From Candidatus Parcubacteria bacterium (GTDB lineage: Bacteria; Patescibacteriota; Minisyncoccia; UBA6257; JAGOQP01), in the NCBI GenBank assembly GCA_025999395.1, contig AP024682.1:173638-237637 (forward strand): a stretch of DNA of 64,000 nucleotides, in the 5' to 3' direction. The notes under the pieces were generated by a model. That model had not been told where the DNA came from. It was given only the letters and a program-made list of their open reading frames with translations, and made no database searches. Of the stretch, positions 1 through 64,000 are shown piece after piece. A program made the translations under genes and the position numbers. How positions within the stretch are numbered: the stretch's first letter is position 1; each line of letters starts with the position of its first letter.

Positions 1-249
1 ATCTAAACCGTAAAGCAAAAGGGCGTTTACAATAACTACTCCCAGTCCTAAGGTGATAAAAATAATGGGAGAAAGGATAATTTTTAAAATGGGTTTGATA
101 AGGAGATTGGCTAAGGTAAAAATAACTGTGACTCTCAAGTAAGCTTGCCAAGTGGGTTGGATATTAAATCCGGCAATAAAGTAATCAGCGATAGCCAAAG
201 CAAGAAAGTTGGAAGCTAATAGAAAAATTGACTTAAAAAAAAGCTTCAT
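1..249 (-). CDS. partial membrane protein, DUF360 / phage-holin-4-like (C-terminus runs off window)
   Basis: minus-strand ORF with ATG at 249-247 (MKLFFKSIFLLASNFLALAIADYFIAGFNIQPTWQAYLRVTVIFTLANLLIKPILKIILSPIIFITLGLGVVIVNALLLYGLD...), all-hydrophobic multi-TM pattern; absent from ORF track because truncated by window edge. Confidence 0.4.
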   Translation of the reverse strand, partial: MKLFFKSIFLLASNFLALAIADYFIAGFNIQPTWQAYLRVTVIFTLANLLIKPILKIILSPIIFITLGLGVVIVNALLLYGLD

Positions 250-458
250 AATTTTTTGTTTTCTTCATTATAGCAGATTATTTAAAAAAACGCTCTTTTG
301 GTTATCCACAATTAATTGGACTATTTTTTGTTTTTTGGTTAAAATAAATCAAAGCATAATTTAATATGCTTCTCTCCCTTATTAATAAGGGGGGCAAAAG
401 GTCGATGAATTTTCTTCTTTTTTGTTAATTATTAATTAATTATTAAAGGTCAAAAATT

Positions 459-1142
459 ATGAGTGCTTACAATTGGGCAGATGCTTTAGCACTTCCTCTT
501 CAAAGCACTTGGCAAACAGTTATTGGCTTTTTGCCGTCTTTGATTGGAGCGTTGGTGGTTTTGATTGTTGGTCTTTTGGTGGCTTCTTTGCTAAGAGCGC
601 TCTTTGAAAAGATTATTAATCTTTTGAAAGTAGATGTGCTTTTGAAGAGATTAGGAGTGGATGCATTTTTAGAAAGAGCCGGCTATCAGCTTTCCAGCGG
701 CCGCTTTGTGGGAGGATTGGTTTATTGGTTCTTTGTGGTGGTGGTAGTTTTGGCAGTTTCTGATATTTTAGGATTGTGGGGACTTTCCACTTTCCTTAAT
801 GATGTTTTGAACTACTTCCCCAATGTGATTGCGGCGGTCTTGATTATGTTAGCTGCCTTAGTGATTGCTAATTTCTTGAGAGGATTAGTGCGAGGCTCAG
901 TAATGGGAGCTAAGCTTCATGCCTCCCGCTTTTTGGGAACCTTGACTTGGTGGGCAGTAGTGATTTTTGGATTCTTAGCGGCCTTGATTCAGTTAGGAGT
1001 AGCGGGCGCTTTGATTCAAACTATTATCACTGGCTTTATCGCAATGCTAGCTTTAGCTGGTGGTATTGCTTTTGGTTTGGGAGGTAAAGATTACGCTGCT
1101 CACTTAATTCAAAAGTTTCGAGAACATACGGAATCTCACTAA
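459..1142 (+). CDS. integral membrane protein with repeated conserved-TM-helix segments (MscS-associated TM_helix-like family)
   Basis: 227 aa, four hydrophobic helices with repeated LxxLxxAxxxFxxxL pattern; followed by strong terminator. Confidence 0.45.
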   Translation: MSAYNWADALALPLQSTWQTVIGFLPSLIGALVVLIVGLLVASLLRALFEKIINLLKVDVLLKRLGVDAFLERAGYQLSSGRFVGGLVYWFFVVVVVLAVSDILGLWGLSTFLNDVLNYFPNVIAAVLIMLAALVIANFLRGLVRGSVMGAKLHASRFLGTLTWWAVVIFGFLAALIQLGVAGALIQTIITGFIAMLALAGGIAFGLGGKDYAAHLIQKFREHTESH

Positions 1143-1161
1143 TTCTTGAAGCTTCGACAAA

Positions 1162-1195
1162 AAACAACCCCCACTTTCAGGGGGTTGTTTTTTAT
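1162..1195 (+). terminator. rho-independent terminator
   Basis: aacaaccccc-actttc-agggggttgtt hairpin followed by TTTTTTATT. Confidence 0.8.
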
Positions 1196-1210
1196 TGAGA
1201 TAATTTTTGT

Positions 1211-1239
1211 TTGACTTTTTTAATTACTTTTTCTATACT
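1211..1239 (+). promoter_or_regulatory. sigma70-like promoter for nusA (TTGACT-N17-TATACT)
   Basis: TTGACT at 1211-1216, TATACT at 1234-1239, 63 nt upstream of nusA start. Confidence 0.5.
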
Positions 1240-1302
1240 GAAAGCGGATCCGCTCTTTGAAGGCGGATCAATCTTTATTAGGGGAAATTTTAATAATTTT
1301 TT

Positions 1303-2574
1303 ATGTTTGATTTAAAAACTTTATCGAAAGCCATTGACCAATTGGCGGCTGAAAAAGGACTGGAAAGTTCTCAAATTTTGGAAGCGGTTGAGGCAGCTTT
1401 GGCTTCGGCTTATAAAAAAGAATATGGCAAAAAGGGCGAAATCATTCGCTGTCTTTTGGATCCTAAAAAAGGAACGGTTGAATTTTTTCAAGCTAAAACG
1501 GTAGTTGATAAAAACTCGGTGCGTTTTGAAACCGAATCTCAAAAAAATCCTCAGGAAACCGATTCTTTAAAGAAAGGTAATCCTCTTCCTTTATATAATC
1601 CGGATAGACATCTTCTTTTGGAGGAAGCCCTACAAATTAAACCTCAGGCGACAATCGGAGAAGAAATTCTTTTTCCTTTGCCGGCGCCGGATAGTGAATT
1701 TGGCAGAATTGCGGCTCAAACCGCTAAGCAGGTAATTTTGCAAAAAATTAGAGAGATTGAAAAGGAAACAGTAAAAAAAGAATTTGAAAATAAAATAGGG
1801 CAGTTAGTTACGGGAGTGGTTCAGCGCATTGAAAGAGGAAATGTTTTTGTTGATTTAGGAAAGGCTTCGGGAGTAATGTTTCGCTCCGAAGCTATTCCGG
1901 GAGAGCATTATCGAATTGGAGAGCGCTTGCGCTTTTATCTTTTGGATGTTCAGGAGGGAAATCGAGGTTATAATTTAATTCTTTCTCGTTCTCATCCTAA
2001 ATTTGTTTCTAAACTTTTCGAATTAGAAGTTCCCGAAATTGCTGAAGGAATTGTTCAAATTAAAGCAATTGTTCGAGAGCCGGGTAGCAGAACTAAAATT
2101 GCGGTTGCTTCTTCAGTGGAAGGAGTGGATCCGGTGGGTGCTTGCGTAGGACAAAGAGGCGCTCGAGTAATGGCGGTTAATAATGAATTAGGAACAGAAA
2201 GATTGGATATTATTGAATGGTCAGAAGATCCCGCAAAATTTATTGCCTCGGCTCTTTCTCCAGCAACGGTTTCTTCGGTTGAAATTGTTTCTCCGCGTTC
2301 TGCTTTAGTTTTGGTCCCAGAGGATCAGTTGAGTTTGGCTATTGGAAGAGGAGGGCAAAATGTTCGCTTAGCAGCGAAACTTACTGGCTGGAGAATAGAG
2401 GTTCGTTCTTTATCGCGCCCTGAAGAGGAGTTAGAAGGAGGAAAAGCAGAAGCAGAAGAACTCGATGAAGAAACAAACCAACACCAAAAAGATTTTTCGC
2501 CAATGGAAACAGAAGCAGAAGAAGATTTAGATCAAGAAATTGATTCTCTTTCAAAAGAGAGCCAATCGGAATAA
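1303..2574 (+). CDS. nusA: transcription termination/antitermination factor NusA
   Basis: N-terminal NusA domain, S1 domain (GQLVTGVVQRIERGNVFVDLG), tandem KH domains (VDPVGACVGQRGARV, LAIGRGGQNVRLAAKLTGW), acidic C-terminal tail. Confidence 0.9.
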   Translation: MFDLKTLSKAIDQLAAEKGLESSQILEAVEAALASAYKKEYGKKGEIIRCLLDPKKGTVEFFQAKTVVDKNSVRFETESQKNPQETDSLKKGNPLPLYNPDRHLLLEEALQIKPQATIGEEILFPLPAPDSEFGRIAAQTAKQVILQKIREIEKETVKKEFENKIGQLVTGVVQRIERGNVFVDLGKASGVMFRSEAIPGEHYRIGERLRFYLLDVQEGNRGYNLILSRSHPKFVSKLFELEVPEIAEGIVQIKAIVREPGSRTKIAVASSVEGVDPVGACVGQRGARVMAVNNELGTERLDIIEWSEDPAKFIASALSPATVSSVEIVSPRSALVLVPEDQLSLAIGRGGQNVRLAAKLTGWRIEVRSLSRPEEELEGGKAEAEELDEETNQHQKDFSPMETEAEEDLDQEIDSLSKESQSE

Positions 2575-2642
2575 AAAAATAAAAGAGTCAAAATTAAAAA
2601 ACAATTTTATTATCATTAATTAAAATTAAAAGTTAAGGAAAT

Positions 2643-4607
2643 ATGTTTTACTATTTTATTTTTACTCCTTTAGTCTTGGCCATTCTTTACGGTCTTTATC
2701 TAATTTTTTGGCTTAAGAAAAAACCAGTGGAAGATGAAAGAATGAAGGAAATTTCTAAAGCCATTCAGGAAGGAGCCAGCGCTTATTTAGCACGTCAATC
2801 AAGAACGGTGGCTGTAGTAGCAGCGGTTTTGGCGGTAATTATTTTCTTAGCTTTAGGTTGGAAAACTGCTCTAGGATTTCTTGTTGGAGGACTAACCTCC
2901 GCTTTGGTGGGTTATATTGGAATGAGGGTGGCGGTTAATTCTAACGCCAAAACCACTCAAGCGGCCAAAGAAGGAGTTAACTCGGCCCTTTCCTTAGCTT
3001 TTAAGGCGGGATCAGTCACCGGACTTTTGGTGGCAGCTTTGGGATTATTAATTGTTTCTCTTTTTTACTTTCTTTTCAAAGACTTGGCGGCGTTAGTGGG
3101 GCTTTCTTTTGGAGCTAGCTTGATTTCAGTATTTGCTCGTTTGGGAGGGGGAATTTATACCAAAGCGGCTGATGTGGGAACCGACTTGGTAGGTAAAGTG
3201 GAAGCTGGAATCCCCGAAGATGATCCGCGCAACCCCGGAGTGATTGCGGATAATGTAGGAGATAATGTCGGCGATTGCGCGGGAATGGCAGCTGATCTTT
3301 TCGAAACTTATGCTGTTACTTTAACAGCGGGAATGCTTTTGGGCTTAACGGCTATTGGAACCACTATCTCGGTTGTCTTTCCTTTGGTAATCGGAGGAGT
3401 TTCTTTGGTGGCTTCTATTTTAGGATTCTTTTTTGTTCGCTTGAAAAAGAATGATTTTAATATTATGAAGGCTCTTTATAAAGGGTTGGGAGCTTCTTTA
3501 ATTTTATCAGCGATTGGATTTTATTTAGTGAGTCGTCTTTTCTTTGGCGCGGGTTATCTAAAAATCTTTCTTTCTTCTTTAATTGGCTTGGCGGTAACCG
3601 CATTAATGGTAATGATTACTGATTATTTTACCGCCAAAAAATATCGTCCTGTTCAATCGATTGCTCAAGCTTCTTCTTCGGGGCATGGGACTAACATTAT
3701 TATGGGAATAGCGGTTGGATTTCAGTCAACAATTTTGCCGGTAATTGTAATTTGTTTGGCTATTTGGGCAGCTTATTCTCTGGAAGGTCTTTACGGAGTA
3801 GCTATTGCTTCAACAGCGATGCTTTCGGTGGCTGGAATTGTTGTTTCGATTGATTCCTTTGGTCCAATTACTGATAACGCTGGAGGAATTGCGGAAATGA
3901 CTCAGCAATCAGAGGAAATTAGAAAAGTTACCGATGCTTTGGATGCGGTAGGAAATACTACTAAAGCCGTTACTAAAGGGTATGCTATTGGTTCGGCGGG
4001 ATTGGCGGCTTTGGTTCTTTTCTCAAGCTATGTAGAAGAAATCAAGGGAATTAGTTTTGATTTGAGCAATCCTTTGGTTTTAGTCGGCTTACTTTTGGGA
4101 GCGGCAGTTCCTTATTTGTTTGGTGGAATTACTTTAAAATCAGTAGGAAGAGCAGCGGGAGCGGTAGTAGAAGAAATTCGTCGTCAGTTTAGGGAAATTC
4201 CCGGTCTTCTTGAAGGAAAAGCCAAACCTCAATATGGTCAAGCGGTAGACATTGTCACTAAAGCGGCTTTAAAGGAAATGATCCTTCCTTCTTTAATTCC
4301 GGTAATAACTACTTTGCTGGTGGGTTTTGTTTTGGGAGCAACAGCTTTGGGAGGATTTTTGATGGGAGTAATTATTTCTGGCTTGTTTATGGCATTATCA
4401 ATGACTACCGGAGGAGCAGCTTGGGATAATGCCAAGAAGTTTATTGAAGAGGGAAATTTTGGAGGAAAGGGTTCGGAAGCTCATAAAGCAGCGGTAACTG
4501 GTGATACCGTTGGCGATCCTTACAAAGACACCACTGGTCCCGCTATTAATCCTCTTATTAAGGTAATCAACATTATCGCTCTTTTGATTGTTAAGTTCTT
4601 AAGGTAA
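2643..4607 (+). CDS. hppA: membrane-bound proton/sodium-translocating pyrophosphatase (V-type H+-PPase)
   Basis: 654 aa polytopic; signature motifs [18 protein letters not shown] and [22 protein letters not shown]. Confidence 0.9.
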
Positions 4608-4633
4608 TTTTGGAAATATTGCTTAATTTGTTT

Positions 4634-4693
4634 TGTAAAAACTTGTTTTTACAAGAGTTTCTCTTTGTTTTGCTTTGAGGGAAGTGTTATAAT
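4634..4693 (+). promoter_or_regulatory. perfect palindrome TGTAAAAAC-TT-GTTTTTACA (4634-4653) followed by TTGTTT-N17-TATAAT promoter upstream of clpP
   Basis: 9-bp inverted repeat with 2-nt spacer immediately upstream of -35 (4665-4670) and -10 (4688-4693); candidate repressor operator of the clpP operon. Confidence 0.4.
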
Positions 4694-4707
4694 TAAAAAA
4701 CAAAAAT

Positions 4708-5355
4708 ATGTCTCGAACAAAAAAGAAAGCTACTAATTTTGATGTGGAAGAAGACTACACTAGCCAGCTTATTCCGATGGTAGTGGAAAAATCTCCCTAC
4801 GGAGAAAGGGCTTACGATATTTATTCCCGTCTTCTTAAGGAAAGAATAATTTTTCTTGGCGGTCCGATTACTGATGCCTTGGCTAACTCAGTGATTGCTC
4901 AACTTTTGCTTTTAAATCACGAAGATTCCAAAAAAGACATTTTGATCTACATTAATAGCCCCGGAGGATCAGTGACTGCTGGGTTAGCTATTTATGACAC
5001 CATGCAACATGTTAAGCCCGATGTTTCTACAATTTGTGTAGGAATGGCGGCTTCGATGGCGGCGGTACTTTTGGCAGCAGGGAAAAAAGGAAAAAGATTT
5101 GCCTTGCCAAATTCAGAGATTTTACTTCATCAAGTAATGGGAGGTGCCGAAGGACAAGCAACCGAAATAGAAATCACCGCCAAGCAAATTATAAAAATCA
5201 AGGAAAAAATTAATCAGATTTTAGCTAAACACACTGGCCAATCGGTAAGTAAAATAGAAAAGGATACTGATCGGGATTTTTACTTGAGTGCTTCGGAGGC
5301 GAAAGACTACGGAATTATCGACGAGATTATTAAACCCGCTAAAGGAGGAAAATAA
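4708..5355 (+). CDS. clpP: ATP-dependent Clp protease proteolytic subunit ClpP
   Basis: [31 protein letters not shown] (Ser), HQVMGG (His) catalytic-triad context typical of ClpP. Confidence 0.9.
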
Positions 5356-5367
5356 AATCTTTATTTT

Positions 5368-6393
5368 ATGGCGCGCGTAGGTTTGTTTCAAATAAAAGGC
5401 TGGGAAGCGGATTATCTAAAATCCAAGTTAGAAGCCGCTGGTTTTGAGGTAGATATTTTTGAAACAGAAGTTGAAAAATCAGAAATTTCTGATTTTTCAA
5501 AATATCAAGCCATTTCAGTTTTTGTTGGCTCTTCAATTAACAAAGAAGTCATTGATAAATTCTCTAATTTAAAACTTATCACTACTCGCTCTACTGGTTT
5601 TGATCATATTGATCTAAATTACGCTCGTTCAAAAAATATTGCTTTAGGTTATGTGCCAAACTACGGCGAAAACACGGTGGCAGAATTTGCGATGGGCTTA
5701 ATTTTAACTCTTTCTCGCAAGCTTTATTTAGGAATTGACAGAATTAAAGAAGGAGGCGAATTTTCTTTTGAGGGCTTGGAAGGTTTTGATTTGAAAGGGA
5801 AAACTTTGGGGGTGGTGGGAGCCGGAAGAATTGGCCGCCATGTAATTAAAATGGCTAAAGGGTTTGATATGAGAGTGATTGCTTATGATCGCAATCCCAA
5901 GCCGGAATTAGCTCAAGAGTTAGGTTTTGAGTATGTTTCCTATGATGATTTGTTGAAGGAGTCTGATATTATTACTTTCCATGTTTTTTATGCTCCCGAG
6001 ACTCATCATATGTTTAATAAAAATTGTTTAGAAAAAGTGAAAAAAGGAGTGATTATCATTAATACTGCTCGGGGACCAGTGATTGAAACAGAAGCTTTGG
6101 TTTTGGGGCTTCAAAAAGGAATTATTGGCGGAGCGGGGTTAGATGTTTTGGAAGAGGAAGGAGTTCTTAAAGATGAGCAAGGATTTTGGATGAGAAGTTT
6201 AGAAGAAGAGTCTTTAAAAACCAATTTAAGGGTGCTTTTGGAAAATCATTTACTTTTCCGAATGCCTAATGTAGTAGTAACTCCTCACAACGCCTTCAAT
6301 ACTCGCGAAGCCAAAATGAGAATTTTGGATACTGATTTTGCCAACATTTCTTCATTTTTTGAGAAAGGAATGGTTCAATTTCCTATTCCTTAA
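5368..6393 (+). CDS. D-isomer-specific 2-hydroxyacid dehydrogenase (D-lactate/glycerate dehydrogenase family)
   Basis: NAD-binding GVVGAGRIGRHVIKMAKGFDMRVIAYD, catalytic R/E/H region (TARGPVIETEAL ... VVTPHNAF). Confidence 0.8.
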   Translation: MARVGLFQIKGWEADYLKSKLEAAGFEVDIFETEVEKSEISDFSKYQAISVFVGSSINKEVIDKFSNLKLITTRSTGFDHIDLNYARSKNIALGYVPNYGENTVAEFAMGLILTLSRKLYLGIDRIKEGGEFSFEGLEGFDLKGKTLGVVGAGRIGRHVIKMAKGFDMRVIAYDRNPKPELAQELGFEYVSYDDLLKESDIITFHVFYAPETHHMFNKNCLEKVKKGVIIINTARGPVIETEALVLGLQKGIIGGAGLDVLEEEGVLKDEQGFWMRSLEEESLKTNLRVLLENHLLFRMPNVVVTPHNAFNTREAKMRILDTDFANISSFFEKGMVQFPIP

Positions 6394-6473
6394 TACGAAA
6401 TAGTTTTTTCTTTTTCTACTCTACGTTTTGTTTTTCTGAATTTTTCTGCTATAGCAAAAAAATTAAGGGATGG

Positions 6474-6989
6474 TTATTTTATTTTCTTTTTTGGTTTTTG
6501 GCGGTGTTGTTTTTTTATTATTTTTAATAATTCAAAAACAACAATTCCAAAAGCAACCGCTACATTAAGCGATTCTTTTTTGCCATACATAGGAATTTCA
6601 ATAATTTTATCAGCCATTTTTAAAATTGATGGCGATACCCCCTTTACTTCATTGCCAACAATTAGAGCGATTTTTTGCTGACGATTTTTGATTTTTAATT
6701 TATCGTAAGGGATAGATTTTTTTGATTGTTCGATGGCGTAGATTTTAAAGCCTTCTTTTTTTAGTTTTTTTATTAAATGAGTGGCCGATTTTTGATATTC
6801 CCAAGGAATATATTTTTCTGCTCCTAAAGCCACCTTGGTAATTTGGGATCGATAAAAGCCGTATTTATCTTGAGGGGTAGGGGTAATCCCGCAAAGATAA
6901 ATTTTTTCTACGCCAGCGGCATCAGCGGTTCTAAAAATTGAGCCGACATTATATAAGCTGCGAATGTTGTAAAGGATAGCGACGATCAT
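6474..6989 (-). CDS. SpoU/TrmH-family RNA 2'-O-methyltransferase
   Basis: SPOUT motifs: YNVGSIFRTADAAGV, ALIVGNEVKGVS, ESLNVAVAFGIVVFEL. Confidence 0.75.
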   Translation of the reverse strand: MIVAILYNIRSLYNVGSIFRTADAAGVEKIYLCGITPTPQDKYGFYRSQITKVALGAEKYIPWEYQKSATHLIKKLKKEGFKIYAIEQSKKSIPYDKLKIKNRQQKIALIVGNEVKGVSPSILKMADKIIEIPMYGKKESLNVAVAFGIVVFELLKIIKKQHRQKPKKKIK

Positions 6990-7057
6990 TGTTTTTAGTA
7001 TATAAAAAAGGAAGGGTTTTTAATAGATTGGTTTAATCGGTTAAAACTTTATTTTGT

Positions 7058-7086
7058 TTGACATTTTATCTTATTGTTGGTATTAG
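7058..7086 (+). promoter_or_regulatory. sigma70-like promoter TTGACA-N17-TATTAG
   Basis: TTGACA 7058-7063, -10 TATTAG 7081-7086, 22 nt upstream of RBS AAAGGAGG (7096-7103). Confidence 0.5.
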
Positions 7087-7107
7087 TTACTGAAGAAAGG
7101 AGGAGCG

Positions 7108-7272
7108 ATGAAAACCTTGTACTTTCTCGGTGTTTTTTTTCTTCTCCTTCTCTTCGTGCCGAAGAGAAGGAGAAATTTTCCCCTTTGCCCCCTCTGCGGG
7201 GGCGTGGGGAATCCGGAAAGTCCCTGCCCGCTTTGCGGGCAGGAGATCGAAGATCTTTGCTGGGGGGAGTGA
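7108..7272 (+). CDS. small (54 aa) signal-peptide/membrane-anchored Cys-rich peptide with duplicated CPLCG motif (not in ORF track)
   Basis: ATG 7108 preceded by AAAGGAGG; translates MKTLYFLGVFFLLLLFVPKRRRNFPLCPLCGGVGNPESPCPLCGQEIEDLCWGE, stop TGA 7270; own promoter and terminator; GC-rich relative to surroundings. Confidence 0.5.
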   Translation: MKTLYFLGVFFLLLLFVPKRRRNFPLCPLCGGVGNPESPCPLCGQEIEDLCWGE

Positions 7273-7290
7273 TCCCCCCATTTTTTTATT
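7261..7290 (+). terminator. rho-independent terminator (tggggggag-tga-tcccccca + T7)
   Basis: GC hairpin followed by TTTTTTT; overlaps stop of small ORF and 3' end of convergent nuclease gene. Confidence 0.7.
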
Positions 7291-10200
7291 ACTGAGCGAT
7301 AATTCCTTTAATCTCAAAGTAAATATCCTTTAGAAAAGGTTGATCATTAAACCAACTAAGGTATTGAATCCAAGAATTATTTAAGCGAGAAAACAAATAA
7401 ACGCCTTCTTCTGGATAAGCTTCTTGATTATTAATTAGAGTAATTAAGTATTGATTAGAAGCTTCTTCTGCTCCTTGAGTCTCCATAACCAAAAAGTATC
7501 TTCCCGGATTAATTTGCAGAGGATTAGGTAATATTATTTTTTGGAATTTGGGCTCTCCCTGCCAGCGACTAATATTTTCTAAAACTATCTCTGTTAGTTT
7601 ATTTCCTGAAGGCAGATGATTATCATCTTCTGTTTGAATAGAGATTTTGGCTTGGATAGGAGGATTTTCTTGAAAACTTCCCAAAGAAAGATTTATTTCT
7701 TTAATCAAGGAAGGATTTTTGACATAAAAGCTTTGAGCAACTTTGGCTTCCGAAACAGGGCTTTCACTGCCACCAGTTTTAAAACCAAGATTTCCCCTCA
7801 TTGATTGAAGAGGAGCTTGAGCAATGATTTCCAAAGGCTCAATGCTTAAAGAAAGCACTGCTGGCTCTGAAGCTAACTCTATCTCGTCTTGAGCTCTCAG
7901 GTAAAAAAGATATTCTCCTTTTTCCAGGGGTCCAATTTTTGGCTCAATTTGAGTTGTTATTAAATTTCCATTTTCAATAGTTTGGCCAAAGGCTTTTTGA
8001 GCAATTTGCCAACGACTGTTATCTAACGGTTCTCCTTTTTTGTGATAATTAAATTGATAGGTAATTTTTTCATCTAAACTATCAGGGTCAGTTGAATTAT
8101 CCCAGCTTAGAAGAACAAAGTTATCATTTTCGCCGTTGGTTTTTTGAGCTTGAAAATTAGCAGGGATAGACGGGGGTTGGTGTAAAGGAAATTCTTTATT
8201 AAAAAAGAAGTTTCTTTTATCGGCGGCAATTAATTTGTAAGTAGTTTCTCCTAAACCACTTAGATTTTCTACGGCGTAATATCCTATTGAGACAAAATCT
8301 TTTTCGGTTAATTCTTTTTCTTGGCTGGAAAAATCAGCTATGGGAAGGATTATATTTTTATCTTCAATTTGGTTGAGATTTAAGGAGAGAGAATACGGTC
8401 CTTCTTGAAGGCGACAGTGAGTGTTGTCATCTGCCAAAAAAAGCGCCTCGTGTTTTGTAGGTAAATTATTTCCAGCGCAAGGAAGATAGTTAAGCGAAAG
8501 AGCCTTTTCACTAATTCCCTGAGTTTTGTTGTCGAAAGAATTAGTAAATCTGATTTCTTTAAGAGGAGGGCTATTTAGATAAAAGACAACCGCCTTCCAG
8601 CCATCAATAGTGGGCTTAGGATAAACCGAGGGAATGAAAGGGTAATCTTCAAAATTAATCTCAATTAAATATTGATCTTCGAGAGGATGTTTAAAAAAGG
8701 AAAGATTTTTTATAAATCCGGGAACAAAAATTTTAGCTTCAGCAACTAAAGAAGGCATCTTATCCTTATCAAAAGCTCTTACAAAAAGTGAGTATTCTTT
8801 TTCTACTTCATCAATAAAGACTTGCTGTTTGGTTTCTGAGGTTTGAATTGGATCGGATTGAGAGATCTCTGGAGAGGTGATTTGATAGGAAATTTCTTGA
8901 GAGTTTCCTAAAAAATCTTTTGAAGCCTCCCAGCTTAAATTTAGGGAGAGGCTTTCTTTATCGAAATTTACAACCAAATTTTGAGGAACGGAAGGAGCTT
9001 GGCGAGGCTCGGGAAGGTTGGAGGTATTTTGCGGTAAGGCTTGGGTTCGAATATAAAAATCTTTAGAAGAATTATCGGTGTCGCAGTTATTTCCTCCGAA
9101 CTCTCCTTCTTCTTGAGCAAACAAACACCGGCCTTGAAGAACTACTTTTCTTTCAAAGCTTTGGTTACTTTCGGTTAATGAGGAAAAAGAATTTTCTCCG
9201 ATTATCGGGCTTCCATAAAAGAAGGCATCTTCAATATTTGGATCGTTAATACTGGTGATTTTTTCTTTAGATTTAACAAGAAAAATTCCTCCCCCCTTAG
9301 AAGTGCCGGAGAGTGAAAAGCTAAAGGTTAAATCAGCTTGAGATGCAAATTTAGATTGGGAGTTGGCTAAAAGAAAAAACCCCAAAGGGGAAATTTGATA
9401 ATTATCTTCAAAATTTTTCTTGGAAATATTTTCAAAAGTCATCGCTTGTCCACTTAAATATTGAATTGAGTATCCTGCCAAAGAAATAGTTTCAGAAGTT
9501 GGATTATAGATTTCTATAAATTCGTCTTCTGGATTTTCTCCCCTAACTTGAATCTCGCTAATAACCAAATGATTTGCTGGGACAACTGGATTAACTTGAT
9601 TGATTTCTTTTTGGTTTGGTTGGCCTGGGGTAGGGTTAGCTTCTTGCCAGACCCCTTCAATTTTTTGAAGAGATTTACCGTTACCGTTTGCACCTGTATT
9701 CGATGAGTATTGATATTGATCAATAATGTTTTCTTGGTAGGTTATTCTAATTATCTCCCCATCGTTACCCAGAGAAAAAGAGCTGTCAAAAAGATTTCCG
9801 TTGAAGTTAGGAAAATCTTCGAGAAATTTTTGAGGATTATCGGCAATTACAGCATATTGACCGGGAATTAAATTCTCTAACCCTTGGGAAAATTCTATTC
9901 GGTGATTGGTATCGTTTTCATTTAATTTAAGATCAGTAACTTTGACTGTTTCTGAACCGGCGTTGTAGATTTCTATCCATTCTCTATCAGTATCTGAACC
10001 ACTGGGGTTATACATTATTTCATTTATCAAGATATCTCGAATTGTTTGAGTTTGATTGCTTTCTGATTGTTGGCTTGATCCTCCACCTCGAATTACTTCT
10101 TGTTGGTAAGGGGATGAATTTTCTTGTCGAGGAGTACCTCCAACAACACTTGAGGTGTGCCAAGCTAAATTGCTTTGATTTCTTTCCATTGTTCTTTTAG

Positions 10201-12349
10201 ATGAATTATCTCCTGCCGGCCAAGAGGGGGAAGCTAAAACTTCATCGGCTAAATTGCAATTGGGGTCAAAAAGCCTTAAATCCTCCCCCGAGTTTGCTAA
10301 AGAGCCAGTGTAAATTAAATCGGCTGAAACAGCAGGGACACTGTTATCATCGGTTCTTTCCAGTAAGAGAAATTTTCCCGGAAGTAAAGTTTTGGTAGCC
10401 GCTTCTTTAAGATTGATTTTAATTTCTTCGTTTTTGTCAACAATTTGCCAGCCAGAAAGATTGATGGGTTGAGAAGAGATGTTTTTAATTTCTATCCATT
10501 CATCGGAAGCGCTTTGAGTTGTCCCCATCCAGGCAATTTCGTTGAAAATAAGTGATTGTCTTTGAGGGGATTGAGTGGTTGAAAAGGAGCAGCTTTTTTC
10601 CTGAGAGGTTAAGAGGGTTAAATTTTTCTCATCTTGCTCTTTTTGTACTTGATTTTCTTTTTCCAAACATTTGTTTGGCGACCAGATGCCTTTTTGATTT
10701 TGACGAGTGCCTTTTTCTACATCCTCAAAGACATCTTCTAAGTCGTGAGGGTGATTAAAATTATAGGAATAAGCCAATCCCGCTTCTATTATCATTTGAT
10801 TAATGCTTTTGGAGGGGGAGGATTCTAGATAAACATATCTTAAAAGGCGACCAAAATTATCTTTATCTTGAGGGGAGGTTGTGTTTTTCTTTAGGAAAAC
10901 TTTTTTTCCTAAAACGAGAGAAGCATTGAAATCGCGCGCTTCTTTTCCTAAACACTCGACCTTTCCTCCTTCTGAAAATTCAGGAGCGTCAATTCCTAAA
11001 TAGCGAACTACTTGATTGTTTTCCAGTACAATAGTGTCGCCATCGATAACGCGGCTGACTAAGAAGGTTTCTTCTTTAGATGGGATTGTTATGTTTGGAT
11101 TTTTTTCTTGATTTAAGGAAAGAGAATCAAGTTTGTCTTCTTTACTTTTATTTGTCGGGAGTGATGGTGTTTTTTGAGAAGGTTGACCTTCTGTTTTTTC
11201 GTCTTGGTTAATGGTGTTTTCTATAGGAATTACGGCAACTTCTTGAAAAGAATTTTCTCTACTTGTTATTTTCTTTACTTTATTGATAATCTGATTAGCA
11301 ATTTCATAAATATAAGCCAAAACTCCTTTTTCTTTTTGGGTAAACTCGGGGTTATTTTTGTTTTTCTCTACTTCTTTAAAGAACAAATCAATTACTCCTG
11401 CTCCATATTCCACCGCTTTTACAGAAAGAAGGGACCAGTAGTCGTTCATTATCTTTTTGTTTTTATCAACTAATGACAGATTATTTTTATTTGTTATGGC
11501 ATAACCAAATCTATTGGGGGGAGATTTATATAAAGCAATTCTGTACCACCCTCCATCTTTGTCATACATTAAAATAAAAATCTCTCCGCTTTCTTCTGAT
11601 GTTATCTCTGACTGAGGTTTTTGATAACTGGTTTGTATTCCTATAGCATCTTTACTGAAAAAATTTTCGTTAGAATATTTTGCTAACTTATCAAAATAAG
11701 TCTCTAATTTCTCAAAGGATGGAATTTTATTAAGTTGGGGCCTTTTAGTTATTTCTTTTCCTAATGCGTATTCTTCATAGGGGCTACCTCTTAAATGATG
11801 ATCATTTCTTGCGTGGTCAGGAACGGAAAGATCTTCTACTAAATGAAGAATGTGTCCCAAAGTAAACATTGCCTCTTCTTTGTTTCCTTGAATCCATTGT
11901 TTCAAGGCTTTTTTCCAAATAAAAGCGCTTTCGGTAGAAAGCGCTGATATTTTTTTCTGTTGAATGGCGGTTAAGATTGAGGCAATGGTTGCGGTTATTT
12001 TATAAGTCGGGCTATTCTGAAGTGATTCGCTTTGGGCCCATATTTTTGATGACGAATATTCTATTCCTTTTATAAACAATCCTCTATTATGGATAGGATC
12101 ATAGAAGTGATTCAGCCAACGCGGGGGCTCATCTTCTTTTCTTGATCCGTCGATTAAGAAGGGGATAAGCTCTTCATCTATTTTATTTTGAGGATTATTT
12201 TGATTGTAGAAATTTACAATTTCTTTTGTTAGATAAGTATGAGTTTCTATTTCGTAGGCAAATGTTTCTTTTGATTGGTTAAAATTAATTGTAAATATGA
12301 ATAAAAAAAAGATAAAAAGAAAAATGCCCGCCTTTTTTCTTTTTAACAT
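7289..12349 (-). CDS. giant secreted multidomain nuclease: N-terminal Zn-dependent PLC/S1-P1-nuclease-like domain + staphylococcal-nuclease (SNase) domain + three lamin-tail (LTD) domains + FN3-like repeats
   Basis: signal peptide; GHILHLVEDLSVPDHARNDHH (PLC/S1-P1 Zn-site-like); SNase motif VIDGDTIV...RYLGIDAPE...FGRLLRYVY; LTD repeats IFNEIAWMGT...EWIEIKN, ILINEIMYNPSG...EWIEIYN, LVISEIQV...EFIEIYN. Confidence 0.8.
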   Translation of the reverse strand: MLKRKKAGIFLFIFFLFIFTINFNQSKETFAYEIETHTYLTKEIVNFYNQNNPQNKIDEELIPFLIDGSRKEDEPPRWLNHFYDPIHNRGLFIKGIEYSSSKIWAQSESLQNSPTYKITATIASILTAIQQKKISALSTESAFIWKKALKQWIQGNKEEAMFTLGHILHLVEDLSVPDHARNDHHLRGSPYEEYALGKEITKRPQLNKIPSFEKLETYFDKLAKYSNENFFSKDAIGIQTSYQKPQSEITSEESGEIFILMYDKDGGWYRIALYKSPPNRFGYAITNKNNLSLVDKNKKIMNDYWSLLSVKAVEYGAGVIDLFFKEVEKNKNNPEFTQKEKGVLAYIYEIANQIINKVKKITSRENSFQEVAVIPIENTINQDEKTEGQPSQKTPSLPTNKSKEDKLDSLSLNQEKNPNITIPSKEETFLVSRVIDGDTIVLENNQVVRYLGIDAPEFSEGGKVECLGKEARDFNASLVLGKKVFLKKNTTSPQDKDNFGRLLRYVYLESSPSKSINQMIIEAGLAYSYNFNHPHDLEDVFEDVEKGTRQNQKGIWSPNKCLEKENQVQKEQDEKNLTLLTSQEKSCSFSTTQSPQRQSLIFNEIAWMGTTQSASDEWIEIKNISSQPINLSGWQIVDKNEEIKINLKEAATKTLLPGKFLLLERTDDNSVPAVSADLIYTGSLANSGEDLRLFDPNCNLADEVLASPSWPAGDNSSKRTMERNQSNLAWHTSSVVGGTPRQENSSPYQQEVIRGGGSSQQSESNQTQTIRDILINEIMYNPSGSDTDREWIEIYNAGSETVKVTDLKLNENDTNHRIEFSQGLENLIPGQYAVIADNPQKFLEDFPNFNGNLFDSSFSLGNDGEIIRITYQENIIDQYQYSSNTGANGNGKSLQKIEGVWQEANPTPGQPNQKEINQVNPVVPANHLVISEIQVRGENPEDEFIEIYNPTSETISLAGYSIQYLSGQAMTFENISKKNFEDNYQISPLGFFLLANSQSKFASQADLTFSFSLSGTSKGGGIFLVKSKEKITSINDPNIEDAFFYGSPIIGENSFSSLTESNQSFERKVVLQGRCLFAQEEGEFGGNNCDTDNSSKDFYIRTQALPQNTSNLPEPRQAPSVPQNLVVNFDKESLSLNLSWEASKDFLGNSQEISYQITSPEISQSDPIQTSETKQQVFIDEVEKEYSLFVRAFDKDKMPSLVAEAKIFVPGFIKNLSFFKHPLEDQYLIEINFEDYPFIPSVYPKPTIDGWKAVVFYLNSPPLKEIRFTNSFDNKTQGISEKALSLNYLPCAGNNLPTKHEALFLADDNTHCRLQEGPYSLSLNLNQIEDKNIILPIADFSSQEKELTEKDFVSIGYYAVENLSGLGETTYKLIAADKRNFFFNKEFPLHQPPSIPANFQAQKTNGENDNFVLLSWDNSTDPDSLDEKITYQFNYHKKGEPLDNSRWQIAQKAFGQTIENGNLITTQIEPKIGPLEKGEYLFYLRAQDEIELASEPAVLSLSIEPLEIIAQAPLQSMRGNLGFKTGGSESPVSEAKVAQSFYVKNPSLIKEINLSLGSFQENPPIQAKISIQTEDDNHLPSGNKLTEIVLENISRWQGEPKFQKIILPNPLQINPGRYFLVMETQGAEEASNQYLITLINNQEAYPEEGVYLFSRLNNSWIQYLSWFNDQPFLKDIYFEIKGIIAQ

Positions 12350-12404
12350 ATTTTTTATTTTTTAATGTTTTTTGAGATTTCGATAGATTAGAGTGTTATA
12401 AGTA

Positions 12405-12992
12405 TTAGAAACTCTCTATTTTCCAAACATTAGAATATTTATTAAGAATCATTACTAACTGAAGCTCTATTTCGCCGTTAGAGTTTTTGTAGACAAATAC
12501 ATGCTCAGAATCAGAAAATTTATAGTTGTCGTCATATCTTTTTATATCATCGGCAAATCTAATAAGATTTCCGTCTTCTTTTAGTTTTTTCAGCATCTCT
12601 ACCCATTGTTTATCAATCATTCCCTCTTCATTTAACGCAAAATACTTGCTTGCTAACTCAATATCTCCCTTTTTCAAAGCTTCTATAAACATTGCTAATG
12701 TTTCTTGAGGAGTTTTTCCTCCATAAGTGTCAGCCTTCATTGCTTCTTCATAATTCTTCTGAAATTCATAAAATTTTTGATATTTTTTCTCCAAATCTCT
12801 TCCTACTTTTGCAGATTCACTTAAGTAATTATTCCAAAGATAAAATCCTCCCAGAGTTAGGAGGATTATTCCTATAAAGACAGAACCGAACTTTAAAAAA
12901 GATTTTTTATTAATAGGGGAGGAAATATTACTTTCAAGATTATTTTCTTGAGGATTGCTTTGAGGAGAAAATTGCTCTTGTGATTCTTGCAT
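12405..12992 (-). CDS. hypothetical N-terminally membrane-anchored protein
   Basis: 195 aa, Q/N/S-rich N-terminus, single TM (VFIGIILLTLGGFYLW), no recognisable domain. Confidence 0.35.
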   Translation of the reverse strand: MQESQEQFSPQSNPQENNLESNISSPINKKSFLKFGSVFIGIILLTLGGFYLWNNYLSESAKVGRDLEKKYQKFYEFQKNYEEAMKADTYGGKTPQETLAMFIEALKKGDIELASKYFALNEEGMIDKQWVEMLKKLKEDGNLIRFADDIKRYDDNYKFSDSEHVFVYKNSNGEIELQLVMILNKYSNVWKIESF

Positions 12993-13206
12993 ATTTTTTA
13001 AATTCTTAATTTTAATAAAAAAATGCTCCTCTTTAAGAAAAGGAGCATTTATTTAACAAAAGGCATAAAAGACCCCTTACTGATATTTTCTTAATTTTAT
13101 CATTTTTTAAATAAATCTAAAATTTGGTTGTGTATAACTTTTGAGAGACTCTTAAAACCCATTAAAAAACCAGAGATTCGATTACCTTCCGTTATTTTTA
13201 GCCCGA

Positions 13207-13236
13207 TTGACATCTTTTATTATTTCTTTCTATACT
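13207..13236 (+). promoter_or_regulatory. sigma70-like promoter TTGACA-N18-TATACT
   Basis: TTGACA 13207-13212, TATACT 13231-13236, upstream of 13268 ORF. Confidence 0.45.
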
Positions 13237-13267
13237 AAACTCAAGTGAGGATGGTTAATTTACTACT

Positions 13268-14029
13268 ATGTTTACCAAGGAGTTTTTCAATCAGAGATCT
13301 TTTGAGGTGGTGTGGGCAGTTTTTCGAGTGGCAGAATATATAAAGAGGGAAAAGATGAGGGAGGTTTTGGAAAACAAAGCGCTTGAGTATATTTATAGAA
13401 AGGATTTAGAGAGTTTGGCGAGTTTGGAAGATGTGGTTCGGTTAGCGGTAAATATTAAAGAAATAAGTCAAATAAACGGAAAGGTGATTTTAAGAGAAAT
13501 AGATAACCTCCGACAGGCAATCTTTGATATTTCGGCTCACCAGAACAGAACCCTTATAGAAAAAGATCCAGAAAAAGCTCCTAATGTAGAAACTATTTTC
13601 TCCAAGCCTCCTGTTTTGGCCTCAGAATTCTCAAAAATTTTAAAGGAGGTATCATTCTTTGATAATAATCACAAAAATAATCCGGCAATGCCATTAGAAA
13701 AAAGCGGCAAAGCCGAAGTTGAAAAAGATAAGGAAAATAGCCAAAATTTTGAAGTTGTTGAAAATAATCCGGCAATCGCAAACAAAAAAAGCGGCAATGT
13801 AAACTCAGTTGAAGACAAACAGATGGCTATTTTGGAAACGATTAAGGAGAGGGTTTTTTGTAGGCTAAGAGATTTAATCGCTCTTTATCCAGAAATGAGC
13901 GAAAGAACCTTAAGATACAACATTCAAAAGCTTATAGATAAAGGTTTAATAGAAAGAGTGGGAAGTGGCCCCGGATCTTTTCTTAAGCTTAAAAAGGCAT
14001 CAAAATTAGCTAAAAAAACAGCTTCTTAG
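13268..14029 (+). CDS. hypothetical protein with C-terminal winged-helix DNA-binding domain (putative transcription regulator)
   Basis: C-terminus MAILETIKERVFCRLRDLIALYPEMSERTLRYNIQKLIDKGLIERVGSG resembles DeoR/MarR-type wHTH; internal tandem duplication NNPAMPLEKSGK / NNPAIANKKSGN. Confidence 0.4.
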   Translation: MFTKEFFNQRSFEVVWAVFRVAEYIKREKMREVLENKALEYIYRKDLESLASLEDVVRLAVNIKEISQINGKVILREIDNLRQAIFDISAHQNRTLIEKDPEKAPNVETIFSKPPVLASEFSKILKEVSFFDNNHKNNPAMPLEKSGKAEVEKDKENSQNFEVVENNPAIANKKSGNVNSVEDKQMAILETIKERVFCRLRDLIALYPEMSERTLRYNIQKLIDKGLIERVGSGPGSFLKLKKASKLAKKTAS

Positions 14030-14209
14030 CTTTAAAGAAAGGGGGCTGGCTTTATTCCGGTTTCTTTTAAATTTTGAAGTTCTCATCATTCTAGCTTACA
14101 TACCTTGTAACATCTAATTTTATTTCTCGTTTTACTTTTTTAGAACCGAAAATTATTGAGGTTTATTGAACGGAAGGCTTCGATTGACTTAGTTTTTCAC
14201 AGTAAGAAG

Positions 14210-14237
14210 TTGACAGAAATTTATATTGGTTTAGAAT
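14210..14237 (+). promoter_or_regulatory. strong sigma70-like promoter TTGACA-N16-TAGAAT
   Basis: TTGACA 14210-14215, TAGAAT 14232-14237, in 670-bp ORF-free region upstream of giant surface protein gene. Confidence 0.5.
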
Positions 14238-14242
14238 GGAAA

Positions 14243-14498
14243 ATACACGGGAAGGTAATTCTTGGACGAACTGGATGAGTGATTCAGAAATGAGAGTTGT
14301 AAATTTATTCAGCTTTAACTAACTTCAGAAACAAGATGACAAGATAATAGGTTCTGTTCTCTTCTTTTTGAAAGGGTTTTGAAGATCAAAAAGAAGGGAA
14401 GGTGAGGCGGAACCAAAATTTTTTCCAAGGTTTCTTGGAGAAAAATAAATTAAACTTGTGTTTTCGCCTCACTTTCAAAAAGTGAGTTTTTGTTTTTA
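14243..14498 (+). promoter_or_regulatory. about 255-nt structured leader / candidate ncRNA ending in intrinsic terminator with an alternative upstream pairing (GTGAGGCG 14402-14409 vs CGCCTCAC 14465-14472 vs terminator stem CTCACTT/AAGTGAG + T-run 14487-14498)
   Basis: promoter-to-terminator unit with no ORF; mutually exclusive stems suggest attenuator/riboswitch-like control of downstream 14704 gene. Confidence 0.35.
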
Positions 14499-14703
14499 GA
14501 GAGTCGGATTGTTCTTTAAAAATTACCATTAATTAATGAAATAAGAGTTCTCTTTACTTATTTGCTTGCTGATTCGTCTTAACCGATGAAGCAGCAGGTC
14601 GATAATAAGTAAGCGAGAACTGTCGGGAAGTTTTTCCTTAGCTTCAAGCTAAGGGAATCATTAAAAAATTTTAATTAAAAGTAAATAAATTAAATTCCGA
14701 AAA

Positions 14704-17700
14704 ATGAGTACTACTTTTAAAAAATTCGCGTCGATTACGGTTTCTGCGGTGACAATGGTTTGGGCTTTGGGAGGAGTTTTTCCTTTCTCAGCGCAAGCTG
14801 CAACAGTTGAGGAGCTTCAAGCTCAAATTGCTCAGCTGTTAGCCCAGATCAATCTCTTGCAGAGCCAATTGACGCAGCAAGGAGGAGGTGCAAGCACTGG
14901 CACTTCTTACAACTTTACCCGAGACCTCACCTTGGGTTCAGTTGGAGAAGATGTTAGAGCTTTGCAGCAATTCCTTAATGCTCAAGGATTTACGGTCGCA
15001 ACCAGTGGCGCTGGTTCTCCCGGAAATGAGTCCACTTATTTCGGTCCCAAGACCAAAGCAGCTTTGGCTAAGTTCCAAGCCGCGAAGGGAATTTCCCCCG
15101 CTCTTGGATACTTTGGTCCTAAGACCAGAGCTTTTATTGCTACGATGGGAACTGGCACCGGAACTGGAACCGGCACTGGCACTGGAACCGGCACTGGAAC
15201 TGGTACTGGAACAACTCCAACCGGAACCGGGATTGTTTTTGCTGGCGTCTCAGTTAGCGGTGGTGATGTTCCAAAGGGAGCAACTGGTGTAACTGTCACC
15301 AAATTTGATGTTACTGCCAACGAAGCCTCTACTCTTCAGACATTAGTAGTAACCCTCAAAGGAGTAAGCTCTCCTTCTGATGTTAGCCGAGTCTACCTCT
15401 ACGAGGGAGACACTCGACTTTCTACCGGAAAGACCTTCTCTTCTGAAACTTTGAAAGCGGAATTCTCTAACTTGAATTTAGCTTTCACTGCTGGACAGAA
15501 GAGAACTCTTTCATTAGTGGTAGATGTGGCTTCGAGCGCTAACTCGGGAAGTGCTATCCAGATTGAGGTTTCCTCAGCTACCTTTAGCTCGGGAACTGTT
15601 TCTGGACTTCCTTTAGTGGGAGCTACAGTAAGAGTTAGTGGTGTTTCGGGAGCTACTTTGAAGATTGCCAACAGTGGTTCTGTTGCCAATGTTAAAGTTG
15701 GTGACACTAACGCTGTTTTGGCTAACTTCAGCTTAACCCCAGCCAACGAGCATGTTACCTTAAAGAGAGTGACCTTGCGCAACTTAGGAACCGCTGATAT
15801 TTCTACCTTTACTGACTGGGTGTTGGTAGATACTGCGGGAACCAAGTTAGCGGATGGTGTTGTTAATGGAAGATATGTAACCTTCTCTGGTTTCAACTAC
15901 ACCATTAACAACGGTACTCAGAGAAACTTTGAGGTGAAGGCTACAGTTGGGGCAGTGAGCAATCCCGGAACCTCTACAGTTCAATTTGCGGTTGATCAAG
16001 CTTCCGATGTCTATGCTGTAGGTAACTACTACGGCTACGGAGCTCAGCTGCTTGATAGCTCTGGAAATGCTTACTCAACTAATGCTTATCAGGAGACAAC
16101 TGCTATTACTGTTGAGGGTGGTCAGTTGACTTTCTCCTTTAATGGTCCTTCAGCTTCTAATGTTGCCATTAACAGCCAAGATGTAGTTTTGGCTGAATTC
16201 ACTCTATCTTCAGCAGTGGCTGGCTACATTGATTCAATTAAAGTAGCTGTCTATGCTGATGATGATGGTGACAATGATCCGTTTGATGGCAACCCTTCTA
16301 CTGCTTTTGATGCTGGGGGTTTAATCAGAGGTGATGGATCTGCCGATGTTGAGGCTAACTTGAAGGATATTAAGATTAAGAGAAAGTCAGATGGAGTAAC
16401 TGTTTGGGGACCACAAGAGCTTTCCTTGAGTGGAAACGATGCTACCCAAACCTTAACCTTCAACGAAGATGTCACTTTGACTACTGGTTCCGTTGTCTAT
16501 CAAATTACTGCTGATATCGACAACGATATGCCAGCTAGTGTAGAGATCGGTGCTTCGTTGGTTAACAATGGATTTAGCGCTTGGGATAGTCAGAACAACA
16601 CTATCACCAACGTAATTCCTTCCGTTGCCAATTTGGGAAGCATCAAGGGTAATGTAATGACCACTACCTCTGCTTCTTTCTCAGTTGCTTTGGCTTCTAA
16701 CCCAACTTCTCAAACTGTTGTTGGAGGAGGATGGGTTGATGCAGTAGGTTTGGTCTTTACTGCCGGATCAGCTTCCGATGTCACCGTCTCTTCCTTAACC
16801 TTACAAGGTATTGGAGATGATGATGGTTCTGGAGCTTCCTACACTGCTGGAGAATTCGATGATGTTGTTCAGCAGTTAACTTTGTGGGTAGGAAATACTC
16901 AATTGGGAACCGCTGTTTCTCCCAGCTCTGCTGGAACCTTTACTTTCAGCGGCTTCTCAAGAAAGATCTCTGCTGGACAGTCTGAGACTTGGGTAGTTAA
17001 AGCTTTGCCTGACACCACTTTGGGTGCAGCTACCCCTGACAAGTTCTACATTGATTTAACAAGAACAGCAGCTGGAGAGAGTACTAATGTAGGAGCAGTT
17101 GATAAAGACGGCAATCCTCTTAAGGCTACTAATAGCTCTGATTGGGGAGGAGCCAGCACCGAACTTAACGATGCTGGAGAAGTTGCTGTCACTGTCCAAT
17201 CTTCTGGCTCTTTATCAGTAATTTTGGATGGTAACGCTCCTTACAGCCAACTTCAGGTTGCTAATACTACCGGCAATGAGCTTTCTAAGTACCGCTTTGA
17301 TGCTCTCTATGAAGCTTTCAAGGTGGAGACTTTGTCGGTGGCTAACCTGACTTCAGCTGGAGCTTTAGCCGCTTCTGATGAGTTGGCAACCGTTAGTCTT
17401 TATGGAGCTGAAGGATCTGCTACTCCTTCTCCTATTGCTTCGGGATCATTAGATTCCAATGGAGTAGTGAGATTCTCTAACAGCGGTGGCCTCTTTACTG
17501 TTAATCCCGGTACTCCTTACTATGTAACAGTAAAGGCTGATGTTGCTGCTGAAGGAACTGGCTCCAGCGGTGCTGACTCTGGAGACAGCGTTCGTTTGTC
17601 TTTGTACTTGGCAGATGATAATGCAGTCACTGACTTTAGAGCGGTTGGTGTCAATTCTTCTTCTGCTGTACAAGAAGCCGACGCCGCTTCTGATAACATT

Positions 17701-18837
17701 GCTCCAGTAATCTCCAATCTTACCTTCGCTGATAACACCAGCAATGGTGATAACGATGCAGACTCGGTAGTGATTGCTGGAAACAATATGATTGTTCGCA
17801 AGTCTAAGCCCACTGTTGCCTCAACCAGCTCTTCTGGAACCTTGTCAAACGGTGAAAACACCTTACTTGAGTTCACTGTTTCCGCCTCTGGTTCTGATGA
17901 TGTTACCTTAAAGAGAATCCTTTTGGATTACTCTGAAACCGGAACCTTAGAGGTTTCTGACTGGAAGGTTTATGAGGGAAGCAGTGATATCACTTCTCAA
18001 GCAACCTTAAGAGCGGTTGGTGATTTTGATGGTAACGGCGCTTTGGATCTTGAAACTGATACTGATCTTACCAGCGGAGACATTGGTCTTTCTTCGGGTG
18101 CTTCAGCGGTAGTCTTCCTCACCTTTAACAGTGAGAGAGTAATTGCCGCCGGCTCCTCTAAGACCTTTGCTATTAAAGCCACTGTTTCTTCAGCTGGAAC
18201 TGGAGAATCAGTTACTTTGGGCTTGCGCAACGATTCAGTTAACTCCGGCACTCGAACAGCTTATGGTCAGTATCGCCAGTATGACTTCATTCTTGATCCA
18301 ACAGGAAATACTGTGAAAGTTAAGAGCTTAACCGGTAGCGACCTTGCTACTTTGGCGGTTGGTACCGAAGCTGGTTACGCATCGGCGGGAGAAGATGCGG
18401 GTAGTGGTTTGCGCCGCATTACTGGCTCCTGTGTAGCAGCAGTAGATACTGGTGTGGTTGCTAACAACACCTTCTTCTTTGACTTGAACTGCAACGGCAC
18501 CGATGAAACCGGTGAACCAACAGTAGCAGCTGCTAATGTAGAAGATGAAAGCTATGCTACTTTGTCTGGAGTTGATTTGAGCCGTGCGCCGTTGGTTATT
18601 TCCAGTGCCACCCTGATGTTCTTTGATGTCAACGGTAATGGAACCAACGACACCGGCGAAGCTGGATTGACTATCACTGGAGGCGTTACTGGTTCGGGTG
18701 GTGTTGTCTCCAACTTTGTCTGGTCTGATTCTTCAGCTGATATTCACTCCGAAACTAGCTCCGATTGGACTAATGGCTTCTATGTCAATGCTCCAACCGG
18801 AAATCTTTCTGGAGTGAAGAAAACTTTGAGCTTGTAA
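14704..18837 (+). CDS. giant (1377 aa) secreted cell-surface protein with N-terminal coiled coil, peptidoglycan-binding (PG_binding_1-like) domain, Thr-Gly linker and long Ser/Thr/Gly-rich beta-repeat region
   Basis: signal peptide MSTTFKKFASITVSAVTMVWALGG; LTLGSVGEDVRALQQFLNAQGFT...YFGPKTKAALAKFQAAKGI; (TG)11 linker. Confidence 0.65.
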   Translation: MSTTFKKFASITVSAVTMVWALGGVFPFSAQAATVEELQAQIAQLLAQINLLQSQLTQQGGGASTGTSYNFTRDLTLGSVGEDVRALQQFLNAQGFTVATSGAGSPGNESTYFGPKTKAALAKFQAAKGISPALGYFGPKTRAFIATMGTGTGTGTGTGTGTGTGTGTGTTPTGTGIVFAGVSVSGGDVPKGATGVTVTKFDVTANEASTLQTLVVTLKGVSSPSDVSRVYLYEGDTRLSTGKTFSSETLKAEFSNLNLAFTAGQKRTLSLVVDVASSANSGSAIQIEVSSATFSSGTVSGLPLVGATVRVSGVSGATLKIANSGSVANVKVGDTNAVLANFSLTPANEHVTLKRVTLRNLGTADISTFTDWVLVDTAGTKLADGVVNGRYVTFSGFNYTINNGTQRNFEVKATVGAVSNPGTSTVQFAVDQASDVYAVGNYYGYGAQLLDSSGNAYSTNAYQETTAITVEGGQLTFSFNGPSASNVAINSQDVVLAEFTLSSAVAGYIDSIKVAVYADDDGDNDPFDGNPSTAFDAGGLIRGDGSADVEANLKDIKIKRKSDGVTVWGPQELSLSGNDATQTLTFNEDVTLTTGSVVYQITADIDNDMPASVEIGASLVNNGFSAWDSQNNTITNVIPSVANLGSIKGNVMTTTSASFSVALASNPTSQTVVGGGWVDAVGLVFTAGSASDVTVSSLTLQGIGDDDGSGASYTAGEFDDVVQQLTLWVGNTQLGTAVSPSSAGTFTFSGFSRKISAGQSETWVVKALPDTTLGAATPDKFYIDLTRTAAGESTNVGAVDKDGNPLKATNSSDWGGASTELNDAGEVAVTVQSSGSLSVILDGNAPYSQLQVANTTGNELSKYRFDALYEAFKVETLSVANLTSAGALAASDELATVSLYGAEGSATPSPIASGSLDSNGVVRFSNSGGLFTVNPGTPYYVTVKADVAAEGTGSSGADSGDSVRLSLYLADDNAVTDFRAVGVNSSSAVQEADAASDNIAPVISNLTFADNTSNGDNDADSVVIAGNNMIVRKSKPTVASTSSSGTLSNGENTLLEFTVSASGSDDVTLKRILLDYSETGTLEVSDWKVYEGSSDITSQATLRAVGDFDGNGALDLETDTDLTSGDIGLSSGASAVVFLTFNSERVIAAGSSKTFAIKATVSSAGTGESVTLGLRNDSVNSGTRTAYGQYRQYDFILDPTGNTVKVKSLTGSDLATLAVGTEAGYASAGEDAGSGLRRITGSCVAAVDTGVVANNTFFFDLNCNGTDETGEPTVAAANVEDESYATLSGVDLSRAPLVISSATLMFFDVNGNGTNDTGEAGLTITGGVTGSGGVVSNFVWSDSSADIHSETSSDWTNGFYVNAPTGNLSGVKKTLSL
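15148..15213 (+). repeat. (GGN-ACN)11 microsatellite encoding Thr-Gly dipeptide repeat
   Basis: ggaactggcaccggaactggaaccggcactggc... 66 bp; potential slipped-strand length variation of surface protein linker. Confidence 0.8.
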
Positions 18838-18863
18838 GGATTAGACTCAGCAAAGATAACCAA

Positions 18864-18897
18864 AAAGAGCCCCGTTAGAGGGCTCTTTTTGGTTTTT
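18864..18897 (+). terminator. rho-independent terminator
   Basis: aagagcccc-gttagag-gggctctt + TTTTTGGTTTTT. Confidence 0.8.
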
Positions 18898-19136
18898 ATC
18901 TTTAACTCTTTTATTAACCCCCTTATTTTCTTAGTCTTTATTTATATGAGTTAGAGCTGTATAATTTTGAAAACAAACTACATCTTTGATTTTAGTTTTG
19001 TTTATATTACAATTATGTTACAGTTTAGTTTACACATAATACAAAAAGGTCGGTATTTTTTGATCTTCCCTTCTAACTACCAAATTAATTCTTCTTAGTA
19101 TCGAGAGACTTAATAAAATTAAAAAAAGTAGAAAAT

Positions 19137-21263
19137 ATGAAAAAAATTTCAAAAATTTTGATGATAGGGTTTATAACCTTTTCAGTTACTTTCTGGTCGA
19201 CCGGGGGCGTTCAAGCAGCTTCCACTGCTTCTCAGTTTACTAACAATGGTGCTCCCACAAACACTGTTGGTCGAGGAGATACTAATGTTCTTTTGATGGA
19301 TATTACTCTTTATGATCCAACCGATACTCTGGTTCATGATGGTTCACAACCGTCAGCAACAGGAGAAGCACTACTTTCTTTCCCCGCAGCAACTAAATTT
19401 TACGATGATACTGCTACTAACAACAATACTTACGATGATGGAGAAGCAATTATTAATGATGCTGATAACGACGGCTTTCCTTCTGCTGGAGACTCGGTTA
19501 TTACCTCAGGTAAAGCCAAGGTAAAAGGATTAAATAATCATAATGTTTGTTTTGATGGTGCTGATGCAGAATACGATGGCACAGAAGTTATTTGGTATGA
19601 TGCTGATAATGGCGGTTGTACCTCTGCTGCCTTTACTACGGGAGTAGATGTTATCTTAGTTGGTTCGGCTACTCCCTCTGGAGCTGGAGGAGGAGAATTT
19701 GCTGCTGGCGGAGAACAAGAGATTGGATTCTTAGATGAGGATAATAATGGCTCATACACCTGTTCTCGAGCAGGAACTTGTGAACCACTGGTTTATTCTG
19801 GAGTCAACGCCTCTAATATCACTGATGGTATAAATCTTCCCACAACTACCGCTTTCTTTGATTCATCAGCAGAAGCAACTGATGGTATCAAAACTACTGG
19901 TGTTGGATGGGATGAGACTGGTGGTGCTGAAGATTTAAACGCCTTCCCTGCTGGAAATAAGTTTCGCGACAATGACAACAACAGCGCCTACAACGATGGA
20001 GAGGATATTTACTTTGAACAAGATCCAAATGCTAATTCTGTGATCAACCAAGGGAGTTTAGGTCTAATTACTCTTATTAGAAATCTAGGAACAGGAAAAA
20101 ATTACGATATTTCTAATTGGCATATTTATAAAGAAAGCGGTGCTACTCCCGGATTTCAAGCAAACCAAGATTTACCATTAGATCTATTTATTACTGACTT
20201 TGATTCCAATCTTAATTATTGGACTCTTATACCAAACCCGCTCACAAGTGATACCACCTTCACCGCCAGTCAAAGAAGAATCTATATTACTGCTGACATT
20301 TCCTCAGGAGCTGATAATGGTCATACTTTTCAACTTAAAATAGATGTCAATGGTTTTGATATGGATGAGATCGATACCACTGGTGATGGACCTTCTGATG
20401 CTCCAATTATTAATTCTGGTATTATCACTATCAGTGTTCCTTCTATTGGTCCAGCTGACTCTACTCCACCAGCTGCTCCTTCTCAGGTTAAAGCCCAAGG
20501 AACTGGTAAAAGTGGAGAAATTAAGCTTACTTGGAAAAATCCTACTGATTCTGATTTTTCTGGAGTAAGAATCTTTCGATCTCTTTCTGAAGGAAAAGCC
20601 GCTATCAACGGAGAGATTATTGTTCTTTCCACTAAAGAAGAATCCTTTACTGATACTGGCCTAACAGATGGAAAAACTTATTACTATGTTCTTAAGGCAA
20701 TGGATGGAGCTGGCAATATGTCAGTCTCTCAGGAAGTAAGTGCGATTGCTGGCTCTCTTCCTCAAGAAACTCAACCATCTACTCCTTCTCAACCCCAAGA
20801 AGAAACCCCAATACAAACTTCTCCTGAAACCCAACCAACTCAACCAACTCAAGAAGGGTCCACTTCTCTTCCTTCTCTTGAAGAGCTTTTAACTATTTCT
20901 TTGCCCTATCCCAATCCTTCAGCTGCTGAAGAGATAAAGGCTGATATTGAATATCTCCAGAAAAAGTTACTCGACTTACAAAAAGCCGTTGCTCAAGCAA
21001 AAGGAGAAACCCTTCCTCCTCTAGCTAAAGTTTATGTCTTTAATACCGACTTTGGTAAGGGATTGCGAAACGATATTGTTAGAAACCTTCAAACCATCTT
21101 GGTTTATGAAGGTTTGCTTGATCCTCAATATGTCACTGGTTACTTCGGAAACATTACCTTTGAAGCTGTCAAGAAATTCCAAGCCAAGTACGGTATTCCT
21201 CAAACTGGTTTTGTTGGTCCCTTAACTCGCGCTCAACTTAATAAGCTTTACGGAGGAGAATAA
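19137..21263 (+). CDS. secreted surface protein with FN3 domain, Pro/Thr/Gln-rich linker and C-terminal peptidoglycan-binding (PG_binding_1-like) domain
   Basis: signal peptide; FN3 (PPAAPSQVKAQGTG...KLTWKNPTDSDFSGVRIFRS...YYYVLKAMDGAGN); C-terminal LRNDIVRNLQTILVYEGLLDPQYVTGYFGNITFEAVKKFQAKYGIPQTGFVGPLT. Confidence 0.65.
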   Translation: MKKISKILMIGFITFSVTFWSTGGVQAASTASQFTNNGAPTNTVGRGDTNVLLMDITLYDPTDTLVHDGSQPSATGEALLSFPAATKFYDDTATNNNTYDDGEAIINDADNDGFPSAGDSVITSGKAKVKGLNNHNVCFDGADAEYDGTEVIWYDADNGGCTSAAFTTGVDVILVGSATPSGAGGGEFAAGGEQEIGFLDEDNNGSYTCSRAGTCEPLVYSGVNASNITDGINLPTTTAFFDSSAEATDGIKTTGVGWDETGGAEDLNAFPAGNKFRDNDNNSAYNDGEDIYFEQDPNANSVINQGSLGLITLIRNLGTGKNYDISNWHIYKESGATPGFQANQDLPLDLFITDFDSNLNYWTLIPNPLTSDTTFTASQRRIYITADISSGADNGHTFQLKIDVNGFDMDEIDTTGDGPSDAPIINSGIITISVPSIGPADSTPPAAPSQVKAQGTGKSGEIKLTWKNPTDSDFSGVRIFRSLSEGKAAINGEIIVLSTKEESFTDTGLTDGKTYYYVLKAMDGAGNMSVSQEVSAIAGSLPQETQPSTPSQPQEETPIQTSPETQPTQPTQEGSTSLPSLEELLTISLPYPNPSAAEEIKADIEYLQKKLLDLQKAVAQAKGETLPPLAKVYVFNTDFGKGLRNDIVRNLQTILVYEGLLDPQYVTGYFGNITFEAVKKFQAKYGIPQTGFVGPLTRAQLNKLYGGE

Positions 21264-21302
21264 AACTTTTTCCAAAATAAAGATTTAATCCTATTAAACC
21301 AA

Positions 21303-21334
21303 AAAGGGCTCCCAAGAGCCCTTTTTGGTTTTTA
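21303..21334 (+). terminator. rho-independent terminator, near-copy of the 18864 terminator
   Basis: aaagggctc-ccaaga-gccctttttggttttt. Confidence 0.8.
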
Positions 21335-21457
21335 CCTAAAGTTCTTTTTCTGGTTTACTTTTGAAGGGCCAGTAATTTTTCTTGTCTTGTTTCTTTTAAA
21401 GAAAAAAAGTAAGTAGAATGGTTTAACATATAAATTTGTTGTGGTATTATTCAATCA

Positions 21458-23734
21458 ATGGCAGTCACTAAGATTATTGGATATATTCTGCTTTCTTTAG
21501 TTTTTGCTCCTTTGCTGGTTGATATTTCGGTTTTCTTTCCTTATATTACCGCCAAGGTGATGTTTATTCGGTTAATGGTTTTGTTGGCGGGGATTCTTTT
21601 TTTTCTTAATTTTCTTTGGGAAAAGTCTTTCCGAGAAAAAGTCATTAAAAAACTATCTCTTCTTTTTTCTAATCCTCTTTTTATTTCGGTTCTTTTATTT
21701 CTCTTGGCAAATTTTTTAGGAACGGTCTTGGCGGTTGATTTTTTTCAGGCTTTTTGGGGAGATGTGGAAAGAGGAGAGGGGTTTGTGGGGCTTGTTTATT
21801 TCTTTGGTTTCTTTCTTTTTTCTCTTTTAACTTTTGAAGAAAAAGAATGGCGATGGTTTTTGCGTCTGTCGCTAATTTCGGGGTTAATCCTCTTTTTAGA
21901 TGAAATAAGGCAGTGGCTTTTCTTTCATCAAAGCCGGCCATCTTCTTTTTTGGGAAATCCTATATATTTAGGAGCTTATTTCCTTTTTATTATTTCGGCT
22001 GCCATTTTTGTTTTTTCAGAAAAAAACCCTTCTTTATCTAAGAGAAAATTTTCTTATTATTTCTGGAAAGTTTTGGCGGCGTTAATAATTCCTTTGTCGG
22101 TGGTAGGAATTTTGGTTACTCAAACACGAGGAGTAATTTTGGGCTTGGGAGTAGGCTTTCTTTTTCTTTCTTTTTATTTTTTAAAAGAAGGAAAGGATAT
22201 TTCTTTTTTTAAAAAGCTAAATTTTCAGCAATTGGGAGCAATTGTTTTGTTTTTTGTTTTTGCTTTAGGTGTTGGTTTTTTCCTCACCAAAGATCTTTCT
22301 TTTTGGCAGAAAATTCCCGGTTTTGATAGATTGGCAAAAATAAATTTTCAAGATGCCACCCTTCAGACGCGATTAATTGCCCTCAAAATCGGCCTTCAAG
22401 CCATCAATCCTTCCAATGAGGGAATTTCAAAATTTATTTTTGGCTGGGGGCCGGATAATTTCTTCATTGCCTATAATAAATATTACAACCCCACTGTTTA
22501 TCTTTATGAAAATAGTTGGTTTGATAGAGCTCATAACAAATTGATAGATGTCTTGGTGATGAATGGTGTTTTGGGTTTGTTGTTTTATCTTTTTATCTGG
22601 ATTTTCTTTTGGGCAGCGCTTCTTAAAAAAGAAGGTTCCTTGGCTAAGCATTTAAACTTTTCTCAAAGAGGCGGGCTTCTTTTCTGGGGGGTGGCTTATT
22701 TTTTCCAAAATCTTTTTGTATTTGATTCGATTGCGACTTATTTAAATTTTTTCTTTTTTTTGGCTTTGGTAGTTTACTTTTCTTCTTTAAAAGAAGTTAA
22801 GGGGGAAGTTAAGGAAGCTAATTTTCAAAAGGATTCTTTTACTCAAAATTTGGAAACAAGAATTTTTTTGGGCAAGAAAATTGCTTATTTTATGATGTTT
22901 GGAGTTTTAATTCTCTTTTTTTCTTCGAGTTTTTATTTTAGTTTGGTTGCTTACTCTCAAATGAAAGAATATTTATCGGCTTTACGCACAGGAAACGCTA
23001 ACTTAACTTTGGAAGCTTTTAGAAAATCTTTGACTCCCTACACCTATGCTCAAGAAAATATTCGCACTCATTTTGCTTCCTATATGCAGGATTATAACGG
23101 GCGAGGGGAAAAAGCTGATAGAATGATTTTAGAATCGTTAGTGGCTTTAGAGGGTTTGGTGGCTTTTGAAAAATATGACCCGCGTAATTTTTTGGTTTTA
23201 AGTCAATCTTATTTGGCTTTCGCTGAAGCTAAAGGAGATTTTAATCTTTTGAAATCAGCTGAATTTTATGCTCGCAAAGCTTTAGAGCTTTCTCCTCGAA
23301 GACAAAATGTTCGCTATCTTGTAGGAGAGATTTTGGTTTTAGAGGGAAGGCTAAAAGAAGCCGTCTCTCTTTTAAGAGAAACTTTAGCTCAGGAGCCGGC
23401 AGTAGGCGATTCTCATTTTCATTTAGCTTTAGCTCTTTTGGATGAAGGAAAAGATTCTTGGCCTGAAGCTTTCGATGAATTAGAAACTGCTTTTTCTTCG
23501 AGGGGACTTTATACTTTAAGAGCAAGAGATGAGGTTTTTTTGTCAAAAGTTTATCAAGATCTTTTTGAGTATTTTTTAAAAACCCGCGACACTCGCCGCT
23601 TTGTGGCTACTGCTCAAAGATTGATTTTGTTCTTTCCGGAAAGGGAAAGTTTGCTAAGGGAATTTATTGATGTGGCTCTTGAGGGAAAATGGGGGAAAAT
23701 TAATCCTCGCTTTTTTAAAAATGAGGGAATTTAA
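21458..23734 (+). CDS. O-antigen ligase/polymerase-like (Wzy_C) polytopic membrane protein with C-terminal TPR region
   Basis: 758 aa, >10 TM helices, Wzy_C-like loop (VTQTRGVILGLGVGFLFL), C-terminal soluble TPR-like repeats. Confidence 0.6.
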   Translation: MAVTKIIGYILLSLVFAPLLVDISVFFPYITAKVMFIRLMVLLAGILFFLNFLWEKSFREKVIKKLSLLFSNPLFISVLLFLLANFLGTVLAVDFFQAFWGDVERGEGFVGLVYFFGFFLFSLLTFEEKEWRWFLRLSLISGLILFLDEIRQWLFFHQSRPSSFLGNPIYLGAYFLFIISAAIFVFSEKNPSLSKRKFSYYFWKVLAALIIPLSVVGILVTQTRGVILGLGVGFLFLSFYFLKEGKDISFFKKLNFQQLGAIVLFFVFALGVGFFLTKDLSFWQKIPGFDRLAKINFQDATLQTRLIALKIGLQAINPSNEGISKFIFGWGPDNFFIAYNKYYNPTVYLYENSWFDRAHNKLIDVLVMNGVLGLLFYLFIWIFFWAALLKKEGSLAKHLNFSQRGGLLFWGVAYFFQNLFVFDSIATYLNFFFFLALVVYFSSLKEVKGEVKEANFQKDSFTQNLETRIFLGKKIAYFMMFGVLILFFSSSFYFSLVAYSQMKEYLSALRTGNANLTLEAFRKSLTPYTYAQENIRTHFASYMQDYNGRGEKADRMILESLVALEGLVAFEKYDPRNFLVLSQSYLAFAEAKGDFNLLKSAEFYARKALELSPRRQNVRYLVGEILVLEGRLKEAVSLLRETLAQEPAVGDSHFHLALALLDEGKDSWPEAFDELETAFSSRGLYTLRARDEVFLSKVYQDLFEYFLKTRDTRRFVATAQRLILFFPERESLLREFIDVALEGKWGKINPRFFKNEGI

Positions 23735-25221
23735 AGTTTTTCTCTTCTAAAAAGACTTCGTAAATCGTTGATAGCGCTTTCCCGGCTCAAAAAGAGGCCT
23801 ACAAAATAAGCTAAACCTCCCAAAATTACAATAAGAAGAGCATTAAGATCAAAAGCTTTCAAAAGAAAGATTGCCAAAACCATTGCTGTCAAAGAAAGAA
23901 GAATTTTTTGCCATTCAAGATGAGGAGAAATTTGAAAGGAAAATTCTTGGTGAATCTTTTTTCTTAGATAAAGAAAGGCAATTGTTTGATTAATCAAAGT
24001 AGAAAGAGCAGCTCCCGAAATACCAAGCCAAGGAATAAAAAGAAAATTAAAAAAGATATTTCCAATTGTTGCTAAAAAGAAATATTTGAGAAGAATTTTT
24101 TCTTTTTTTAAAACAAAGATTAAATTGCTTAAAGCAATAGAAATAAAGTTAGGCAAAAAGGTGAGCGCCATTAAAATAAAAGGAGTGACTGAAGGAAGAT
24201 ATTCTTTTCCAAAAAAAAGAAGGATAAGACTTTGAGAAAGAATGGCTCCTCCTACCGATAAGGGTAAAGCCAAAAGGATTAAGAAATGAAGTTCTTTTTT
24301 AAGAAGAAAAGCAACTCTTTCCCGATTTTGAAAGTTTTTGGCTAAAGTTGGGAAAAAGGCGCTAGCAATTAAAGCTGGAAGAAGATAAATTAACTGAGCT
24401 AATCGCTGACTAACGCCATAATAACCAACTTTTTCAATATCAGCCAACCAGCCAATCATTAACGAGTCGGTGTTCAGCATAATTGCTCCAATAAGCCCCA
24501 TCATTCCAAAGATCCAACTGGATTGATAGATCTCTTTAACTAAAGAAAGGGAGAATTTTTGTTTAATATTTTTTAGATAGTGACGAAAAGGAATTAAAGA
24601 AATAATCATTCCTACTCCTGTTCCGACAACATAACCTAAGGTTAATGATTTAGCGGAGGGAAGGTTTTTTAAAGCCATAATTCCAGCCACAAAAATCACT
24701 AAATTAGTAAGAATTTGAATAAAGGATTCCCATTCCATCTTTTCCCAAGCTCGAAATAAAGAAGCACCAAAATCACGCAAGGTATCAAAAAGAACTACTA
24801 GGATAATTAAAGGTAAAAGAGTGGAAACTAAGTGAGCGTCCGCTTGAGAAGAGGTAAAGTGAGAAATTAAAAAAGGATAAAAAATAATCAATACTCCTCC
24901 CAAGAAAATACTTACCGCTATCTTTAAAATTAAAGCACTAGAAAAGTATTTTTCTTGCTTTTCTTTATTGCTGGCGGCTTCGCGAGTGATAACGGCGTTA
25001 ATTCCAAAATCAGCAAAGATGGTGAAAAAGGCAGCGATGCTTAAAGCGTAGTTAAAGGCTCCGAACTCTCTGGCGCCAATCACTCGAGCAGCATAAATAA
25101 GTAAAGCCGCTCTTAAAAGGCGGGAGATGATATTTCCGGAAAAAAGCCAAAAAGTATTTTTAAAAATTGTTTGCTTTAGTGATTGATTTTGAAAAAGCAA
25201 GCCTTTTATTTTTTTAAGCAT
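23731..25221 (-). CDS. oligosaccharide flippase (Wzx / MOP-superfamily polysaccharide biosynthesis protein)
   Basis: 496 aa, about 14 TM helices, MOP/Wzx-like organisation; overlaps convergent upstream gene by 4 nt. Confidence 0.65.
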   Translation of the reverse strand: MLKKIKGLLFQNQSLKQTIFKNTFWLFSGNIISRLLRAALLIYAARVIGAREFGAFNYALSIAAFFTIFADFGINAVITREAASNKEKQEKYFSSALILKIAVSIFLGGVLIIFYPFLISHFTSSQADAHLVSTLLPLIILVVLFDTLRDFGASLFRAWEKMEWESFIQILTNLVIFVAGIMALKNLPSAKSLTLGYVVGTGVGMIISLIPFRHYLKNIKQKFSLSLVKEIYQSSWIFGMMGLIGAIMLNTDSLMIGWLADIEKVGYYGVSQRLAQLIYLLPALIASAFFPTLAKNFQNRERVAFLLKKELHFLILLALPLSVGGAILSQSLILLFFGKEYLPSVTPFILMALTFLPNFISIALSNLIFVLKKEKILLKYFFLATIGNIFFNFLFIPWLGISGAALSTLINQTIAFLYLRKKIHQEFSFQISPHLEWQKILLSLTAMVLAIFLLKAFDLNALLIVILGGLAYFVGLFLSRESAINDLRSLFRREKL

Positions 25222-25291
25222 ACGCTTGTAAATATTTATTGAATAATACTCTAGAAAAAAATATAATAAAAGAGCTTTTGTTTTCTTTACT

Positions 25292-26212
25292 ATGATTAAC
25301 TACTATTTTCGATCGTTAAAAGATGAGGGGATAAAAAGGATTGATCACCAACGGAAGGGGTGCTGGATTGAAGTGGTTGATCCTAGCGAAGAAGAAATAA
25401 ATTTTCTTTCTCAGGAATTGGGTTTGGATAAGGGTCATTTAACCGATGCTTTGGATGTTTACGAATCACCTCGTTTGGAGATTGAAGGGGGCGATGTTTA
25501 TGTTTTTTTAAGAGTTCCTTTTAGTAGTGAATCGATGGTTCATACTTTGCCGGTTCTTTTTGTTTTAACTGAAAACTGGGTGGTGACGGTTGTTAGTCGT
25601 CAGATTCCTCTTTTTGATGATTTTCTTTCCGGAAAAATCAATGTCTTTACTACTCAAAAGTCTAAATTTCTAGTTCAGTTGTTTCTTAAAGTTAATTCTC
25701 TTTTTCGCAACTTTATTGACATTATTGGCAAAAACATTTGGCTTCGCCAAGGGAAGATTATGAGAATTTCTGAGGAAGATATTGTTTCTTTTGTTCAGTG
25801 GGAGGAAATTTTAAATGATTTTATTAATTCGCTGGTACCCACAACTGCAATTTATAAGCTTTTGCTTTCTAAACAGTATTTAAAGTTTTTTAAGGAAGAC
25901 AAAGATTTAATCGAAGATTTACTCCTTTCCAGCGAGGAGATTTTGGATATTTGTAAAACCAAAATTAAAGCCATGGTTAACTTAAGAGAAGCCTATTCAA
26001 CCTTAATGACTAACAATCTTAACCGAGCAATTAAATTTTTGACTGCTATCACGATTGTTTTTACAGTGCCTACTATTATCGCCAGCCTTTGGGGGATGAA
26101 TGTAAAATTGCCCTTTCAAGATCATCCTTTGGCCTTTCTTTTTATTATTGGAATAACTTTTGTAATTGCTCTTTTGCTTTTCAAACTTTTTTCCAAAAAA
26201 GATTGGCTTTAA
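25292..26212 (+). CDS. corA: CorA-family Mg2+/Co2+ transporter
   Basis: cytoplasmic N-domain plus two C-terminal TM helices with signature GMN motif (LWGMNVKLPF). Confidence 0.8.
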   Translation: MINYYFRSLKDEGIKRIDHQRKGCWIEVVDPSEEEINFLSQELGLDKGHLTDALDVYESPRLEIEGGDVYVFLRVPFSSESMVHTLPVLFVLTENWVVTVVSRQIPLFDDFLSGKINVFTTQKSKFLVQLFLKVNSLFRNFIDIIGKNIWLRQGKIMRISEEDIVSFVQWEEILNDFINSLVPTTAIYKLLLSKQYLKFFKEDKDLIEDLLLSSEEILDICKTKIKAMVNLREAYSTLMTNNLNRAIKFLTAITIVFTVPTIIASLWGMNVKLPFQDHPLAFLFIIGITFVIALLLFKLFSKKDWL

Positions 26213-27525
26213 GAAGAAGGTTTGGAAAAAATTAGTTTTAGAGTTTTAAGAATAATTAAAAAATCCAAAACAAAGGAGCGGTTCTTGATGTAAAAAAAAT
26301 CGTAACGTAGCTTTTCTTGAGTATCTTTAAGAGAAGAAGCGTAGCGGTAATTGACTTGCGCCCAACCAGTAACTCCGGGTTTGACAAGGTGTCTTAATTG
26401 ATAGTAGGGGATTTTTTCTTTGAGTTTTTCTACAAACTCAGGTCTTTCCGGGCGGGGTCCAACAAAAGAAAGTTCTCCCTTTAAGATATTGATAAGTTGA
26501 GGAAGTTCATCTAAATGACTAACTCTTAGGATTTTTCCTACTCGAGTAATTCGAGGATCGTTTTCTTTTGCCCATTGAGGGCCGAATTTTTCCGCTTCTT
26601 TAATCATAGTGCGGAATTTGTAAAGAGTAAAAATTTGATTATTTTTCCCTACCCTTTTTTGCTGATAGATTACCGGTCCCTTAGAATCTAATTTAATTGC
26701 TAAAGCTATTAAAACAAAAAGAGGGAAAAGAAAAACCAGCAATACAAAAGCCGCTAAAAATTCTAAGGGTCTCTTGGTAGCCTCATAAGCTGATTTATCT
26801 TGAGAAAGAATGCTTGCTAACCAGAGCTCCTCTATTTTTTCTAAAGGAATTTTGAAAAGAAATTTTTCACAAGCGCTTAAACTATCTTCAATCTCAATTC
26901 CTTGACTGATTTGAGAAAGAAGGATTCTTAAAATTTTTCTTCCTCCTTTGGGGGGAGCAATAATTATGGCTTGAATCTGATATTGATTAATAATTTCTCT
27001 AATTTTCTCTGAAGAAGGAAGTTTTTTTTCTCTTAAATAAAAAGCTAAGCGATATCCTACTTGAGGGTATTTTTTAAAGTAGTCAGCCAACTCATTGTTT
27101 TCTTGGCTTTGGCCAACGAGAAGGAGATTTTTTTGGTGAGTGACTAAATTTTTTTCAAAGAACCAACGCCAAAGCAAGGAAAAAATAAAAAAGAAAAAGG
27201 AAAAAATAACCAAATTTCTCTTGGGAGAAATAACAAAAGAAGGAACAAGATAAAAAAGAGCCAAAGAAGCAACTAAACTTGTTAGAACTCCAGCCGCCAA
27301 ATTTTCTACTAATAGATAACCCCTTTTGAGAAATCTAATTTCATAAAGTCCAACGATATAAAAAACAGCTATCCAAAAAAGAAAAGCCACCGAAAAGGGC
27401 CAGAGGTGAGCTTCTTTTAATTGGGGAGTAATCTTTCCATAGCGTACCAGTAAAGTTAAAGCTAAAGAAAGATAAAGCCCGACAATGTCGCCTGCCAAAA
27501 GAAGGACTTGCTTTATTTTATTCAT
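26209..27525 (-). CDS. undecaprenyl-phosphate sugar phosphotransferase (WbaP/exopolysaccharide polyprenyl glycosylphosphotransferase)
   Basis: N-terminal TM region, C-terminal Bac_transf domain (FTLYKFRTM ... LDELPQLINILKGELSFVGPRPERPEF). Confidence 0.8.
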   Translation of the reverse strand: MNKIKQVLLLAGDIVGLYLSLALTLLVRYGKITPQLKEAHLWPFSVAFLFWIAVFYIVGLYEIRFLKRGYLLVENLAAGVLTSLVASLALFYLVPSFVISPKRNLVIFSFFFFIFSLLWRWFFEKNLVTHQKNLLLVGQSQENNELADYFKKYPQVGYRLAFYLREKKLPSSEKIREIINQYQIQAIIIAPPKGGRKILRILLSQISQGIEIEDSLSACEKFLFKIPLEKIEELWLASILSQDKSAYEATKRPLEFLAAFVLLVFLFPLFVLIALAIKLDSKGPVIYQQKRVGKNNQIFTLYKFRTMIKEAEKFGPQWAKENDPRITRVGKILRVSHLDELPQLINILKGELSFVGPRPERPEFVEKLKEKIPYYQLRHLVKPGVTGWAQVNYRYASSLKDTQEKLRYDFFYIKNRSFVLDFLIILKTLKLIFSKPSS

Positions 27526-27578
27526 ACTCTATAATACTGAAGTTTAAAATTTTACCAATAAAAAGTAAACCTAGATTT

Positions 27579-28304
27579 ATGAAAAAAGACAAACTTCTTA
27601 CTTTTTTGAGCATTGGGGTGGCAGTTGTTTTAATCGGGGGAGCTTTAATTTATTCTTTAGGAAAAAATCAGACCTCTAATCCAACAGTTAATACTTCTTC
27701 ATCAGAGGAAGAAGGGGCAGATTTAAGCTCAGCACCAGTTTTGGGAGAAGCAAATGCTCCAGTTACTTTAGTTGAGTTCGGGGATTTTCAATGTCCGGCT
27801 TGTAATCTCTTTTTTCAAAAAGTTGAGCCTTTGTTGAGAGAAAATTATATTAAGACTGGAAAAGTAAAGATGGTTTTTAAAACCCTAACTTTTATTGACA
27901 GTTTCGATGGTTATCGATCGCCCCAGGAATCTTTTTTGGCGGGGGCGGCAGCTGAATGCGCTAAAGAGCAAGGAAAATTTTGGCCGATGCATGATGCTAT
28001 CTTTGAAGAGGAAAAAAGAGAATTAGAAGCTGGTAAAAATCCTGAAAATAATGGTAATCTTAATGAATCATTTTTTATGAAAACAGCTTCTGATTTGGGC
28101 TTGGATACTCAAGTTTTCGCAAGTTGCTTTAAAGAGGAAGCGAAGCATAAAAAAGCGTTTGATAAAAACATGAGAGAGGCTGAAAAACTTATGGCGGGCC
28201 GAGTTTCTACTCCTACTGTCTTTATTAACGGGAAAATGATTAAAGGGGTGAATGATTTTTCGGTTTATCAGAAAGCAATTGAAGAAGCTTTGGCAAATCA
28301 GTAA
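27579..28304 (+). CDS. DsbA-like thiol:disulfide oxidoreductase (thioredoxin fold), membrane-anchored/secreted
   Basis: N-terminal TM/signal, CxxC active site (GDFQCPACNLFF), DsbA-family length. Confidence 0.7.
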   Translation: MKKDKLLTFLSIGVAVVLIGGALIYSLGKNQTSNPTVNTSSSEEEGADLSSAPVLGEANAPVTLVEFGDFQCPACNLFFQKVEPLLRENYIKTGKVKMVFKTLTFIDSFDGYRSPQESFLAGAAAECAKEQGKFWPMHDAIFEEEKRELEAGKNPENNGNLNESFFMKTASDLGLDTQVFASCFKEEAKHKKAFDKNMREAEKLMAGRVSTPTVFINGKMIKGVNDFSVYQKAIEEALANQ

Positions 28305-28396
28305 GTTTTTAAATTTGACTTTTTGAGAAAAGGAGATTATATAAGTTTAGCTCCTTTTGTTACCTTTTTATTATTAATTAAGTTAAAGTTAAAAAT

Positions 28397-28630
28397 ATGG
28401 TTAAAATTTATACCACTACTTATTGTCCTTACTGTAAAATGGCTAAGGAGTACTTTACCAAGAAGAATGTGGCTTTTGAGGAGTATAATGTAGAAAACGA
28501 CGAAAAAGCTTTGGAGGAAATGGTAAGAAAATCAGGGCAGATGGGGGTGCCGGTGATAGAGATTAACGGCACTATCATCATTGGTTTTGATAGAGAAGCG
28601 ATTGATGAGGCTTTAGAGGCTAATAAGTAG
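28397..28630 (+). CDS. glutaredoxin / NrdH-like redoxin
   Basis: 77 aa, CPYC active site (KIYTTTYCPYCKMAKEYF), GVPVIEING. Confidence 0.75.
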   Translation: MVKIYTTTYCPYCKMAKEYFTKKNVAFEEYNVENDEKALEEMVRKSGQMGVPVIEINGTIIIGFDREAIDEALEANK

Positions 28631-28673
28631 AAAGCTTTTAGAAAAACTTTAAGATTAGACAATTAATTTGTTT

Positions 28674-29606
28674 ATGCCTTACGAACTTATCATTATTGGG
28701 GGTGGACCAGCGGGAGTAGCGGCGGGAATTTACGCAGCCCGGAAAAAGATGAAAGCCCTTTTGATTACTAAAGATTTCGGCGGGCAATCAATTAATTCTT
28801 CCAATATTGAAAACTTTATTGGTTTTAAGTCTATTTCCGGCTTAGAGTTGGCTAAACTTTTGGAGGAACATCTACGCTCTTTTCCTGAAATAGAAATTAA
28901 AGAAGGGGTTTTAGTAAGTAAAATAGAAAAAAAAGATAAGCTTTTTCAAATTACCGATTCCGCAGGAGGAACCTATGAAACTAAAACCGTTTTAATTACT
29001 TTGGGCAGCAGCTATAAAAAATTAAATGTTGAAGGAGAAAAAGAATTTGAAGGAAAGGGGGTTTTTTATTGCTCTATTTGCGACGCTCCTCTAATGAAGA
29101 ATAAAGAGGTGGCGGTGATTGGAGGAGGAAATAGTGGACTGGAGGCAGCGCGCGATCTTCTTCCTTACGCAACTAAAATTTATATTTTGGAATATACCAA
29201 TAAGCCCAAAGGTGATCCCATTACTTTAGAAAGAATAATGGCCTCAGGAAAAGTAGAGCTTATCACCAACGCTAAAACCGAAAAAATTGGCGGGCAAAAT
29301 TTAGTAGAGTTTTTAGAATACACTAATCTTTTAACAGGTGAAAGAAAGCAGTTAAAAGTGGCGGGAGTTTTTGTGGCGATTGGTTTTAAACCCAATAGTG
29401 ATTTGGTAAAAGATTTGGTAAAACTTGATCAGTGGGGAAGGATTATCGTTGATCACAAAACTTTTCGCACCTCCTGTGAGGGAATTTGGGCAGCGGGAGA
29501 CATTACCGATACTCTTTATAATCAGATTAATCCCGCAATAGGAGACGCTATTAAAGCAGTCTTAAATATTTACGACTATCTTAATTCAGAAAGGGAGAAA
29601 AATTAG
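28674..29606 (+). CDS. trxB: thioredoxin-disulfide reductase
   Basis: FAD motif IIGGGPAGVAAGIYAARK, redox-active CSICDA, NADPH motif VIGGGNSGLEAA; probable start ATG 28674 (track start 28668 is TTG). Confidence 0.85.
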   Translation: MPYELIIIGGGPAGVAAGIYAARKKMKALLITKDFGGQSINSSNIENFIGFKSISGLELAKLLEEHLRSFPEIEIKEGVLVSKIEKKDKLFQITDSAGGTYETKTVLITLGSSYKKLNVEGEKEFEGKGVFYCSICDAPLMKNKEVAVIGGGNSGLEAARDLLPYATKIYILEYTNKPKGDPITLERIMASGKVELITNAKTEKIGGQNLVEFLEYTNLLTGERKQLKVAGVFVAIGFKPNSDLVKDLVKLDQWGRIIVDHKTFRTSCEGIWAAGDITDTLYNQINPAIGDAIKAVLNIYDYLNSEREKN

Positions 29607-29650
29607 CTGATTTCAAAAATCTCGAATAACCTTTAAAAGTTTTTCACTTT

Positions 29651-29682
29651 AACCTCTATCTTAGGGAGGTTTTTTTTGTTAA
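29651..29682 (+). terminator. rho-independent terminator
   Basis: aacctc-tatcttag-ggaggtt + TTTTTTTG. Confidence 0.7.
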
Positions 29683-29719
29683 AATAACTTAAAGTTTTAA
29701 GCGAGTAGATTTTATTGTT

Positions 29720-30064
29720 ATGGTTTTGGTTTTTCTTTTGAAGACTCTTTATTTTAGAATCTTAGCTTTTTTCCGTCATTGGTATTTGGATACTTTTCGG
29801 CTGCTTTGGGGTTGGCTTTTGGGAAGATTAAGAGCTTTGGAAAAAAATTTGGCTATCCGCCTAAATTTTAGATTTCTTTTTGTCCCTCTTTATCAGGAAT
29901 ACAATGTCTACGGCTATGTTTTGGGATTTATTTTTCGATTTTTTAGAGTACTGATGGGAGGACTTTTTTATTTGCTGATCTTTTTGGGGGTAATGATTGT
30001 TTATCTTTTTTGGATTTTGATTCCTCCCTTTTTGATTTATAAGTTTTTTACCTCTGAAAATTAA
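29720..30064 (+). CDS. hypothetical small membrane protein
   Basis: 114 aa, Arg/Phe/Leu-rich with two TM segments; no recognisable domain. Confidence 0.3.
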   Translation: MVLVFLLKTLYFRILAFFRHWYLDTFRLLWGWLLGRLRALEKNLAIRLNFRFLFVPLYQEYNVYGYVLGFIFRFFRVLMGGLFYLLIFLGVMIVYLFWILIPPFLIYKFFTSEN

Positions 30065-30081
30065 AAAATTTTAGTAAAACT

Positions 30082-32592
30082 TTGGAAGATATGGAGTTTA
30101 CCTTTAATCGAAGAATTGTTTGGATGAGCCCTTGGAGCCGCTCTTTGGCAAGGATTATTTCTTATTCTTTTTTAATTATTGTTTTGGGAGCAACGGCGGC
30201 TTTTTTGATTTCGGAAAGTTCTCGCTTTCATTGGTTGGGAATTTTGTTGGCTCTTTTTCTAATTGATTATGCTATTCATTTTTCCTCTTCTCATTACAAA
30301 GTAAGCCAGCTTTTTGCTGGCAAGGTTCCTCAAAATAATGTTGCTTTGTGTCTTAATCGTCAGGCTTTGGGAGCTCTTACTTTGGCTTTGGAGCGAGCGC
30401 TTTTGATGAGGGAAAAATTTTATTTGGTTTTAGCGCTTTTTTTGCTAGAGAAAGATTCGATTGCTAAAGCTTTGGAAAAATTAGAGATAAATATCTCGGA
30501 ATTTAAAAACAAATTAGAAGAAGAAATTGAAAAAACTAGTGGTCAGGAAAAAATTTCTCTTCCCGAACTAAAAGAGGCGGTGAAAGACTTGGTAACTCAG
30601 GCGGCTTTTATTTCTAAATTTCATTTGGAGGAAGAAATTAATTTGGAAAGTCTCTTTTGTGCCCTCTTTTTATCAGATGATCCGTCTTTAAAAAAGATTT
30701 TGGATCTTTTTTCTTTAACTGCTGATGATATTAACGCGGCTATTGTTTTTTCTCGTTTTGCTTTTGGAAAAAAAAGTCTTTTGCCCGCTACTCTAGGGGG
30801 CTTTGCTTTGAGGAAAGCTAAAATTAAGAGTCATCGAGTTAATCGTACCTTCACCTCCCGGCCAACTCCTTTTTTGGATAATTTTTCTGTTGATTTAACT
30901 GATTTAGCTCGGCGAGGAGATGTTGGATTTCTCATTGGTCATCAAAAGGAATATGAAAGAATGATTAATATTTTATCAGGAGAAGGCAGGCGCAATGTTC
31001 TTCTGGTGGGGGAGGCTGGTATTGGTAAAGAATCTTTGGTTCAGCATTTAGCTTTTCAAATAATTAATGATAATGTTCCCGCTCCTCTTTTTGATAAAAG
31101 GTTAGTAAAACTTTCTTTGGAAGAAATTATGACCGGAGCTGGAATTGAAGAATTAACTTTAAGATTAAGAAAAATTATTGAGGAAATTGTAAAAGCAGGA
31201 AATATTATTCTTTATCTACCCGACATTCATCTTTTAGCTAAAACTTCTCAAGAGGGTGCTTTTAATCTTTCTGATGCCTTTTTGCCTATTATTTCTTCCT
31301 CGCTTTTCCCGGTGATTGGCGCCACCTATCCCAAAGAGTTCAAAATGTATATTGAAAGTCATTCAAATTTTGCTTCTCAATTTGAGGTAATTCGAGTAGA
31401 AGAAATTAGTTTAAACGAAGCCATGACCTTACTTACTCATGAGGCACTTTTATTAGAAAGAAGATATCGAGTTTCGATAAACTTTTCTGCAATTAAGCAA
31501 GCGGTTTTTTTGGCTTCGAAATATTTTAAACAAACTCCGCTTCCTTCCAGCGCTGAGAATCTTTTAAAAGAAGCTTTATCTTGGGCTTCTCAGACACAGG
31601 AAAAAGTGGTTGATAAAGAAAGTATTATTTATATTGCCGAAAGAAAAATAAATATTCCTCTTCATAGAACCAAAAAAGAAGAAGCGGAAGCACTTTTAAA
31701 TTTGGAAGATTTAATTCATCAGTCGTTAATTGATCAAGAAGAAGCAGTCAAAGCAGTGGCTGATTCTTTGAGAGCTTTTAGAAGCGGATTAGCTCGAAAA
31801 GGAGGCCCAATTGCTACTTTTCTTTTTGTCGGACCAACAGGAGTAGGAAAAACTGAGCTTTCTAAAATTCTTGCCAAAATTAATTTTGGCTCAGAGGAAT
31901 CAATGTTGCGCTTTGATATGTCAGAGTATCAAGAAAAATCATCTATTGTTCGTTTTATTGGTTCCAGCGACGGGAAAATTGTTGGTTCTCTGACGGAAGG
32001 AGTTAGTCAAAAACCCTATTCTTTAGTCTTGCTTGATGAATTTGAAAAGGCTCATCCCGATGTTTTAAATCTTTTTTTACAAGTTTTTGATGATGGTCGT
32101 TTAACTGATGGTTTGGGAAATTTGGTTGATTTTCAAAATACAATTATTATTGCTACTTCTAATGCTTGCTCTCTTTTTATTCAGGAACAAATATTAAATG
32201 GCAAAAAGGTAGAAGATTTTGCTCAGGAACTAAAAAAGAAATTAGCCGAATTTTTCAAACCAGAGTTGTTAAATCGTTTCTCTGATATTATTATCTTTAA
32301 ACCTCTTTCTTTAGCAGATATTGAAAAAATTGCCTTTCTTAATTTAAAGAAACTTGCCTTAACTGCGTTAGAAGCTCAAAAAATAGAGCTTGTTTTTGAT
32401 GAAAAAGCAGTCAAAGAGATTGCTAAAAGGGGTTATGATCCGGTTTTTGGAGCTCGTCCTTTAAGAAAAGCTATTGATGATAACATCAAATCTACTCTTT
32501 CTAAAATGATTTTATCGGAAAAGGTAACTAGCGGCAGTAAAGTTTTGGTTTCTGTTGATGATAATCATCAATTTACTTTTTCCATTGGTTGA
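30082..32592 (+). CDS. ClpC/ClpB-family two-ring AAA+ ATPase with N-terminal hydrophobic segment and degenerate D1 Walker motifs
   Basis: Clp N-domain repeats; D1 Walker A GEAGIGKES (K followed by E, not T/S) and Walker B ILYLPDIH (no DE); D2 canonical GPTGVGKTELSK and LVLLDEFEKAH; C-terminal ClpB_D2-small. Confidence 0.75.
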   Translation: MEDMEFTFNRRIVWMSPWSRSLARIISYSFLIIVLGATAAFLISESSRFHWLGILLALFLIDYAIHFSSSHYKVSQLFAGKVPQNNVALCLNRQALGALTLALERALLMREKFYLVLALFLLEKDSIAKALEKLEINISEFKNKLEEEIEKTSGQEKISLPELKEAVKDLVTQAAFISKFHLEEEINLESLFCALFLSDDPSLKKILDLFSLTADDINAAIVFSRFAFGKKSLLPATLGGFALRKAKIKSHRVNRTFTSRPTPFLDNFSVDLTDLARRGDVGFLIGHQKEYERMINILSGEGRRNVLLVGEAGIGKESLVQHLAFQIINDNVPAPLFDKRLVKLSLEEIMTGAGIEELTLRLRKIIEEIVKAGNIILYLPDIHLLAKTSQEGAFNLSDAFLPIISSSLFPVIGATYPKEFKMYIESHSNFASQFEVIRVEEISLNEAMTLLTHEALLLERRYRVSINFSAIKQAVFLASKYFKQTPLPSSAENLLKEALSWASQTQEKVVDKESIIYIAERKINIPLHRTKKEEAEALLNLEDLIHQSLIDQEEAVKAVADSLRAFRSGLARKGGPIATFLFVGPTGVGKTELSKILAKINFGSEESMLRFDMSEYQEKSSIVRFIGSSDGKIVGSLTEGVSQKPYSLVLLDEFEKAHPDVLNLFLQVFDDGRLTDGLGNLVDFQNTIIIATSNACSLFIQEQILNGKKVEDFAQELKKKLAEFFKPELLNRFSDIIIFKPLSLADIEKIAFLNLKKLALTALEAQKIELVFDEKAVKEIAKRGYDPVFGARPLRKAIDDNIKSTLSKMILSEKVTSGSKVLVSVDDNHQFTFSIG

Positions 32593-32615
32593 TTTTTTAA
32601 AATTTTTTAAAGGTT

Positions 32616-33128
32616 ATGTTTCTTAGGTCAAAGAATTTTAAAAATGCTTATCAGAAAAGAGAAATCTCTTCGGGGATTGTTATTTTTAAAAGATTTGAGG
32701 ATGGGCCAAGATTTCTTCTGCTTTATCGAGGAAATAATATTTGGAGTTTTCCTCGAGGAAAAATGGAGGAAGGAGAAAAAAGCTTTCCCGCCGCTTTAAG
32801 AGAGGTTAAAGAAGAAACGGGATTAAATCGAAGCGATTTAAAACTTCTTGGTTATTTTAAAGCTTATGAGAATTTTTCTTTTATTAGAAATGGAGAAAGG
32901 GTTTTTAAGACGGTTATTCTTTATTTAGCAGAGTCAAATAAAGATTACATTAAAATTTCTCAAGAACACAAAGGCTATGGCTGGTTTTCTTACAGAGAAG
33001 CTTTAAAACTTTTTCCCCAAGAAAAATTTGCCGATAGCCGAAAAGTCTTAAGAAAAGCTTATTATTTTATTATAAATGAAGATAAAAATTTTCAGCCGGA
33101 ATTAAAAAAATCTAATAAGATTTTTTGA
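32616..33128 (+). CDS. NUDIX hydrolase
   Basis: Nudix box GKMEEGEKSFPAALREVKEETGL. Confidence 0.8.
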   Translation: MFLRSKNFKNAYQKREISSGIVIFKRFEDGPRFLLLYRGNNIWSFPRGKMEEGEKSFPAALREVKEETGLNRSDLKLLGYFKAYENFSFIRNGERVFKTVILYLAESNKDYIKISQEHKGYGWFSYREALKLFPQEKFADSRKVLRKAYYFIINEDKNFQPELKKSNKIF

Positions 33129-33182
33129 TTCTTTTTCTCGAAAATAATTTTATAAGCGGTTTTAATATCACTTTTTAAATAT

Positions 33183-33215
33183 TGACATCTGTAAAGAAAT
33201 TGTTATATAATTTAA
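33183..33215 (+). promoter_or_regulatory. sigma70-like promoter TTGACA-N16/17-TATATAAT
   Basis: TTGACA 33183-33188, extended -10 tgttATATAAT, followed by RBS AAGGGGG before ATG 33254. Confidence 0.45.
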
Positions 33216-33253
33216 ATAGTCCTTTGAAAAGGAGGACTAGAAAGGGGGTTAAA

Positions 33254-33730
33254 ATGAAAAAACTGGCGCTTGTTTCTGTTATTTTATCTTTTTGTATTTT
33301 CTCTTCCTGTGGAGGTAGCGACACGCCCACGTCACCTTCTCCAATTAAAAAGGCTTTAGTTGTTCAAATACATGGCATATCGAACGGGCATTCATGCGGA
33401 GACCAAGTCAGAGGAAGGGCAGTCATTGAGATAAAGTATAGCTATACTGCTGAAGTTAGTGTATTACCTAGACCTGTGCTAGAGGGGGCCGATTTCTTTC
33501 TCCAAGCTTCGATAGAAAAACCTTTACCTCCAGCAGAAAATAGAGTTCGCTACTTATCGGTATCATGTCCGGTGAGTCAAGGTAAGAGCACCTGTTCGGC
33601 CATGGGTTACCACGATCTTGCAAATATCGTCACTAAAACCATTGGAGTATCGTTGGTTGACCCTGATTCAGGAGAGGTTTTCGACAGAAAAGAGATCCCA
33701 TGCGAGCTCACGTGGTTGATCGATCCCTAA
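33254..33730 (+). CDS. hypothetical lipoprotein (GC-rich relative to neighbourhood)
   Basis: MKKLALVSVILSFCIFSSCGGSD signal/lipobox-like; several Cys; track start 33182 lies inside promoter, real start ATG 33254. Confidence 0.45.
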   Translation: MKKLALVSVILSFCIFSSCGGSDTPTSPSPIKKALVVQIHGISNGHSCGDQVRGRAVIEIKYSYTAEVSVLPRPVLEGADFFLQASIEKPLPPAENRVRYLSVSCPVSQGKSTCSAMGYHDLANIVTKTIGVSLVDPDSGEVFDRKEIPCELTWLIDP

Positions 33731-33780
33731 TTAACAATCTCTAACTCCTTTTCTCCAAACACCCTCTCCCAGCGCTCTCT

Positions 33781-33810
33781 AGCGGCTTCATAAAGCCGCT
33801 TTTTTTTATT
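33781..33810 (+). terminator. rho-independent terminator
   Basis: agcggctt-cataa-agccgct + TTTTTTTT. Confidence 0.75.
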
Positions 33811-33912
33811 TTTTATTAGTTTATAATTTTTGTAATGCATTGTAATTAAAAAAATAAGTTGTAATTAAAAAATAATTAAAGTAGCGTCGAAATTAGTTAA
33901 TCAATTTTAAAT

Positions 33913-36900
33913 ATGAAAAAAATATCTAATTTTAAAATAAAAATTTTTATATTTTTTATTTTTTCTCTTTTTTCTTTGCTTTTTCATTCAAAACTTGCTT
34001 TAGCTACCTGTAATCCTGTAACAGGTGAAGGGGAGGGATTAGCTTCTGCTGAAATAACAAGTCTAAATTTTAATATTAATTATCAAGATAAAATTGTATA
34101 TTTTTCAGGTTTTGCTCGTCCCGGTCTTAATTGCAGTAATGATACTTTTTATCTCGGAGTTGATTTTCAAGTTGATAATACAAACATAGGAGGGACTTTA
34201 ATAGAATATTACTCTTCTCATTCTGGAAATTTAATGCCTTTTACAGGGGATTTTTATATTAATAATCTATTTTCAGGAACATATACTTTAAGAGTTATCG
34301 CTTATGGTCCTCCTGGAGCTCCGAATGATGAAGAAACTCGTACTTTTTCTATTTCCCCTCCAACTTGTTCACCGAGTTATCAAACAGTAGAAGTTGGCCA
34401 AATGGTTAGTTTTTCTGCTTCTGATGGAATGTTAACTGGTGATTATAATTGGACTGCTTCAGGAGGAAACCCATCTTCTGGTTCGGGTACTTCTTTTTCT
34501 ACTTCTTATTCTTCTACGGGCACAAAAACAGTTACTGTTAAAAAGGGAAATGATCCTACTGCCGGCACTTGTACTGTTAATGTTATTAGTGATCAAGGAG
34601 GTGGTGGTAATACTCCCACCGCCTCTCTTACTTCCAATTATGACTCTATTCTAAAAGGAAATCCGGTAACTCTTAGCTGGACCTCTTCAAACGCTGATAG
34701 ATGTGATGCTTTGGCAGGAGCTGGTTTTTCTACTAACGGCTCAACTTCTGGATCAGATGAAGTAAATCCTTTAAGTGGAGATACGACATTTTCTATTAGA
34801 TGTTATAAAGACACTAATGGAAATAATCAATTTGATAACGGCGAACCTTCCGCTCAAGCTAATAAAACCGTTACTATTTTCTATCATACCTTAAACATAG
34901 ACGCCGCTCTTTATTCTAACTCTAATTGTACTGGGAGTACTATAGCAATGGGTCAAGATGCTAATTCGGTTACTGTAACTGTCAAAAAAAGTTCCACAGG
35001 TCAAATTTTCGATTTTGGAGTTGGTCCTCAAAATATTTGGGGTACAATGCCAGAAACTTATTCTGTTTCTAATGCTACTATTAATAATACTAGCTATAAG
35101 TATTGTGGTTCATCATCTTCAGTAACTTTTAACAGTGTTTCTCAGACTCAAACAGAAACTTTGACAGCTTTCTTTGCCCCCATCTCAGGTCAAGATAATC
35201 CTCCTTCTTCTCCTCCTTCAAATCTATCCGCTTTTGGAGAGTGTCATCAAAATTATCCTTCAGCTTCTACTCAAGTCTATCTTTCTTGGTCAGCTGTTTC
35301 AGGAGCAACTTCTTATAATGTTTATAGAAATGGATCTTATATCGGATCAACCACTAACACTGATTTTATTGATAGAAATCTATCTTTTAATCAAACCTAT
35401 TCTTATCAAGTTTCAGCTGTAAATAACAAAGGAGAAGGTCCTAAATCAAACTCTGTTTCTGCAACTACACCATCTTCTTGTAGTAATCCACCTGGCGGTG
35501 GCGGTGGTGGTGGCAACAATCCTACTTATGTTATTACTCCTTCAGAAGCTAGCATTGAAGTAGGCAATGAATATCAATTTACAGGTCTTTACGATCCAGA
35601 TGGAACAAATGATCGTTATGGAGATTTTGATGTTACTAGTTTAGCAAATTGGGGCATTAAAAGTGGCATAAATTACATCCAAAAAACAGGTCCAGGAAAA
35701 TATAAAGGTTTATCTCCAGGAAGTGATCCTCAAAACATAACTTCCTCTTATAATTCCATTTCTGCTTCTGCAACTTTAAACGTTGTTTCTAGTTCTTCTT
35801 ACTTTACCCTTTCTATTTCTCCTTCTTATCAAGAAGTTACAAAACCAGGATTAGTTACATATACTGTAACTGTTTCTTCTCAAAATGGATTTAACGGCAC
35901 TGTCTCTCTTTCTGTTTTAGGTCTTCCTTCAGGAATAACAGCTTCTTTAAATCCTTCATCAGTTACTCTTTCAAACAATTCACAAAATTCTACTCTTACT
36001 CTTAACATCTCATCAAACGCTTCTATCGGTAGATCAACTTTTTCTGTAAAAGGATCAAATCAAAATCTATCATATACTGATTCGGCTGATATAAATATCT
36101 TAGGAAACAGCACTGGACCACTTTCCTGCAGTTTAAATGCTTCTCCTAATCCAGCAAATGCAGGAAATTCTGTAACTTTATCTACAACTATTTCCGGAGG
36201 AAGTGGATCTTATAGATGTCGATTTTATTATGAACCTGGATCGGTTGATTTAGATTATTTTAATTGCTCTGACCGTACTCATACTTACTTTTCTTCAGGA
36301 ACATATACCCCTTCTGTGGATGTTATAGATCAAAACAACTCTCAACTTCAAACTTCTTGTAACACTTCTTTAATTGTTTTTCCTGGAAACGAAAATTCTT
36401 ATCATACTGAATGTATAAACAATGCTTGTGTTATAGTTGACGGACCAGGTAATAATCAATGCCTTTCAAATAACGATTGTAATCAAGGCAATAATAATCC
36501 TTTTGTTGACTTAAAGGTAAACAACAGTGATGGTCCATTAACTATTGGTTATCCTTCAGGAAGTCCTTTAGGAGGATTAATGAATATTTCTTGGAATTCA
36601 AACAATGTTAGTTTATGTCAGGCTTCAGCTCAACCAGCAGTAAATGGCTGGAGCGGCTCTCTTCCAAATTCAGGATCAACAGATGCTTTTGCTTTTGATA
36701 CTAATCCTAATTCTTCAGGCACTCAATACAGACTTTCACTTTCTTGTTCTCCTAATAAAAGTGATTTTGTTGATGTAAATATTATTGAATGTGGTTTAGA
36801 TTCATCAAATGATCCTGCTTGTCAACAATTTGATAGTTGTTATCTAAACGCCACTCCTGATACTGTCTTTTCTGGTCAGTTTTCAACTTTAACTTGGGGC

Positions 36901-37092
36901 TGTTCCTTCCCAGAAGGAAAAACCTGTTTTATCAATCAAGAAATTGGTCAAGTAAATGCTTCTGGAGGTAGTTTAAAGGTTAATCCTCGTAAAACCACTA
37001 CTTATACTCTCTCTTGCACCGGAGTTCCGGATGTTTCCACTACTGTTTCAGTTTCTTTCTTGAAAAAGTTAAAAGAAGTTATTCCTTGGTAG
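33913..37092 (+). CDS. large secreted Cys-rich surface protein with FN3 and bacterial Ig-like (Big) domains
   Basis: signal peptide; FN3 (SPPSNLSAFGECHQNYPSASTQVYLSWSAVSGATSYNVYRNGSYIGSTTNTDFIDRNLSFNQTYSYQVSAVNNKGEGP); Ig-like YVITPSEASIEVGNEYQF; Gly runs; many paired Cys. Confidence 0.6.
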   Translation: MKKISNFKIKIFIFFIFSLFSLLFHSKLALATCNPVTGEGEGLASAEITSLNFNINYQDKIVYFSGFARPGLNCSNDTFYLGVDFQVDNTNIGGTLIEYYSSHSGNLMPFTGDFYINNLFSGTYTLRVIAYGPPGAPNDEETRTFSISPPTCSPSYQTVEVGQMVSFSASDGMLTGDYNWTASGGNPSSGSGTSFSTSYSSTGTKTVTVKKGNDPTAGTCTVNVISDQGGGGNTPTASLTSNYDSILKGNPVTLSWTSSNADRCDALAGAGFSTNGSTSGSDEVNPLSGDTTFSIRCYKDTNGNNQFDNGEPSAQANKTVTIFYHTLNIDAALYSNSNCTGSTIAMGQDANSVTVTVKKSSTGQIFDFGVGPQNIWGTMPETYSVSNATINNTSYKYCGSSSSVTFNSVSQTQTETLTAFFAPISGQDNPPSSPPSNLSAFGECHQNYPSASTQVYLSWSAVSGATSYNVYRNGSYIGSTTNTDFIDRNLSFNQTYSYQVSAVNNKGEGPKSNSVSATTPSSCSNPPGGGGGGGNNPTYVITPSEASIEVGNEYQFTGLYDPDGTNDRYGDFDVTSLANWGIKSGINYIQKTGPGKYKGLSPGSDPQNITSSYNSISASATLNVVSSSSYFTLSISPSYQEVTKPGLVTYTVTVSSQNGFNGTVSLSVLGLPSGITASLNPSSVTLSNNSQNSTLTLNISSNASIGRSTFSVKGSNQNLSYTDSADINILGNSTGPLSCSLNASPNPANAGNSVTLSTTISGGSGSYRCRFYYEPGSVDLDYFNCSDRTHTYFSSGTYTPSVDVIDQNNSQLQTSCNTSLIVFPGNENSYHTECINNACVIVDGPGNNQCLSNNDCNQGNNNPFVDLKVNNSDGPLTIGYPSGSPLGGLMNISWNSNNVSLCQASAQPAVNGWSGSLPNSGSTDAFAFDTNPNSSGTQYRLSLSCSPNKSDFVDVNIIECGLDSSNDPACQQFDSCYLNATPDTVFSGQFSTLTWGCSFPEGKTCFINQEIGQVNASGGSLKVNPRKTTTYTLSCTGVPDVSTTVSVSFLKKLKEVIPW

Positions 37093-37154
37093 GGAAAATA
37101 AAAAAATTTTTATATAGAAAAAGAGAGAAAAAATTTAGGAGTCAAGAGTAAATT

Positions 37155-37499
37155 TTACTTAACTTCTTCTACAATTTTTTTAAAAACAGCTGGGTGTTTT
37201 TGAGCAATTTCAGCTAAAATTTTTCTATCGATTTCAACATTTTTCTTTTTTAAGGAATTAATTAATTTACTATAAGTTAATCCATTTTCTCTAGCGGCTG
37301 CGTTAATTTTTACTTGCCATAAAGAACGAAAGTTTCTCTTTTTTTCTTTTCTTCCTCTGAAAGCGTGGACTCCTGCGTGAAGCAAAGCTTCTTTGGCTGC
37401 TCTTTCTTTGCTTTTTCTTCCCCACTTAAAGCCTTTCACTTTTTTTAATATTTTTTCTCTTTTTTTGTGAGCAATAACTCCTCTTTTAACTCTAGTCAT
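37155..37499 (-). CDS. rplT: 50S ribosomal protein L20
   Basis: MTRVKRGVIAHKKREKILKKVKGF...RNFRSLWQVKINAAARENGLTYSKLINSLKK. Confidence 0.9.
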   Translation of the reverse strand: MTRVKRGVIAHKKREKILKKVKGFKWGRKSKERAAKEALLHAGVHAFRGRKEKKRNFRSLWQVKINAAARENGLTYSKLINSLKKKNVEIDRKILAEIAQKHPAVFKKIVEEVK

Positions 37500-37528
37500 A
37501 GATTGGATTTACTAATGATAATTTGAAG

Positions 37529-37714
37529 TTATAAAGTTCCAGGTTTTTTGAAAATATTTTTAATTAGATAATCACTTCTTTTTGGTTGCTTCTTTCTTTT
37601 GATCTGTTTAGAACTTTTTTTGGAAAGAAAGTGACTTTGGCCGGCTTTTCGGCGAACTACTTTCTTGTTTTTGGTGATTTTGAGCCTACTTTGAACTAAT
37701 TTTTTTATCCTCAT
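37529..37714 (-). CDS. rpmI: 50S ribosomal protein L35
   Basis: 61 aa highly basic, MRIKKLVQSRLKITKNKKVVRRKAGQSHFLSKKSSKQ. Confidence 0.85.
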   Translation of the reverse strand: MRIKKLVQSRLKITKNKKVVRRKAGQSHFLSKKSSKQIKRKKQPKRSDYLIKNIFKKPGTL

Positions 37715-37736
37715 ATTTTTATTCCAATTAAGTTAT

Positions 37737-38243
37737 TTATTTTTTTGAGATTTGAATAACAATTCCTCTCCCTCCTTCTTTAGCTGGCATAGTGATTTTA
37801 TATTCAGTTTCGATCATTTCCAAAAATTCAGTTAATTTTTCATTAGCCCACTGACGATTGTATTTTTCTCTTCCTTTAAGCATTAAAACAATTTCTACTT
37901 TATGTCCTTGAGCCAAAAATTCTTCTATCTTTTTTACCTTTATCTTTAAGTCATTTTCTGCTGAGCGGGGGGTAATTCTTACCTGCTTTAATTCTTCTCG
38001 ACCTTGTCTAACTCTTTGTTTTTTCTCTTCTTTTTCTTGTTGATAGCGAAACTTATCAAAACTGATAATTTTGGCAACCGGTGGATTAGCGCTTGGAACA
38101 ATTTCAATCAAATCAAGCCCCTGCTCTGAAGCCAGCTTGAGAGCTTCTTCTTTGCTCATTACTCCCAAGTTTTTTCCTTCTGCATTAACTACTCTCAGCT
38201 GAGGGGCAGTTATTTGATTGTTAACTTTGAAATTCTTGATGAT
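37737..38243 (-). CDS. infC: translation initiation factor IF-3, with N-terminal extension and probable non-AUG (ATC) start
   Basis: track ORF starts at TTG 38168, but the in-frame upstream sequence encodes the conserved IF3 N-terminus ...FIIKNFKVNNQITAPQLRVVNAEGKNLGVMS...; TAA stop lies 12 nt upstream of the first ATC (38243-38241); classical infC operon infC-rpmI-rplT. Confidence 0.8.
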   Translation of the reverse strand: MIKNFKVNNQITAPQLRVVNAEGKNLGVMSKEEALKLASEQGLDLIEIVPSANPPVAKIISFDKFRYQQEKEEKKQRVRQGREELKQVRITPRSAENDLKIKVKKIEEFLAQGHKVEIVLMLKGREKYNRQWANEKLTEFLEMIETEYKITMPAKEGGRGIVIQISKK

Positions 38244-38411
38244 GAACGAATTTTTTGATTAATACTAACTTTAAAAAGCTAACATAAACTAAGCTTTTTT
38301 GCAAATTTTTTCAGGATTTTTAATTAAGGCAAAGAAAATAAAAAAGGAAGTTCTAAAAATTTCCTTCAGCAATAAAATAAAACCTTTTCTTTTATAAAAG
38401 TGGTGGAGAAG

Positions 38412-38750
38412 TGGTGGAGATGATGGGAGTTGAACCCATGTCCAAAGTAATTTTTAGTAAACCTCTACGAGCGTATCTCTCTTTAGAGAGAAAATAAAGT
38501 TGCCTCTTTTTTGTCCTTCTGTTTTTGGAGGCACAAAAACAGAAGTAAGTCTTGTTTCTTACACCGAACTTCCCTACAAGACCTCAGGAGTCGATGCCTC
38601 TCGATTTAAGCGAGAGGAAATCCCTGCTTTACGCAAAAGCGTAAGCGGGAGCCAAATTTTTGTTGGCAGTTATTTTTTTTGATAGCTTAACGGGCTATCA
38701 GGCGGCTCGCAGTTTACTAAAAATTTACTTTGTCGAATCCCGGCATCCCC
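38412..38750 (-). ncRNA. ssrA: tmRNA (ssrA), tag peptide ANKNLAPAYAFA
   Basis: 5' GGGGATGCCGGGATTCGACAAAG... (conserved GGAUUCGAC), 3' tRNA-like end ATGGG-TTCAACT-CCCAT-CATCTCC-A-CCA with G3:U70; internal ORF GCC AAC AAA AAT TTG GCT CCC GCT TAC GCT TTT GCG TAA; begins 11 nt after the smpB stop. Confidence 0.85.
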
Positions 38751-38760
38751 ATTTTTATTT

Positions 38761-39216
38761 TTAAAGTGCTTTAGAAATTGTTTTTAGCTTTCTTTGAATC
38801 TCTCTTTCGGTTTCCCTTTTTTTAATTATTTCTCTTTTGTCGAATTGTTTTTTACTTTTAGCTACTCCAATCTCTATTTTTAAAAGGTTGCCTTTATTAT
38901 ACAACTTTAATGGCACTATTGTCAATCCTTTCTCCTGCGATTTTCCTAAAAGATAATTTATCTCTTTCTTTTTTAAAAGAAGTCGTCGGGGGCGCTCTTT
39001 ATCGTAGCCAGGGGGAGTATTTTTTTCTTGAAAAGGGGAAATGGAAGCTCCCACCAGCCAAGCTTCATTATTGTAGATTTTTACATAAGCACCAGTTAAG
39101 GATCCTTTTTGAGCGCGTAAGGCTTTTACTTCGAATCCTTCTAATTCAATTCCAGCTTCGAATTTTTCTAAGATTTGATAATCAAAGAAAGCTTTTTTGT
39201 TTTCAAGAAGAATCAT
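38761..39216 (-). CDS. smpB: SsrA-binding protein SmpB
   Basis: KKAFFDYQILEKFEAGIELEGFEVKALRAQKGSLTGAYVKI...; immediately upstream of ssrA. Confidence 0.9.
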   Translation of the reverse strand: MILLENKKAFFDYQILEKFEAGIELEGFEVKALRAQKGSLTGAYVKIYNNEAWLVGASISPFQEKNTPPGYDKERPRRLLLKKKEINYLLGKSQEKGLTIVPLKLYNKGNLLKIEIGVAKSKKQFDKREIIKKRETEREIQRKLKTISKAL

Positions 39217-39414
39217 ATTTTGATAATAATTTAGTCTTCCTTATTTTATCGAGTTTTTTTCCAAATTACTACCGATTTTATCTCTTTGCTATTCTTTTTT
39301 TGTTTTCGAATAATTGGTAATTTTTCTGCTATCGCAGGAAAATTAAGAAGATAAGAAATAGAAAGAAAATCATTTTTACCCAAAGGTTTCAAAAAGTGGA
39401 TTTTTTTCAAAAAA

Positions 39415-42400
39415 ATGTTTAAAATGGTTTTTATGCTAATCAACTTAAAATCTTTTAACCCTTCGGAGGTTGAAGAAAAAGTTCTTCAATTCTGGAAGGA
39501 AAAAAATATCTTTCAAAAAACTTTAAATCCCAAGGGGAAAAAGAAAAAATTCTTTCATTTTTGGGAGGGCCCTCCTTACGCTAATGGACGGCCGGGAATT
39601 CATCATGTTTTGGCTAGAGTGTTTAAAGATGTTTTTTTGCGTTACAAAACGATGCAGGGGTTTATAGTTCCCAGAAAAGCTGGTTGGGATACTCACGGTC
39701 TTCCTATTGAAATTGAAGCAGAAAAAGATTTTGGAGTTAGCTCTAAAGTGGAGATAGAAAAAATAGGAATTGATCGTTTTAATCAAAAAGCCAAAGAAAT
39801 TGTTTTCCGGTGTAAGGATGAGTTTGAAAAAATGACTGAACGAATTGGTTACTGGTTGGATTTAAAAAATGCCTATGTAACTTACTCTCCGGATTTTATT
39901 GAAAGTTTGTGGTGGGTGTTTAAAAGAATTTATGAGAGAGGTTATTTGAAAGAGCTTTACCGAGTAGTTCCTTATTGTCCGCGATGTCAAACTCCTTTAT
40001 CTAATCACGAACTGGGTCAGCCGGGAGTTTATAAAAGCGTTCCCGATCCTTCTTTGTTTGTAAAATTTCCTTTGGCAGGAAAAGAAAACGAATTTCTTTT
40101 GGTTTGGACCACTACTCCCTGGACTTTGCCGGCGAATGTTGCAGTGGCAGTGTTACCGGAAGGAGATTATGTAAAGTACAAAGTTGGCCAAGACTATCTC
40201 TGGATGCTTGAAGGGGCACCTTTTTTGAGAGAGAAATTTGAATTAGAGGAAGTGGAAAGAAAAAAAGGAAAAGAAATGGCTGGCTGGAAATATCAACCGC
40301 TTTATCCTTTAAAACAAAAAATTAATTTACCAATTGAGCCTTACAGCGTCCTTTTAGCAGATTTTGTTTCAATGGAAGAAGGGACAGGATTGGTTCATAT
40401 TGCTCCCACTTTCGGGGAAGATGACTTTAATTTAGTTTTTGCTCAGGGAATTAAAGAAAATCATCATCTGCCCCACACCGTTGAGGATGATGGAACGATG
40501 GCTAAAGAAGTAATTGGAGAAGGGCTGCCGATAAAAGAAGCTGATAAAGTAATTCTTCAGGATTTAGAAAAAAGGGGATTAGTTTTATTGGTGGATAAGA
40601 TAGAGCACGAATATCCTCACTGTTGGCGTTGTTCTTCTCCCTTGATTTATTTTGCTAAAAAGTCTTGGTTTTTTGAGGTTTCTCGCTTAAGAAAAGAATT
40701 AGTAGAAGCTAATCAAAAAATAAACTGGTACCCTGAATATCTAAAAGAAGGAAGATTTGGAAATTGGATCGCCGAAGCCAAAGATTGGTCTATTTCTCGC
40801 GATCGCTTTTGGGGGACGCCTCTCCCAATTTGGCGTTGTCAGAAATGCCAAAAGTTAACAGTAGTAGGAAGTTTTCAGGAATTATTTTCCTTACAACCCC
40901 ACGAAGAACCAAATAAATATTTTCTTCTTCGTCACGGAGAGGCGGAAAGTAATATTAAACAAATTGTTGATGCTGATCCTAAAAACAAAGACAGGGTTGG
41001 TTTAACTTCAAAAGGGAAAAAACAAGCTCAGCAGGTAGCCAAAAAGTTAAAAAAGGAAGGAGTTGATTTAATTTTTTCCTCTGATTTTCGAAGAACTCGA
41101 GAAACAGCTGAAATTATTGCCAAGGAATTAGGCATCAAAAAGGTTATTTTTGATGAGCGCTTAAGAGAAATTAATGTGGGAATCTTTCACGGGCATAATG
41201 TCCAAGATTATCACACTTACTTTCCTTCTTATCAGGATAAGTTTCAAAAACAGCCGGAGAAGGGAGAAAGTCTAAAAGATGTTTCTAAAAGAGTTTGGGA
41301 TTTTGTTAAAGAGGTGGAAAAGAAATATCACGGCAAAAAAATTTTGATAGTTAGTCACGAGTATCCTTTGTGGATGCTTTATTCGGTGATTAAGGGTTTG
41401 TGGCAGGAGCGCTCGATTCGGGAAAAAGAAGAAAGGGGTAATGATTTCTTAAAGCCAGCCCAATTTGAAGTAGTTGATTTTGCTTTAGTGCCGCGAGATG
41501 AGTGGGGAATGGCTGACTATCATCGCCCTTATGTAGATAAGATTTCGCTTAAGTGTCAGCATTGCGGATCTTTAGCTAATAGGATTTCTGATGTAGCGGA
41601 TGTTTGGTTTGATTCAGGAGCAATGCCTTATGCTCAAGAACATTGGCCTTTTTCTAAGATAAAAGAAGGATCATCGATTTCTGATTTTGATAAAAAATCT
41701 CTTAAAAAACCGGATCGTTTTCCAGCCGATTTTATTTGTGAAGGAATTGATCAAACAAGAGGCTGGTTTTACACTCTTTTAGCAACCGCGGTGCTTTTGG
41801 GAATGGGTACTCCTTACAAAAATGTGGTTTCTTTGGGATTGGTTTTAGATAAATATGGTCAAAAAATGTCAAAATCTCGCGGTAATGTAGTCGATCCTTG
41901 GTCGGTTATCAATAAGTTTGGAATCGATGCGGTGCGCTGGTATTTTTATTCAATTAATTCTCCAGCTGAGCCTAAAAACTTTGATGAAGAAGAAATAAAA
42001 AATTCCTTAAGAAGGTTACTGATGCTGGTTTACAATTCCTTTGCTTTTCTTCAGCTTTATGGGCAAAGGCGCCTACCTTTAGAAAAAACTCCTTCTTTAA
42101 AAAATCCCTTAGATCAATGGATTCTTTTGCGTCTTAGCCAAACCGCTTTAGCGGTTGAAGAAAGAATGGATAATTATGATGTTTTAAAATCAACTCAGTT
42201 AATTGAAGAGTTGGTGGATGATTTGTCTCGTTGGTATATTCGCCGCTCGCGAAGAAGATTTCAAAAACCAGATTTAGATTCTTTACAAGGAAAGAAGGAT
42301 TATCAAAATGCTTCTTGGGTGTTGGCTTTCGTTCTTTTAAATCTTTCTAAGTTGTTGGCTCCGTTTATTCCTTTCTTTGCCGAAGCTCTTTATCAATCTC

Positions 42401-42990
42401 TAAAGAAGCTTTATCGATTTAAGAGTCAGGATTCAGTTCATTTGGAAGAGTGGCCTTCTTTTTCCCGCCCCTCTCGTAAAGAAGCAAAGCTTTTAGAAGA
42501 AATGTCCAAGATAAGAAATTTGGCATCATTAGTTTTGGCTAAAAGAATAGAGGTAAAAATTAAAGTTAAACAACCCTTATCGGTTTTGAGAATAAAGAAT
42601 CCAGATTTATGGGTAGACAATCCCGGACTTTTGAAAATTTTAGCTGAAGAAGTAAATGTTAAAGAAGTAGTGTTTGATAAAGAAATTAATCAGGATTTTG
42701 AATTGGACACCACCATCACTCCCGAATTAAAAACCGAAGGAATTCTAAGAGAATTATCAAGAAATATTCAAGACTTAAGACAAGAAGCTGGCTGTCTTCC
42801 TAAGGATAAAATTAATCTCTGGTTTGAAGGTGATAAAAATCTTTTAAGTTTGGTAGAAAATAATCTTTCTTGGATAAAAGAAGAAGTGAGCGCTAAAAAT
42901 ATAAGATTTGAGCGCTCAGCAAAGGTAACTGCTCAAATGGAAACCAAGATTGATAATCAAAGAATTTGGATTGGCCTTGAGGTAGTTTAG
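39415..42990 (+). CDS. ileS: isoleucyl-tRNA synthetase with an inserted histidine-phosphatase (phosphoglycerate-mutase-like) domain
   Basis: HIGH region PPYANGRPGIHHVLARV, CP1 editing domain (TTPWTLPAN), Zn knuckles YCPRCQ / HCWRC, KMSKS (GQKMSKSRGN); about 190-aa insert (nt 40915-41490) with RHG (LLRHGEAESN), RRTRETAE, REINVGIFHG, IVSHEYP motifs between CQKCQK and CQHCGS. Confidence 0.85.
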   Translation: MFKMVFMLINLKSFNPSEVEEKVLQFWKEKNIFQKTLNPKGKKKKFFHFWEGPPYANGRPGIHHVLARVFKDVFLRYKTMQGFIVPRKAGWDTHGLPIEIEAEKDFGVSSKVEIEKIGIDRFNQKAKEIVFRCKDEFEKMTERIGYWLDLKNAYVTYSPDFIESLWWVFKRIYERGYLKELYRVVPYCPRCQTPLSNHELGQPGVYKSVPDPSLFVKFPLAGKENEFLLVWTTTPWTLPANVAVAVLPEGDYVKYKVGQDYLWMLEGAPFLREKFELEEVERKKGKEMAGWKYQPLYPLKQKINLPIEPYSVLLADFVSMEEGTGLVHIAPTFGEDDFNLVFAQGIKENHHLPHTVEDDGTMAKEVIGEGLPIKEADKVILQDLEKRGLVLLVDKIEHEYPHCWRCSSPLIYFAKKSWFFEVSRLRKELVEANQKINWYPEYLKEGRFGNWIAEAKDWSISRDRFWGTPLPIWRCQKCQKLTVVGSFQELFSLQPHEEPNKYFLLRHGEAESNIKQIVDADPKNKDRVGLTSKGKKQAQQVAKKLKKEGVDLIFSSDFRRTRETAEIIAKELGIKKVIFDERLREINVGIFHGHNVQDYHTYFPSYQDKFQKQPEKGESLKDVSKRVWDFVKEVEKKYHGKKILIVSHEYPLWMLYSVIKGLWQERSIREKEERGNDFLKPAQFEVVDFALVPRDEWGMADYHRPYVDKISLKCQHCGSLANRISDVADVWFDSGAMPYAQEHWPFSKIKEGSSISDFDKKSLKKPDRFPADFICEGIDQTRGWFYTLLATAVLLGMGTPYKNVVSLGLVLDKYGQKMSKSRGNVVDPWSVINKFGIDAVRWYFYSINSPAEPKNFDEEEIKNSLRRLLMLVYNSFAFLQLYGQRRLPLEKTPSLKNPLDQWILLRLSQTALAVEERMDNYDVLKSTQLIEELVDDLSRWYIRRSRRRFQKPDLDSLQGKKDYQNASWVLAFVLLNLSKLLAPFIPFFAEALYQSLKKLYRFKSQDSVHLEEWPSFSRPSRKEAKLLEEMSKIRNLASLVLAKRIEVKIKVKQPLSVLRIKNPDLWVDNPGLLKILAEEVNVKEVVFDKEINQDFELDTTITPELKTEGILRELSRNIQDLRQEAGCLPKDKINLWFEGDKNLLSLVENNLSWIKEEVSAKNIRFERSAKVTAQMETKIDNQRIWIGLEVV

Positions 42991-43011
42991 AAATTTAGGC
43001 TCAAGTTCCTT

Positions 43012-44361
43012 ATGAAGATGATTAAAAACTTTTCTTCTCTAGCTTCCTCTCCTCTTCGCAAGCAGGCTCTTTCTTTAATTGAAGCTGCCTTTCAAGCGCT
43101 TGAGGTAGAAAAAGTAATTAAAGAAAGGGTTTTTCTTAATCGGGAAAGGCAGGCTCTTGCCTTTAGTAGCGTCTCAGGAAAAGAAGTTGAATTGGATTTA
43201 ACTAAGATAGGAAAAATTTATTTAATAGGCTTTGGCAAAGGTTCTTTGTTGGCGATCGCTTCTTTAAAAAAGACTCTTTCTTCTTTAGGAGAAAAAATTG
43301 CTCAGGCTATTGCTTTAGATAAAGAAAGAACTCTTCCCTTATCTCAAATTAGAAAACTAAAAATTAAATTTTTCCAAGGTAGTCATCCTCATCCTTCTTT
43401 GAAAAACATTCGAGCTGCTGGTTTTATTTTAAAGACTCTTAATCAACTCAAAAAAGATGATTTGGTAATTTATTTTATCGGGGGAGGCGGTTCGGCGCTA
43501 CTTTGCGCTTCTCAAGAAGAACTTAGATTTAGTCGATTAGTTTTTGAGCGGCTAACAAAAAAAGGGGCTTCAATTAAAGAGATTAACACCGCTCGAAAGC
43601 ATCTTTCTTTGGTAAAGGGAGGTTTTTTGGCTCGTTATACTTATCCGGCTACTTCTGTTTCTTTAATTGTTTCTGATGTTTGCGGAAATGATTTTTCAAT
43701 TATTGCTTCAGGGCCAACGGTTTTGGACAAAACAACCAAGAAAGATGCTTTAAGAATTTTAAAAAAATATTTTTCTTCTGAGGAAATTAAAAAATTTTCT
43801 TTAGCTTCTGCTTTGAAAGAAACCCCTAAAAATAAAAAGTATTTTTCAAAGGTTAAAAATCTTCTTTTAGCCTGTAATCAGGATGGAATATTGGCTATGA
43901 AAGAAAAAGCTCAGTCTTTAGGATTAAAGGCAAAAATCATTTCCTTAACCTATCAAAATGAAGCTCGAAAAACTTTTCTATCTTTTTTAAAAAAAATTAA
44001 AAAGGGCGAAGTTTTTCTTTTAGCGGGAGAAACAACGGTTAAAATTGAAGGCAAAGGTAAGGGAGGAAGAAATCAAGAAGCGGTTTTGGGAGCAATTGCC
44101 TGGGCTTATCAGAAAAAATTTGATTTTCATAATCTTTTAGTAGCAAGTTTTTCTTCTGATGGCTGGGATAATACACCTGTAGCTGGGGCGTTAGCAGATG
44201 AAAAAACTCTTCAATTAGTTTTTCAACGAAAAATTAACCCCTTTCTTTTTCTAAAAAACAATGACTCTTTTCATTTTTTTAAAAAAGTGGGTGGCCATCT
44301 TAAAGTTCGAAGACAATCTTTTAATGTAGCGGATCTGATGATGATAATTAAAGGCAAATAA
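43012..44361 (+). CDS. glycerate 2-kinase (MOFRL family)
   Basis: IYLIGFGKGS, FIGGGGSALLC, LLAGETTVKIEGKGKGGRNQE motifs typical of GckA/TtuD glycerate kinases. Confidence 0.75.
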   Translation: MKMIKNFSSLASSPLRKQALSLIEAAFQALEVEKVIKERVFLNRERQALAFSSVSGKEVELDLTKIGKIYLIGFGKGSLLAIASLKKTLSSLGEKIAQAIALDKERTLPLSQIRKLKIKFFQGSHPHPSLKNIRAAGFILKTLNQLKKDDLVIYFIGGGGSALLCASQEELRFSRLVFERLTKKGASIKEINTARKHLSLVKGGFLARYTYPATSVSLIVSDVCGNDFSIIASGPTVLDKTTKKDALRILKKYFSSEEIKKFSLASALKETPKNKKYFSKVKNLLLACNQDGILAMKEKAQSLGLKAKIISLTYQNEARKTFLSFLKKIKKGEVFLLAGETTVKIEGKGKGGRNQEAVLGAIAWAYQKKFDFHNLLVASFSSDGWDNTPVAGALADEKTLQLVFQRKINPFLFLKNNDSFHFFKKVGGHLKVRRQSFNVADLMMIIKGK

Positions 44362-44438
44362 TTTCTTTATTTAGTAAAGAAAGTGTATAATTTTATCGTT
44401 GGAATTGTTAAAAATTAAAATTAGCTTTCTTTTTTATT

Positions 44439-46928
44439 ATGTCTCAATACATAAAAGCTTTTTCTTCTCTGACTATTAAAGATGTTCCTCAGGTAGGAGG
44501 GAAGAATGCTTCTTTGGGAGAAATGATTAGAACTTTAACTTCTCGAGGAATAAATGTTCCCGACGGCTTTGCAATCACCGCTCAAGCTTATCGTTTCTTT
44601 TTAAAAAAAGCTCAAGTAAAGGTTGAAAACGGTCAGTGGCTAAGCTTGGAAAATTTTCTCAAGAAAAGTTTAGCAAGTTTAAATATCAAGAATTTAAAAA
44701 GCCTCCAACAAACAGGGAAAAAGATAAGAGAAGCTATTAAAAATGCTTCGTTACCGCAGGATTTGGAAAAAGAGATTAGAAAAGAATATCAGCGGATGGA
44801 AAAAAAATATGGTCCCAAAGTGGATGTAGCGGTTCGTTCCTCGGCTACTGCAGAAGATTTGCCTTCTGCTTCTTTTGCTGGTCAGCAAGAAACTTATCTT
44901 AATATTCGAGGAGAGGAAAAACTAATAGAGGCAGTAAAGAAATGTTTCGCCTCTCTTTTTACTGACAGAGCCATTTCTTATCGTCAAGACAAAAAATTTG
45001 ATCATCTAAAAGTAGCACTTTCAGTGGGAGTTCAAAAAATGGTTCGCTCCGATAAAGCTTGTTCAGGAGTAATGTTTACTTTGGATACTGAATCTGGATT
45101 TAAGGATGTGGTCCTCATTAATGGGTCTTGGGGTTTAGGAGAAATGATTGTTCAGGGAGAGGTTATTCCGGATGAATTTTTGGTTTTTAAGCCCTTTTTG
45201 AAAAAAAATTTTAGTCAACTTCTTCCAATTATAGGGAAAAAATTAGGGCAGAAGGATAGAAAAATGATCTATTCTTCTCAAGAGACAAAGCCTACCAAGA
45301 TTGTAGAAACCTCACCAAAAGAACGCCAAACTTTTACTTTAAATGATCAGGAAATTTTAACCTTGGCTAAATGGGGAATTTTGATTGAGGAGCACTATTC
45401 TAAGAAAAATGGTCGTTGGACGCCAATGGATATTGAGTGGGCTAAAGATGGATTAACTGGACAGTTGTTTATTGTTCAAGCTCGACCAGAAACGGTTCAA
45501 TCCCAGAAAGATTTTTCTATTATTCGAGAATATCGGCTAAAAGAAACACCCTCAAAAAACAAAATTTTGGTAAGCGGAGCTTCGGTGGGGAACAAAATTG
45601 CTTCTGGTAAAGCGAGAGTTATTTTAGATGTTAAGGGGATTAATTCCTTTAAAGCAGGAGAGATTTTAGTAACAGATATGACCGATCCTGATTGGGAGCC
45701 GATAATGAAAATTGCCTCCGCGATTGTTACCGATAAAGGAGGGCGCACTTCTCATGCGGCTATTGTTTCTCGAGAACTGGGTATTCCCTGTATTGTGGGA
45801 ACCGTTAACGCCACTAAAAGGATAAAAACCGGGCAATCGATAACAGTAGATGCGACAGGCAGTGAGGGTTATGTTTATGATGGTTTAATCAAGTTTGAGA
45901 TTAAGGAGCAAAATATTAGAAATCTTCCTTCGGTAAAAACCAAAATAATGGTTAATGTTGGTACCCCCGAAATTGCTTTTAAGAGCTCATTTTTACCGGT
46001 TCAAGGAGTGGGGTTGGCGCGAGAAGAGTTTATTTTGGCTTCTGGGATTGGTATTCATCCAATGGCTTTAATTGATTATCCAAAACTTAAAAACCAACTT
46101 CGGCTTCTGGAAAAACAAAAAAAGCTAAAGCAAGCTTCTTTCTTAAGAAGAGTTCTAAATCTAATAGACAAAAAAACTGCTGCCTATCAAGACAAGAAAG
46201 ATTTTTACATAGATCAGCTAGCTTATGGAATTGCCAAAATTGCGGCTGCTTTTTGGCCGCGTGAAGTTATTGTCCGCTTTTCAGATTTTAAAACCAATGA
46301 GTATCGGCAATTAATAGGCGGAGAGATTTATGAACCAAATGAGGAAAATCCAATGATTGGTTGGCGAGGAGCAGCGCGGTATTATCATCCTTCTTTCGAA
46401 AAGGCTTTTGCGCTGGAAGTAGTGGCCATTAAAAAAGTTCGTCAAGAGATAGGATTAAACAATGTAAATGTAATGATCCCTGTTTGTCGCACTCCGGAAG
46501 AAGGGGAAAAGGTTTTATCTCTTATGGGAAAATATGGTCTAAAGCGTGGTCAGCAAGGGTTAAGGGTATATGTAATGTGTGAGGTACCGGCCAATGTTAT
46601 TTTAGCGGATAAATTTTTAGATATTTTTGATGGAATGAGCATTGGCTCTAATGACTTAACTCAAATGACTTTGGCTTTAGATAGGGATGGAAATGAAAGA
46701 ATTAGAAATATTGCTAATGAGAATAATGAAGCGGTAAAAACTCTGATTTCTTGGGTGATTAAAAAATGTCGGGCTCGCAAAAAATATATTGGCATCTGTG
46801 GAGACGCTCCTTCTACTTTTCCTGAATTTGCTAAGTTTCTCGCTCGAGAAGGAATAGAAAGTATCTCTTTAAGTCCAGATGCGGTAATAAGAACCATTCT
46901 TGAAATTGCCAAGTCGGAAAGAAAATAG
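44439..46928 (+). CDS. ppsA: phosphoenolpyruvate synthase (pyruvate, water dikinase)
   Basis: N-terminal VPQVGGKNASLGEM, phosphohistidine domain GGRTSHAAIVSRELGIPCIVG, C-terminal PEP-utilising TIM-barrel; 829 aa. Confidence 0.85.
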   Translation: MSQYIKAFSSLTIKDVPQVGGKNASLGEMIRTLTSRGINVPDGFAITAQAYRFFLKKAQVKVENGQWLSLENFLKKSLASLNIKNLKSLQQTGKKIREAIKNASLPQDLEKEIRKEYQRMEKKYGPKVDVAVRSSATAEDLPSASFAGQQETYLNIRGEEKLIEAVKKCFASLFTDRAISYRQDKKFDHLKVALSVGVQKMVRSDKACSGVMFTLDTESGFKDVVLINGSWGLGEMIVQGEVIPDEFLVFKPFLKKNFSQLLPIIGKKLGQKDRKMIYSSQETKPTKIVETSPKERQTFTLNDQEILTLAKWGILIEEHYSKKNGRWTPMDIEWAKDGLTGQLFIVQARPETVQSQKDFSIIREYRLKETPSKNKILVSGASVGNKIASGKARVILDVKGINSFKAGEILVTDMTDPDWEPIMKIASAIVTDKGGRTSHAAIVSRELGIPCIVGTVNATKRIKTGQSITVDATGSEGYVYDGLIKFEIKEQNIRNLPSVKTKIMVNVGTPEIAFKSSFLPVQGVGLAREEFILASGIGIHPMALIDYPKLKNQLRLLEKQKKLKQASFLRRVLNLIDKKTAAYQDKKDFYIDQLAYGIAKIAAAFWPREVIVRFSDFKTNEYRQLIGGEIYEPNEENPMIGWRGAARYYHPSFEKAFALEVVAIKKVRQEIGLNNVNVMIPVCRTPEEGEKVLSLMGKYGLKRGQQGLRVYVMCEVPANVILADKFLDIFDGMSIGSNDLTQMTLALDRDGNERIRNIANENNEAVKTLISWVIKKCRARKKYIGICGDAPSTFPEFAKFLAREGIESISLSPDAVIRTILEIAKSERK

Positions 46929-47036
46929 ACCAAGCTTTTATTTTTTTGTCGCTAAAGTATAATTAATATAGTTTAGTTAAACTCAAAAAGGCCCAAACAA
47001 AAATTAAAGGATTATTAAAAAATTTAATTAAAAAAT

Positions 47037-49724
47037 ATGAAAAAGTTTGGTCTCTTGTTTTTTTCCTTTATTCTTTTAACTTTCTCTTCCTCAAGTTTTG
47101 CTTTTTCGACAAATCAATCCTCTCAAATTAATTACTTAGGGAAATTTCTTGCTGATGTCTATAGTGCCCTTTTTGGCACTTCTCAGACTTCTCTTTTAAC
47201 AAAAGCAGAAGCTACAGGTAGTGTTACAATTCATGCTCTCATTGGAAAAAGAGAGACGACTGGAGGTGCTATTACTAATACTCGTCCAGCGACAGCAAGT
47301 GAATTAGCCGGCTTTTCTTATAAAATTGAAAGAATCGAAGGACGAGGAACAAATACTAAAATTACAACAGTCATTGATAATGCCAGGGCTGAACAAACTT
47401 ACTCCTTAGCAGCCAATGATCCGTCAACGAGAGATGAGTATTTTCTTATTGTTAAAGACACTCCCGAAAACATTACTTATGATCCCGGTATTTTTGGAGG
47501 TATTTATTTTAAAGTGGCAGCTGGTCAAAATACTGATGTTACAGTTACTTATTATGTTGCTCTTAGCACTGCTAAACCTGGTGCGGCTGGGGAACCAATT
47601 GAGGTAACAATTGATGCTGATGTGGTAGATTACAAAGGAAATTTTGTGAGAAATTTGACTGCTGAAGAAAAAAATCGAATTAAATTTGAAGTTAAGCAAT
47701 TTGATAGCTCTAGTAATTATGGAGGAGAAGTGGGAACCTTTGAAAATGCTGGTAAAGCGACCTCAGCCTTTCCTTCGCCGGCAGGATTGGGAACTTTTAA
47801 AAATGTTCCAGTTAGAAGAGCGGCTCAGGTGAATAACTTTTGGGGATATCGTTTATTAGATATTGAATTGCCTAGCGGTTATTCTTTAAGATCAATCACT
47901 TCAGAAATTATTGGTGATGAAAATGTTCGACACAACGGTTATAATCAGGGAACTCTTTTTGTACCACCCTTAGTTGTTCCTCGTAGTTTTTGGGAACAAT
48001 ATCAAGACATTCTTGGACCTTACGGTTCAGTACCTAAATTTACCCTTAAGCTTCATTTAGCAGAAGTTGAAGATTCAAGAGTTCAGAAGAAAGATAAGCT
48101 CTTATTCGTTGGGGAAAATAATTCAGGTTTAGATTTTGTTAAAAGAATTGTTCAAACCTATACCGACAATGAAGGTTTATATTTAGAAAGGCATAGCAAT
48201 GATAGAGTTCCTCACAACGCTCAAGGAAAGCGCCCCTTTCCTTCTTCTTTTCAAGTTGTTTCCAATAACGGTAAAAATTATTTAGTTTTGAATGCTCGTT
48301 CTCAGATTCATATTTATGATGTTACCAATCCTACCAATCCTAATTTAGTTGAGAAGTTTAATGTAGCTGAAAACCTTTCTTCTTTTCAGTTTTTAGCTCA
48401 TGGGGCGGGAGTTGGGACAGCTTCCGGTTGGCCTCAGGTGGGAGATGTATTTTTTGTTGATGGTTCTCCTTATGTTCTTGCAAACTACGGTTACGGAGGG
48501 GGAAATGGAATGAGTGGAATAGTAATTTTGCGTCTTGATAAGGATTCAATGAAACTTTCTTTTGATGAGAAGTTAGCTTGGATTAATTACAGAGGAGGCA
48601 ATAGAGCTTATGGCCAATATAAGGGTAGTGACGGGAAGATTTATTTTGTAGCAAGTATGTCACAAGAAGATGAAGGAACCAAAGGGATTAAACTACCCTC
48701 TAAATCATCCTCAAATGTTTTTGGAATTTTTACTCTTGATTCTAGCGGCCAACTAAAACTGGAAAAAACACTGCAAGAAAAATCTGGTTTTAATTATCGA
48801 TTTAATTCGCAAGACATTAGCTCTTCGAGCGTCGTTAAAGATTTTCCTTTAGATAATGCTAAATTGGAAAATGTTGGCGACAAAACTCTTCTTCTTGTAT
48901 CAGTTTCAAAATATATAACTACTACCGAAAGTCCCTCCTTAAAGATAATAGATATTACCGATCCCCAAAATGCTTCGGTGGTTGCTTCTTTAAAAATAAC
49001 AGATGGAGTAGCAAGAATGGCGGTTGATAGATATCAAAAGAGATTGATTATAGTTGAAGGATCAGGAAAGGTGGATGTTTTTGATATTGCCAATCCTTCT
49101 TCTCCTCAAAAATTAGCTGATTATTCCAATCTTTTTGAATTGTTGGGAATAAACGAGCAAAGTGGCGCAGTGTTAGAATTAAAGAAGAGACTGAAAATTC
49201 CTTCAAGCGAAAACATTTTACCAGCTTTATCTAATTATTTTAATACTTCTCCTTCTTTTAGTTCGCTAGCGGTTGCTAACGGAAAAATTTTCTTATCGGT
49301 TCCGACGGGGAGTAACTTTTTGAGAGGCGAGACTGAATATTCTGATTATAATGCTTGGTATTTCCAGTTTTTTGCTGATATCAAAGATCTAAGCAATCGC
49401 AAGGTTTTAGGGATGATTTTACCACGTCAGATTTTTTACGCAGCCACTGGCAGCAGCCCTCAACCTCTCGAATATTGCTATGCTGGGCAAAATGTTCTTT
49501 TCTACCGAGATCGCTATATTTATCGAGCCAATTGTCATTTAGCTGATGTTTGGGAGTTTAAAAACATAACTGCCTCCAGTGCCCCCCCAACTCCCGAAGC
49601 TCCGGGTGCTGGCGGGACAACTCTTACTCCTCAACCCTCTTCTCAACCTCAGGTTCCATCTCAGGGGAGTATCTTTTCTATTCGCTCTATTTATAACTGG
49701 GTAAAGAGGGTTATCAAGCTGTAG
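47037..49724 (+). CDS. secreted beta-propeller-like protein with LVIVD-type repeats (IYDVTNPTNPNLVEKF / IIDITDPQNASVVASL / VDVFDIANPSSPQKLADY)
   Basis: signal peptide, repeated [IV]xD[IV][ST][DN]P..P..[LV] units, Pro-rich C-terminal tail. Confidence 0.45.
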   Translation: MKKFGLLFFSFILLTFSSSSFAFSTNQSSQINYLGKFLADVYSALFGTSQTSLLTKAEATGSVTIHALIGKRETTGGAITNTRPATASELAGFSYKIERIEGRGTNTKITTVIDNARAEQTYSLAANDPSTRDEYFLIVKDTPENITYDPGIFGGIYFKVAAGQNTDVTVTYYVALSTAKPGAAGEPIEVTIDADVVDYKGNFVRNLTAEEKNRIKFEVKQFDSSSNYGGEVGTFENAGKATSAFPSPAGLGTFKNVPVRRAAQVNNFWGYRLLDIELPSGYSLRSITSEIIGDENVRHNGYNQGTLFVPPLVVPRSFWEQYQDILGPYGSVPKFTLKLHLAEVEDSRVQKKDKLLFVGENNSGLDFVKRIVQTYTDNEGLYLERHSNDRVPHNAQGKRPFPSSFQVVSNNGKNYLVLNARSQIHIYDVTNPTNPNLVEKFNVAENLSSFQFLAHGAGVGTASGWPQVGDVFFVDGSPYVLANYGYGGGNGMSGIVILRLDKDSMKLSFDEKLAWINYRGGNRAYGQYKGSDGKIYFVASMSQEDEGTKGIKLPSKSSSNVFGIFTLDSSGQLKLEKTLQEKSGFNYRFNSQDISSSSVVKDFPLDNAKLENVGDKTLLLVSVSKYITTTESPSLKIIDITDPQNASVVASLKITDGVARMAVDRYQKRLIIVEGSGKVDVFDIANPSSPQKLADYSNLFELLGINEQSGAVLELKKRLKIPSSENILPALSNYFNTSPSFSSLAVANGKIFLSVPTGSNFLRGETEYSDYNAWYFQFFADIKDLSNRKVLGMILPRQIFYAATGSSPQPLEYCYAGQNVLFYRDRYIYRANCHLADVWEFKNITASSAPPTPEAPGAGGTTLTPQPSSQPQVPSQGSIFSIRSIYNWVKRVIKL

Positions 49725-49818
49725 TTGATGGCTTACTTTATATTCTTTTATATCGGCTTGTCTTATCTTACTTGAGAGAGGCAATTTTCTGTTTTTATGT
49801 TAAAATGGATATTAAAAG

Positions 49819-51066
49819 ATGAGAATAAAAGATATTCATCTGAAGGTTATTTTAGATTCTCGAGGCCAGTCAACTTTAGAAGCTGAATTTTTTGCTGAGC
49901 TGAAAGGAGAAACAAAGTCGGTTATCTCTAGCGTTCCTTCGGGAAAGAGCAAGGGAAGTTATGAGGTGGTTTTTTTAGAGCCTCAGCTAGCTTTAGAAAA
50001 ATTTGATCAAGTTAAAGAAAAAATTTTGGCTCGAGATTTTGTAAGTCAAAAAGAATTTGATGATTTTTTAATTTCTTTAGATGGAACTTCTTCTAAAAAA
50101 ATTTTGGGAGGGAATTTGATTTTGGTACTTTCTATGGGCTTTGCTCGGCTCTCAGCTCTCTTCCAAGGAATTCCTCTTTATCAGTATTTAAGAAAGGAGC
50201 TTGAAGGTTTTGAGGTTTCCTTTATTCCTGTCTTTCCTTTTCCTTTTTTTAATGTTATTAACGGCGGCGCTCATTCGGGTTTAAGAAATGAAGGAAAAAA
50301 TTTTTTGGATTTTCAGGAATTTCAGATTATTCCTCAGGTTAAGGATTACTCTGTTGGATTAAGTGTGGCTCAAGAATTTTATAAAAAACTTCAAAGATTT
50401 TTAGAGGAAAAATTTAGCAAAGACCAAGTGTTTTTGGGGGATGAAGCTGGTTTTTCCTGCCCTTTTTCTTCAAATGAAGAAGCCTTAGAAATTATTTTTG
50501 AATTAATTAAGAAGGCTCATTATCCTTTAAAGATTGGTTTGGATATCGCCGCTTCTCAGATTTTTGAAAAGGGCGGCTATAGAATTGGCGGCAAACTTTT
50601 AAGCTCCTCTCAATTAGCTGACTACTATAAAGATTTAATTAATCGCTACGAAATAATTTCAATCGAAGATCCTTTTTTTGAAGATTCTTTTGATGATTTT
50701 TCTAATTTTCTTTCTCTTTTTAAAGACGCTTCTAACTTTTTAGTGATTGCTGATGATTTAACGGTGACAAATAAAGAGCGCTTAACAACAGCAATCACCA
50801 AGAAATCCGCCAATGCTATTTTAATAAAATTAACTCAAATTGGTACCGTATCCGAAGCTTTAGAAGTAGTTGCTTTTGCTTATAAAAATAATTGGAAGGC
50901 TGTTGTTAGTCACAGAAGTGGTGAAACTTTAGATGATTTTATTGCTGATTTCGCTGTAGGGATTGGTGCTTGGGGAATAAAAGCAGGTGCTCCAGCAAAA
51001 CCCGAAAGAATGGCAAAATATTATCGCTTATTAGAAATTTGGCAAGAAATTAATCAAAAAAGTTAG
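49819..51066 (+). CDS. eno: enolase (divergent)
   Basis: N-terminal VILDSRGQSTLEAEF, NVINGGAHSG, C-terminal SHRSGETLDDFIADFAVGIGAWGIKAGAPAKPERMAKYYRLLEI. Confidence 0.8.
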   Translation: MRIKDIHLKVILDSRGQSTLEAEFFAELKGETKSVISSVPSGKSKGSYEVVFLEPQLALEKFDQVKEKILARDFVSQKEFDDFLISLDGTSSKKILGGNLILVLSMGFARLSALFQGIPLYQYLRKELEGFEVSFIPVFPFPFFNVINGGAHSGLRNEGKNFLDFQEFQIIPQVKDYSVGLSVAQEFYKKLQRFLEEKFSKDQVFLGDEAGFSCPFSSNEEALEIIFELIKKAHYPLKIGLDIAASQIFEKGGYRIGGKLLSSSQLADYYKDLINRYEIISIEDPFFEDSFDDFSNFLSLFKDASNFLVIADDLTVTNKERLTTAITKKSANAILIKLTQIGTVSEALEVVAFAYKNNWKAVVSHRSGETLDDFIADFAVGIGAWGIKAGAPAKPERMAKYYRLLEIWQEINQKS

Positions 51067-51106
51067 TTTTATTGAATCCAAGAATTATTCCTGATATTAT
51101 CAGCTT

Positions 51107-51421
51107 ATGGCAAAAATTAATGAGGAACTTTTAGATCATCTTTTTCATTTGGCTAAGATTGAAAAAGAACACAACCCTCAACGTCGTCAGAAACTTCTCA
51201 ATGATTTAGAGAAGATTTTAAACTATTTTAACCAACTTCAAGAAGTCGAAACTCAAGAGGTAGAACCAATGACCGGGGGAACTTTTTTAGCAAATGTCTT
51301 CCGCAAAGACGAAGAAAAAATTTTTTCTCCTCAAGAAAAGGAAGAAGCTAAGGAAAGATCTTTAGCTCAATTTTCTTCAAGAGAAGAAAGATTTCTAAAA
51401 ACTCCCCCGGTTTTTGATTGA
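51107..51421 (+). CDS. gatC: Asp/Glu-tRNA amidotransferase subunit C
   Basis: 104 aa, HLAKIEKEHNP ... LNYFNQLQEVETQEVEPMTG typical GatC. Confidence 0.7.
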   Translation: MAKINEELLDHLFHLAKIEKEHNPQRRQKLLNDLEKILNYFNQLQEVETQEVEPMTGGTFLANVFRKDEEKIFSPQEKEEAKERSLAQFSSREERFLKTPPVFD

Positions 51422-52944
51422 TTTTTACTTTGAAATTATTTTTTGTTGTTTTTATGTTTTTTGAGAGAAATTTTACTATTGAAAAATATCGGCAGGGAAT
51501 TTTGAAGAGAGAATTTTCTCTAACTCAAGCAATTGAAGCTTTTTTTGATTATTTGAAGGAGAAAGATAAAGATTTAGGAGCTTTTTTGGAAATTTTCGAA
51601 AGTGCGGGGAAAAATCAAGCGCGAGTATTAGATAAAAAACTTTCTCAGCTTTCTGAAAAAGAGCGTGCTAATCTTTCTCCTCTTTTTGGAGTGCCTTTGG
51701 CGATTAAGGATAATATTTTAATTGCTGGTTTTAAAACTACCGCCGCTTCCAAAATTTTAGCCAATTACATCGCCTCTTATGATGCAACAGTAATTAAAAA
51801 ACTTAAAAAGGAAGAGGTTATTTTTTTGGGAAAAACTAATTTAGATGAATTTGCGATGGGCGCTTCCACTGAATATTCAGCCTTTAAAAAAACAAGAAAT
51901 CCTTATGACTTATCTAAAGTACCGGGAGGCTCTTCGGGAGGGTCTGCGGTGGCGGTAGCGGCTAATATGGCTTTAGGAGCTTTGGGATCAGATACGGGTG
52001 GCTCAATTAGACAGCCAGCTTCTTTTTGTGGAGTGGTGGGATTAAAGCCAAGCTATGGGGCGGTTTCTCGCTACGGTTTGATTGCCTTAGCTTCGAGTTT
52101 AGATCAGATTGGTCCTTTTGCCAAAACAGTGGCAGATGTCGCTTTAATTTTTAAAGCGATTGCTGGTTTTGATGATTTTGATTCCACTTCGGTTAAGGTT
52201 GATTGGTCGAGGGTTGATGAGTATGAACCCTCTGCGGCAAAAAAATTAAAAATTGGAGTTCCTAAGGAATATTTTGTCGAAGGAATGGAAGAGGAGGTGA
52301 AAGAAGCGGTAATGAAAGTGGTTGAAAAGTTTAAAGCTGATGGATTTGAAATAAAAGAAATTTCTTTGCCTCATACTCAGTACGCTGTTTCTTGCTACTA
52401 TATTATTTTGCCTGCGGAAGCCAGCGCTAATTTGGCGCGTTATGATGGATTGCGTTATTCTCCAGTGGCTGAACTGAAAACTGAAAACTTAAGTTTGTGG
52501 GATTATTATTTAAAGCAAAGAAGTGTTGGTATTGGCGATGAACCAAGGCGGCGAATTTTGTTAGGGAACTTTGTTCTTTCTTCAGGGTATTATGATGCTT
52601 ATTATGCTAAAGCCCAAAAGGTGCGTCGTTTAATTTTGAATGATTTTGAAAATGTTTTTCAAAAAGGAAAAGACGGAGTGGATGTTATTTTAGCTCCGGT
52701 GTCTCCCACCAAAGCTTTTGAAATTGGTGCTAAAGCCGATGATCCCTTGGCGATGTATTTGGCTGATATTTTTACCATTCCTGCTAACTTAGCTGGACTT
52801 TGCGCTCTTTCTTTGCCAGCTGAAAATCCTCAAAACTTTAGCAAAGAAAATATGCCGGTTAATTTTCAATTAATCGGCCGTCGATTTGAAGAAAAAAACA
52901 TCCTTAATTTAGGAAGATATTTCGAAGAAGAATTAAGAGACTAA
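51418..52944 (+). CDS. gatA: Glu-tRNA(Gln)/Asp-tRNA(Asn) amidotransferase subunit A (amidase signature)
   Basis: amidase signature GGSSGGSAVAVAANMALGALGSDTGGSIRQPASFCGVVGLKPSYG; start may be ATG 51454 rather than 51418. Confidence 0.85.
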   Translation: MIFTLKLFFVVFMFFERNFTIEKYRQGILKREFSLTQAIEAFFDYLKEKDKDLGAFLEIFESAGKNQARVLDKKLSQLSEKERANLSPLFGVPLAIKDNILIAGFKTTAASKILANYIASYDATVIKKLKKEEVIFLGKTNLDEFAMGASTEYSAFKKTRNPYDLSKVPGGSSGGSAVAVAANMALGALGSDTGGSIRQPASFCGVVGLKPSYGAVSRYGLIALASSLDQIGPFAKTVADVALIFKAIAGFDDFDSTSVKVDWSRVDEYEPSAAKKLKIGVPKEYFVEGMEEEVKEAVMKVVEKFKADGFEIKEISLPHTQYAVSCYYIILPAEASANLARYDGLRYSPVAELKTENLSLWDYYLKQRSVGIGDEPRRRILLGNFVLSSGYYDAYYAKAQKVRRLILNDFENVFQKGKDGVDVILAPVSPTKAFEIGAKADDPLAMYLADIFTIPANLAGLCALSLPAENPQNFSKENMPVNFQLIGRRFEEKNILNLGRYFEEELRD

Positions 52945-52952
52945 TTATTTTG

Positions 52953-53026
52953 CGCGGCCGACCGGACTTGAACCGGCAACCCCCGCCGTGACAGGGCGGT
53001 GCTCTGACCAATTGAGCTACGACCGC
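52953..53026 (-). tRNA. tRNA-Asp (GTC)
   Basis: GCGGTCG-TA-GCTC-AATTGGTCA-GAGC-A-CCGCC-CTGTCAC-GGCGG-GGGTT-GCCGG-TTCAAGT-CCGGT-CGGCCGC-G; 74 nt, no encoded CCA. Confidence 0.85.
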
Positions 53027-53248
53027 TTAGAACCTCCACTGAAAATGTGAAGTGTGAAAATGGAGGTGTGTTGCGTGCTGTATGTGCTGTAGTGTGTGCT
53101 GTAGTTAAGTAAGGATGTTTTTTGACGACCCGGCGGGGTTGGACCGCTTCCTCTTTTTAGTTTTTTATGAGGTTTTTCGGGTCGCTTTTGTATTCTATTA
53201 AAAGAGAATTAAAAGTCAAGAAAAATTTTGGAGAAAAGATTGATTTTG

Positions 53249-53320
53249 TTGCGGGGGAGGGATTTGCACCCTCGATCTCCTGGTTATGAGCCAGGCGAGA
53301 TACTACTTCTCCACCCCGCT
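53249..53320 (-). tRNA. tRNA-Met (CAT), initiator-like (unpaired A1:A72, A11)
   Basis: AGCGGGG-TG-GAGA-AGTAGTA-TCTC-G-CCTGG-CTCATAA-CCAGG-AGATC-GAGGG-TGCAAAT-CCCTC-CCCCGCA-A; aligns closely to bacterial tRNA-fMet. Confidence 0.8.
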
Positions 53321-53346
53321 ATCTTACTATTGAAAAGTCGGCTTTC

Positions 53347-53375
53347 ATTCTATATTTTTTTATTGTTTTTGTCAA
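53347..53375 (-). promoter_or_regulatory. minus-strand sigma70-like promoter TTGACA-N17-TAGAAT driving tRNA-Met
   Basis: rc of 53370-53375 = TTGACA, rc of 53347-53352 = TAGAAT; about 26 nt upstream of tRNA 5' end. Confidence 0.5.
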
Positions 53376-53380
53376 TTCTT

Positions 53381-53410
53381 TAAAAAGAAAAAAGCCGCTT
53401 TTGCGGCTTG
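53381..53410 (-). terminator. minus-strand rho-independent terminator immediately upstream of the tRNA promoter
   Basis: minus strand reads caagccgc-aaaa-gcggctt followed by TTTTTTCTTTTT. Confidence 0.5.
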
Positions 53411-53460
53411 GGTGTACTTTTTGTTGTGTGTGGTAAGTGTGCGATGAAACGCAATGAGAC

Positions 53461-53556
53461 GGTTGCGGCGCGGTCGGTTTGTTTCTTTGTTTCTTTTGTT
53501 TTTTTAACTAAACTAACTAATTATAGTAAGTATATAAAAGGGACCGCGCCGCAACC
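53461..53556. repeat. 15-bp perfect GC-rich inverted repeat (GGTTGCGGCGCGGTC / GACCGCGCCGCAACC) enclosing 66-nt AT-rich loop
   Basis: seen directly; GC-rich stems in AT-rich intergenic DNA; MITE-like or structured RNA. Confidence 0.7.
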
Positions 53557-53723
53557 AGTGTAATAATAGCATATTTAAAAATAAAGTCAAGTGCAGGCAG
53601 TTGTTATAAAAACCGATTTTCTTTAGTTTCACTCAATGGTGTTTTGGTTAATAGTATTTTGTGCGGTGCTTTTTTCAAAATAAAATCCGCCTCTAAGGCG
53701 GAAAGAGTGCTGATATAATAAAT

Positions 53724-53858
53724 GGATGCGGTGTACACTAAAGATGGGCTTTTTTGACGGGACCCCCCTTTGTCTGTTGCTGGGGGGCGAAAGTTGGCTG
53801 GAAAAAATGGACAAAAGTGGACAAGTGGACAAAAAAGATGGGAGTGTACACCGCATCC
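53724..53858. repeat. 16-bp perfect inverted repeat (GGATGCGGTGTACACT / AGTGTACACCGCATCC) enclosing 103 nt with internal C6/G6 hairpin, AAAGATGGG direct repeats and triple TGGACAA tandem array
   Basis: seen directly; 53808-53832 tggacaaaa-gtggacaa-gtggacaaa; left arm shares GG(A/T)TGCGG(C/T)G with the 53461 element. Confidence 0.7.
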
Positions 53859-53957
53859 GCGTCTCTTATCTTAAGAAAAACACTTTTTATTTTATAAGTC
53901 AAGTTTATTTTTGTCTTTATTTCTGTTAAAATCCTTTTAATTTTTTAACTGGTTTTT

Positions 53958-54395
53958 ATGACCAAAAAAAGAAAAGAAGAAATTTTAAAAGAAATCGTTG
54001 AATACTCTCAAAAATTCGTTGGTGTTCCTTATAAATACGGAGCAAAAATGGAAGAGGCGCCTCATTTTTTTGATTGCTCAAGTTTTGTTAAATATGTTTA
54101 TGAGCAATTTGGTTTTTTCCTTCCCCGAAGCACCATTCTTCAAGCTGAATTTTTAAGAAAAACAGTTAAAAGTTTAGATGATTTAAGAGAGGGAGATTTA
54201 CTTTATCTTCATGGTACTCGAGGCTATTACACCAAAAAGTTTCCTCAAGGAATTGGCCATGTAGCAATTTATCTTGGTGATGGAAAGGTTATTCACGCTG
54301 ATGGAAGCAGCAAAAAGCCGGGGGTAAAAATTGAAAAAATGGAAAAAGTTATAGAAAGAAAAAAGCCACTTGTTGTTATTAAAAGAGTGGTTTAG
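53958..54395 (+). CDS. NlpC/P60-family cell-wall peptidase
   Basis: catalytic Cys (FDCSSFVKYVYEQFG) and His (IGHVAIYLGDGKVIHA) in NlpC/P60 arrangement. Confidence 0.75.
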   Translation: MTKKRKEEILKEIVEYSQKFVGVPYKYGAKMEEAPHFFDCSSFVKYVYEQFGFFLPRSTILQAEFLRKTVKSLDDLREGDLLYLHGTRGYYTKKFPQGIGHVAIYLGDGKVIHADGSSKKPGVKIEKMEKVIERKKPLVVIKRVV

Positions 54396-54492
54396 ATTTT
54401 GGCCTTTTAAAGTTTTTTATTATTTTTAGGGTTTGATTTTTTTATTTTAACCTCTTGAAGAGCTTGTTTTTAAAAGCTATACTTCCAAAAAC

Positions 54493-54566
54493 GGCAGGGT
54501 AGCTCAGTTGGTTAGAGCGGGCGTTTCATAAGCGTCAGGTCGTGGGTTCGAATCCCACCCCTGCTA
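54493..54566 (+). tRNA. tRNA with CAT anticodon (elongator Met or Ile2-lysidine; not distinguishable by eye)
   Basis: GGCAGGG-TA-GCTC-AGTTGGTTA-GAGC-G-GGCGT-TTCATAA-GCGTC-AGGTC-GTGGG-TTCGAAT-CCCAC-CCCTGCT-A. Confidence 0.75.
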
Positions 54567-54665
54567 CTCTTCTCTATCTATCGAAGGCAAGTTCTTGGTA
54601 AGCTAGATTCTTTTACCAAAGGAAGATAATTAAAAAGCTTAAAAAAAGTAAAAATGTTATCAAGT

Positions 54666-55325
54666 TCAAACTTTGATAGTTTTTATTTCTTTTATTAGTT
54701 GTTTTATCCTTTTCCCCCACAAGCTATTTTTTATTTTGTTATCTACTTTTTCAAACAATGTTTCTAATTTTTTTAGGTAGTGTTTGCTTTTTTCAAACTG
54801 TTTTGTGAGGTTGTAAAACTTCACCAAGTTTGAGTAACACGCCCAGTTGTTTGGCTCAATTTTCATTCCTTTAAGTAGCCATTTTTCGGCGTTTTTGTAA
54901 TCTCCAATGGATTCATAAATGAATCCCACATTTTGGACATAAATTCCATAATCTAATTTATTCTGTTTAGCTAATTTAATAGCCTTTTTGGCGTAGGGGA
55001 GAGCTCTTTTGCTTTTTCTGTGCCATCAAACTCTTCCTATTCCCCAAACTGCTCCGGGAAGTTTTGGATTTATTTTTATGGCCTTTTGATAAAACTTAAT
55101 TGCTTTGTCTTCTAATTTTTTCCTTTCTTGTCCCTTCTTTCTTAAAGCAAGGTGGTCGTACAATAAACCTAAATGACAGAGAAAAAAATAATTTCTTGTC
55201 ATCTCTCTATTTTTACGCCCCAGCTTTTCCAGTTGTTGTATTCCCCATTTATATCTGTAGTTATTTGCGGCAGCTCTGAAAATCTCTTCTATCTTTTTAG
55301 ATTTATCTTCTTTTGGTTTTTCCAT
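54666..55325 (-). pseudogene. TPR-repeat protein gene interrupted by a single in-frame TGA (55028-55026 on minus strand)
   Basis: track ORFs 55026..55325 and 54666..54929 are in the same frame; read-through gives continuous TPR sequence ...GAVWGIGRV*WHRKSKRALPYAKKAIKLAKQNKLDYGIYVQNVGFIYESIGDYKNAEKWLL... Confidence 0.55.
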
Positions 55326-55545
55326 AATTACGAATATAAATGATCTCAGTATTTAATAGTACTCTAAATTTACTGGTTTTTGTATACTTGAGCTGACTTC
55401 TATTATAACTAATGCCCAATTTTATTTATTCGATGTTTTCACTACTTTCTAAAAATCAGCGGAGAGATTATGCAATTGTTGATTCTTATTTGTTTATGTT
55501 TGTTTTGGGTTATTGTATAATTCGAGTAAAATACACTGAAATACA

Positions 55546-55860
55546 GTGAAAGAAAATATGAAGGAAAAAGAAGTAAAAATAACAAGGAGTTACGAGCATG
55601 CAGATAAAGGAGAATTAGAATGGAAGGAATCTGAGGCAAGAAGAATAAGGGAAAGAATCATAAATTTAAGAAGGGATCAAATCGGAGCTTTGTCGTATTT
55701 GATTGGCGTAGAGTTTCCAAGAGACGAACTTGATCAGATTGTGTTGGAAATAAAAGAAAATGGCCAAAATTCTGTTAATATAGACGCCATTGTCTATGAA
55801 GCGGAATCAAAAGAAAAATTACTTTGGTGGCTTGATTATTTTGAGCGGCGCAACAAGTGA
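55546..55860 (+). CDS. hypothetical 104-aa protein, copy 1 of duplicated module (identical to copy 2)
   Basis: MKEKEVKITRSYEHADKGELEWKESEARRIRERIINLRRDQIGALSYLIGVEFPRDELDQIVLEIKENGQNSVNIDAIVYEAESKEKLLWWLDYFERRNK; no recognisable domain. Confidence 0.5.
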   Translation: MKENMKEKEVKITRSYEHADKGELEWKESEARRIRERIINLRRDQIGALSYLIGVEFPRDELDQIVLEIKENGQNSVNIDAIVYEAESKEKLLWWLDYFERRNK

Positions 55861-55990
55861 TTTTTTTATTGGTTTACGCCTTCTTTTTTATATTTATACT
55901 TAAACAAATACAGTATTGACTTAAAAATTATTTCTTATAATAATAATTATTGAAGCCGAGAGATTGGCTCTCGGCATAGCACATTAACAA
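55558..55990 (+). repeat. 433-bp direct repeat copy 1 (gene + promoter/5'UTR), 1 mismatch vs copy 2 at 58796..59228
   Basis: nucleotide identity from the ATG through ...ctctcggca[t/c]agcacattaacaa; both copies followed after about 22 divergent nt by shared CCCCAGAAAGGAGGTGAGA RBS block. Confidence 0.9.
55916..55944 (+). promoter_or_regulatory. promoter-like TTGACT ... TATAAT/AATAAT plus 8-bp perfect hairpin (gccgagag-attgg-ctctcggc) in the 5'UTR of peptide gene A; same in copy 2
   Basis: TTGACT 55916-55921, TATAAT 55936-55941 (14-nt spacer) or AATAAT with 17-nt spacer. Confidence 0.35.
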
Positions 55991-56034
55991 AGTTTAGACC
56001 TGGGTGAGATATCCCCAGAAAGGAGGTGAGAAGA

Positions 56035-56187
56035 ATGGCTCGCAGAAAAACATCTAGAATTCTCCGTGCTATTCGTCGAGAGGTGAAGAAGGAGAAAAAG
56101 CTTCATTTCAAGATTCGAATTACACCTGGTTGCAGCGAACTGAATTGCAGTACTTACTGCTCTGATCATGAGGATGCTGATCACTAA
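56035..56187 (+). CDS. 50-aa Cys-rich peptide A (putative RiPP precursor): basic leader + C-terminal core ITPGCSELNCSTYCSDHEDADH
   Basis: ATG 56035 nine nt after GGAGGTGA; MARRKTSRILRAIRREVKKEKKLHFKIRITPGCSELNCSTYCSDHEDADH; stop TAA 56185; below ORF-track size cutoff; directly upstream of rSAM/SPASM gene. Confidence 0.55.
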   Translation: MARRKTSRILRAIRREVKKEKKLHFKIRITPGCSELNCSTYCSDHEDADH

Positions 56188-56203
56188 CGAGAGTGGTTCT
56201 CGA

Positions 56204-56242
56204 GGGGGCGTAGTTGTCTTTTTTTAAAACAACTGCGCCCCC
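56204..56242 (+). promoter_or_regulatory. 14-bp stem-loop (GGGGGCGTAGTTGT / ACAACTGCGCCCCC) between peptide A and the radical SAM gene; no T-run
   Basis: one G.U pair, 10-11-nt loop; typical position of the processing/attenuator hairpin that sets precursor:enzyme stoichiometry in RiPP operons. Confidence 0.5.
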
Positions 56243-56276
56243 ACCGTATTTGTGCGAAGATGTAAGGAGGTGTAGG

Positions 56277-57359
56277 ATGAGAAAAAAGATGACAGTTATG
56301 ATATTACCGGTGGGATTAAGTTGTAACATGGCCTGTAAGTATTGTTATCACGATGGCAGGCCGCGTGTGAACGAGAAGCAAAGCAGAATGTCAGTTGATT
56401 TATTAAGAAAGTTGATTAAAGACAGCGCAGAATTAGCCAGTGATATTGATTTTGTTTGGCATGGAGGAGAACCGCTTCTTGCTGGAATGGAACACTTTAA
56501 GACCGCCATTGATATTCAAAGGAAGACTTGTTTTTCGGGGCGAGTCAGAAACATCATTCAAACCAATGGGGTTCTTTTGAATAAATCTTGGTGTCGATTT
56601 CTTTCGCTGAATCATTTCATAATAAGTACAAGTCTTGATGGTCCTGCAGAAATCAATGATGCAAATCGTCTTTTATTAGGAGGTGGAAAAACCTATCATC
56701 GTGTTGCAAGAGCGGTTCGATTATGGAAGCAAACCGGTAATCAAATGGGAGCTGTTGCTCTAGTAACCAGAACAAATGTAAGGTATCCTGCAGAAACGTA
56801 CAGAGGCTTGAAAAGAGTAGGTTTTAAGAGTTGTGCTTTTCACGTCTGTTCTCAAAATGATGATCAATCTGTTGATCTTGTACCCTCTGCTGAAGAAGCG
56901 GCTTATTTTCTTAAGTCGGTTTTTGATTTGTGGTTCGAGGAGGATGATCCCACGTTTTTAATTCGCAACTTTAGGAATGTTTTGAGAGTGTTGTGTGGGG
57001 GAGTAACAATTGATTGTGCCTCTCGTGTTGATGGTTGTTGGGGATTTATAGCCGTTACTGCTAACGGAGATGTTTATCCTTGTCATCGATTTGTCAACAG
57101 AACCAATTTTCGATTAGGAAATATATTAGAAGAAAGCCTCTCGGCTCTCTATAAGAAAGGATATTCACTTTACAGAGCGATGTGTTCTCTACCCGAAGAG
57201 TGTGAGCGGTGTGAATGGATAAATGTTTGCGGTGGGGGATGTGCATACGAACGTATCGTGGTTAATGGTTCTTTTCAAAGTATTCACCCAGCTTGTGAGG
57301 TAAAAAAAGAACTTTTTGCTCACATAAAAATCAAAACAAACGAGCTCATAAAGAAGTAA
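56277..57359 (+). CDS. radical SAM enzyme with C-terminal SPASM domain (anSME / peptide-maturase family)
   Basis: ATG 56277 with RBS AAGGAGG (track ORF extends upstream to 56214); CNMACKYCYHDG (CxxxCxxC), HGGEPLL, C-terminal CHRFVN...CERCEWINVCGGGCAYE auxiliary-cluster motif. Confidence 0.8.
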   Translation: MRKKMTVMILPVGLSCNMACKYCYHDGRPRVNEKQSRMSVDLLRKLIKDSAELASDIDFVWHGGEPLLAGMEHFKTAIDIQRKTCFSGRVRNIIQTNGVLLNKSWCRFLSLNHFIISTSLDGPAEINDANRLLLGGGKTYHRVARAVRLWKQTGNQMGAVALVTRTNVRYPAETYRGLKRVGFKSCAFHVCSQNDDQSVDLVPSAEEAAYFLKSVFDLWFEEDDPTFLIRNFRNVLRVLCGGVTIDCASRVDGCWGFIAVTANGDVYPCHRFVNRTNFRLGNILEESLSALYKKGYSLYRAMCSLPEECERCEWINVCGGGCAYERIVVNGSFQSIHPACEVKKELFAHIKIKTNELIKK

Positions 57360-58017
57360 CGAGCCGTTTCCGCACGGAGATGGCTCTTTTTTTTACCACA
57401 ATCCGAGCTATGGCGTGCTTATGTGGTTCTGGGTAACCCTGATGCCCTCTATCTTTTATTATTTCTTCTCTATAAAAAATTTTTTCGAAGTTTTCTTTAT
57501 CGAAGTGCTTAATTAACTCTTTAGGCTTGAGAAAATACCATTTATTTCCCTTTTTATCCCGAAAGGTCCTTTCGCTAGTTTTTATAAACTGTTTTGATCT
57601 ACTCATCTTTTTAAACATTTCGTCTTTAGTAGTGAAAGAAGAAATTATTATCAGTCCGTTTTCTTTTACCGCTGTTTTCATTTTTTTTATGATCGAGTCA
57701 AATTCTTTTTTTGAAAGAAAGAAGAGAGAGTTCGTTGCAATAATAGCAGAATAGTAGTTTTTGCGGAAAGAGAAGTCGCGGATATCTTTATGCTTAGCTT
57801 TGATGGATATATTTTGAGATTTGGCCAATCTCTTTATTTTTTCTATCTGGTTATTGTTTTTGTCAACCGCTGTTACTAAAAATCCTTTACTTGCCAGAAA
57901 CAAAGAGTTATTTCCTCTTCCACAACCCAAGTCTAACACTCTGCCTTTTGGTATGTACTTAACAAATTTACTTATTAGCGGAGAGGGTTGGTATTTGTGT
58001 TTATTATCCCGCTTCAT
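57346..58017 (-). CDS. class I SAM-dependent methyltransferase (TehB-like)
   Basis: VLDLGCGRGNNSLFLASKGFLVTAVD motif I; convergent with rSAM gene (14-nt overlap). Confidence 0.7.
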   Translation of the reverse strand: MKRDNKHKYQPSPLISKFVKYIPKGRVLDLGCGRGNNSLFLASKGFLVTAVDKNNNQIEKIKRLAKSQNISIKAKHKDIRDFSFRKNYYSAIIATNSLFFLSKKEFDSIIKKMKTAVKENGLIIISSFTTKDEMFKKMSRSKQFIKTSERTFRDKKGNKWYFLKPKELIKHFDKENFEKIFYREEIIKDRGHQGYPEPHKHAIARIVVKKRAISVRKRLVTSL

Positions 58018-58149
58018 AATCTAAGTTTTTTGTTTAATTTAGAAAAGATGGGTCTGGAGCAAACGATACTTCAAGTTTAAATTTGTATTTATTATAGTAT
58101 AGTATTAAAAAAGTTAAAAAATATCTCGTTTTTTAGCGTATTCATAAAA

Positions 58150-58668
58150 ATGACTCAAACAGAAGTAACTCAAGAAATAAAAGACATTGTCTCAGAATTT
58201 AAAACAAATGGCTTGCTGAGAATTTTTGAGATTCTAGAGTGGATTCATAAGAATTTAAAAGTAAGCCAGGACAGGGAGTATAAAAGAAAATACTTCAGAT
58301 CACGCACCTCTGATGAAATAATAAAGAGCAAAATGTTAACCGGTTGCACCGATTACGCATTGGTTTTTTTGTCTCTTATCAGAGCTAGCGGATTTGAGGC
58401 TAAATATGTGGAAGCGATTGAGACGGTGTGGTTGGAACGCGGTTGCGATGAGATTTTGGGGCATGTTTTTGTTGAGGTTTTACTCGACAATAAGTGGCTT
58501 ATCGTCGATCCTCAGGGGGCCGCAATAAAAGCGTGGTACGGAAGACGCTATGTAATATACGCTAAGGGAAATGATTCTTGGGATTTGGGAATAAAAAATT
58601 TTGATGACCTAAAAAATAAATTTATTGAATACAGAGAAAAATATTTCAATAACAGCAGAAACCCTTAA
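58150..58668 (+). CDS. transglutaminase-like cysteine-protease superfamily protein
   Basis: core LTGCTDYALVFLSLIRASGFEAKYV...GHVFVEVLLDNKWLIVDPQ (Cys-His-Asp arrangement). Confidence 0.5.
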   Translation: MTQTEVTQEIKDIVSEFKTNGLLRIFEILEWIHKNLKVSQDREYKRKYFRSRTSDEIIKSKMLTGCTDYALVFLSLIRASGFEAKYVEAIETVWLERGCDEILGHVFVEVLLDNKWLIVDPQGAAIKAWYGRRYVIYAKGNDSWDLGIKNFDDLKNKFIEYREKYFNNSRNP

Positions 58669-58795
58669 GCGATGAGCACAGGCTTCTGGTTTTCAGCATC
58701 TCCCCAGAGAGCAACAACAAAAATAGAGCCACACAGACTTGATCATGTCTCTAAAGTGTTCAACCTTAATAAAGCGAATAAAATTTTCAATTCTT

Positions 58796-59098
58796 ATGAA
58801 GGAAAAAGAAGTAAAAATAACAAGGAGTTACGAGCATGCAGATAAAGGAGAATTAGAATGGAAGGAATCTGAGGCAAGAAGAATAAGGGAAAGAATCATA
58901 AATTTAAGAAGGGATCAAATCGGAGCTTTGTCGTATTTGATTGGCGTAGAGTTTCCAAGAGACGAACTTGATCAGATTGTGTTGGAAATAAAAGAAAATG
59001 GCCAAAATTCTGTTAATATAGACGCCATTGTCTATGAAGCGGAATCAAAAGAAAAATTACTTTGGTGGCTTGATTATTTTGAGCGGCGCAACAAGTGA
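58796..59098 (+). CDS. hypothetical 104-aa protein, copy 2 (identical protein to 55546 gene)
   Basis: track ORF 58739.. has spurious upstream extension; identity begins at ATG 58796. Confidence 0.5.
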   Translation: MKEKEVKITRSYEHADKGELEWKESEARRIRERIINLRRDQIGALSYLIGVEFPRDELDQIVLEIKENGQNSVNIDAIVYEAESKEKLLWWLDYFERRNK

Positions 59099-59228
59099 TT
59101 TTTTTATTGGTTTACGCCTTCTTTTTTATATTTATACTTAAACAAATACAGTATTGACTTAAAAATTATTTCTTATAATAATAATTATTGAAGCCGAGAG
59201 ATTGGCTCTCGGCACAGCACATTAACAA
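58796..59228 (+). repeat. 433-bp direct repeat copy 2
   Basis: see copy 1; single t/c difference. Confidence 0.9.
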
Positions 59229-59275
59229 GTTGTGTGAAGCGGGTGAGGCTTCCCCAGAAAGGAGGTGAGATGATT

Positions 59276-59404
59276 ATGAAAATTCCCAAGAAATTTAGTT
59301 GGAGAATTGCTGTTGAACCGAGAAAATCAGTTCCGTGCTCCTCCGTCTTTCAAACTCAATGCAGTTGTGGCGGCAGCAGTTGCTGCGGCAAGTGTGGCAA
59401 GTGA
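59276..59404 (+). CDS. 42-aa Cys-rich peptide B (putative second RiPP precursor), 7 Cys in C-terminal 22 residues
   Basis: MKIPKKFSWRIAVEPRKSVPCSSVFQTQCSCGGSSCCGKCGK; ATG 59276 ten nt after GGAGG (alternative ATG 59270); stop TGA 59402; below track cutoff. Confidence 0.5.
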   Translation: MKIPKKFSWRIAVEPRKSVPCSSVFQTQCSCGGSSCCGKCGK

Positions 59405-59426
59405 TCGAGCGACGTTTTAAGTTCTC

Positions 59427-59465
59427 GGGGTATTATGGAAATAGTCATAATACCCCATTTTTTTA
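59427..59465 (+). terminator. rho-independent terminator after peptide B (ggggtattatg-gaaatagt-cataatacccc + ATTTTTTT)
   Basis: 11-bp perfect stem followed by T-run. Confidence 0.75.
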
Positions 59466-59474
59466 CAGTTTATT

Positions 59475-60281
59475 TTATGATTCTATTATTTTGTCAGAGC
59501 TGATTTGAATAATTTTTTTCCAAGAAAGCTTCGGGTGTTTATTTCTGAATTTCTTCATAAAATAGTATCCAATTGAGTATCCTGTCCACTGCTTATATTT
59601 TTTATTTCCGTAAAATATTTTCTTATATAATCCAATACCATTTTTGTTCAAGTATGACTTTAGTGTTTCAAATTGCCTAATAGTTTCCTCTTCTGTTAAA
59701 GCCAGGGTCCAAGGAGAGCGACTACCTTTAACTATCTCCTCTCTAAAAACTTCTGCCATTCCCTCCATTGCCATATATGTTCTGAGGTTATACGATTTTT
59801 CTTTATGGTATCTGTAGAATACTAAATGATTCCACTCATGTGCGATGGTTTCTGTTAAGGATTGTTTACTATAATTATTTGGGTTTATAAATATGTGCAT
59901 AGTGTAATAAGTTGCAAAAGCTGTTACTCCTTGAAAAAGAGAGAGTTTTTTTGTATTAGGAAACCACGGATATATAAAGATAAATATGGGTGGATCTGGG
60001 TGTGGTAAAAATTGATGGCATTTTTTTAGTGTCTTGTGGATGTTTTTTTTGATAAATGATTTTTGTTTTATTGAAAGTGGTTGATACTGAATAAAATTAC
60101 TTCTACTCACATATGATTCTAAATCTTTTTGAAATTTCTTTTTATTTGAGTAGCCAACATATTTAATATTCCCCGACTCTTCCATTTCGTTTATAATCAA
60201 CCCAACAAGCTTTTGTTCGCTTCTAAGCCGATGTATCTTTTTAGGAAAGCAGAAGTTGATTTTTGCTAAGCTTAGATCCAT
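59475..60281 (-). CDS. putative Zn-metallopeptidase-like protein (HExxH ... E motif)
   Basis: ETIAHEWNHLVFYRY (HExxH) and downstream MAMEGMAEVF; no signal peptide; convergent on peptide B. Confidence 0.45.
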   Translation of the reverse strand: MDLSLAKINFCFPKKIHRLRSEQKLVGLIINEMEESGNIKYVGYSNKKKFQKDLESYVSRSNFIQYQPLSIKQKSFIKKNIHKTLKKCHQFLPHPDPPIFIFIYPWFPNTKKLSLFQGVTAFATYYTMHIFINPNNYSKQSLTETIAHEWNHLVFYRYHKEKSYNLRTYMAMEGMAEVFREEIVKGSRSPWTLALTEEETIRQFETLKSYLNKNGIGLYKKIFYGNKKYKQWTGYSIGYYFMKKFRNKHPKLSWKKIIQISSDKIIES

Positions 60282-60357
60282 GCTTTTATTATGTTCTTCG
60301 CACTTTAATTTATATAATTATTTATACAAATACAACTATATTATATCAAGTATAATC

Positions 60358-60386
60358 GCGGGGCGGAAAACGCTGTTCCGCCCCGC
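60358..60386 (-). terminator. 11-bp perfect GC hairpin (gcggggcggaa / ttccgccccgc) just downstream of minus-strand ORF 60392..60658
   Basis: seen in sequence; trailing U-tract on minus strand is weak. Confidence 0.35.
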
Positions 60387-60391
60387 ACGAG

Positions 60392-60658
60392 TTACGCAAA
60401 AGGATGCGGGAATTTAGTGATGTTTGCGTATGAAAGGCTAACTCCTCCAAACTCGTAAGCTATTGTGTATAGCCTCTCTACTCCTCCTGGTTCTTGTCGG
60501 TAGCCAAATGTCATTGGTACTATTCCAGTGACAATGGATCGGATGATGTGTAGGTTGCCATTCTCGCTGTATTTGTCCGAGAGGAATCGAGGGAGTAGTC
60601 TTTCGATTATACTATTGACTTTTTTTAATGTGATTGGTATAATTTGGGCATCGCACAT
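60392..60658 (-). CDS. hypothetical 88-aa protein
   Basis: ORF only; no motif. Confidence 0.25.
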   Translation of the reverse strand: MCDAQIIPITLKKVNSIIERLLPRFLSDKYSENGNLHIIRSIVTGIVPMTFGYRQEPGGVERLYTIAYEFGGVSLSYANITKFPHPFA

Positions 60659-60791
60659 TGAAAATTTTTATTCGCTTCCGATACTACTGAATTGTTGGTC
60701 TTACGGGGTTTTTGAATCTAAGTTTTTCTTGGGTTTAAAAACCCCGTAAGACCTGAACCTTTTAAAGGCAGGCAGGGAAAAGGAGGCAGCC

Positions 60792-61952
60792 ATGAACCGC
60801 AAATGTTTTGGCGTGTTTATTGTTATGGCGGTTCTTGCCGCCATAACAAATCAAGCGGAGCCGGCGGCATCTTCACCTTCTGAAAGTGTTTCGAGCATAA
60901 TAACGCTTGAAGCGAACAGCATGTCTCGTGCTGGCTACGGTGCGGTGGAAGCTAACTACTGGATGGACCAACTCGGATTTACTCGAGATCCGGCCGTTAT
61001 CCAAGATGCCATGGATAGATACTACATGTTTGCTCCAGAAGGAATGCCGAGGCGTTGGGGTGATGGTTGGCTTAGCAAATTCGTTGCTAGTTTGCTAGCG
61101 ATTAGGGCGTGGGATATTCGCGACAAGCTGACAGAACCTCAAAAGTCCCAGCTCAATGAAATCCTTACAGATGCGATTCGGGAGGAAACATTTCGACTGG
61201 ATATGACTTGTGGTATCGACCCTTGGAATTCCTGCTCCGAAGACTTCGTTTCTTACTTAGCCCTACTTTCTCGGGTAAAGAACCTTTATCCTACTGTTGC
61301 AGAAAAAGCTGGAATCGGTTATGTGAGTAGTTTGGAGCGAAAATACTTAGAACTCACCTTTTCTACAGATAAAGGTTACTACTCGCTGGTTCGCGAACAA
61401 ACTCAAGATGGTATGCGGGTGTTGATGCACAACCATGGAGAGCAATCAGCGGTTTACACGGGCCTGCTTTTAATCTATTTAAACCACACTCTGCGAGCTT
61501 ACTCTTTAGCAAACAATCCTCTGCCCGACTATTTTTGCCAGGACTGGTTGATGGCCAACATCCGGGACATGTTTGAGTGGCTTCAATCGGTTTCGACTTC
61601 TGATGGGCTCTCCTTTTTAAACAGTTGTCTAAACGCTGAAGGCAATTTAGTCTCCTGCTCTGATATGAAGGTAGCTAATGCTGTTCCTAGAGTCGTACCT
61701 GCTGGTCGCCTGATGGTGAATTTAGTAACGAGCGGCGTTTTCAAGACGGAGGAGATCTTTTCTCTCCACGAATACCATTACCGCTTCTTTGATATAACTT
61801 ACAACGGCGGCAACATTTCAAACAATGGTCGACGCGCTGATTACAATTTGGATAATCAGGAGTTCGAGGTTCTGTGGGAAAACCCCTGCCACCTCTCTTC
61901 TCATCATTCGCTGAGACAACCACGCAGACACCTTCGCTCTGTTGATAAATGA
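60792..61952 (+). CDS. secreted protein of unknown function, paralog A (GC-rich copy)
   Basis: signal peptide MNRKCFGVFIVMAVLAAITNQA; shares blocks AVEANYW, GWLSKFVAS, FRLD.TCGIDPWNSCSEDFVS.LAL..RVKN.YP, NHGEQSAVY..LLLIYLNH with 62156 gene; GC3-rich codons unlike neighbours. Confidence 0.5.
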   Translation: MNRKCFGVFIVMAVLAAITNQAEPAASSPSESVSSIITLEANSMSRAGYGAVEANYWMDQLGFTRDPAVIQDAMDRYYMFAPEGMPRRWGDGWLSKFVASLLAIRAWDIRDKLTEPQKSQLNEILTDAIREETFRLDMTCGIDPWNSCSEDFVSYLALLSRVKNLYPTVAEKAGIGYVSSLERKYLELTFSTDKGYYSLVREQTQDGMRVLMHNHGEQSAVYTGLLLIYLNHTLRAYSLANNPLPDYFCQDWLMANIRDMFEWLQSVSTSDGLSFLNSCLNAEGNLVSCSDMKVANAVPRVVPAGRLMVNLVTSGVFKTEEIFSLHEYHYRFFDITYNGGNISNNGRRADYNLDNQEFEVLWENPCHLSSHHSLRQPRRHLRSVDK

Positions 61953-61994
61953 GTATTTCGAGCGATTAGTTGATTGTCTCTTTGCACCCCCAAT

Positions 61995-62032
61995 CCTGTT
62001 TCCTAATTCTAGGAAGCAGGATTTTTTGTTTT
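61995..62032 (+). terminator. rho-independent terminator
   Basis: cctgtttcct-aattct-aggaagcagg + ATTTTTTGTTTT. Confidence 0.75.
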
Positions 62033-62155
62033 AAGAGACAAATTTTTTAGACAAAAATAGACTTTTTAGTAATTGAATAGGAAAAACAATTTTACTGTTT
62101 GATTATTTTTTTGTGGCTTTCTATAATTTAACATGGAATTAAACTAAAAAATTTT

Positions 62156-63616
62156 ATGGGGGAAAAATTTGATAATCGTAATCATTCATCTGAAAATGTT
62201 TCTCAGGAAACAGATGAAAGGTCTCGGAAGAGAGAGGGAGGAGCAAAAAAATACCTAAAAAAGGTAGCTGCTCTGATTTTAGGAGCGGCAGCAAGTTTTT
62301 CTTCTGGTGGAGAGTTGGCGAGCCGGTCACTTTTTGAAACTTTTGAGGAAGAAGAAAAAACCGCGGTAGCGCAGGCATCAGAAATTCAAGATTCGTTAGA
62401 AAATAATTCCCTTTCTTTTCTTACGCCAGAGGAAATAAAGGAAATTAATTTCTTAATAAAGGAAGCTATTAAAAAAGAAGTAGAAGCCTCTACTAAAAAA
62501 GAAATAAAAGCTTCCACCTTGGAGACCGATCCTTTAGGAAATAATTGGGAAAGATCTTTGGAGGGGGCGGTTGAGGCTAATTATTGGAGTAATGAATTAG
62601 GATTGACAGAAGAAGATTTAAAAAAATTTGAAAACAATCCTGAAGAATTTGGAAGGAATTACGCAAAAACAATTCAGCGCGCTCTTGATAGTTACTATCT
62701 TATTGCTTCACCAGGTGCTCCTTACAAATGGGGAAATGGCTGGCTTTCTAAATTTGTGGCCAGCAATTTAGCAATCAATGGTTATAGATTTAGAGATTAT
62801 CTTTCTAGCGAACAAAAAGAACAATTAAATACAGTTTTGGCAGATGCGGTTAAACTTTCTACTTTTCGATTGGATACCACTTGTGGGATTGATCCTTGGA
62901 ATTCTTGTTCAGAAGATTTTGTTTCCTTTCTAGCTTTAATTGCTCGAGTAAAAAACTTTTATCCGGAGGTTGTTTCACGAGTCGAGAAAGAATTGGGGGA
63001 AGATTATTTTATTAATGTAGAAAAAAAATTTCTTGAGCTTACTTTTACGGACGAAAATGGATTCTATTCGTTAGTGAGAGAAGAAACAGGGTTACAAGAC
63101 GGAGTTTCTTATGTATTGGCTCGAAATCATGGTGAGCAATCAGCAGTTTATAGTGCACTTCTACTTATCTACTTAAATCATGCCTTGGCATCATATCCGC
63201 TTAGTGGCAATAAAATCCCTGGTTTTTATCGAGATAGTAAGATTATTGAAAACATTAAGTCTTTATTTTCCTGGCTTCAGGAAGTGAGTTCTCCTGATGG
63301 AAATTCATTTTTGGGGGCTTGTCAAACTTCTGGAAAAGAAATTGTCGCTTGTAATGATTCTAAAGTAGCTAATGCTATTCCTAAAGTGTTACCAGCTGGA
63401 AGATTGATAAAAAATCTGATAGTTGCTGGAGTTTTGCCGAAAGAAGTTTTTAAAGAAAACAAGTATCATTATCTTGATTTTGATTCTTCTTATGAGGGGG
63501 GGAATATAAAAAACAAGGGTCGGCAAGAGGATTATAATTTAGATAATTTAATGTTCGAGCGAGGGAGGTTGGTATTTATGCTCCCTCCAATAAGAAGAGT
63601 TTTAAGGGGTCGTTGA
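62156..63616 (+). CDS. secreted protein of unknown function, paralog B (AT-rich copy with extra N-terminal acidic/Lys-rich region)
   Basis: homologous to 60792 gene over about 330 aa. Confidence 0.5.
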   Translation: MGEKFDNRNHSSENVSQETDERSRKREGGAKKYLKKVAALILGAAASFSSGGELASRSLFETFEEEEKTAVAQASEIQDSLENNSLSFLTPEEIKEINFLIKEAIKKEVEASTKKEIKASTLETDPLGNNWERSLEGAVEANYWSNELGLTEEDLKKFENNPEEFGRNYAKTIQRALDSYYLIASPGAPYKWGNGWLSKFVASNLAINGYRFRDYLSSEQKEQLNTVLADAVKLSTFRLDTTCGIDPWNSCSEDFVSFLALIARVKNFYPEVVSRVEKELGEDYFINVEKKFLELTFTDENGFYSLVREETGLQDGVSYVLARNHGEQSAVYSALLLIYLNHALASYPLSGNKIPGFYRDSKIIENIKSLFSWLQEVSSPDGNSFLGACQTSGKEIVACNDSKVANAIPKVLPAGRLIKNLIVAGVLPKEVFKENKYHYLDFDSSYEGGNIKNKGRQEDYNLDNLMFERGRLVFMLPPIRRVLRGR

Positions 63617-63876
63617 TAAAATAAAAATAAAAGATCAAAGATTTCTGTGTCCCAAGTTTTTAGATTCCGAAATGTTGAGGTTGGTTAAATTAGTTGAAAT
63701 TGAGGGAAATTTTATTTTTAAGTGCTATAGCATTTGTTAATTATTTTCTGGGAATTTTTCTGTTTTTATTGTAAAATGAAGTTATGTTATAATTTAAAAA
63801 GCATAGTAAACATATAAAGGCCGTCACTTATTTTTTAAACTCTAAATAAGTTAAAACCGAATTAAAACATCAATAT

Positions 63877-64000
63877 GAACAAAAATAAAATTTTTATTAT
63901 TACAGCAACTCTGCTATTACTTGTTGGTGGTATCTTTTATTTTAGTAAAGAAGCATTAGCAGCTTGTGTTGATCCTGTATCTGGGGAAGTAATAACTTTA
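63877..64000 (+). CDS. partial secreted protein (N-terminus only), N-terminal pattern like the 33913 protein
   Basis: MNKNKIFIITATLLLLVGGIFYFSKEALAACVDPVSGEVITL... runs off window; compare ...KLALATCNPVTGEGEGL in the 33913 protein. Confidence 0.35.

Follow-up and report, generated by a model that had tools for sequence, protein, structure and literature searches.

Organization of the region

The window, i.e., the whole 64,000-nt stretch analyzed here, comes from the ~560-kb genome (GC 36%) of a hot-spring Candidatus Parcubacteria bacterium. Coding density is ~86%, with 14% of the sequence intergenic, and the longest non-coding stretch of the window is the 1013-bp gap at 52945-53957. With a GC fraction of 0.40, this gap is among the most GC-rich ones, most gaps having 0.24-0.35. 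The genes flanking the region are gatCA, an enolase gene, an NlpC/P60 gene, TPR fragments, and a radical-SAM gene. The left part of the gap holds the following features.

52952..53026, minus strand: tRNA-Asp(GTC) (ARAGORN; Rfam tRNA, 68.6 bits)
53040..53105, no strand: TG-rich low-complexity tract (CA-rich on the minus strand) with short tandem repeats (TRF rows 53040-53070, 53075-53096, and 53083-53105)
53132..53165, plus strand: terminator-like hairpin and T-run, a possible end of the gatCA transcript
53192..53219, minus strand: promoter-like site TTGACT-16-TAGAAT, 5' of the tRNA-Asp leader
53248..53320, minus strand: tRNA-Met(CAT) (ARAGORN; Rfam)
53347..53375, minus strand: tRNA-Met promoter TTGACA-17-TAGAAT (11/12 match)

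Both tRNA genes recognized in an earlier note on this DNA are present, on the minus strand, with tRNA-Asp lying just left of position 53027, where that note began its region. The TG-rich repeats it described are also there (53040-53105), including TGTGCTGTAGTG repeated 1.9 times at 100% identity. By its position relative to the promoter at 53219..53192, this tract is predicted to lie within the 5' leader of the tRNA-Asp precursor. No att-like duplications of tRNA fragments were found within the window. Strains of the species differ next to tRNA-Met by a 1.3-kb indel.

Right of the tRNA genes lie two long inverted repeats, here called E1 and E2, followed by the NlpC/P60 gene.

53461..53556, no strand: E1, inverted repeat with arms at 53461-53475 and 53542-53556 (15/15 complementary) and a 66-nt AT-rich interior
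53724..53858, plus strand: E2, inverted repeat with arms at 53724-53739 and 53843-53858 (16/16 complementary) and a 103-nt interior; predicted to begin the NlpC/P60 mRNA leader
53740..53748, plus strand: first copy of the direct repeat AAAGATGGG, adjoining the left arm of E2
53763..53787, plus strand: hairpin within E2, made of C6 (53763-53768), a 13-nt loop, and G6 (53782-53787)
53807..53832, plus strand: three RTGGACAA units within E2 (53807, 53817, 53825; spacing 10 and 8)
53834..53842, plus strand: second copy of AAAGATGGG, adjoining the right arm of E2
53958..54395, plus strand: NlpC/P60 (C40) peptidase gene, the likely cargo of a transcript led by E2 (Pfam PF00877, E = 9e-20; homologues)

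Both elements agree with their earlier description, down to the perfect arms, the loop lengths, the C6/G6 hairpin, and the repeated units of E2. With imperfect pairs included, the arms of E1 pair over 20 nt at 90%. Two overlapping ORFs (53629..53856 and 53726..53929) both start inside palindrome arms, have no Pfam match, and were never called as genes in a collection of 15 billion proteins or in public contigs; they had been judged spurious before, and we agree.

E1 and E2 are non-random elements

Markov-1 simulations predict 0.07 perfect inverted repeats per 64 kb for arms of >=15 nt and loops of <=250 nt, compared to six observed in the window. Four of these are three short-loop terminators and a 5'-UTR hairpin; the other two, E1 and E2, are the only ones whose loop exceeds 60 nt. 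The arms of E1 and E2 are therefore far beyond chance, and the elements are real and non-random. Perfect stems of 15-17 bp are otherwise normal for RNA hairpins in this genome.

The left arms of both elements start with GGWTGCGGYG, the common start already noticed as GG(A/T)TGCGG(C/T)G, and the exact 10-mer occurs in the window only at the four arms. Searching the window for this 10-mer at one mismatch and for the two-arm pattern returned E1 and E2 only. When E1 is read on the minus strand and E2 on the plus strand, both have GGWUGCGGYG at the 5' side and CCGCAWCC followed by CGUCUC at the 3' side. The arms of E1 differ from those of E2 at six of 15 positions, and each of these differences is matched by a compensatory one in the opposite arm; such compensatory changes are seen only in this one comparison. 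The relatedness of the two elements is only suggestive at the sequence level (8/10 and 9/15 identical positions), and alignment in all four orientations gave no similarity past the termini.

The arms supply most of the fold stability in both E1 and E2. The interior of E2 alone folds no better than shuffled sequences (z = +0.7 for the plus and -0.6 for the minus strand), so that the "structured" non-coding RNA of the earlier note was an overstatement.

Transcription signals around E1 and E2

Promoter and terminator signals were found close to both elements.

53563..53590, minus strand: E1 promoter TTGACT-16(TGc)-TATTAT, its -10 box ending 7 nt ahead of the G that opens the stem
53382..53557, minus strand: predicted E1 small RNA of ~175 nt (promoter/terminator bracketing; fold z = -7.7)
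53382..53409, minus strand: intrinsic terminator AAGCCGCAAAAGCGGCUU followed by U6 (fold), the predicted 3' end of the E1 RNA
53686..53702, minus strand only: GC-rich hairpin UCCGCCUUAGAGGCGGA followed by UUUUAUUUU, overlapping the -35 position of the plus-strand E2 promoter
53711..53719, plus strand: extended -10 promoter TGATATAAT, ending 5 nt before the E2 stem

The E1 promoter belongs to the same class as both tRNA promoters of the minus strand, and the pattern of this class is enriched ~7-fold in intergenic DNA. A strong terminator follows 51 nt past the E1 stem. It had been assigned to tRNA-Met; however, on the minus strand this terminator (53392-53409) is located 5' of the tRNA-Met promoter (53375..53347) and thus closes the E1 unit instead. 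On the minus strand, E1 therefore has what is expected of an independent small RNA gene, i.e., its own promoter and an intrinsic terminator around a non-coding unit. As read from these signals, the E1 RNA would consist of a 5' clamp helix with a 66-nt A/U-rich loop, a CA-rich single-stranded tail, and the terminator.

E2 is equipped differently. All six TGnTATAAT sites of the window are intergenic, in a sequence of which 14% is intergenic, and the best promoter at E2 is the plus-strand TGATATAAT; no plus-strand terminator was found between E2 and the NlpC/P60 start. As a small RNA gene of its own, E2 has either a plus-strand promoter that no terminator follows or, on the minus strand, a terminator but only a weak promoter. 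The idea of a minus-strand RNA running to a terminator at 53381-53410 is supported for E1, with its promoter and terminator; for E2 the better promoter evidence is on the plus strand, and the hairpin at 53686-53702 could end an antisense transcript or be an operator-like palindrome. The NlpC/P60 start lacks a Shine-Dalgarno sequence, and the gene may own a proximal promoter, in which case E2 would be separable from it.

With perfect inverted repeats enclosing short stretches that lie between a promoter and a cell-wall gene, and with TATAAT-like boxes in the E1 interior, the elements could also be invertons, in which a recombinase flips the 66-bp or 103-bp interior and phase-varies NlpC/P60 or the small RNA, similar to the cwpV leader switch of Clostridioides difficile. 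We regard this as extremely improbable: every assembly spanning the interiors shows a single orientation at 100% identity (the window, L001, L002, and L004 for both elements; L003 for E2), neither orientation creates an obvious terminator, and no recombinase occurs among the 28 window ORFs put through Pfam. Known invertible switches are also longer than the E1 and E2 segments.

Distribution of the elements and mobile or neutral origins

In the syntenic loci of eight relatives, the gatCA/tRNA/NlpC-P60 neighbourhood is kept and E1 and E2 are absent; they were not found in relatives with 53-68% NlpC/P60 identity. Over the E1/E2 region, strains of this species show 100% identity. With relatives lacking the elements and strains being identical, E1 and E2 were rejected as a conserved structured RNA. 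In relatives, NlpC/P60 usually lies 35-175 nt downstream of a tRNA-Met gene on the same strand and therefore probably rides on the tRNA promoter. Here this linkage is broken, and the gap is filled by E2 and its promoter. At this locus, the tRNA genes of relatives also stand in a rearranged order, next to free-standing homing-endonuclease genes and an att-like duplication of the tRNA-Asp 3' end.

We searched for further copies on several scales. The arms have no second copy in the 64 kb of the window plus 4 kb more of this genome. Among 185,579 GTDB representative genomes, a set that does not include this genome, the two-arm pattern matched no Patescibacteria; its 50 matches are all in other taxa. 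Two Hydrogenophaga genomes among these matches carry a 23-bp GC-rich inverted repeat of their own. JGI metagenomes contained no true copy, the 49 matches all being on contigs of 53-77% GC, and the E2 arm gave only five single-arm chance matches in IMG/VR. A blastn search against phage and plasmid records matched neither element. The triple TGGACAA matched >120 unrelated tandem repeats in IMG/VR and is therefore uninformative as a query.

An Rfam scan, at the gathering threshold and at E <= 10, returned tRNAs and tmRNA only, and within the region only the tRNAs reached threshold. E1 and E2 stayed below threshold as a riboswitch, 6S, SRP, RNase P, ribozyme, or Y RNA; the best non-tRNA matches were miRNA-hairpin models with 17-23 bits versus thresholds of 75-119.

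A MITE-like insertion was among the identities first proposed for these elements, and they could more generally be palindromic insertions derived from mobile elements (of the Correia/ERIC/RUP kind) with related GGWTGCGGYG termini, which landed in a rearrangement-prone tRNA hotspot and whose transcription is incidental or co-opted. At 96 and 135 bp, with perfect 15-16-bp terminal repeats and no coding capacity, both fit the MITE definition (non-coding DNA of 50-500 bp with terminal inverted repeats). They have their outermost 10 bp in common but differ in the inner arms and interiors, which is typical of different MITEs under one transposase; the locus is a hotspot, judging from the strain indel by tRNA-Met and the rearrangements, homing endonucleases, and att-like duplication of relatives; and the AAAGATGGG repeats bracket the E2 interior like a 9-bp duplication. 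Nevertheless, neither element is flanked by a target-site duplication (GAGAC / AGTGT for E1, TAAAT / GCGTC for E2), which leaves a MITE unsupported so far. Their interiors are unrelated, no other copy turned up in the collections listed above, and there is no transposase nearby. Moreover, the start of each element falls exactly on the predicted +1 of a strong promoter, which two insertions would be unlikely to achieve by chance. Correia, ERIC, and RUP elements are similar in forming mRNA hairpins of ~100-150 bp with terminal inverted repeats in intergenic DNA and 5' UTRs, but they come in tens to hundreds of copies with target-site duplications, in contrast to two dissimilar single copies without duplication. 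Overall, we consider a mobile origin unlikely.

We would say the same of E1 and E2 as neutral, recent palindromes without function, left behind by template switching or inverted duplication when a rearrangement deleted an ancestral ~162-aa ORF together with serS and inverted NlpC/P60 with respect to the tRNAs. Their restriction to one species and absence where relatives keep the neighbourhood, the perfect arms expected of young repeats, and the lack of excess structure in the E2 interior would all fit. In addition, the third GTGGACAA unit of E2 together with AAAAGATGGG matches the left-arm/loop junction GTGTACACTAAAGATGGG at 83% identity, which suggests a local duplication. On the other hand, a streamlined 560-kb genome with ~86% coding density rarely retains 640 bp of junk, and two independent palindromes with their first 10 nt in common each lie beside a strong promoter, one of them followed by a strong terminator. 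The lost genes left no detectable remnant either: tblastn revealed no trace of the ~162-aa ORF, serS, LAGLIDADG, or GIY-YIG genes in the region.

Origin and DNA-binding sites

The TGGACAA units had been compared to degenerate DnaA boxes. E1 and E2 could be protein-binding sites at the DNA level, either four GGWTGCGG operators at the +1 of divergent promoters or an iteron/DnaA-box cluster. In each element, one arm spans promoter positions +1 to +10, GTGTACAC in the E2 arm is itself palindromic, and one relative has, at the syntenic position, a perfect palindrome of 44 bp that contains TGGACAA half-sites (L189, 4783-4826). We also take TTGTCCAC to resemble the actinobacterial DnaA box TTGTCCACA. 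Yet arm positions 11-16 differ between E1 and E2 while staying perfectly complementary within each, which points to pairing rather than a common protein site. The 8-bp spacing is off-phase for tandem binding, and tandem triplets of TGGACAA occur commonly in unrelated DNA.

For an origin, the tests were negative throughout. No TTATCCACA with at most one mismatch occurs in 53027-53957 (15 in the window versus 14 expected by chance), and the E2 boxes are at least two positions off consensus. The cumulative GC skew rises monotonically across the region, the skew being positive from 50 to 58 kb without inflection. No DnaA or DnaN is encoded among the 28 window ORFs searched with Pfam, a set that leaves out 14 larger ORFs between 6.5 and 33.7 kb. 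E2 is similar to oriC/DnaA-box clusters and plasmid iterons in having short direct repeats beside an AT-rich segment but differs by its non-consensus boxes, irregular spacing, absence of a skew turn, and absence of dnaA or rep among annotated ORFs. An oriC/DnaA-box cluster was rejected on box, skew-inflection, and dnaA/dnaN-linkage grounds, and DNA-level binding sites as a whole are highly unlikely. From these searches, E1 and E2 are orphans of this species; they are neither a replication origin nor a widespread mobile element, and they belong to no known RNA family.

Proposed role at the RNA level

The reading we tentatively prefer, as a possible rather than a probable one, is that E1 and E2 are 5'-terminal clamp helices, one on the ~175-nt small RNA and the other on the NlpC/P60 leader. 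They would act at the RNA level: back-to-back promoters would give two divergent transcripts, each with a perfect GC-rich clamp at its extreme 5' end, E1 heading an independent minus-strand small RNA and E2 opening the NlpC/P60 mRNA leader on the plus strand, of which it would make up the first 135 nt. Most plausibly, the clamp would create a base-paired 5' terminus that guards the RNA against 5'-end-dependent decay at 52 °C, the temperature given in the source paper. The clamp would also present a largely unstructured loop to a putative partner, the loop of E2 carrying three UGGACAA repeats. In favour of this reading are the arms far beyond chance, the promoters 5-7 nt ahead of both stems, the terminator behind E1, the compensated differences between the arms, the broken tRNA linkage of NlpC/P60, and the length and GC content of the gap. 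GC-rich stems at most ~10 nt from a predicted start site are also found in the nusA leader and in a RiPP-like precursor mRNA of this genome.

Several observations stand against this RNA-level reading. The elements are not conserved in relatives, and the possible proximal promoter of NlpC/P60 would make E2 separable from the gene. The minus-strand terminator at 53686-53702 suits an antisense RNA of E2 better than a plus-strand leader, and common outer termini with unrelated interiors would be expected of transposon ends or operator sites rather than of paralogous RNAs. In a further, highly unlikely reading, E1 and E2 are a paralogous pair of clamp-and-loop RNAs made from the divergent promoters. 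One factor would read their terminal helix GGWUGCGG/CCGCAWCC, while an RNA-binding regulator would be titrated or recruited by the open loops, through the three UGGACAA repeats of E2 and an A-rich tract of E1. If true, such a pair would couple a small RNA to cell-wall hydrolase expression in an ultra-small, probably episymbiotic bacterium, as a regulatory module specific to this lineage and without a described counterpart.

Terminal stem-loops that stabilize mRNAs offer a close parallel to the clamps. E1 and E2 would be like the E. coli ompA and B. subtilis aprE leaders and ermC-type 5' hairpins in having a GC-rich helix that starts at most a few nt from the predicted transcription start; in contrast to those short local hairpins, their helix closes a loop of 66 or 103 nt. 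The predicted E1 RNA is similar to small RNA genes running from promoter to terminator with C/A-rich seeds (strong promoter, 5' structure, unpaired CA-rich stretch, intrinsic terminator), except that no homologue or Rfam family was found. E2 is like the c-di-AMP (ydaO) riboswitch in having a long leader with a closing P1-like helix 5' of a cell-wall hydrolase gene, but it has no Rfam match even at E <= 10 and no excess structure in its interior.

Regulatory RNAs of Patescibacteria/CPR bacteria appear almost unexplored: full-text literature searches returned nothing relevant on them, and neither the source paper nor the literature mentions elements like E1 or E2 in CPR bacteria. If expressed, E1 would be a candidate small RNA in a ~560-kb genome, and E2 would show a cell-wall hydrolase gene gaining a new promoter and leader after it left its ancestral place next to a tRNA gene. 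As orphans of one species, the elements have modest practical value.

Inverted repeats in the longest non-coding gap

The gap at 52945-53957 is the longest non-coding stretch of the window and among its most GC-rich; the window as a whole has a GC content of 32-45%, is ~86% coding and carries its genes mostly on the plus strand. At 100% identity, the NlpC/P60 protein that follows (53958-54395) matches one from 'Candidatus Parcubacteria bacterium KatS3mg098', the largest contig of which measures 561,860 bp. The KatS3 metagenome-assembled genomes originate from Katase hot-spring sediment at 52 °C (PMC9671151). All of the sequence features described in the earlier note were found in the region:

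52952-53026, minus strand: tRNA-Asp(GTC) (tRNA prediction and Rfam)
between the two tRNAs: TG-rich short tandem repeats (tandem-repeat search)
53248-53320, minus strand: tRNA-Met(CAT) (tRNA prediction and Rfam)
53461-53475 and 53542-53556: arms of inverted repeat E1, 15/15 complementary, 66-nt AT-rich interior
53724-53739 and 53843-53858: arms of inverted repeat E2, 16/16 complementary, 103-nt interior
inside E2: C6/G6 hairpin; AAAGATGGG adjoining each arm; RTGGACAA at 53807, 53817 and 53825

The features of E1 and E2 are real. Chance alone would produce 0.07 perfect inverted repeats of 15 nt or longer per window (Markov-1 simulations), and those present are E1, E2, three ordinary terminators and one 5'-UTR hairpin (60697-60753), among which E1 and E2 alone have loops longer than 60 nt. 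The left arms of both open with GGWTGCGGYG, a 10-mer with no other exact match in the window. A further 17-nt inverted repeat (16/17; 52893-52909 and 53107-53123) brackets the final 35 nt of gatA, tRNA-Asp and the TG-rich tract, and could pair the 5' leader of the tRNA-Asp precursor with its 3' trailer.

Transcription signals and folding

The proposal of a structured minus-strand ncRNA is supported for E1, where a promoter-like TTGACT-16-TGc-TATTAT (53590..53563, minus strand) ends 7 nt ahead of the first G and a strong intrinsic terminator, 53409-53392 with U6 after it, lies 51 nt past the stem. Of the 13 window matches to TTGAC[AT]-N16-18-TAnnnT, 7 fall in intergenic DNA, which makes up 14% of the sequence; three of these seven are the E1 promoter and the two tRNA promoters, all on the same strand. 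For E2 the best promoter evidence is on the other strand: a perfect extended -10 box, TGATATAAT (53711-53719), ends 5 nt ahead of its first G on the plus strand, TGnTATAAT being intergenic in 6/6 window occurrences, and the stretch from E2 to the start of NlpC/P60 has no terminator on the plus strand. A terminator-like hairpin (53702-53686), on the minus strand only, covers the -35 position of this promoter, and weaker minus-strand promoters lie to the right of E2; an antisense E2 RNA is therefore possible.

The complete elements are much more stably folded than shuffles (z from -4.8 to -7.7), while the 103-nt E2 interior alone shows no excess (z = +0.7, plus; -0.6, minus) and the E1 interior is A/U-rich and largely unpaired in the predicted fold. 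Stable elements with unstructured interiors thus point to clamps around open loops, in contrast to the compact folds of riboswitches. Perfect 15-17-bp stems are usual among RNA hairpins of this genome, and GC-rich stems at most ~10 nt from a predicted start site are also found in the nusA leader and a RiPP-like precursor mRNA.

The best-supported mechanism, which we propose tentatively, is that E1 and E2 act at the RNA level as 5'-terminal clamp helices on two divergent transcripts. E1 would belong to a roughly 175-nt orphan small RNA on the minus strand and E2 to the plus-strand NlpC/P60 leader, and the clamp would probably stabilise the RNA and display the open loop. If so, the two would add a new, unconserved example to a well-known class of elements, in a lineage that has received little study.

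Read in the direction that the promoters indicate, E1(-) and E2(+) have in common a 5' GGWUGCGGYG and a 3' CCGCAWCC followed by CGUCUC. Their arms are identical at 9/15 positions, and each of the six differences is balanced by a compensating change in the partner arm; for 8/10 in-register matches we estimate p at roughly 0.002-0.012. This resemblance is suggestive of relatedness, and if E1 and E2 are paralogues, the compensated differences would be evidence for selection on pairing. Fixed outer ends with free interiors are also expected of transposon ends or paired operators.

Search for mobile copies

Derivation of the palindromes from mobile elements, which the transposon-end pattern would fit, is rather unlikely given that the E1/E2 flanks carry no target-site duplication and that no copies beyond E1 and E2 appeared in the window or the collections searched. 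The two elements have nothing in common beyond their termini. Within the window, E1 and E2 were the sole matches to a two-arm pattern that required both 15-nt arms, allowed E1/E2 hybrids and admitted interiors of 51-111 nt. The pattern gave 50 matches, all non-Patescibacteria, in 185,579 representative genomes, a collection that lacks the window's genome, since the window's own locus was missing from the matches; 48/50 were single-strand and the remaining two were a Hydrogenophaga-specific 23-bp repeat. Its 49 matches in JGI metagenomes all came from contigs with a GC content of 53-77%. In IMG/VR, a search with just the E2 arm yielded five chance, single-arm matches, and blastn against phages and plasmids gave none.

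The MITE-like identity suggested earlier (a small non-coding mobile element) was thereby narrowed: a widespread family is excluded, and a small species-private one is possible, the copy search within the own genome having covered ~68 kb, roughly 12%. The Hydrogenophaga repeat, an inverted repeat common to two genomes (L059 1193-1287, L062 3871-3965), CTCGCGGATGCGGTGCGCTCTGC ... GCAGAGCGCACCGCATCCGCGAG, is GC-rich and starts with a coincidental E2-type GGATGCGGTG; probably it is REP-like and unrelated to E2.

Strains and relatives

Over the parts of 52.9-54.4 kb that each covers, five same-species Logan assemblies match the window exactly, except for 3-4 SNPs at the NlpC/P60 3' end and a 1.3-kb indel beside tRNA-Met(+). 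The next closest NlpC/P60 homologues reach only 53-68% identity. In relatives' loci gatC, gatA, a ~162-aa ORF, two tRNA-Met genes, serS, NlpC/P60 and tRNA-Asp occur in shuffled order, without E1- or E2-like repeats. In five of them (L006, L009, L013, L191, L193) a same-strand tRNA-Met gene precedes the NlpC/P60 start by 35-175 nt; in the window species tRNA-Met(33) is oriented away from NlpC/P60, and the locus has lost both the ~162-aa ORF and serS, with no remnant detected. Some relatives carry LAGLIDADG or GIY-YIG genes there. L189 (4550-4826) has a second copy of the tRNA-Asp 3' end (ATCCCCTACGGTCCGCAGAA) 154 bp downstream, followed by a 44-bp perfect palindrome with ends TTTGTCCAGG/CCTGGACAAA; the duplication resembles att sites of an integrated element remnant. 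The tRNA/NlpC-P60 locus is rearrangement-prone. That E1 and E2 are neutral by-products of rearrangement seems rather unlikely, and that they are invertons, invertible DNA switches, hardly credible.

The indel (roughly 1.3 kb; window 54399-54487, L001 10443-11827) lies between the NlpC/P60 stop and tRNA-Met(+), with a cluster of three to four SNPs at its junction. Its boundaries are common to the same-species contigs L001, L002 and L003; the window and L004 are without the insertion, which holds a 408-aa gene with a weak Peptidase_M16_C match in L001 and L002 and different ORFs (188 and 148 aa) in L003.

RNA family, replication origin and coding

Rfam matched only the tRNAs in the region, even at E <= 10, so no known RNA family fits E1 or E2. 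The suggested iteron or DnaA-box array was not borne out: the region has no TTATCCACA box within one mismatch, the window has 15 against 14 expected by chance, and tandem TGGACAA triplets are frequent in unrelated viral contigs. A replication origin was rejected, with boxes at chance level, a cumulative GC skew that rises across the region without inflection, and gatCA, enolase, NlpC/P60, TPR fragments and a radical-SAM enzyme as the flanking genes. DNA operator or iteron sites, although paired operators would share outer ends around free interiors, are very unlikely on the same box and skew evidence.

The overlapping ORFs are spurious, as the earlier note had held: they have no Pfam match and were never called genes among 15 billion proteins or on the species' public contigs. 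They open with the same peptide, MRCTL, because their starts fall inside palindrome arms.

Other observations in the window

The sole perfect TTATCCACA consensus (302-310) is a single box with no dnaA nearby; the gap that contains it (1-458) is AT-rich and precedes nusA and a mechanosensitive-channel-like gene. Within 1211-1265, an 8-bp GC-rich hairpin, GGAUCCGC...GCGGAUCC, follows the promoter ahead of nusA at about +3, so that a further transcript of this genome begins with a stem. In a 674-bp gap (14030-14703), a strong promoter-like TTGACA...TAGAAT (14210-14237) precedes the next long ORF by ~470 nt, and may mark a small gene missed in annotation, an extended leader or an ncRNA. The GC-rich, non-coding 510-bp gap at 60282-60791 contains a hairpin, GCGGGGCGGAAAACGCTGTTCCGCCCCGC (60358-60387), 9 nt from a minus-strand TGATATAAT box, a layout like that of the hairpin before the E2 promoter, and the 5'-UTR hairpin at 60697-60753 is a perfect 17-bp stem ahead of the gene at 60792. 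A histidine-phosphatase (His_Phos_1) domain appears to be inserted, at residues 503-663, into the 1191-aa class-I aminoacyl-tRNA synthetase at 39415-42990, which is IleRS-like by domains. Within 55916-57359, a 50-aa ORF (56036-56187) is preceded by a promoter, a 5' hairpin (55955-55975) and an AAGGAGG ribosome-binding site; its product, MARRKTSRILRAIRREVKKEKKLHFKIRITPGCSELNCSTYCSDHEDADH, has a Cys-rich C-terminus and, with the radical-SAM/SPASM gene immediately downstream (56214-57359), looks like a RiPP precursor and maturase pair.

Follow-up and report, generated by a model that had tools for sequence, protein, structure and literature searches.

Within a single 5-kb locus, two small Cys-rich peptides are encoded together with one radical SAM/SPASM enzyme, raising the question of whether one maturase serves both peptides or whether two RiPP systems lie side by side. 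The first-pass annotation had favoured the former. Based on an analysis of the window, i.e. the whole stretch of 64,000 nucleotides from a CPR (Parcubacteria) bacterium with a tiny genome, we concluded that the locus holds two separate RiPP gene sets, one of the radical SAM type and one of a decayed YcaO type, and not one maturase with two substrates. The region from 55.5 to 60.7 kb is likely a composite RiPP island, in which two independently conserved precursor cassettes are each preceded by a copy of a module that was duplicated recently. Both peptide families and a protein of about 100 aa encoded by the module are undescribed; the kind of system is already known.

Organization of the locus

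The following features were identified:

54493-54567: tRNA-Met(CAT)
54666-55325, minus strand: TPR-like gene with one in-frame TGA
55557..55990, plus strand: duplicated module, copy 1 (100-aa gene, promoter and first leader hairpin), equal to 58795-59228 with 1 mismatch
55558..55860, plus strand: acidic helical protein of 100 aa, copy 1
55916..55944, plus strand: sigma-70-like promoter TTGACT-17-AATAAT, copy 1, 10/12 consensus positions
55950..56034, plus strand: conserved 5' leader, copy 1 (CM R1, 107 bits), with hairpin 1 (55955-55975), linker GGCATAGCACATTAACAA, hairpin 2 (56000-56018) and Shine-Dalgarno sequence GGAGGTGA (56022-56029)
56035-56187, plus strand: precursor peptide A, 50 aa
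56204-56242, plus strand: 14-bp stem-loop between peptide A and the radical SAM gene, -32.9 kcal/mol, z -6.6 versus shuffles, without a U tract
56264-56272, plus strand: Shine-Dalgarno sequence of the radical SAM gene, AAGGAGGTG
56277-57359, plus strand: anSME-like radical SAM/SPASM peptide maturase, 360 aa
57361..57394, plus strand: intrinsic terminator after the radical SAM gene, 11-bp stem then T8
57346-58017, minus strand: TehB-like SAM-dependent methyltransferase, convergent with the radical SAM gene (PF03848, 1e-24)
58150-58668, plus strand: transglutaminase-core (papain-like) protein (PF01841, 1e-11)
58796..59098, plus strand: 100-aa protein, copy 2, coding sequence identical to copy 1
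59154..59182, plus strand: promoter copy 2, the same promoter-like site as copy 1
59188..59275, plus strand: 5' leader, copy 2 (CM R1, 105.6 bits)
59276-59404, plus strand: precursor peptide B, 42 aa
59427..59463, plus strand: intrinsic terminator after peptide B, 12-bp stem (59427-59456) then T7
59475-60281, minus strand: DUF2268 protein, a predicted Zn protease with HEWNH (PF10026, 1e-30), convergent with peptide B
60392-60658, minus strand: C-terminal remnant of a SagD-type YcaO cyclodehydratase, 88 aa (against the L042 YcaO, residues 262-332: 58% identity, E 1e-27)

The gene order proposed earlier was confirmed, with all structural elements lying where they had been placed or a few bases off. 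The originally delimited interval, 55546-60281, holds the elements assigned to it; the locus itself runs past that end, to the YcaO remnant. A higher GC content than in the surroundings, previously taken as a sign of acquisition, was not observed (0.361 for the region vs 0.364 for the window); only the radical SAM gene (0.40) and the genes of the two peptides (0.43, 0.47) were modestly higher. The GC argument for acquisition thus fails, and no repeat copy of the tRNA 3' end was detected. A Pfam domain search of the locus identified no exporter or leader protease of a proven RiPP type.

Peptide A and the radical SAM/SPASM enzyme

Peptide A consists of a basic leader containing SRILRAIRREV and the core CSELNCSTYCSDHEDADH. 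Members of its family share S-[KR]-I-h-x-[SA]-I-[KR]-x-E-V as leader motif and C-S-[ED]-x-x-C-S-x-Y-C-S-[DE] as core. A peptide-A-type precursor was found directly upstream of a homologue of the radical SAM gene, at a distance of 20-130 nt, in all nine independent CPR loci examined (the window, L001, L009, L029, L030, L032, L034, L037 and L038), the enzymes outside the window being 41-65% identical to the window protein. This conserved synteny, which the first-pass annotation had suggested looking for in related CPR genomes, indicates that peptide A and the radical SAM/SPASM enzyme are a genuine RiPP-type pair, as originally claimed.

The enzyme matches both expected Pfam domains (PF04055 and PF13186), with a CX3CX2C motif at residues 16-23 in addition to the SPASM domain. 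A true anaerobic sulfatase-maturating enzyme preceded by a fortuitous small ORF, a reading in line with the public annotation and already raised as an objection to a RiPP cassette, is nevertheless highly improbable. The protein carries the name 'anaerobic sulfatase maturase' in one source, and its top matches in NCBIfam and the PDB are to anSME (262 bits; anSMEcpe 4K36, E 2e-50). However, 262 bits falls short of the curated cutoff of 349, and the protein stays under the cutoff of every NCBIfam equivalog, including anSME, DynA, PapB and SCIFF. The window enzyme reads 'YPCHRF' where anSMEcpe has 'YPCDFY', which aligns a His with Asp277, presumably the catalytic Asp of anSME. No sulfatase motif occurs within the 64-kb window, and a peptide with conserved leader and core precedes the gene in 9/9 loci.

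The methyltransferase was upheld as a conserved partner: a convergent TehB-like gene occurs at six of the nine peptide-A loci (window, L029, L030, L032, L034 and L038), with 41% identity between the window and L030 proteins. Likewise, the proposed RiPP association of the transglutaminase-like protein is supported by its recurrence in L035, where a gene with 70% identity follows a different radical SAM gene.

Based on this arrangement, the transcript of cassette A would start at about 55951 and comprise the leader, peptide A, the stem-loop, the radical SAM gene and the terminator. We infer that the stem-loop probably stabilizes or partly terminates a short precursor transcript and would therefore provide more precursor than enzyme. 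The basic and probably helical leader of peptide A may be recognized directly by the enzyme, which carries no N-terminal RRE domain. Abstraction of a hydrogen atom would take place within the conserved core. Most likely, Cys-derived thioether-type cross-links of the ranthipeptide or sactipeptide kind are installed in peptide A; beta-oxidation of Cys/Ser and cross-linking at Tyr are less probable alternatives. The product would then be methylated by the TehB-like enzyme, and the best candidate for leader removal is the transglutaminase-core protein.

Peptide B and its conserved neighbours

Peptide B carries PKKFSWRI in its leader and a Gly/Ser/Cys-rich core, FQTQCSCGGSSCCGKCGK, reminiscent of microcin B17. 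Four homologues were found among 1.84 billion representative proteins; they keep the pattern PKKF[SA]W[KR]...FQ[ET]QC.CG...QC.GQCG. Genomic context was examined for three of the four. The peptide gene faces DUF2268 in L039/L040 and L041 and a full-length YcaO in L042, and no anSME-like radical SAM gene was found near it in L039, L041 or L042. The DUF2268 proteins of the window and L039 are 40% identical.

That both peptides are matured by the one radical SAM/SPASM enzyme, with the methyltransferase, transglutaminase-like and HExxH proteins as shared tailoring and processing enzymes, is in our view quite improbable. Peptides A and B do share the locus as well as the promoter and leader ahead of them, and both are Cys-rich with Cys-Ser dipeptides; the truncation of the cognate YcaO in the window also leaves room for a replacement enzyme on peptide B. 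However, peptide B lacks the peptide-A leader motif (it scores 0.8 bits on the peptide-A profile, a value equalled or exceeded by 238 of 2000 shuffles), its homologues pair with DUF2268 and/or YcaO in place of an anSME-like enzyme, and no peptide-B-like ORF was reported beside the radical SAM gene in the eight other peptide-A loci. Since peptide-B homologues adjoin DUF2268 and/or YcaO without such an enzyme, the HExxH gene belongs with peptide B and not, as first thought, with the radical SAM enzyme as its processing partner. Even so, peptide B could be a substrate of the radical SAM enzyme in this particular genome, given the common promoter and leader, the Cys-Ser dipeptides and the loss of its own YcaO.

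Under the reading with two separate gene sets, cassette B would supply an independent precursor whose conserved partners are the DUF2268 zincin and the SagD-type YcaO. As the latter is truncated in the window, peptide B is probably no longer heterocyclized, and would still be strongly expressed. A C-terminal YcaO ORF lies behind DUF2268 in L039 as it does in the window, and its retention in two divergent genomes is a hint that the remnant is perhaps not dead.

The duplicated module and the 100-aa protein

The claimed duplication of a small-ORF module ahead of each peptide was borne out by a direct repeat of ~434 nt (offset 3238, 1 mismatch), which includes the entire small ORF, the promoter-like site and a stable 8-bp hairpin. 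Beyond the repeat, the copies stay 88% similar through the ribosome-binding site GGAGGTGA (family D3). The module thus comprises the gene for an acidic five-helix protein of about 100 aa, a sigma-70-type promoter, called by consensus match only (10/12, the top score in the region), and a structured 5' leader ending in a strong Shine-Dalgarno sequence. The ORF, first given as 104 aa, most likely has the ATG at 55558 as its start codon and encodes 100 aa, matching the public protein P0121.

The protein had been described as lacking a recognizable family. No Pfam or NCBIfam family was matched, in agreement with this description; it does, however, belong to a recognizable CPR-wide family tied to RiPP islands. 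The family forms 52 clusters of acidic five-helix bundles (median pI 5.45) and is CPR-restricted, with Patescibacteria in every source organism name given; no fold relatives were found, and no similarity of the 100-aa protein to known immunity proteins, RREs or regulators was detectable. The usual neighbour, in 13 of ~21 loci, is a graspetide-like peptide of ~60 aa rich in Thr, Asp, Lys and His. Genes nearby encode ATP-grasp MvdD-type proteins (L003, L020, L035), radical SAM/SPASM enzymes (L005, L009, L015, L023, L035), M16 proteins (L003, L007, L010, L023), DUF2268 (L006) and DUF6624 (L003, L012). In L009 the gene lies directly upstream of a peptide-A-type precursor and radical SAM gene, as in the window. 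The gene is not always beside a peptide: it follows rplT in L018, and no neighbouring peptide was found in L025. In CPR RiPP islands the protein is probably an accessory that is independent of RiPP class; as a best guess we infer a chaperone or immunity-like partner with affinity for basic precursors or leaders, and neither an enzyme nor a DNA binder.

The 5' leader has no Rfam match, and the complete form is known from two genomes only (four copies, two each in the window and L003). In hairpin 1 all pairs are intact in all four copies, with three positions altered to G-U; covariation among the four amounts to G-U changes and one compensatory pair, and whole-leader folding z-scores were unremarkable in three. 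Alternatively, the 100-aa protein could be a regulator acting on the leader RNA or on promoter-proximal DNA, the module being a self-contained switch for precursor expression, which we consider unlikely. Gene and leader adjoin in 4/4 copies and were duplicated jointly in the window. The leader is also better conserved than the coding sequence: 91% vs 65% identity between the two L003 copies, and 79% vs 61% between the window and L003, where the promoter-proximal spacer reaches 44%. A possible mechanism would be control of an alternative UCCCC:GGAGG pairing able to sequester the Shine-Dalgarno sequence; the minimum-free-energy fold of one L003 copy pairs CUUCCCC with GGGAGGU and occludes this site. 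Against such a role, the family is acidic, no HTH or RNA-binding fold was matched, and most members lack the full leader downstream, only its SD-proximal part being common.

The source is a metagenome-assembled genome, in which mis-joins can create exact 434-nt repeats, yet there is very little chance that the duplication is an assembly artefact. The flanks differ in a meaningful way: downstream of each copy stands a different conserved peptide family, accompanied by partner genes of its own. L003/L011 and L020 also carry pairs of the same family, in tandem or dispersed. In independent Logan assemblies, peptide A lies on a contig of 2878 nt, approximately the inter-repeat distance, as a real repeat would presumably give.

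Composition and limits of the island

All elements that the first-pass annotation had listed for a RiPP-like locus were found in the window at or near the positions assigned to them. Its observation was essentially right, and the pairing of peptide A with a radical SAM (rSAM) enzyme was upheld; the proposed common maturase, the elevated GC content, and the assignment of the HExxH gene were not.

Features of the island (window coordinates)
54493-54567: tRNA-Met(CAT)
54666-55325, minus strand: TPR-like gene with one in-frame TGA (..GIGRV*WHRK..)
55557-55990 and 58795-59228: direct repeat, the two copies differing by one mismatch
56035-56187: peptide A
56204-56242: 14-bp stem-loop without a U tract (-32.9 kcal/mol, z -6.6)
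57361-57394: terminator closing the peptide A-rSAM unit
59276-59404: peptide B, followed by a canonical terminator
60392-60658, minus strand: C-terminal remnant of a YcaO gene

The rSAM/SPASM gene, the convergent gene for a TehB-like methyltransferase, the gene for a transglutaminase-core protein, and the convergent gene for a DUF2268 HExxH protein were all confirmed, and the methyltransferase and transglutaminase-like genes diverge from a spacer at 58018-58149. The same promoter and 5' leader (the RNA upstream of a precursor gene, to be distinguished from the leader peptide, the N-terminal part of the precursor) precedes both the peptide A and the peptide B gene. The duplicated ORF described as encoding 104 aa is present, but its most likely start, the ATG at 55558, yields a protein of 100 aa. 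The island also extends beyond the end originally set for it, as the YcaO remnant is part of the locus. With a GC content of 36.1% compared to 36.4% for the window, the locus is not GC-rich as had been claimed. No exporter gene was detected in the locus by Pfam search. One exact public protein match to the window carries the locus tag KatS3mg098_204.

Integration targeted to the tRNA was rejected, since the tRNA 3' end has no second copy and an integrase is absent from the locus. A phage origin was dismissed because the 100-aa family has no relatives in viral contigs and no PHROG match, and a defence system or toxin-antitoxin pair because PADLOC returned no hit. The TGA within the TPR-like gene could stem from a sequencing error, mark a site of read-through, or show the gene to be a pseudogene. 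Use of TGA as a sense codon was discounted, since 5 of the 37 long ORFs terminate with it and table 11 gives a normal reading of conserved genes.

The radical SAM enzyme and its precursor, peptide A

The peptide A gene is co-transcribed with the rSAM gene, with a stable stem-loop between the two. The likely start of the rSAM gene is the ATG at 56277, which is preceded by a AAGGAGGTG site. The enzyme carries the motif C16-x3-C20-x2-C23 (residues 16-23) and a SPASM domain with auxiliary-cluster cysteines. The suggested Pfam assignment was borne out, with PF04055 (47.8 bits) and PF13186 (34.9 bits) both scoring over gathering. None of the NCBIfam equivalog models reached its cutoff on the window rSAM: the best match, the anSME model TIGR03942, scored 261.9 bits against a curated cutoff of 349.45, and the second best, the DynA model, 229 bits against 450. 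Assignment to the ranthipeptide/SCIFF maturase families was not supported, as both TIGR03974 (105.5 vs 425) and the PapB model NF047865 (139.7 vs 340) remained below their cutoffs.

The nearest solved structure is that of anSMEcpe (4K36-4K39, E 2e-50), with 4K36 aligning over residues 5-349. At the position of Asp277, which follows an auxiliary-cluster Cys and which we take from the structural literature to be the catalytic Asp of anSMEcpe, the window rSAM has a His (YPCHRF vs YPCDFY). Among loci from other genomes (designated by L numbers throughout), L001, L029, and L030 likewise have His at this position, whereas L035 has Gly and L009 Ala. The sulfatase motif C/S-x-P/A-x-R did not occur in any frame of the 64-kb window. 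About 48 clusters are at least 40% identical to the rSAM, and all that bear organism names are from Patescibacteria. The public model of this enzyme, P0001 (343 aa), is named 'anaerobic sulfatase maturase' and starts 17 residues late, so that Cys16 of the cluster-binding CX3CX2C motif is missing. For this rSAM clade, the public label is probably wrong.

To characterize the precursor, the window was compared with eight relatives that have genomic context and an rSAM 41-65% identical to that of the window. A precursor ORF of 47-57 aa is located 20-130 nt upstream of the rSAM gene in all eight (9/9 with the window); the synteny that was to be looked for in related CPR genomes was seen in every relative. 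Each leader peptide carries S-[KR]-I-[ILVM]-x-[SA]-I-[KR]-x-E-V and is followed by an acidic core with Cys-Ser units, C-S-[ED]-x-x-C-[SN]-x-Y-C-S-[DET]. The arrangement typical of rSAM/SPASM RiPPs in general, a conserved small upstream ORF with leader and core, is therefore present in all nine loci. The precursor is retained with the enzyme throughout, and assignment of the latter to the anSMEs is not firm; on both counts, the interpretation of peptide A and the rSAM as a RiPP-type pair stands. No NCBIfam precursor model matched peptide A. The convergent TehB-like methyltransferase gene follows the rSAM gene in 6 of the 9 loci, the L030 protein being 41% identical to that of the window. In L009, the order is partner peptide (a peptide of about 60 aa that usually neighbours the 100-aa gene), 100-aa gene, peptide-A-type precursor, and rSAM (41% identical to the window enzyme), and in L035 a transglutaminase-core protein 70% identical to that of the window follows an rSAM.

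In size, N-terminal radical SAM core, lack of an RRE, and a C-terminal SPASM domain carrying Cys ligands, the window rSAM resembles the anSMEs (anSMEcpe, AtsB; TIGR03942). Unlike these, it is partnered by a conserved leader-plus-core peptide rather than a sulfatase, with the methyltransferase co-conserved. A position just downstream of a short precursor gene is shared with the maturases of the DynA (dynobactin), DarE (darobactin), PapB (ranthipeptide), and QhpD type, and the cyclophane formers GrrM/OscB, YhhB, and XyeB display the same gene order. Such anSME-like RiPP maturases cross-link a few core residues of a short precursor. None of these systems has a precursor motif matched by the peptide A core, which is built from three Cys-Ser units, a single Tyr, and acidic residues. 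An N-terminal RRE on the maturase, as in sactipeptide systems with their Cys-S to C-alpha bridges, is not present in the window rSAM, where the CX3CX2C motif begins at residue 16 and leaves no room for it. For this reason, we infer that the rSAM would directly recognise the basic leader peptide of peptide A. It would then act on the core with its three Cys, where thioether cross-links are the most plausible product, and methylation and removal of the leader peptide may follow.

In L038, an in-frame TAA interrupts the core of the peptide A homologue (2114-2285; ..LVCGH*GCSESACNNYCSES), possibly as a result of pseudogene formation or misassembly; the rSAM and methyltransferase genes are intact, and a second radical SAM gene is located 1.3 kb downstream. 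A further variant occurs in L035 (4341-6311), where an rSAM/SPASM gene lies behind that of a 67-aa peptide containing repeats of Ser-Tyr-Ser-Asp (..SYNDGGSYSDSYSDSNYGDYSD..); the transglutaminase-like gene comes next. The encoded rSAM enzyme is 32% identical to that of the window, with an anSME model score of 318 bits, and the peptide looks like a cyclophane-type substrate.

Peptide B, DUF2268, and YcaO

According to the first-pass annotation, two different cores would be served by one maturase. Peptide B does not fit the peptide A profile, scoring 0.8 bits, a value equalled by 238 of 2000 shuffles; a leader peptide shared with peptide A was accordingly rejected. When 1.84 billion representative proteins were searched exhaustively, four true homologues of peptide B came up, and the pattern PKKF[SA]W[KR]...FQ[ET]QC[SG][CS]G.GGG.QC.GQCG is common to the five family members. 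These relatives reside beside DUF2268 and/or YcaO genes, and in none of the three further loci covered is an anSME-like rSAM encoded nearby. The peptide B homologue faces a convergent DUF2268 gene in L039/L040 and L041, as in the window, and an intact YcaO gene in L042 (PF02624, 1e-39; SagD-type TOMM model TIGR03604, 162 bits). The HExxH protein, which had been proposed to act as processing partner in the rSAM cassette, is thus the partner of peptide B instead.

A Cys/Ser/Thr-rich core after a conserved leader, as expected of a TOMM or linear azol(in)e precursor, is present, and the Gly/Ser/Cys-rich composition is shared with the TOMMs proper (microcin B17, SagD-type YcaO). The core is reminiscent of that of microcin B17 in particular. 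In contrast to the TOMMs, the constant neighbour of the peptide B family is a DUF2268 zincin. An intact YcaO gene beside the precursor, as expected of a TOMM locus, is not found in the window: the 88-aa product of the ORF at 60392-60658 corresponds to the C-terminal ~70 residues of the L042 YcaO protein only (58% identity, E 1e-27). Neither a dehydrogenase nor an E1-like partner for peptide B was detected in the locus. Peptide B is best read as an azoline-type precursor whose cyclodehydratase has been lost in the window; the peptide would still be expressed, with heterocyclisation probably lost.

A short ORF behind the DUF2268 gene is retained in both the window and L039 (6166-6468, minus strand), where the DUF2268 proteins are 40% identical. 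Retention of the YcaO fragment at this level of divergence suggests that it may be under selection rather than merely decaying. In L039 itself, the TehB-like gene is split and SPASM is represented by no more than a fragment, both of them signs of decay. SPASM-only fragments together with a split TehB-like methyltransferase were observed in L001 (8025-8303) and L039 (7430-7906 and 3570-4149, both minus strand), and RiPP genes of CPR islands appear to be often gained and degraded. The cluster containing the YcaO remnant (at least 90% identity) includes a 94-aa protein labelled 'Candidatus Bilamarchaeaceae archaeon' from a 2.8-kb contig, probably one of CPR origin that was mis-binned.

A near-perfect hairpin (60697-60753) with 26-nt arms (88% complementary) and a 5-nt loop separates the YcaO remnant from the gene that follows. 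Its sole Rfam match, mir-9261, is spurious (27.8 bits vs a gathering score of 86). Two paralogues, 50% identical and without Pfam or PHROG match, follow on the plus strand at 60792-61952 and 62156-63616. The first of these adjoins the YcaO truncation point and is markedly GC-rich (0.466 vs 0.363).

The duplicated module: 100-aa protein and 5' leader

The 100-aa protein had been described as lacking a recognisable family. Pfam, NCBIfam, PADLOC, and PHROG indeed gave no match; however, profile searches revealed a family of 52 clusters, in which all given organism names are Patescibacteria. An AlphaFold2 model based on the family alignment (pLDDT 87) shows a five-helix bundle with 20 disordered N-terminal residues. 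The family is acidic (median pI 5.45) and the adjacent precursors are basic; the acidic protein may bind the basic precursors. Loci of the family were located with a subset of 14 sequences, since the full 52-sequence alignment was too diverse for pattern design. At 13 of about 21 distinct loci, the Thr/Asp/Lys/His-rich partner peptide of about 60 aa (..WKTS.EHP..G.THTD.YH.D..G.RD.PH..D.K.SG.K.EPSM.DI.PPSKK) is encoded directly beside the 100-aa gene, usually upstream. A corresponding HMM found no partner peptide in the window, and a degenerate copy upstream of the 100-aa genes there was also rejected by this HMM.

Islands containing the 100-aa gene encode rSAM/SPASM enzymes (L005, L009, L015, L023, L035), M16 peptidases (L003, L007, L010, L023), a C39 peptidase (L005), DUF2268 (L006), and DUF6624 proteins (L003, L012). 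MvdC/D-type ATP-grasp ligases occur in L003, L020, and L035, where the combination defining graspetides, such a ligase plus a precursor with Thr/Ser/Lys and Asp/Glu, is complete. The window lacks this combination, and tblastn with the L003 ATP-grasp protein gave a best E value of 0.05 there. Members of the 100-aa family are paired in L003/L011 and in L020. After the terminator of the 100-aa gene, the element GTCATCCTGA[AG]CG[AC]AGTGAAGGATC is repeated several times in L005 (5480-5590), L019, and L020; it is probably a REP-like repeat.

In functional terms alone, the 100-aa protein may be likened to the four-helix immunity proteins of class IIa bacteriocins. The same type of analogy applies to the PqqD/RRE and 'LPL' families, which are likewise small and non-enzymatic with genes beside the precursor. 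In neither sequence nor fold did the protein match RRE, LPL, or immunity proteins. Of the features of a PqqD-like RRE, neither the winged HTH with its beta-sheet of three strands nor a match of the PF05402 type was found, and unlike the RRE (beta-sheet plus winged helix) the model is all-alpha. The LPL family is a putative precursor chaperone (PMC8939145).

The exact repeat between the two 5' leaders of the window stops 15 nt past hairpin 1 and continues with 88% similarity to the ribosome-binding site. L003 has two copies of the same 5' leader of about 90 nt, one ahead of a graspetide-like precursor gene and one ahead of the ATP-grasp gene. Within this pair, the 5' leaders and intergenic regions are 91% identical compared to 65% for the upstream 100-aa coding sequences; between the genomes, identity amounts to 79% for the 5' leader, 61% for the coding sequence, and 44% for the promoter-proximal spacer. 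All four copies retain an intact hairpin 1, and three of its positions have changed to G-U, in keeping with a sense-strand RNA structure. With a covariance model, strong matches were obtained at the four copies only (two each in the window and L003). Weak matches, owed to the GGAAAGGAGGTGA part, fell directly upstream of precursor ORFs at many other loci, most of which have their own, unrelated 5' hairpin. In 52-64 kb of the window, no Rfam family matched the 5' leader at E <= 1.

Based on two genomes with little covariation, we tentatively read the 5' leader region as a high-expression cassette that combines a promoter and a very strong SD with a stabilising hairpin near the 5' end. Alternatively, it might be a regulatory switch in which UCCCC is set against GGAGG. 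Beyond a high-expression cassette, it is conceivable but rather unlikely that the 100-aa protein and the structured 5' leader constitute a portable, class-independent control module for CPR RiPP precursors, acting via leader-peptide or leader-RNA binding. That such a module gates production, stability, or self-protection of the rSAM-, YcaO-, or graspetide-type precursor behind it is similarly doubtful. If true, it would represent a new kind of RiPP accessory without counterpart among characterised systems. The 12-mer GCACNTTAACAA is located in both 5' leaders of the window (55979-55990 and 59217-59228) and upstream of the peptide A gene of L038 (2031-2042). With exact copies only there, the cases were too few to support a shared operator; the L034 and L037 precursors likewise have TTAACAA upstream.

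CPR islands have been described that encode ATP-grasp ligases, SPASM rSAM enzymes, UbiE-like methyltransferases, zincin peptidases, TPR proteins, and an uncharacterised 'cluster 23' protein (Makarova et al. 2022, PMC8939145). The make-up of the 100-aa family loci matches that of these graspetide islands, although the window differs from them in lacking an ATP-grasp gene. The motifs of the 100-aa family and the partner peptide were not found in the portion of the supplementary sequences of PMC8939145 that was covered, and its 'cluster 342' tandem precursors, considered as candidates for the 100-aa family, are an unrelated, different family. The rSAM-peptide A pair and peptide B are not described in that work. 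The literature on RiPPs, ranthipeptides, and graspetides in Patescibacteria yielded nothing specific to these families; accordingly, the enzyme classes and the RiPP logic are known, while the precursor families are new, the maturase clade is mis-annotated, and the accessory protein with its 5' leader is undescribed.

CPR bacteria (Patescibacteria) have tiny genomes and are usually seen as poor in secondary metabolism. The island adds three undescribed families. One is a clade of anSME-like maturases whose precursor has three Cys-Ser units and whose methyltransferase partner is fixed, another is a peptide rich in Gly and Cys that is linked to DUF2268 and YcaO, and the third is a small helical protein accompanying precursors from more than one RiPP class. 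They are small, clonable targets for new peptide chemistry and open a route to the question of how episymbionts communicate with their hosts or compete for them. Histidine kinases are encoded beside peptide cassettes at three unrelated loci, L010 (6356-8482), L039 (1-1693, minus strand), and L029 (2027-3724, minus strand), two of them with a 7TM-HisKA-GAF architecture, which hints at possible peptide sensing.

Follow-up and report, generated by a model that had tools for sequence, protein, structure and literature searches.

Direct repeats of a few hundred base pairs mediate deletion, amplification and the concerted evolution of paralogues in bacteria. In the pneumococcal blp locus, one and the same regulated promoter element stands ahead of every operon. 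The gene content of its bacteriocin immunity region varies between close strains, a variation attributed to homologous recombination at shared sequences (PMC4860687). The bacteria of the candidate phyla radiation (CPR, Patescibacteria) have tiny genomes, and little is known of their secondary metabolism.

Here we describe a pair of direct repeats in the genome of a Candidatus Parcubacteria bacterium from a hot spring, with a habitat temperature of 52 degrees C (PMC9671151). The stretch of DNA analysed, referred to as the window, is 64 kb in length, and coordinates are positions within it. Taken as a whole, the locus is probably best explained by paralogous expression modules that were recently homogenised and that serve as a recombination substrate.

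Results

A pair of near-identical direct repeats

Two direct repeats of 434 nt, R1 (55557-55990) and R2 (58795-59228), are located on the + strand with a start-to-start spacing of 3238 nt. The sole mismatch between them (99.77% identity) is T at 55977 in R1 against C at 59215 in R2. Near-identical repeats of 433 bp had been claimed in the earlier note, and exact alignment confirmed them with the left edge shifted by 1 nt. The gene within the repeat is shorter than the 104 aa then given, because the GTG start of that reading frame lies upstream, outside the repeat; the shared open reading frame, from the ATG at 55558 or 58796, encodes 100 aa. Each repeat includes this gene (SP100), a promoter-like site and the 5' half of a leader RNA. 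The left border falls at the start codon, and the right border lies inside the leader, the homology of which continues beyond it. The left flank of R1 (A3, 55331-55556) is found next to the repeat in five other contigs.

On the 3' side of R1 and R2, about 22 nt are essentially unalignable, followed by a 33-nt block (56002-56034 and 59241-59273) with 88% identity. The reconvergence on a shared ribosome-binding block given in the earlier note was observed, with CCCCAGAAAGGAGGTGAGA present in both copies; the block as a whole is not fully identical. Within the window, CCCCAGAAAGGAGGTGAGA occurs exactly twice as compared with 0.02 occurrences expected by chance (up to 3 mismatches allowed). The flanks of R1 and R2 are unrelated sequences and contain no diverged duplicate, so that the description of a "diverged neighbourhood" does not hold, and no further long high-identity repeat was detected in the 64-kb window.

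The SP100 protein

The two SP100 genes, copy 1 (55558-55860, + strand; BCX15971.1, KatS3mg098_200) and copy 2 (58796-59098, + strand; BCX15975.1, KatS3mg098_204), encode identical acidic proteins of 100 aa, predicted to be all-helical. The 100-aa form starting from ATG is the form present in databases. The AF2 model (pLDDT 84) includes six helices and zero strands. Neither SP100 nor 62 family members gave a Pfam or NCBIfam match, and no significant structural or profile match was obtained against solved or viral protein folds. As a candidate RiPP recognition element (PqqD-like RRE), SP100 was rejected: no PqqD-type match was found, and six helices without strands differ from a winged helix with a three-stranded sheet. 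The family is rare (71 clusters among 1.84 billion representatives) and so far restricted to CPR bacteria, where RiPP-type genes usually adjoin it and a conserved 65-aa peptide is its recurrent partner. Across strains, the SP100 gene is under purifying selection.

Promoter and leader RNA

Downstream from each SP100 gene lies an identical sigma70-like promoter sequence, TTGACT-17-AATAAT, with 10 of 12 consensus matches (site 1, 55916-55944; site 2, 59154-59182; both + strand). These two sites share the top score in the region scanned. A leader RNA follows on the + strand, before pep1 at 55948-56037 (103 bits) and before pep2 at 59186-59276 (97.9 bits). The pep1 leader combines a 5' hairpin (55955-75) with a single-stranded stretch that is conserved and with a helix predicted to sequester the Shine-Dalgarno (SD) sequence (56009-14/56022-27); in the pep2 leader the hairpin is located at 59193-59213. 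Among 7 sequences from about 4 lineages, the hairpin is paired in all 56 sequence-pair cells, with compensatory changes in 4 of its 8 pairs, and none of 500 shuffles reached the observed covariation score. The G-U pairs in the hairpin suggest that an RNA structure is formed on the + strand. In the predicted SD-sequestering helix of 6 bp, a stretch upstream of a CCCC run pairs with GGAGGU in all leader copies, with zero compensatory changes among them. Besides tRNAs, the Rfam scan of 53000-61000 gave weak matches far below the gathering score, none of them on the leader. The consensus matches and the covariation suggest that promoter and leader are active; what appears to tie SP100 to them is adjacency alone.

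The 3' halves of the two leaders, referred to as U1 (before pep1) and U2 (before pep2), also occur in other lineages, L040 being of the U1 type and L006 and L039 of the U2 type; the two halves are taken to be old variants. In relatives, the same leader precedes a 65-aa peptide gene, an ATP-grasp gene and a lipoprotein gene. Together with its position ahead of both pep1 and pep2, this bears out the suggestion that peptide cassettes are shuffled onto a common expression module.

Peptide genes and modifying enzymes

The first leader is followed on the + strand by pep1 (56035-56187), encoding a putative RiPP precursor of 50 aa whose leader is basic and whose C-terminal core is GCSELNCSTYCSDHEDADH, and by the gene for a radical SAM/SPASM enzyme (rSAM, 56277-57359, 360 aa from an ATG after AAGGAGG). 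Between the two genes, a GC-rich hairpin lacking a T-run was read from the sequence (56204-56242, + strand), which may act as an attenuator or stabiliser. A terminator-like hairpin with a T-run (57361-57386, + strand) closes the pep1-rSAM unit. MT (57346-58017, - strand), a TehB-like SAM-dependent methyltransferase, and TG (58150-58668, + strand), a transglutaminase-core-like protein of 172 aa, precede R2. Downstream from R2, pep2 (59270-59404, + strand; alternative start at 59276) encodes a putative precursor of 44 aa with six Cys residues, followed by an intrinsic-terminator-like hairpin and T-run (59427-59456, + strand).

The rSAM protein matches PF04055 and PF13186, and pep1 is located 90 nt upstream with a strong ribosome-binding site, the arrangement of enzyme beside short precursor-like reading frame by which rSAM/SPASM RiPP loci are recognised. 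All NCBIfam scores of rSAM were below the curated cut-offs (anSME, 261.6 against 349; DynA, 228.8 against 450; PapB, 139 against 340), and its assignment to a named maturase family (anSME, DynA, PapB, SCIFF or others) was rejected on this ground. No precursor-family match was found for pep1 or pep2, both of which may be substrates of rSAM.

Arrangements in related strains

The locus was compared with contigs from public metagenomes showing 97-100% identity to the window. The arrangement A3-R-pep2, with a single repeat of the U2 type, was found in L001 and L005, the latter with 0 mismatches to the window over 1218 nt. This is the product predicted for deletion between the repeats, as the earlier note had proposed; the inversion of the intervening genes, also proposed there, is ruled out because direct repeats cannot invert the genes between them. 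Three contigs (L002, L003 and L004) carry A3-R-delta, and L009 carries TG-R-delta without pep1, rSAM or R1. The two-copy form is present in L002 in a re-ordered state, its TG-linked copy being decayed (86% identical). In L002, L003, L004 and L009, the 9-nt filler AAAAACTTT stands in place of the segment corresponding to promoter, leader and first pep2 codons (59131-59288, + strand), and in the pep2 remnants of the promoter-deleted strains the first core Cys was lost through two different changes. An alternative left segment, segment X, replaces A3-R-pep1-rSAM and not the whole block. Altogether 5 of the 6 combinations of left and right flanks around R were seen, including the two arrangements of the window. 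The TG-R-U1 junction, the reciprocal circle product, was absent from all contigs examined.

The single-repeat contigs are metagenome assemblies, and a minority two-copy strain may be present in the same samples. Deletion from a two-copy form and insertion into a one-copy form yield the same sequences.

Probable homogenisation of the two copies

Over 336 positions compared, R1 and R2 show no difference, and R2 agrees at 336/336 positions with the alleles next to A3 in L001-L005. Besides R2, a single intact TG-linked copy was seen, that of L009, which departs from the window at 9 of 336 positions (6 silent), as against 3 differences in 1405 nt between its MT-TG flank and the window. R1 and R2 within one genome are therefore closer to each other than are same-position copies of sister strains, and the tract has a sharp border at 55977-55991, beside U1/U2. 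A step in identity is also found in L006, where the SP100 paralogues share about 50% identity across most of their length and about 92% from the last 45 nt of the gene through promoter and leader; we regard this step as a conversion signature. As to the alternatives named in the earlier note, very recent duplication or ongoing gene conversion, recent homogenisation stands, since R2 carries the A3-linked allele, and fresh duplication fits less well than conversion, the two-copy state being old. For that reason we read the identity of R1 and R2 as the probable result of gene conversion rather than of fresh duplication.

Alternative explanations

If the genome truly had one copy, an assembler could have spliced pep1-rSAM-MT-TG from elsewhere (another strain or a circular element) into it at the shared repeat; strain mixtures are evident in these metagenomes, and the one-copy form exists in another sample with 100% identical flanks (L005). 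The source MAG set, however, was assembled from PacBio HiFi reads with an N50 of 10.5 kb (PMC9671151), so that the 3.7-kb structure could be spanned by reads. In the deposited KatS3mg098 MAG the order is the same (locus tags _200 to _204), the identical SP100 protein appearing twice with rSAM (BCX15972.1) and TG (BCX15974.1) between. A Logan unitig from another sample, L007, corresponds to 55947-58824, starting 30 nt before the copy-1-specific T and ending 30 nt into R2, exactly where a k=31 graph would break if the segment were bounded by the repeat. Unitigs L008, L010 and L011 are consistent with L007, and short-read unitigs of other samples stop exactly at the repeat edges. The TG-to-R junction is present in six independent contigs and the junction from R (T allele) to pep1 in L007 and L008, and the single-nucleotide difference between R1 and R2 is linked to differing downstream sequences. 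The duplication is thus considered genuine and an artefact most improbable.

It is very unlikely, too, that selection without recombination keeps the copies identical, for example through both promoters answering one regulator. Repeated promoter/leader modules within loci of other lineages (L006, L018, L019 and L028/29) and the purifying selection on SP100 agree with such a view, but purifying selection leaves synonymous or neutral differences in place, and the identity step in L006 is sharp. Given the 9 differences, 6 of them silent, in the TG-position allele of L009, identity at all 420 positions needs copying. That the 434-bp unit copied itself to two sites as a transposable element or site-specific cassette (MITE, IS remnant or integron-like) is highly improbable: the repeat boundaries are sharp between unrelated flanks, and breakpoints are concentrated at the edges of the module (at 55557, at 59130 and, in L040, at the promoter), but terminal inverted repeats are absent from the copy ends, reading the aligned flanks by eye revealed no target-site duplication, the neighbouring ORFs scanned contained no transposase or integrase domain, and only two copies exist in 64 kb. 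Moreover, a start codon marks the left boundary, and homology extends beyond the right boundary inside the leader. Rather unlikely is a very recent Campbell-type insertion, in which circular or transformed R-pep1-rSAM-MT-TG entered by a single crossover at a resident chromosomal R and generated two identical repeats in one step. Such integration gives the structure observed, A3-R-[segment]-R-pep2; the one-copy form with window-identical flanks exists (L005); and a crossover at any point within the first 420 nt would leave the T/C marker at the 3' edge, where it is found. Against it, TG adjoins a diverged R allele in L009 and L002 with pep1-rSAM missing, indicating that MT-TG-R belongs to an older backbone and did not arrive as a component of one incoming unit, and the replacement by segment X is likewise confined to A3-R-pep1-rSAM. 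Such an insertion overlaps with recombination between homogenised modules, being the same recombination in reverse.

Discussion

We propose that the repeat pair is real and represents two paralogues of a roughly 480-bp expression module, in which SP100 is combined with a sigma70-type promoter and with a structured 5' leader RNA that bears a strong ribosome-binding site. Copy 1 would head the pep1-rSAM unit and copy 2 a stand-alone pep2-terminator unit, both module positions, after A3 and after TG, being presumably old in the population. In the lineage of the window, the first 420 nt of both modules would have been equalised recently by homologous recombination (gene conversion or crossover), the right edge of the homogenised tract falling just past the leader hairpin, where the old U1-type and U2-type 3' halves start. 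Recombination between R1 and R2 would remove, or in reverse insert, the 3.2-kb pep1-rSAM-MT-TG segment with one repeat, and recombination with the copies of other strains would re-pair left and right flanks. The outcome would be a RiPP-like gene island that acquires and loses cassettes and brings them under one shared promoter and leader. Long near-identical direct repeats, and outer flanks joined through a single repeat in L001 and L005, are what is looked for in a substrate of homologous recombination, and the mechanism is likely to be of the RecA type.

The content of the island appears to turn over among nearly identical strains by way of a shared expression module, with intermediates preserved in public metagenomes. 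Three undescribed parts recur together, the orphan helical protein family, its conserved 65-aa peptide partner and the structured leader RNA, and they offer concrete targets for finding and expressing peptide natural products of CPR bacteria. As an unlikely and speculative extension, SP100 and the following leader might form a portable, self-contained, CPR-specific control unit, with SP100 targeting either the promoter or leader next to it or the cationic peptides that are expressed from there; the same unit would double as a homology "handle" for swapping RiPP-type cassettes (rSAM, ATP-grasp and 65-aa peptide) between strains. If true, this would be an integron-like cassette economy driven by homologous recombination, with no integrase.

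Compared with known systems, the leader resembles SD-sequestering 5' leaders (RNA thermometers and the expression platforms of translational riboswitches) in the predicted 6-bp helix on GGAGGU and in the 52 degrees C habitat of its host; it differs in having no covariation in this helix, no Rfam match and no evident ligand-binding domain, so that the likeness is one of resemblance only. The enzyme shares with the rSAM-SPASM maturases of the anSME, DynA and PapB types, which form ranthipeptides, sactipeptides or cyclophanes, the rSAM core and SPASM domain and a position just downstream from a short Cys-rich reading frame, and with anSME and DynA also the lack of an N-terminal RRE domain. Unlike these, it falls below all family cut-offs, and pep1 and pep2 give no precursor-family match.

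As in the blp locus, variable sets of small-peptide genes occupy a fixed chromosomal locus. In the island, neither a two-component or quorum-sensing regulator nor an ABC transporter was found, and the shared unit here, unlike that of blp, comprises an entire orphan protein gene together with a structured 5' leader RNA. The host is a member of the Parcubacteria (CPR), and the peptides are Cys-rich and accompanied by a radical SAM enzyme. No mechanistic difference from ordinary direct-repeat recombination was detected: near-identical repeats border a segment which some strains have and others lack, a single hybrid repeat remains and the tract borders are sharp. The recombination mechanism is textbook; the module itself is undescribed. 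What sets this locus apart from other cases of deletion and concerted evolution at direct repeats is that the repeat is a promoter/leader module, with five flank combinations documented in natural samples.

The repeat pair and its gene content

Two direct repeats of 434 nt were found in the window, copy 1 at 55557-55990 and copy 2 at 58795-59228, and no second repeat of comparable kind was detected in the whole 64 kb. The near-identity described in an earlier note was confirmed, the only difference across 434 nt being T at 55977 against C at 59215. On the upstream side, the sequences that adjoin the copies are unrelated to each other. Downstream, the divergence and reconvergence before two different peptide genes were also as described: about 22 nt past the repeat cannot be aligned between the copies, and a 33-nt block beyond it shows 88% identity. 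This block includes CCCCAGAAAGGAGGTGAGA, which occurs twice in the window against a chance expectation of 0.02, and is followed by one of two short, mutually unrelated ORFs.

Each copy consists of the orphan gene SP100 (100 aa), of which the ATG begins at the second base of the repeat, a promoter-like site (TTGACT-17-AATAAT; the two sites tie for the best score in the scanned region) and the first 43 nt of a leader starting with the hairpin GCCGAGAG-AUUGG-CUCUCGGC. The repeat is a gene-promoter-leader module made of undescribed parts, which we call functional, the promoter and leader being predicted. Copy 1 heads pep1 (56035-56187), a putative RiPP precursor of 50 aa in which the N-terminal half is basic and the C-terminal sequence is GCSELNCSTYCSDHEDADH. 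After pep1 there is a GC-rich hairpin without a T-run, and the unit continues with a radical SAM/SPASM enzyme (rSAM; start at 56277, with AAGGAGG in front) and a terminator-like site. The rSAM is closest to anaerobic sulfatase maturase and DynA, yet stays under all curated cut-offs. It is followed by a convergent TehB-like methyltransferase (MT) and then by a transglutaminase-core protein (TG). Copy 2 heads a separate unit with the second putative precursor, pep2 (59270-59404; 44 aa, six Cys), and a terminator-like hairpin directly after it. Identification of pep2 as a SCIFF peptide was ruled out, no match being obtained. Both peptide genes are apparently unannotated in the GenBank record of KatS3mg098, a deposited MAG with the same gene order; pep1 is known from Logan gene calls only, and pep2 is absent from every collection searched.

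Reality of the repeat

The exact SP100 sequence is present twice in this single MAG, as KatS3mg098_200 (BCX15971.1) and KatS3mg098_204 (BCX15975.1), with rSAM (BCX15972.1) and TG (BCX15974.1, _203) in between. The MAG set was assembled by metaFlye from the Katase PacBio HiFi reads with an N50 of 10.5 kb (PMC9671151), and therefore single reads would cover the 3.7-kb structure. A short-read unitig from another sample (L007) spans 55947-58824, beginning 30 nt ahead of the copy-1-specific T and stopping 30 nt inside copy 2. These ends are the outcome expected of a k=31 graph for a repeat-bounded segment, and thus give independent support; three other unitigs (L008, L010 and L011) behave in the same way. 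The repeat structure is real, and the assembly artefact against which the earlier note had cautioned is very unlikely.

Recombinant forms of the locus

Contigs with 97-100% identity to the window were compared for the arrangement of the flanks. In L001 (GCA_900175145.1) and L005, the latter without a mismatch to the window in 1218 nt, the left flank of copy 1 (A3) is joined through one repeat carrying the copy-2 allele to the right flank of copy 2, which consists of the pep2-type leader 3' half (U2) and pep2. This form, A3-R-U2-pep2 (R being the repeat), is the exact product of recombination between copy 1 and copy 2, and the single-repeat product expected from the deletion anticipated in the earlier note is thus found in nature. 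L005 and the unitig L007 come from the short-read runs SRR32929648 and SRR32929653. L003 and L004 carry A3-R, with 59131-59288, including the promoter, leader and first pep2 codons, swapped for a 9-nt filler, AAAAACTTT. L009 has the form X-MT-TG-R-delta, in which X is an alternative left segment and delta the promoter-deleted right flank, and is without copy 1, pep1 and rSAM. L002 is a two-copy form in rearranged order, its TG-linked SP100 being a decayed remnant (86% identity, internal deletion) beside a truncated TG gene. In L040, an SP100 paralogue of 68% identity adjoins the 3' end of MT.

Of the six combinations between a left flank (A3 or TG) and a right flank (U1-pep1, U2-pep2 or delta; U1 is the pep1-type leader half), five are present on single contigs, TG-R-U1 being the sole one not seen on any. 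It follows that the repeat acts in nature as a joint for recombination. The first core Cys is gone from the pep2 remnant of each of the four promoter-deleted strains, replaced by His in three of them and by Arg in the other, consistent with decay after silencing. Inversion of the intervening genes, also proposed earlier, has to be withdrawn, since recombination between direct repeats cannot invert a segment. A transposon was ruled out: terminal inverted repeats were not found, nor was a transposase among the neighbouring ORFs scanned, and no target-site duplication was visible by eye. By its GC content, the inter-repeat segment does not stand out as foreign.

Conversion or fresh duplication

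A simple recent duplication of the repeat would have to combine about 16 changes within 22 nt with zero in 420 nt. The identity tract stops beside the leader 3' half, which has two old variants, the U1 type being common to L040 and the U2 type to L006 and L039. A3-R adjacency was seen in five further contigs and TG-R adjacency in six, indicating that both repeat positions are old. Window copy 2 and the A3-linked alleles of L001-L005 agree at 336 of 336 sites, while the TG-linked copy of L009 differs at 9 of 336, three of these being amino-acid changes; its MT-TG flank shows only 3 differences from the window in 1405 nt. Between the two origins offered in the earlier note, very recent duplication or ongoing gene conversion, the old positions and the contrast of these allele counts speak against the former and for the latter. 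On sequence comparison, the copies appear to have been made alike by conversion, not by fresh duplication. The distant locus L006, with an SP100 47% identical to that of the window, independently repeats the pattern: its two SP100 paralogues share about 50% identity for most of the gene and about 92% from the last 45 nt of SP100 through the promoter and leader.

The leader RNA

Seven leaders from four lineages were aligned. The genes behind them are of five kinds, pep1, pep2, a 65-aa peptide (three instances), an ATP-grasp gene and a lipoprotein gene, in agreement with the earlier proposal of cassettes placed on a common expression module. Pairing in the 5' hairpin is kept in 56 of 56 sequence-pair cells, with compensatory changes in four of the eight pairs and several G-U pairs. 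The observed covariation score was reached by none of 500 shuffles, and shifted registers collapse. The G-U pairs favour a plus-strand RNA structure over a DNA operator. A second helix is predicted between the stretch just upstream of a CCCC run and GGAGGU, and could sequester the ribosome-binding site; it remains a prediction because its changes are one-sided only.

No Rfam match was obtained for the leader. Beyond the known copies, our own covariance model picked up one weak match, the second leader of L039, and nothing else in the window or at more distant loci, which makes the leader lineage-restricted. In other lineages the SP100 locus has a different promoter/leader module of its own, present two or three times: L018 (600-763 and 1660-1815), L019 (3465-3632, 5452-5619 and 6364-6531, carrying a conserved mini-ORF, MDFSSVKKFF...) and L028/29 (3914-4079 and 6949-7113 in L028). 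Separately, a conserved hairpin with the loop GUCUxUAAAC separates the 65-aa peptide gene from SP100 in L006 (9960-9995), L018 (945-975) and L038-L040; its 5' part, TAGACCTGGG, recurs in the window pep1 leader (55995-56005).

The SP100 family and its neighbours

SP100 belongs to a small family: among 1.84 billion representative proteins, 71 clusters match at E<=0.001. All six genome-assigned members belong to bacteria of the candidate phyla radiation, CPR (Paceibacterota, Colwellbacteria, Saccharibacteria and unclassified MAGs). Searches with SP100 and 62 relatives against Pfam, NCBIfam and PDB sequences gave noise only. The AlphaFold model (pLDDT 84) shows a disordered N-terminus followed by six helices, without a significant neighbour among PDB and BFVD structures; a PqqD-like RRE was ruled out because this predicted fold is all-helical. 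The family is mostly acidic (median pI 5.45), while pep1 and pep2 are strongly basic. A role as DNA-binding repressor of a hairpin 'operator' is made less likely by this acidity and by the G-U pairs.

Among about 25 SP100 loci surveyed, the neighbours include radical SAM enzymes (5 loci), M16 peptidases (4 loci), ATP-grasp (MvdD-type) enzymes (2-3 loci) and a C39 peptidase (1 locus). At least 15 loci, including L006 (9762-9959), L018 (762-941), L039 (157-345) and L040 (488-667), encode just ahead of SP100 a conserved His/Asp/Lys-rich peptide of about 60 aa with the motif W[KR]TS.PH...H.D...D..G.[KR]D...GK.KIS...P..RD[IV].PP.KK. This peptide (the 65-aa peptide mentioned above) has no match in Pfam, and the window lacks it; in L031 the C-terminal end of a DUF1771 protein consists of its sequence. 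Our best guess, of low confidence, is that SP100 is a putative accessory protein binding the peptides (chaperone or immunity) or controlling their expression. In one contig, L029 (1-8489; Ga0209204_1004111), a 4576-bp unit is present in tandem in more than two copies; the unit has genes for a peptide, a TPR protein, an ATP-grasp enzyme, SP100 and a 282-aa protein. The contig may represent either a small circular element or an artefact of assembly.

Chromosomal setting

In the lineage of the window (L001) and in L006 there is a variable island between NlpC/P60 with tRNA-Met and GreA/peptidyl-tRNA hydrolase, extending from the tRNA-Met (54493-54567) to beyond 64000 in the window and over 1133-17130 in L006; its chromosomal position is conserved and its content varies. 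Two short TPR ORFs on the minus strand (54666-54929, 87 aa; 55026-55325, 99 aa) appear to be pieces of a longer TPR gene, which has 224 aa in L002, where the region is also duplicated. An inverted repeat at 60697-60753, with 26-nt arms of 88% complementarity, separates the DUF2268 gene from the gene for a 386-aa protein and is probably a bidirectional terminator. Compared with the window, L001 has about 660 nt extra near 60700-60800. The 386-aa protein (60792-61952) and a 486-aa protein (62156-63616) are large paralogues without a match in the Pfam search.

Comparison with known recombination

Apart from inversion, the interpretation in the earlier note was essentially right. Mechanistically, homologous recombination and conversion at direct repeats are nothing out of the ordinary. 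What is unusual is that public metagenomes hold most of the recombinant forms of the locus, in a CPR bacterium, and that the recombining repeat is a gene-promoter-leader module of undescribed parts.
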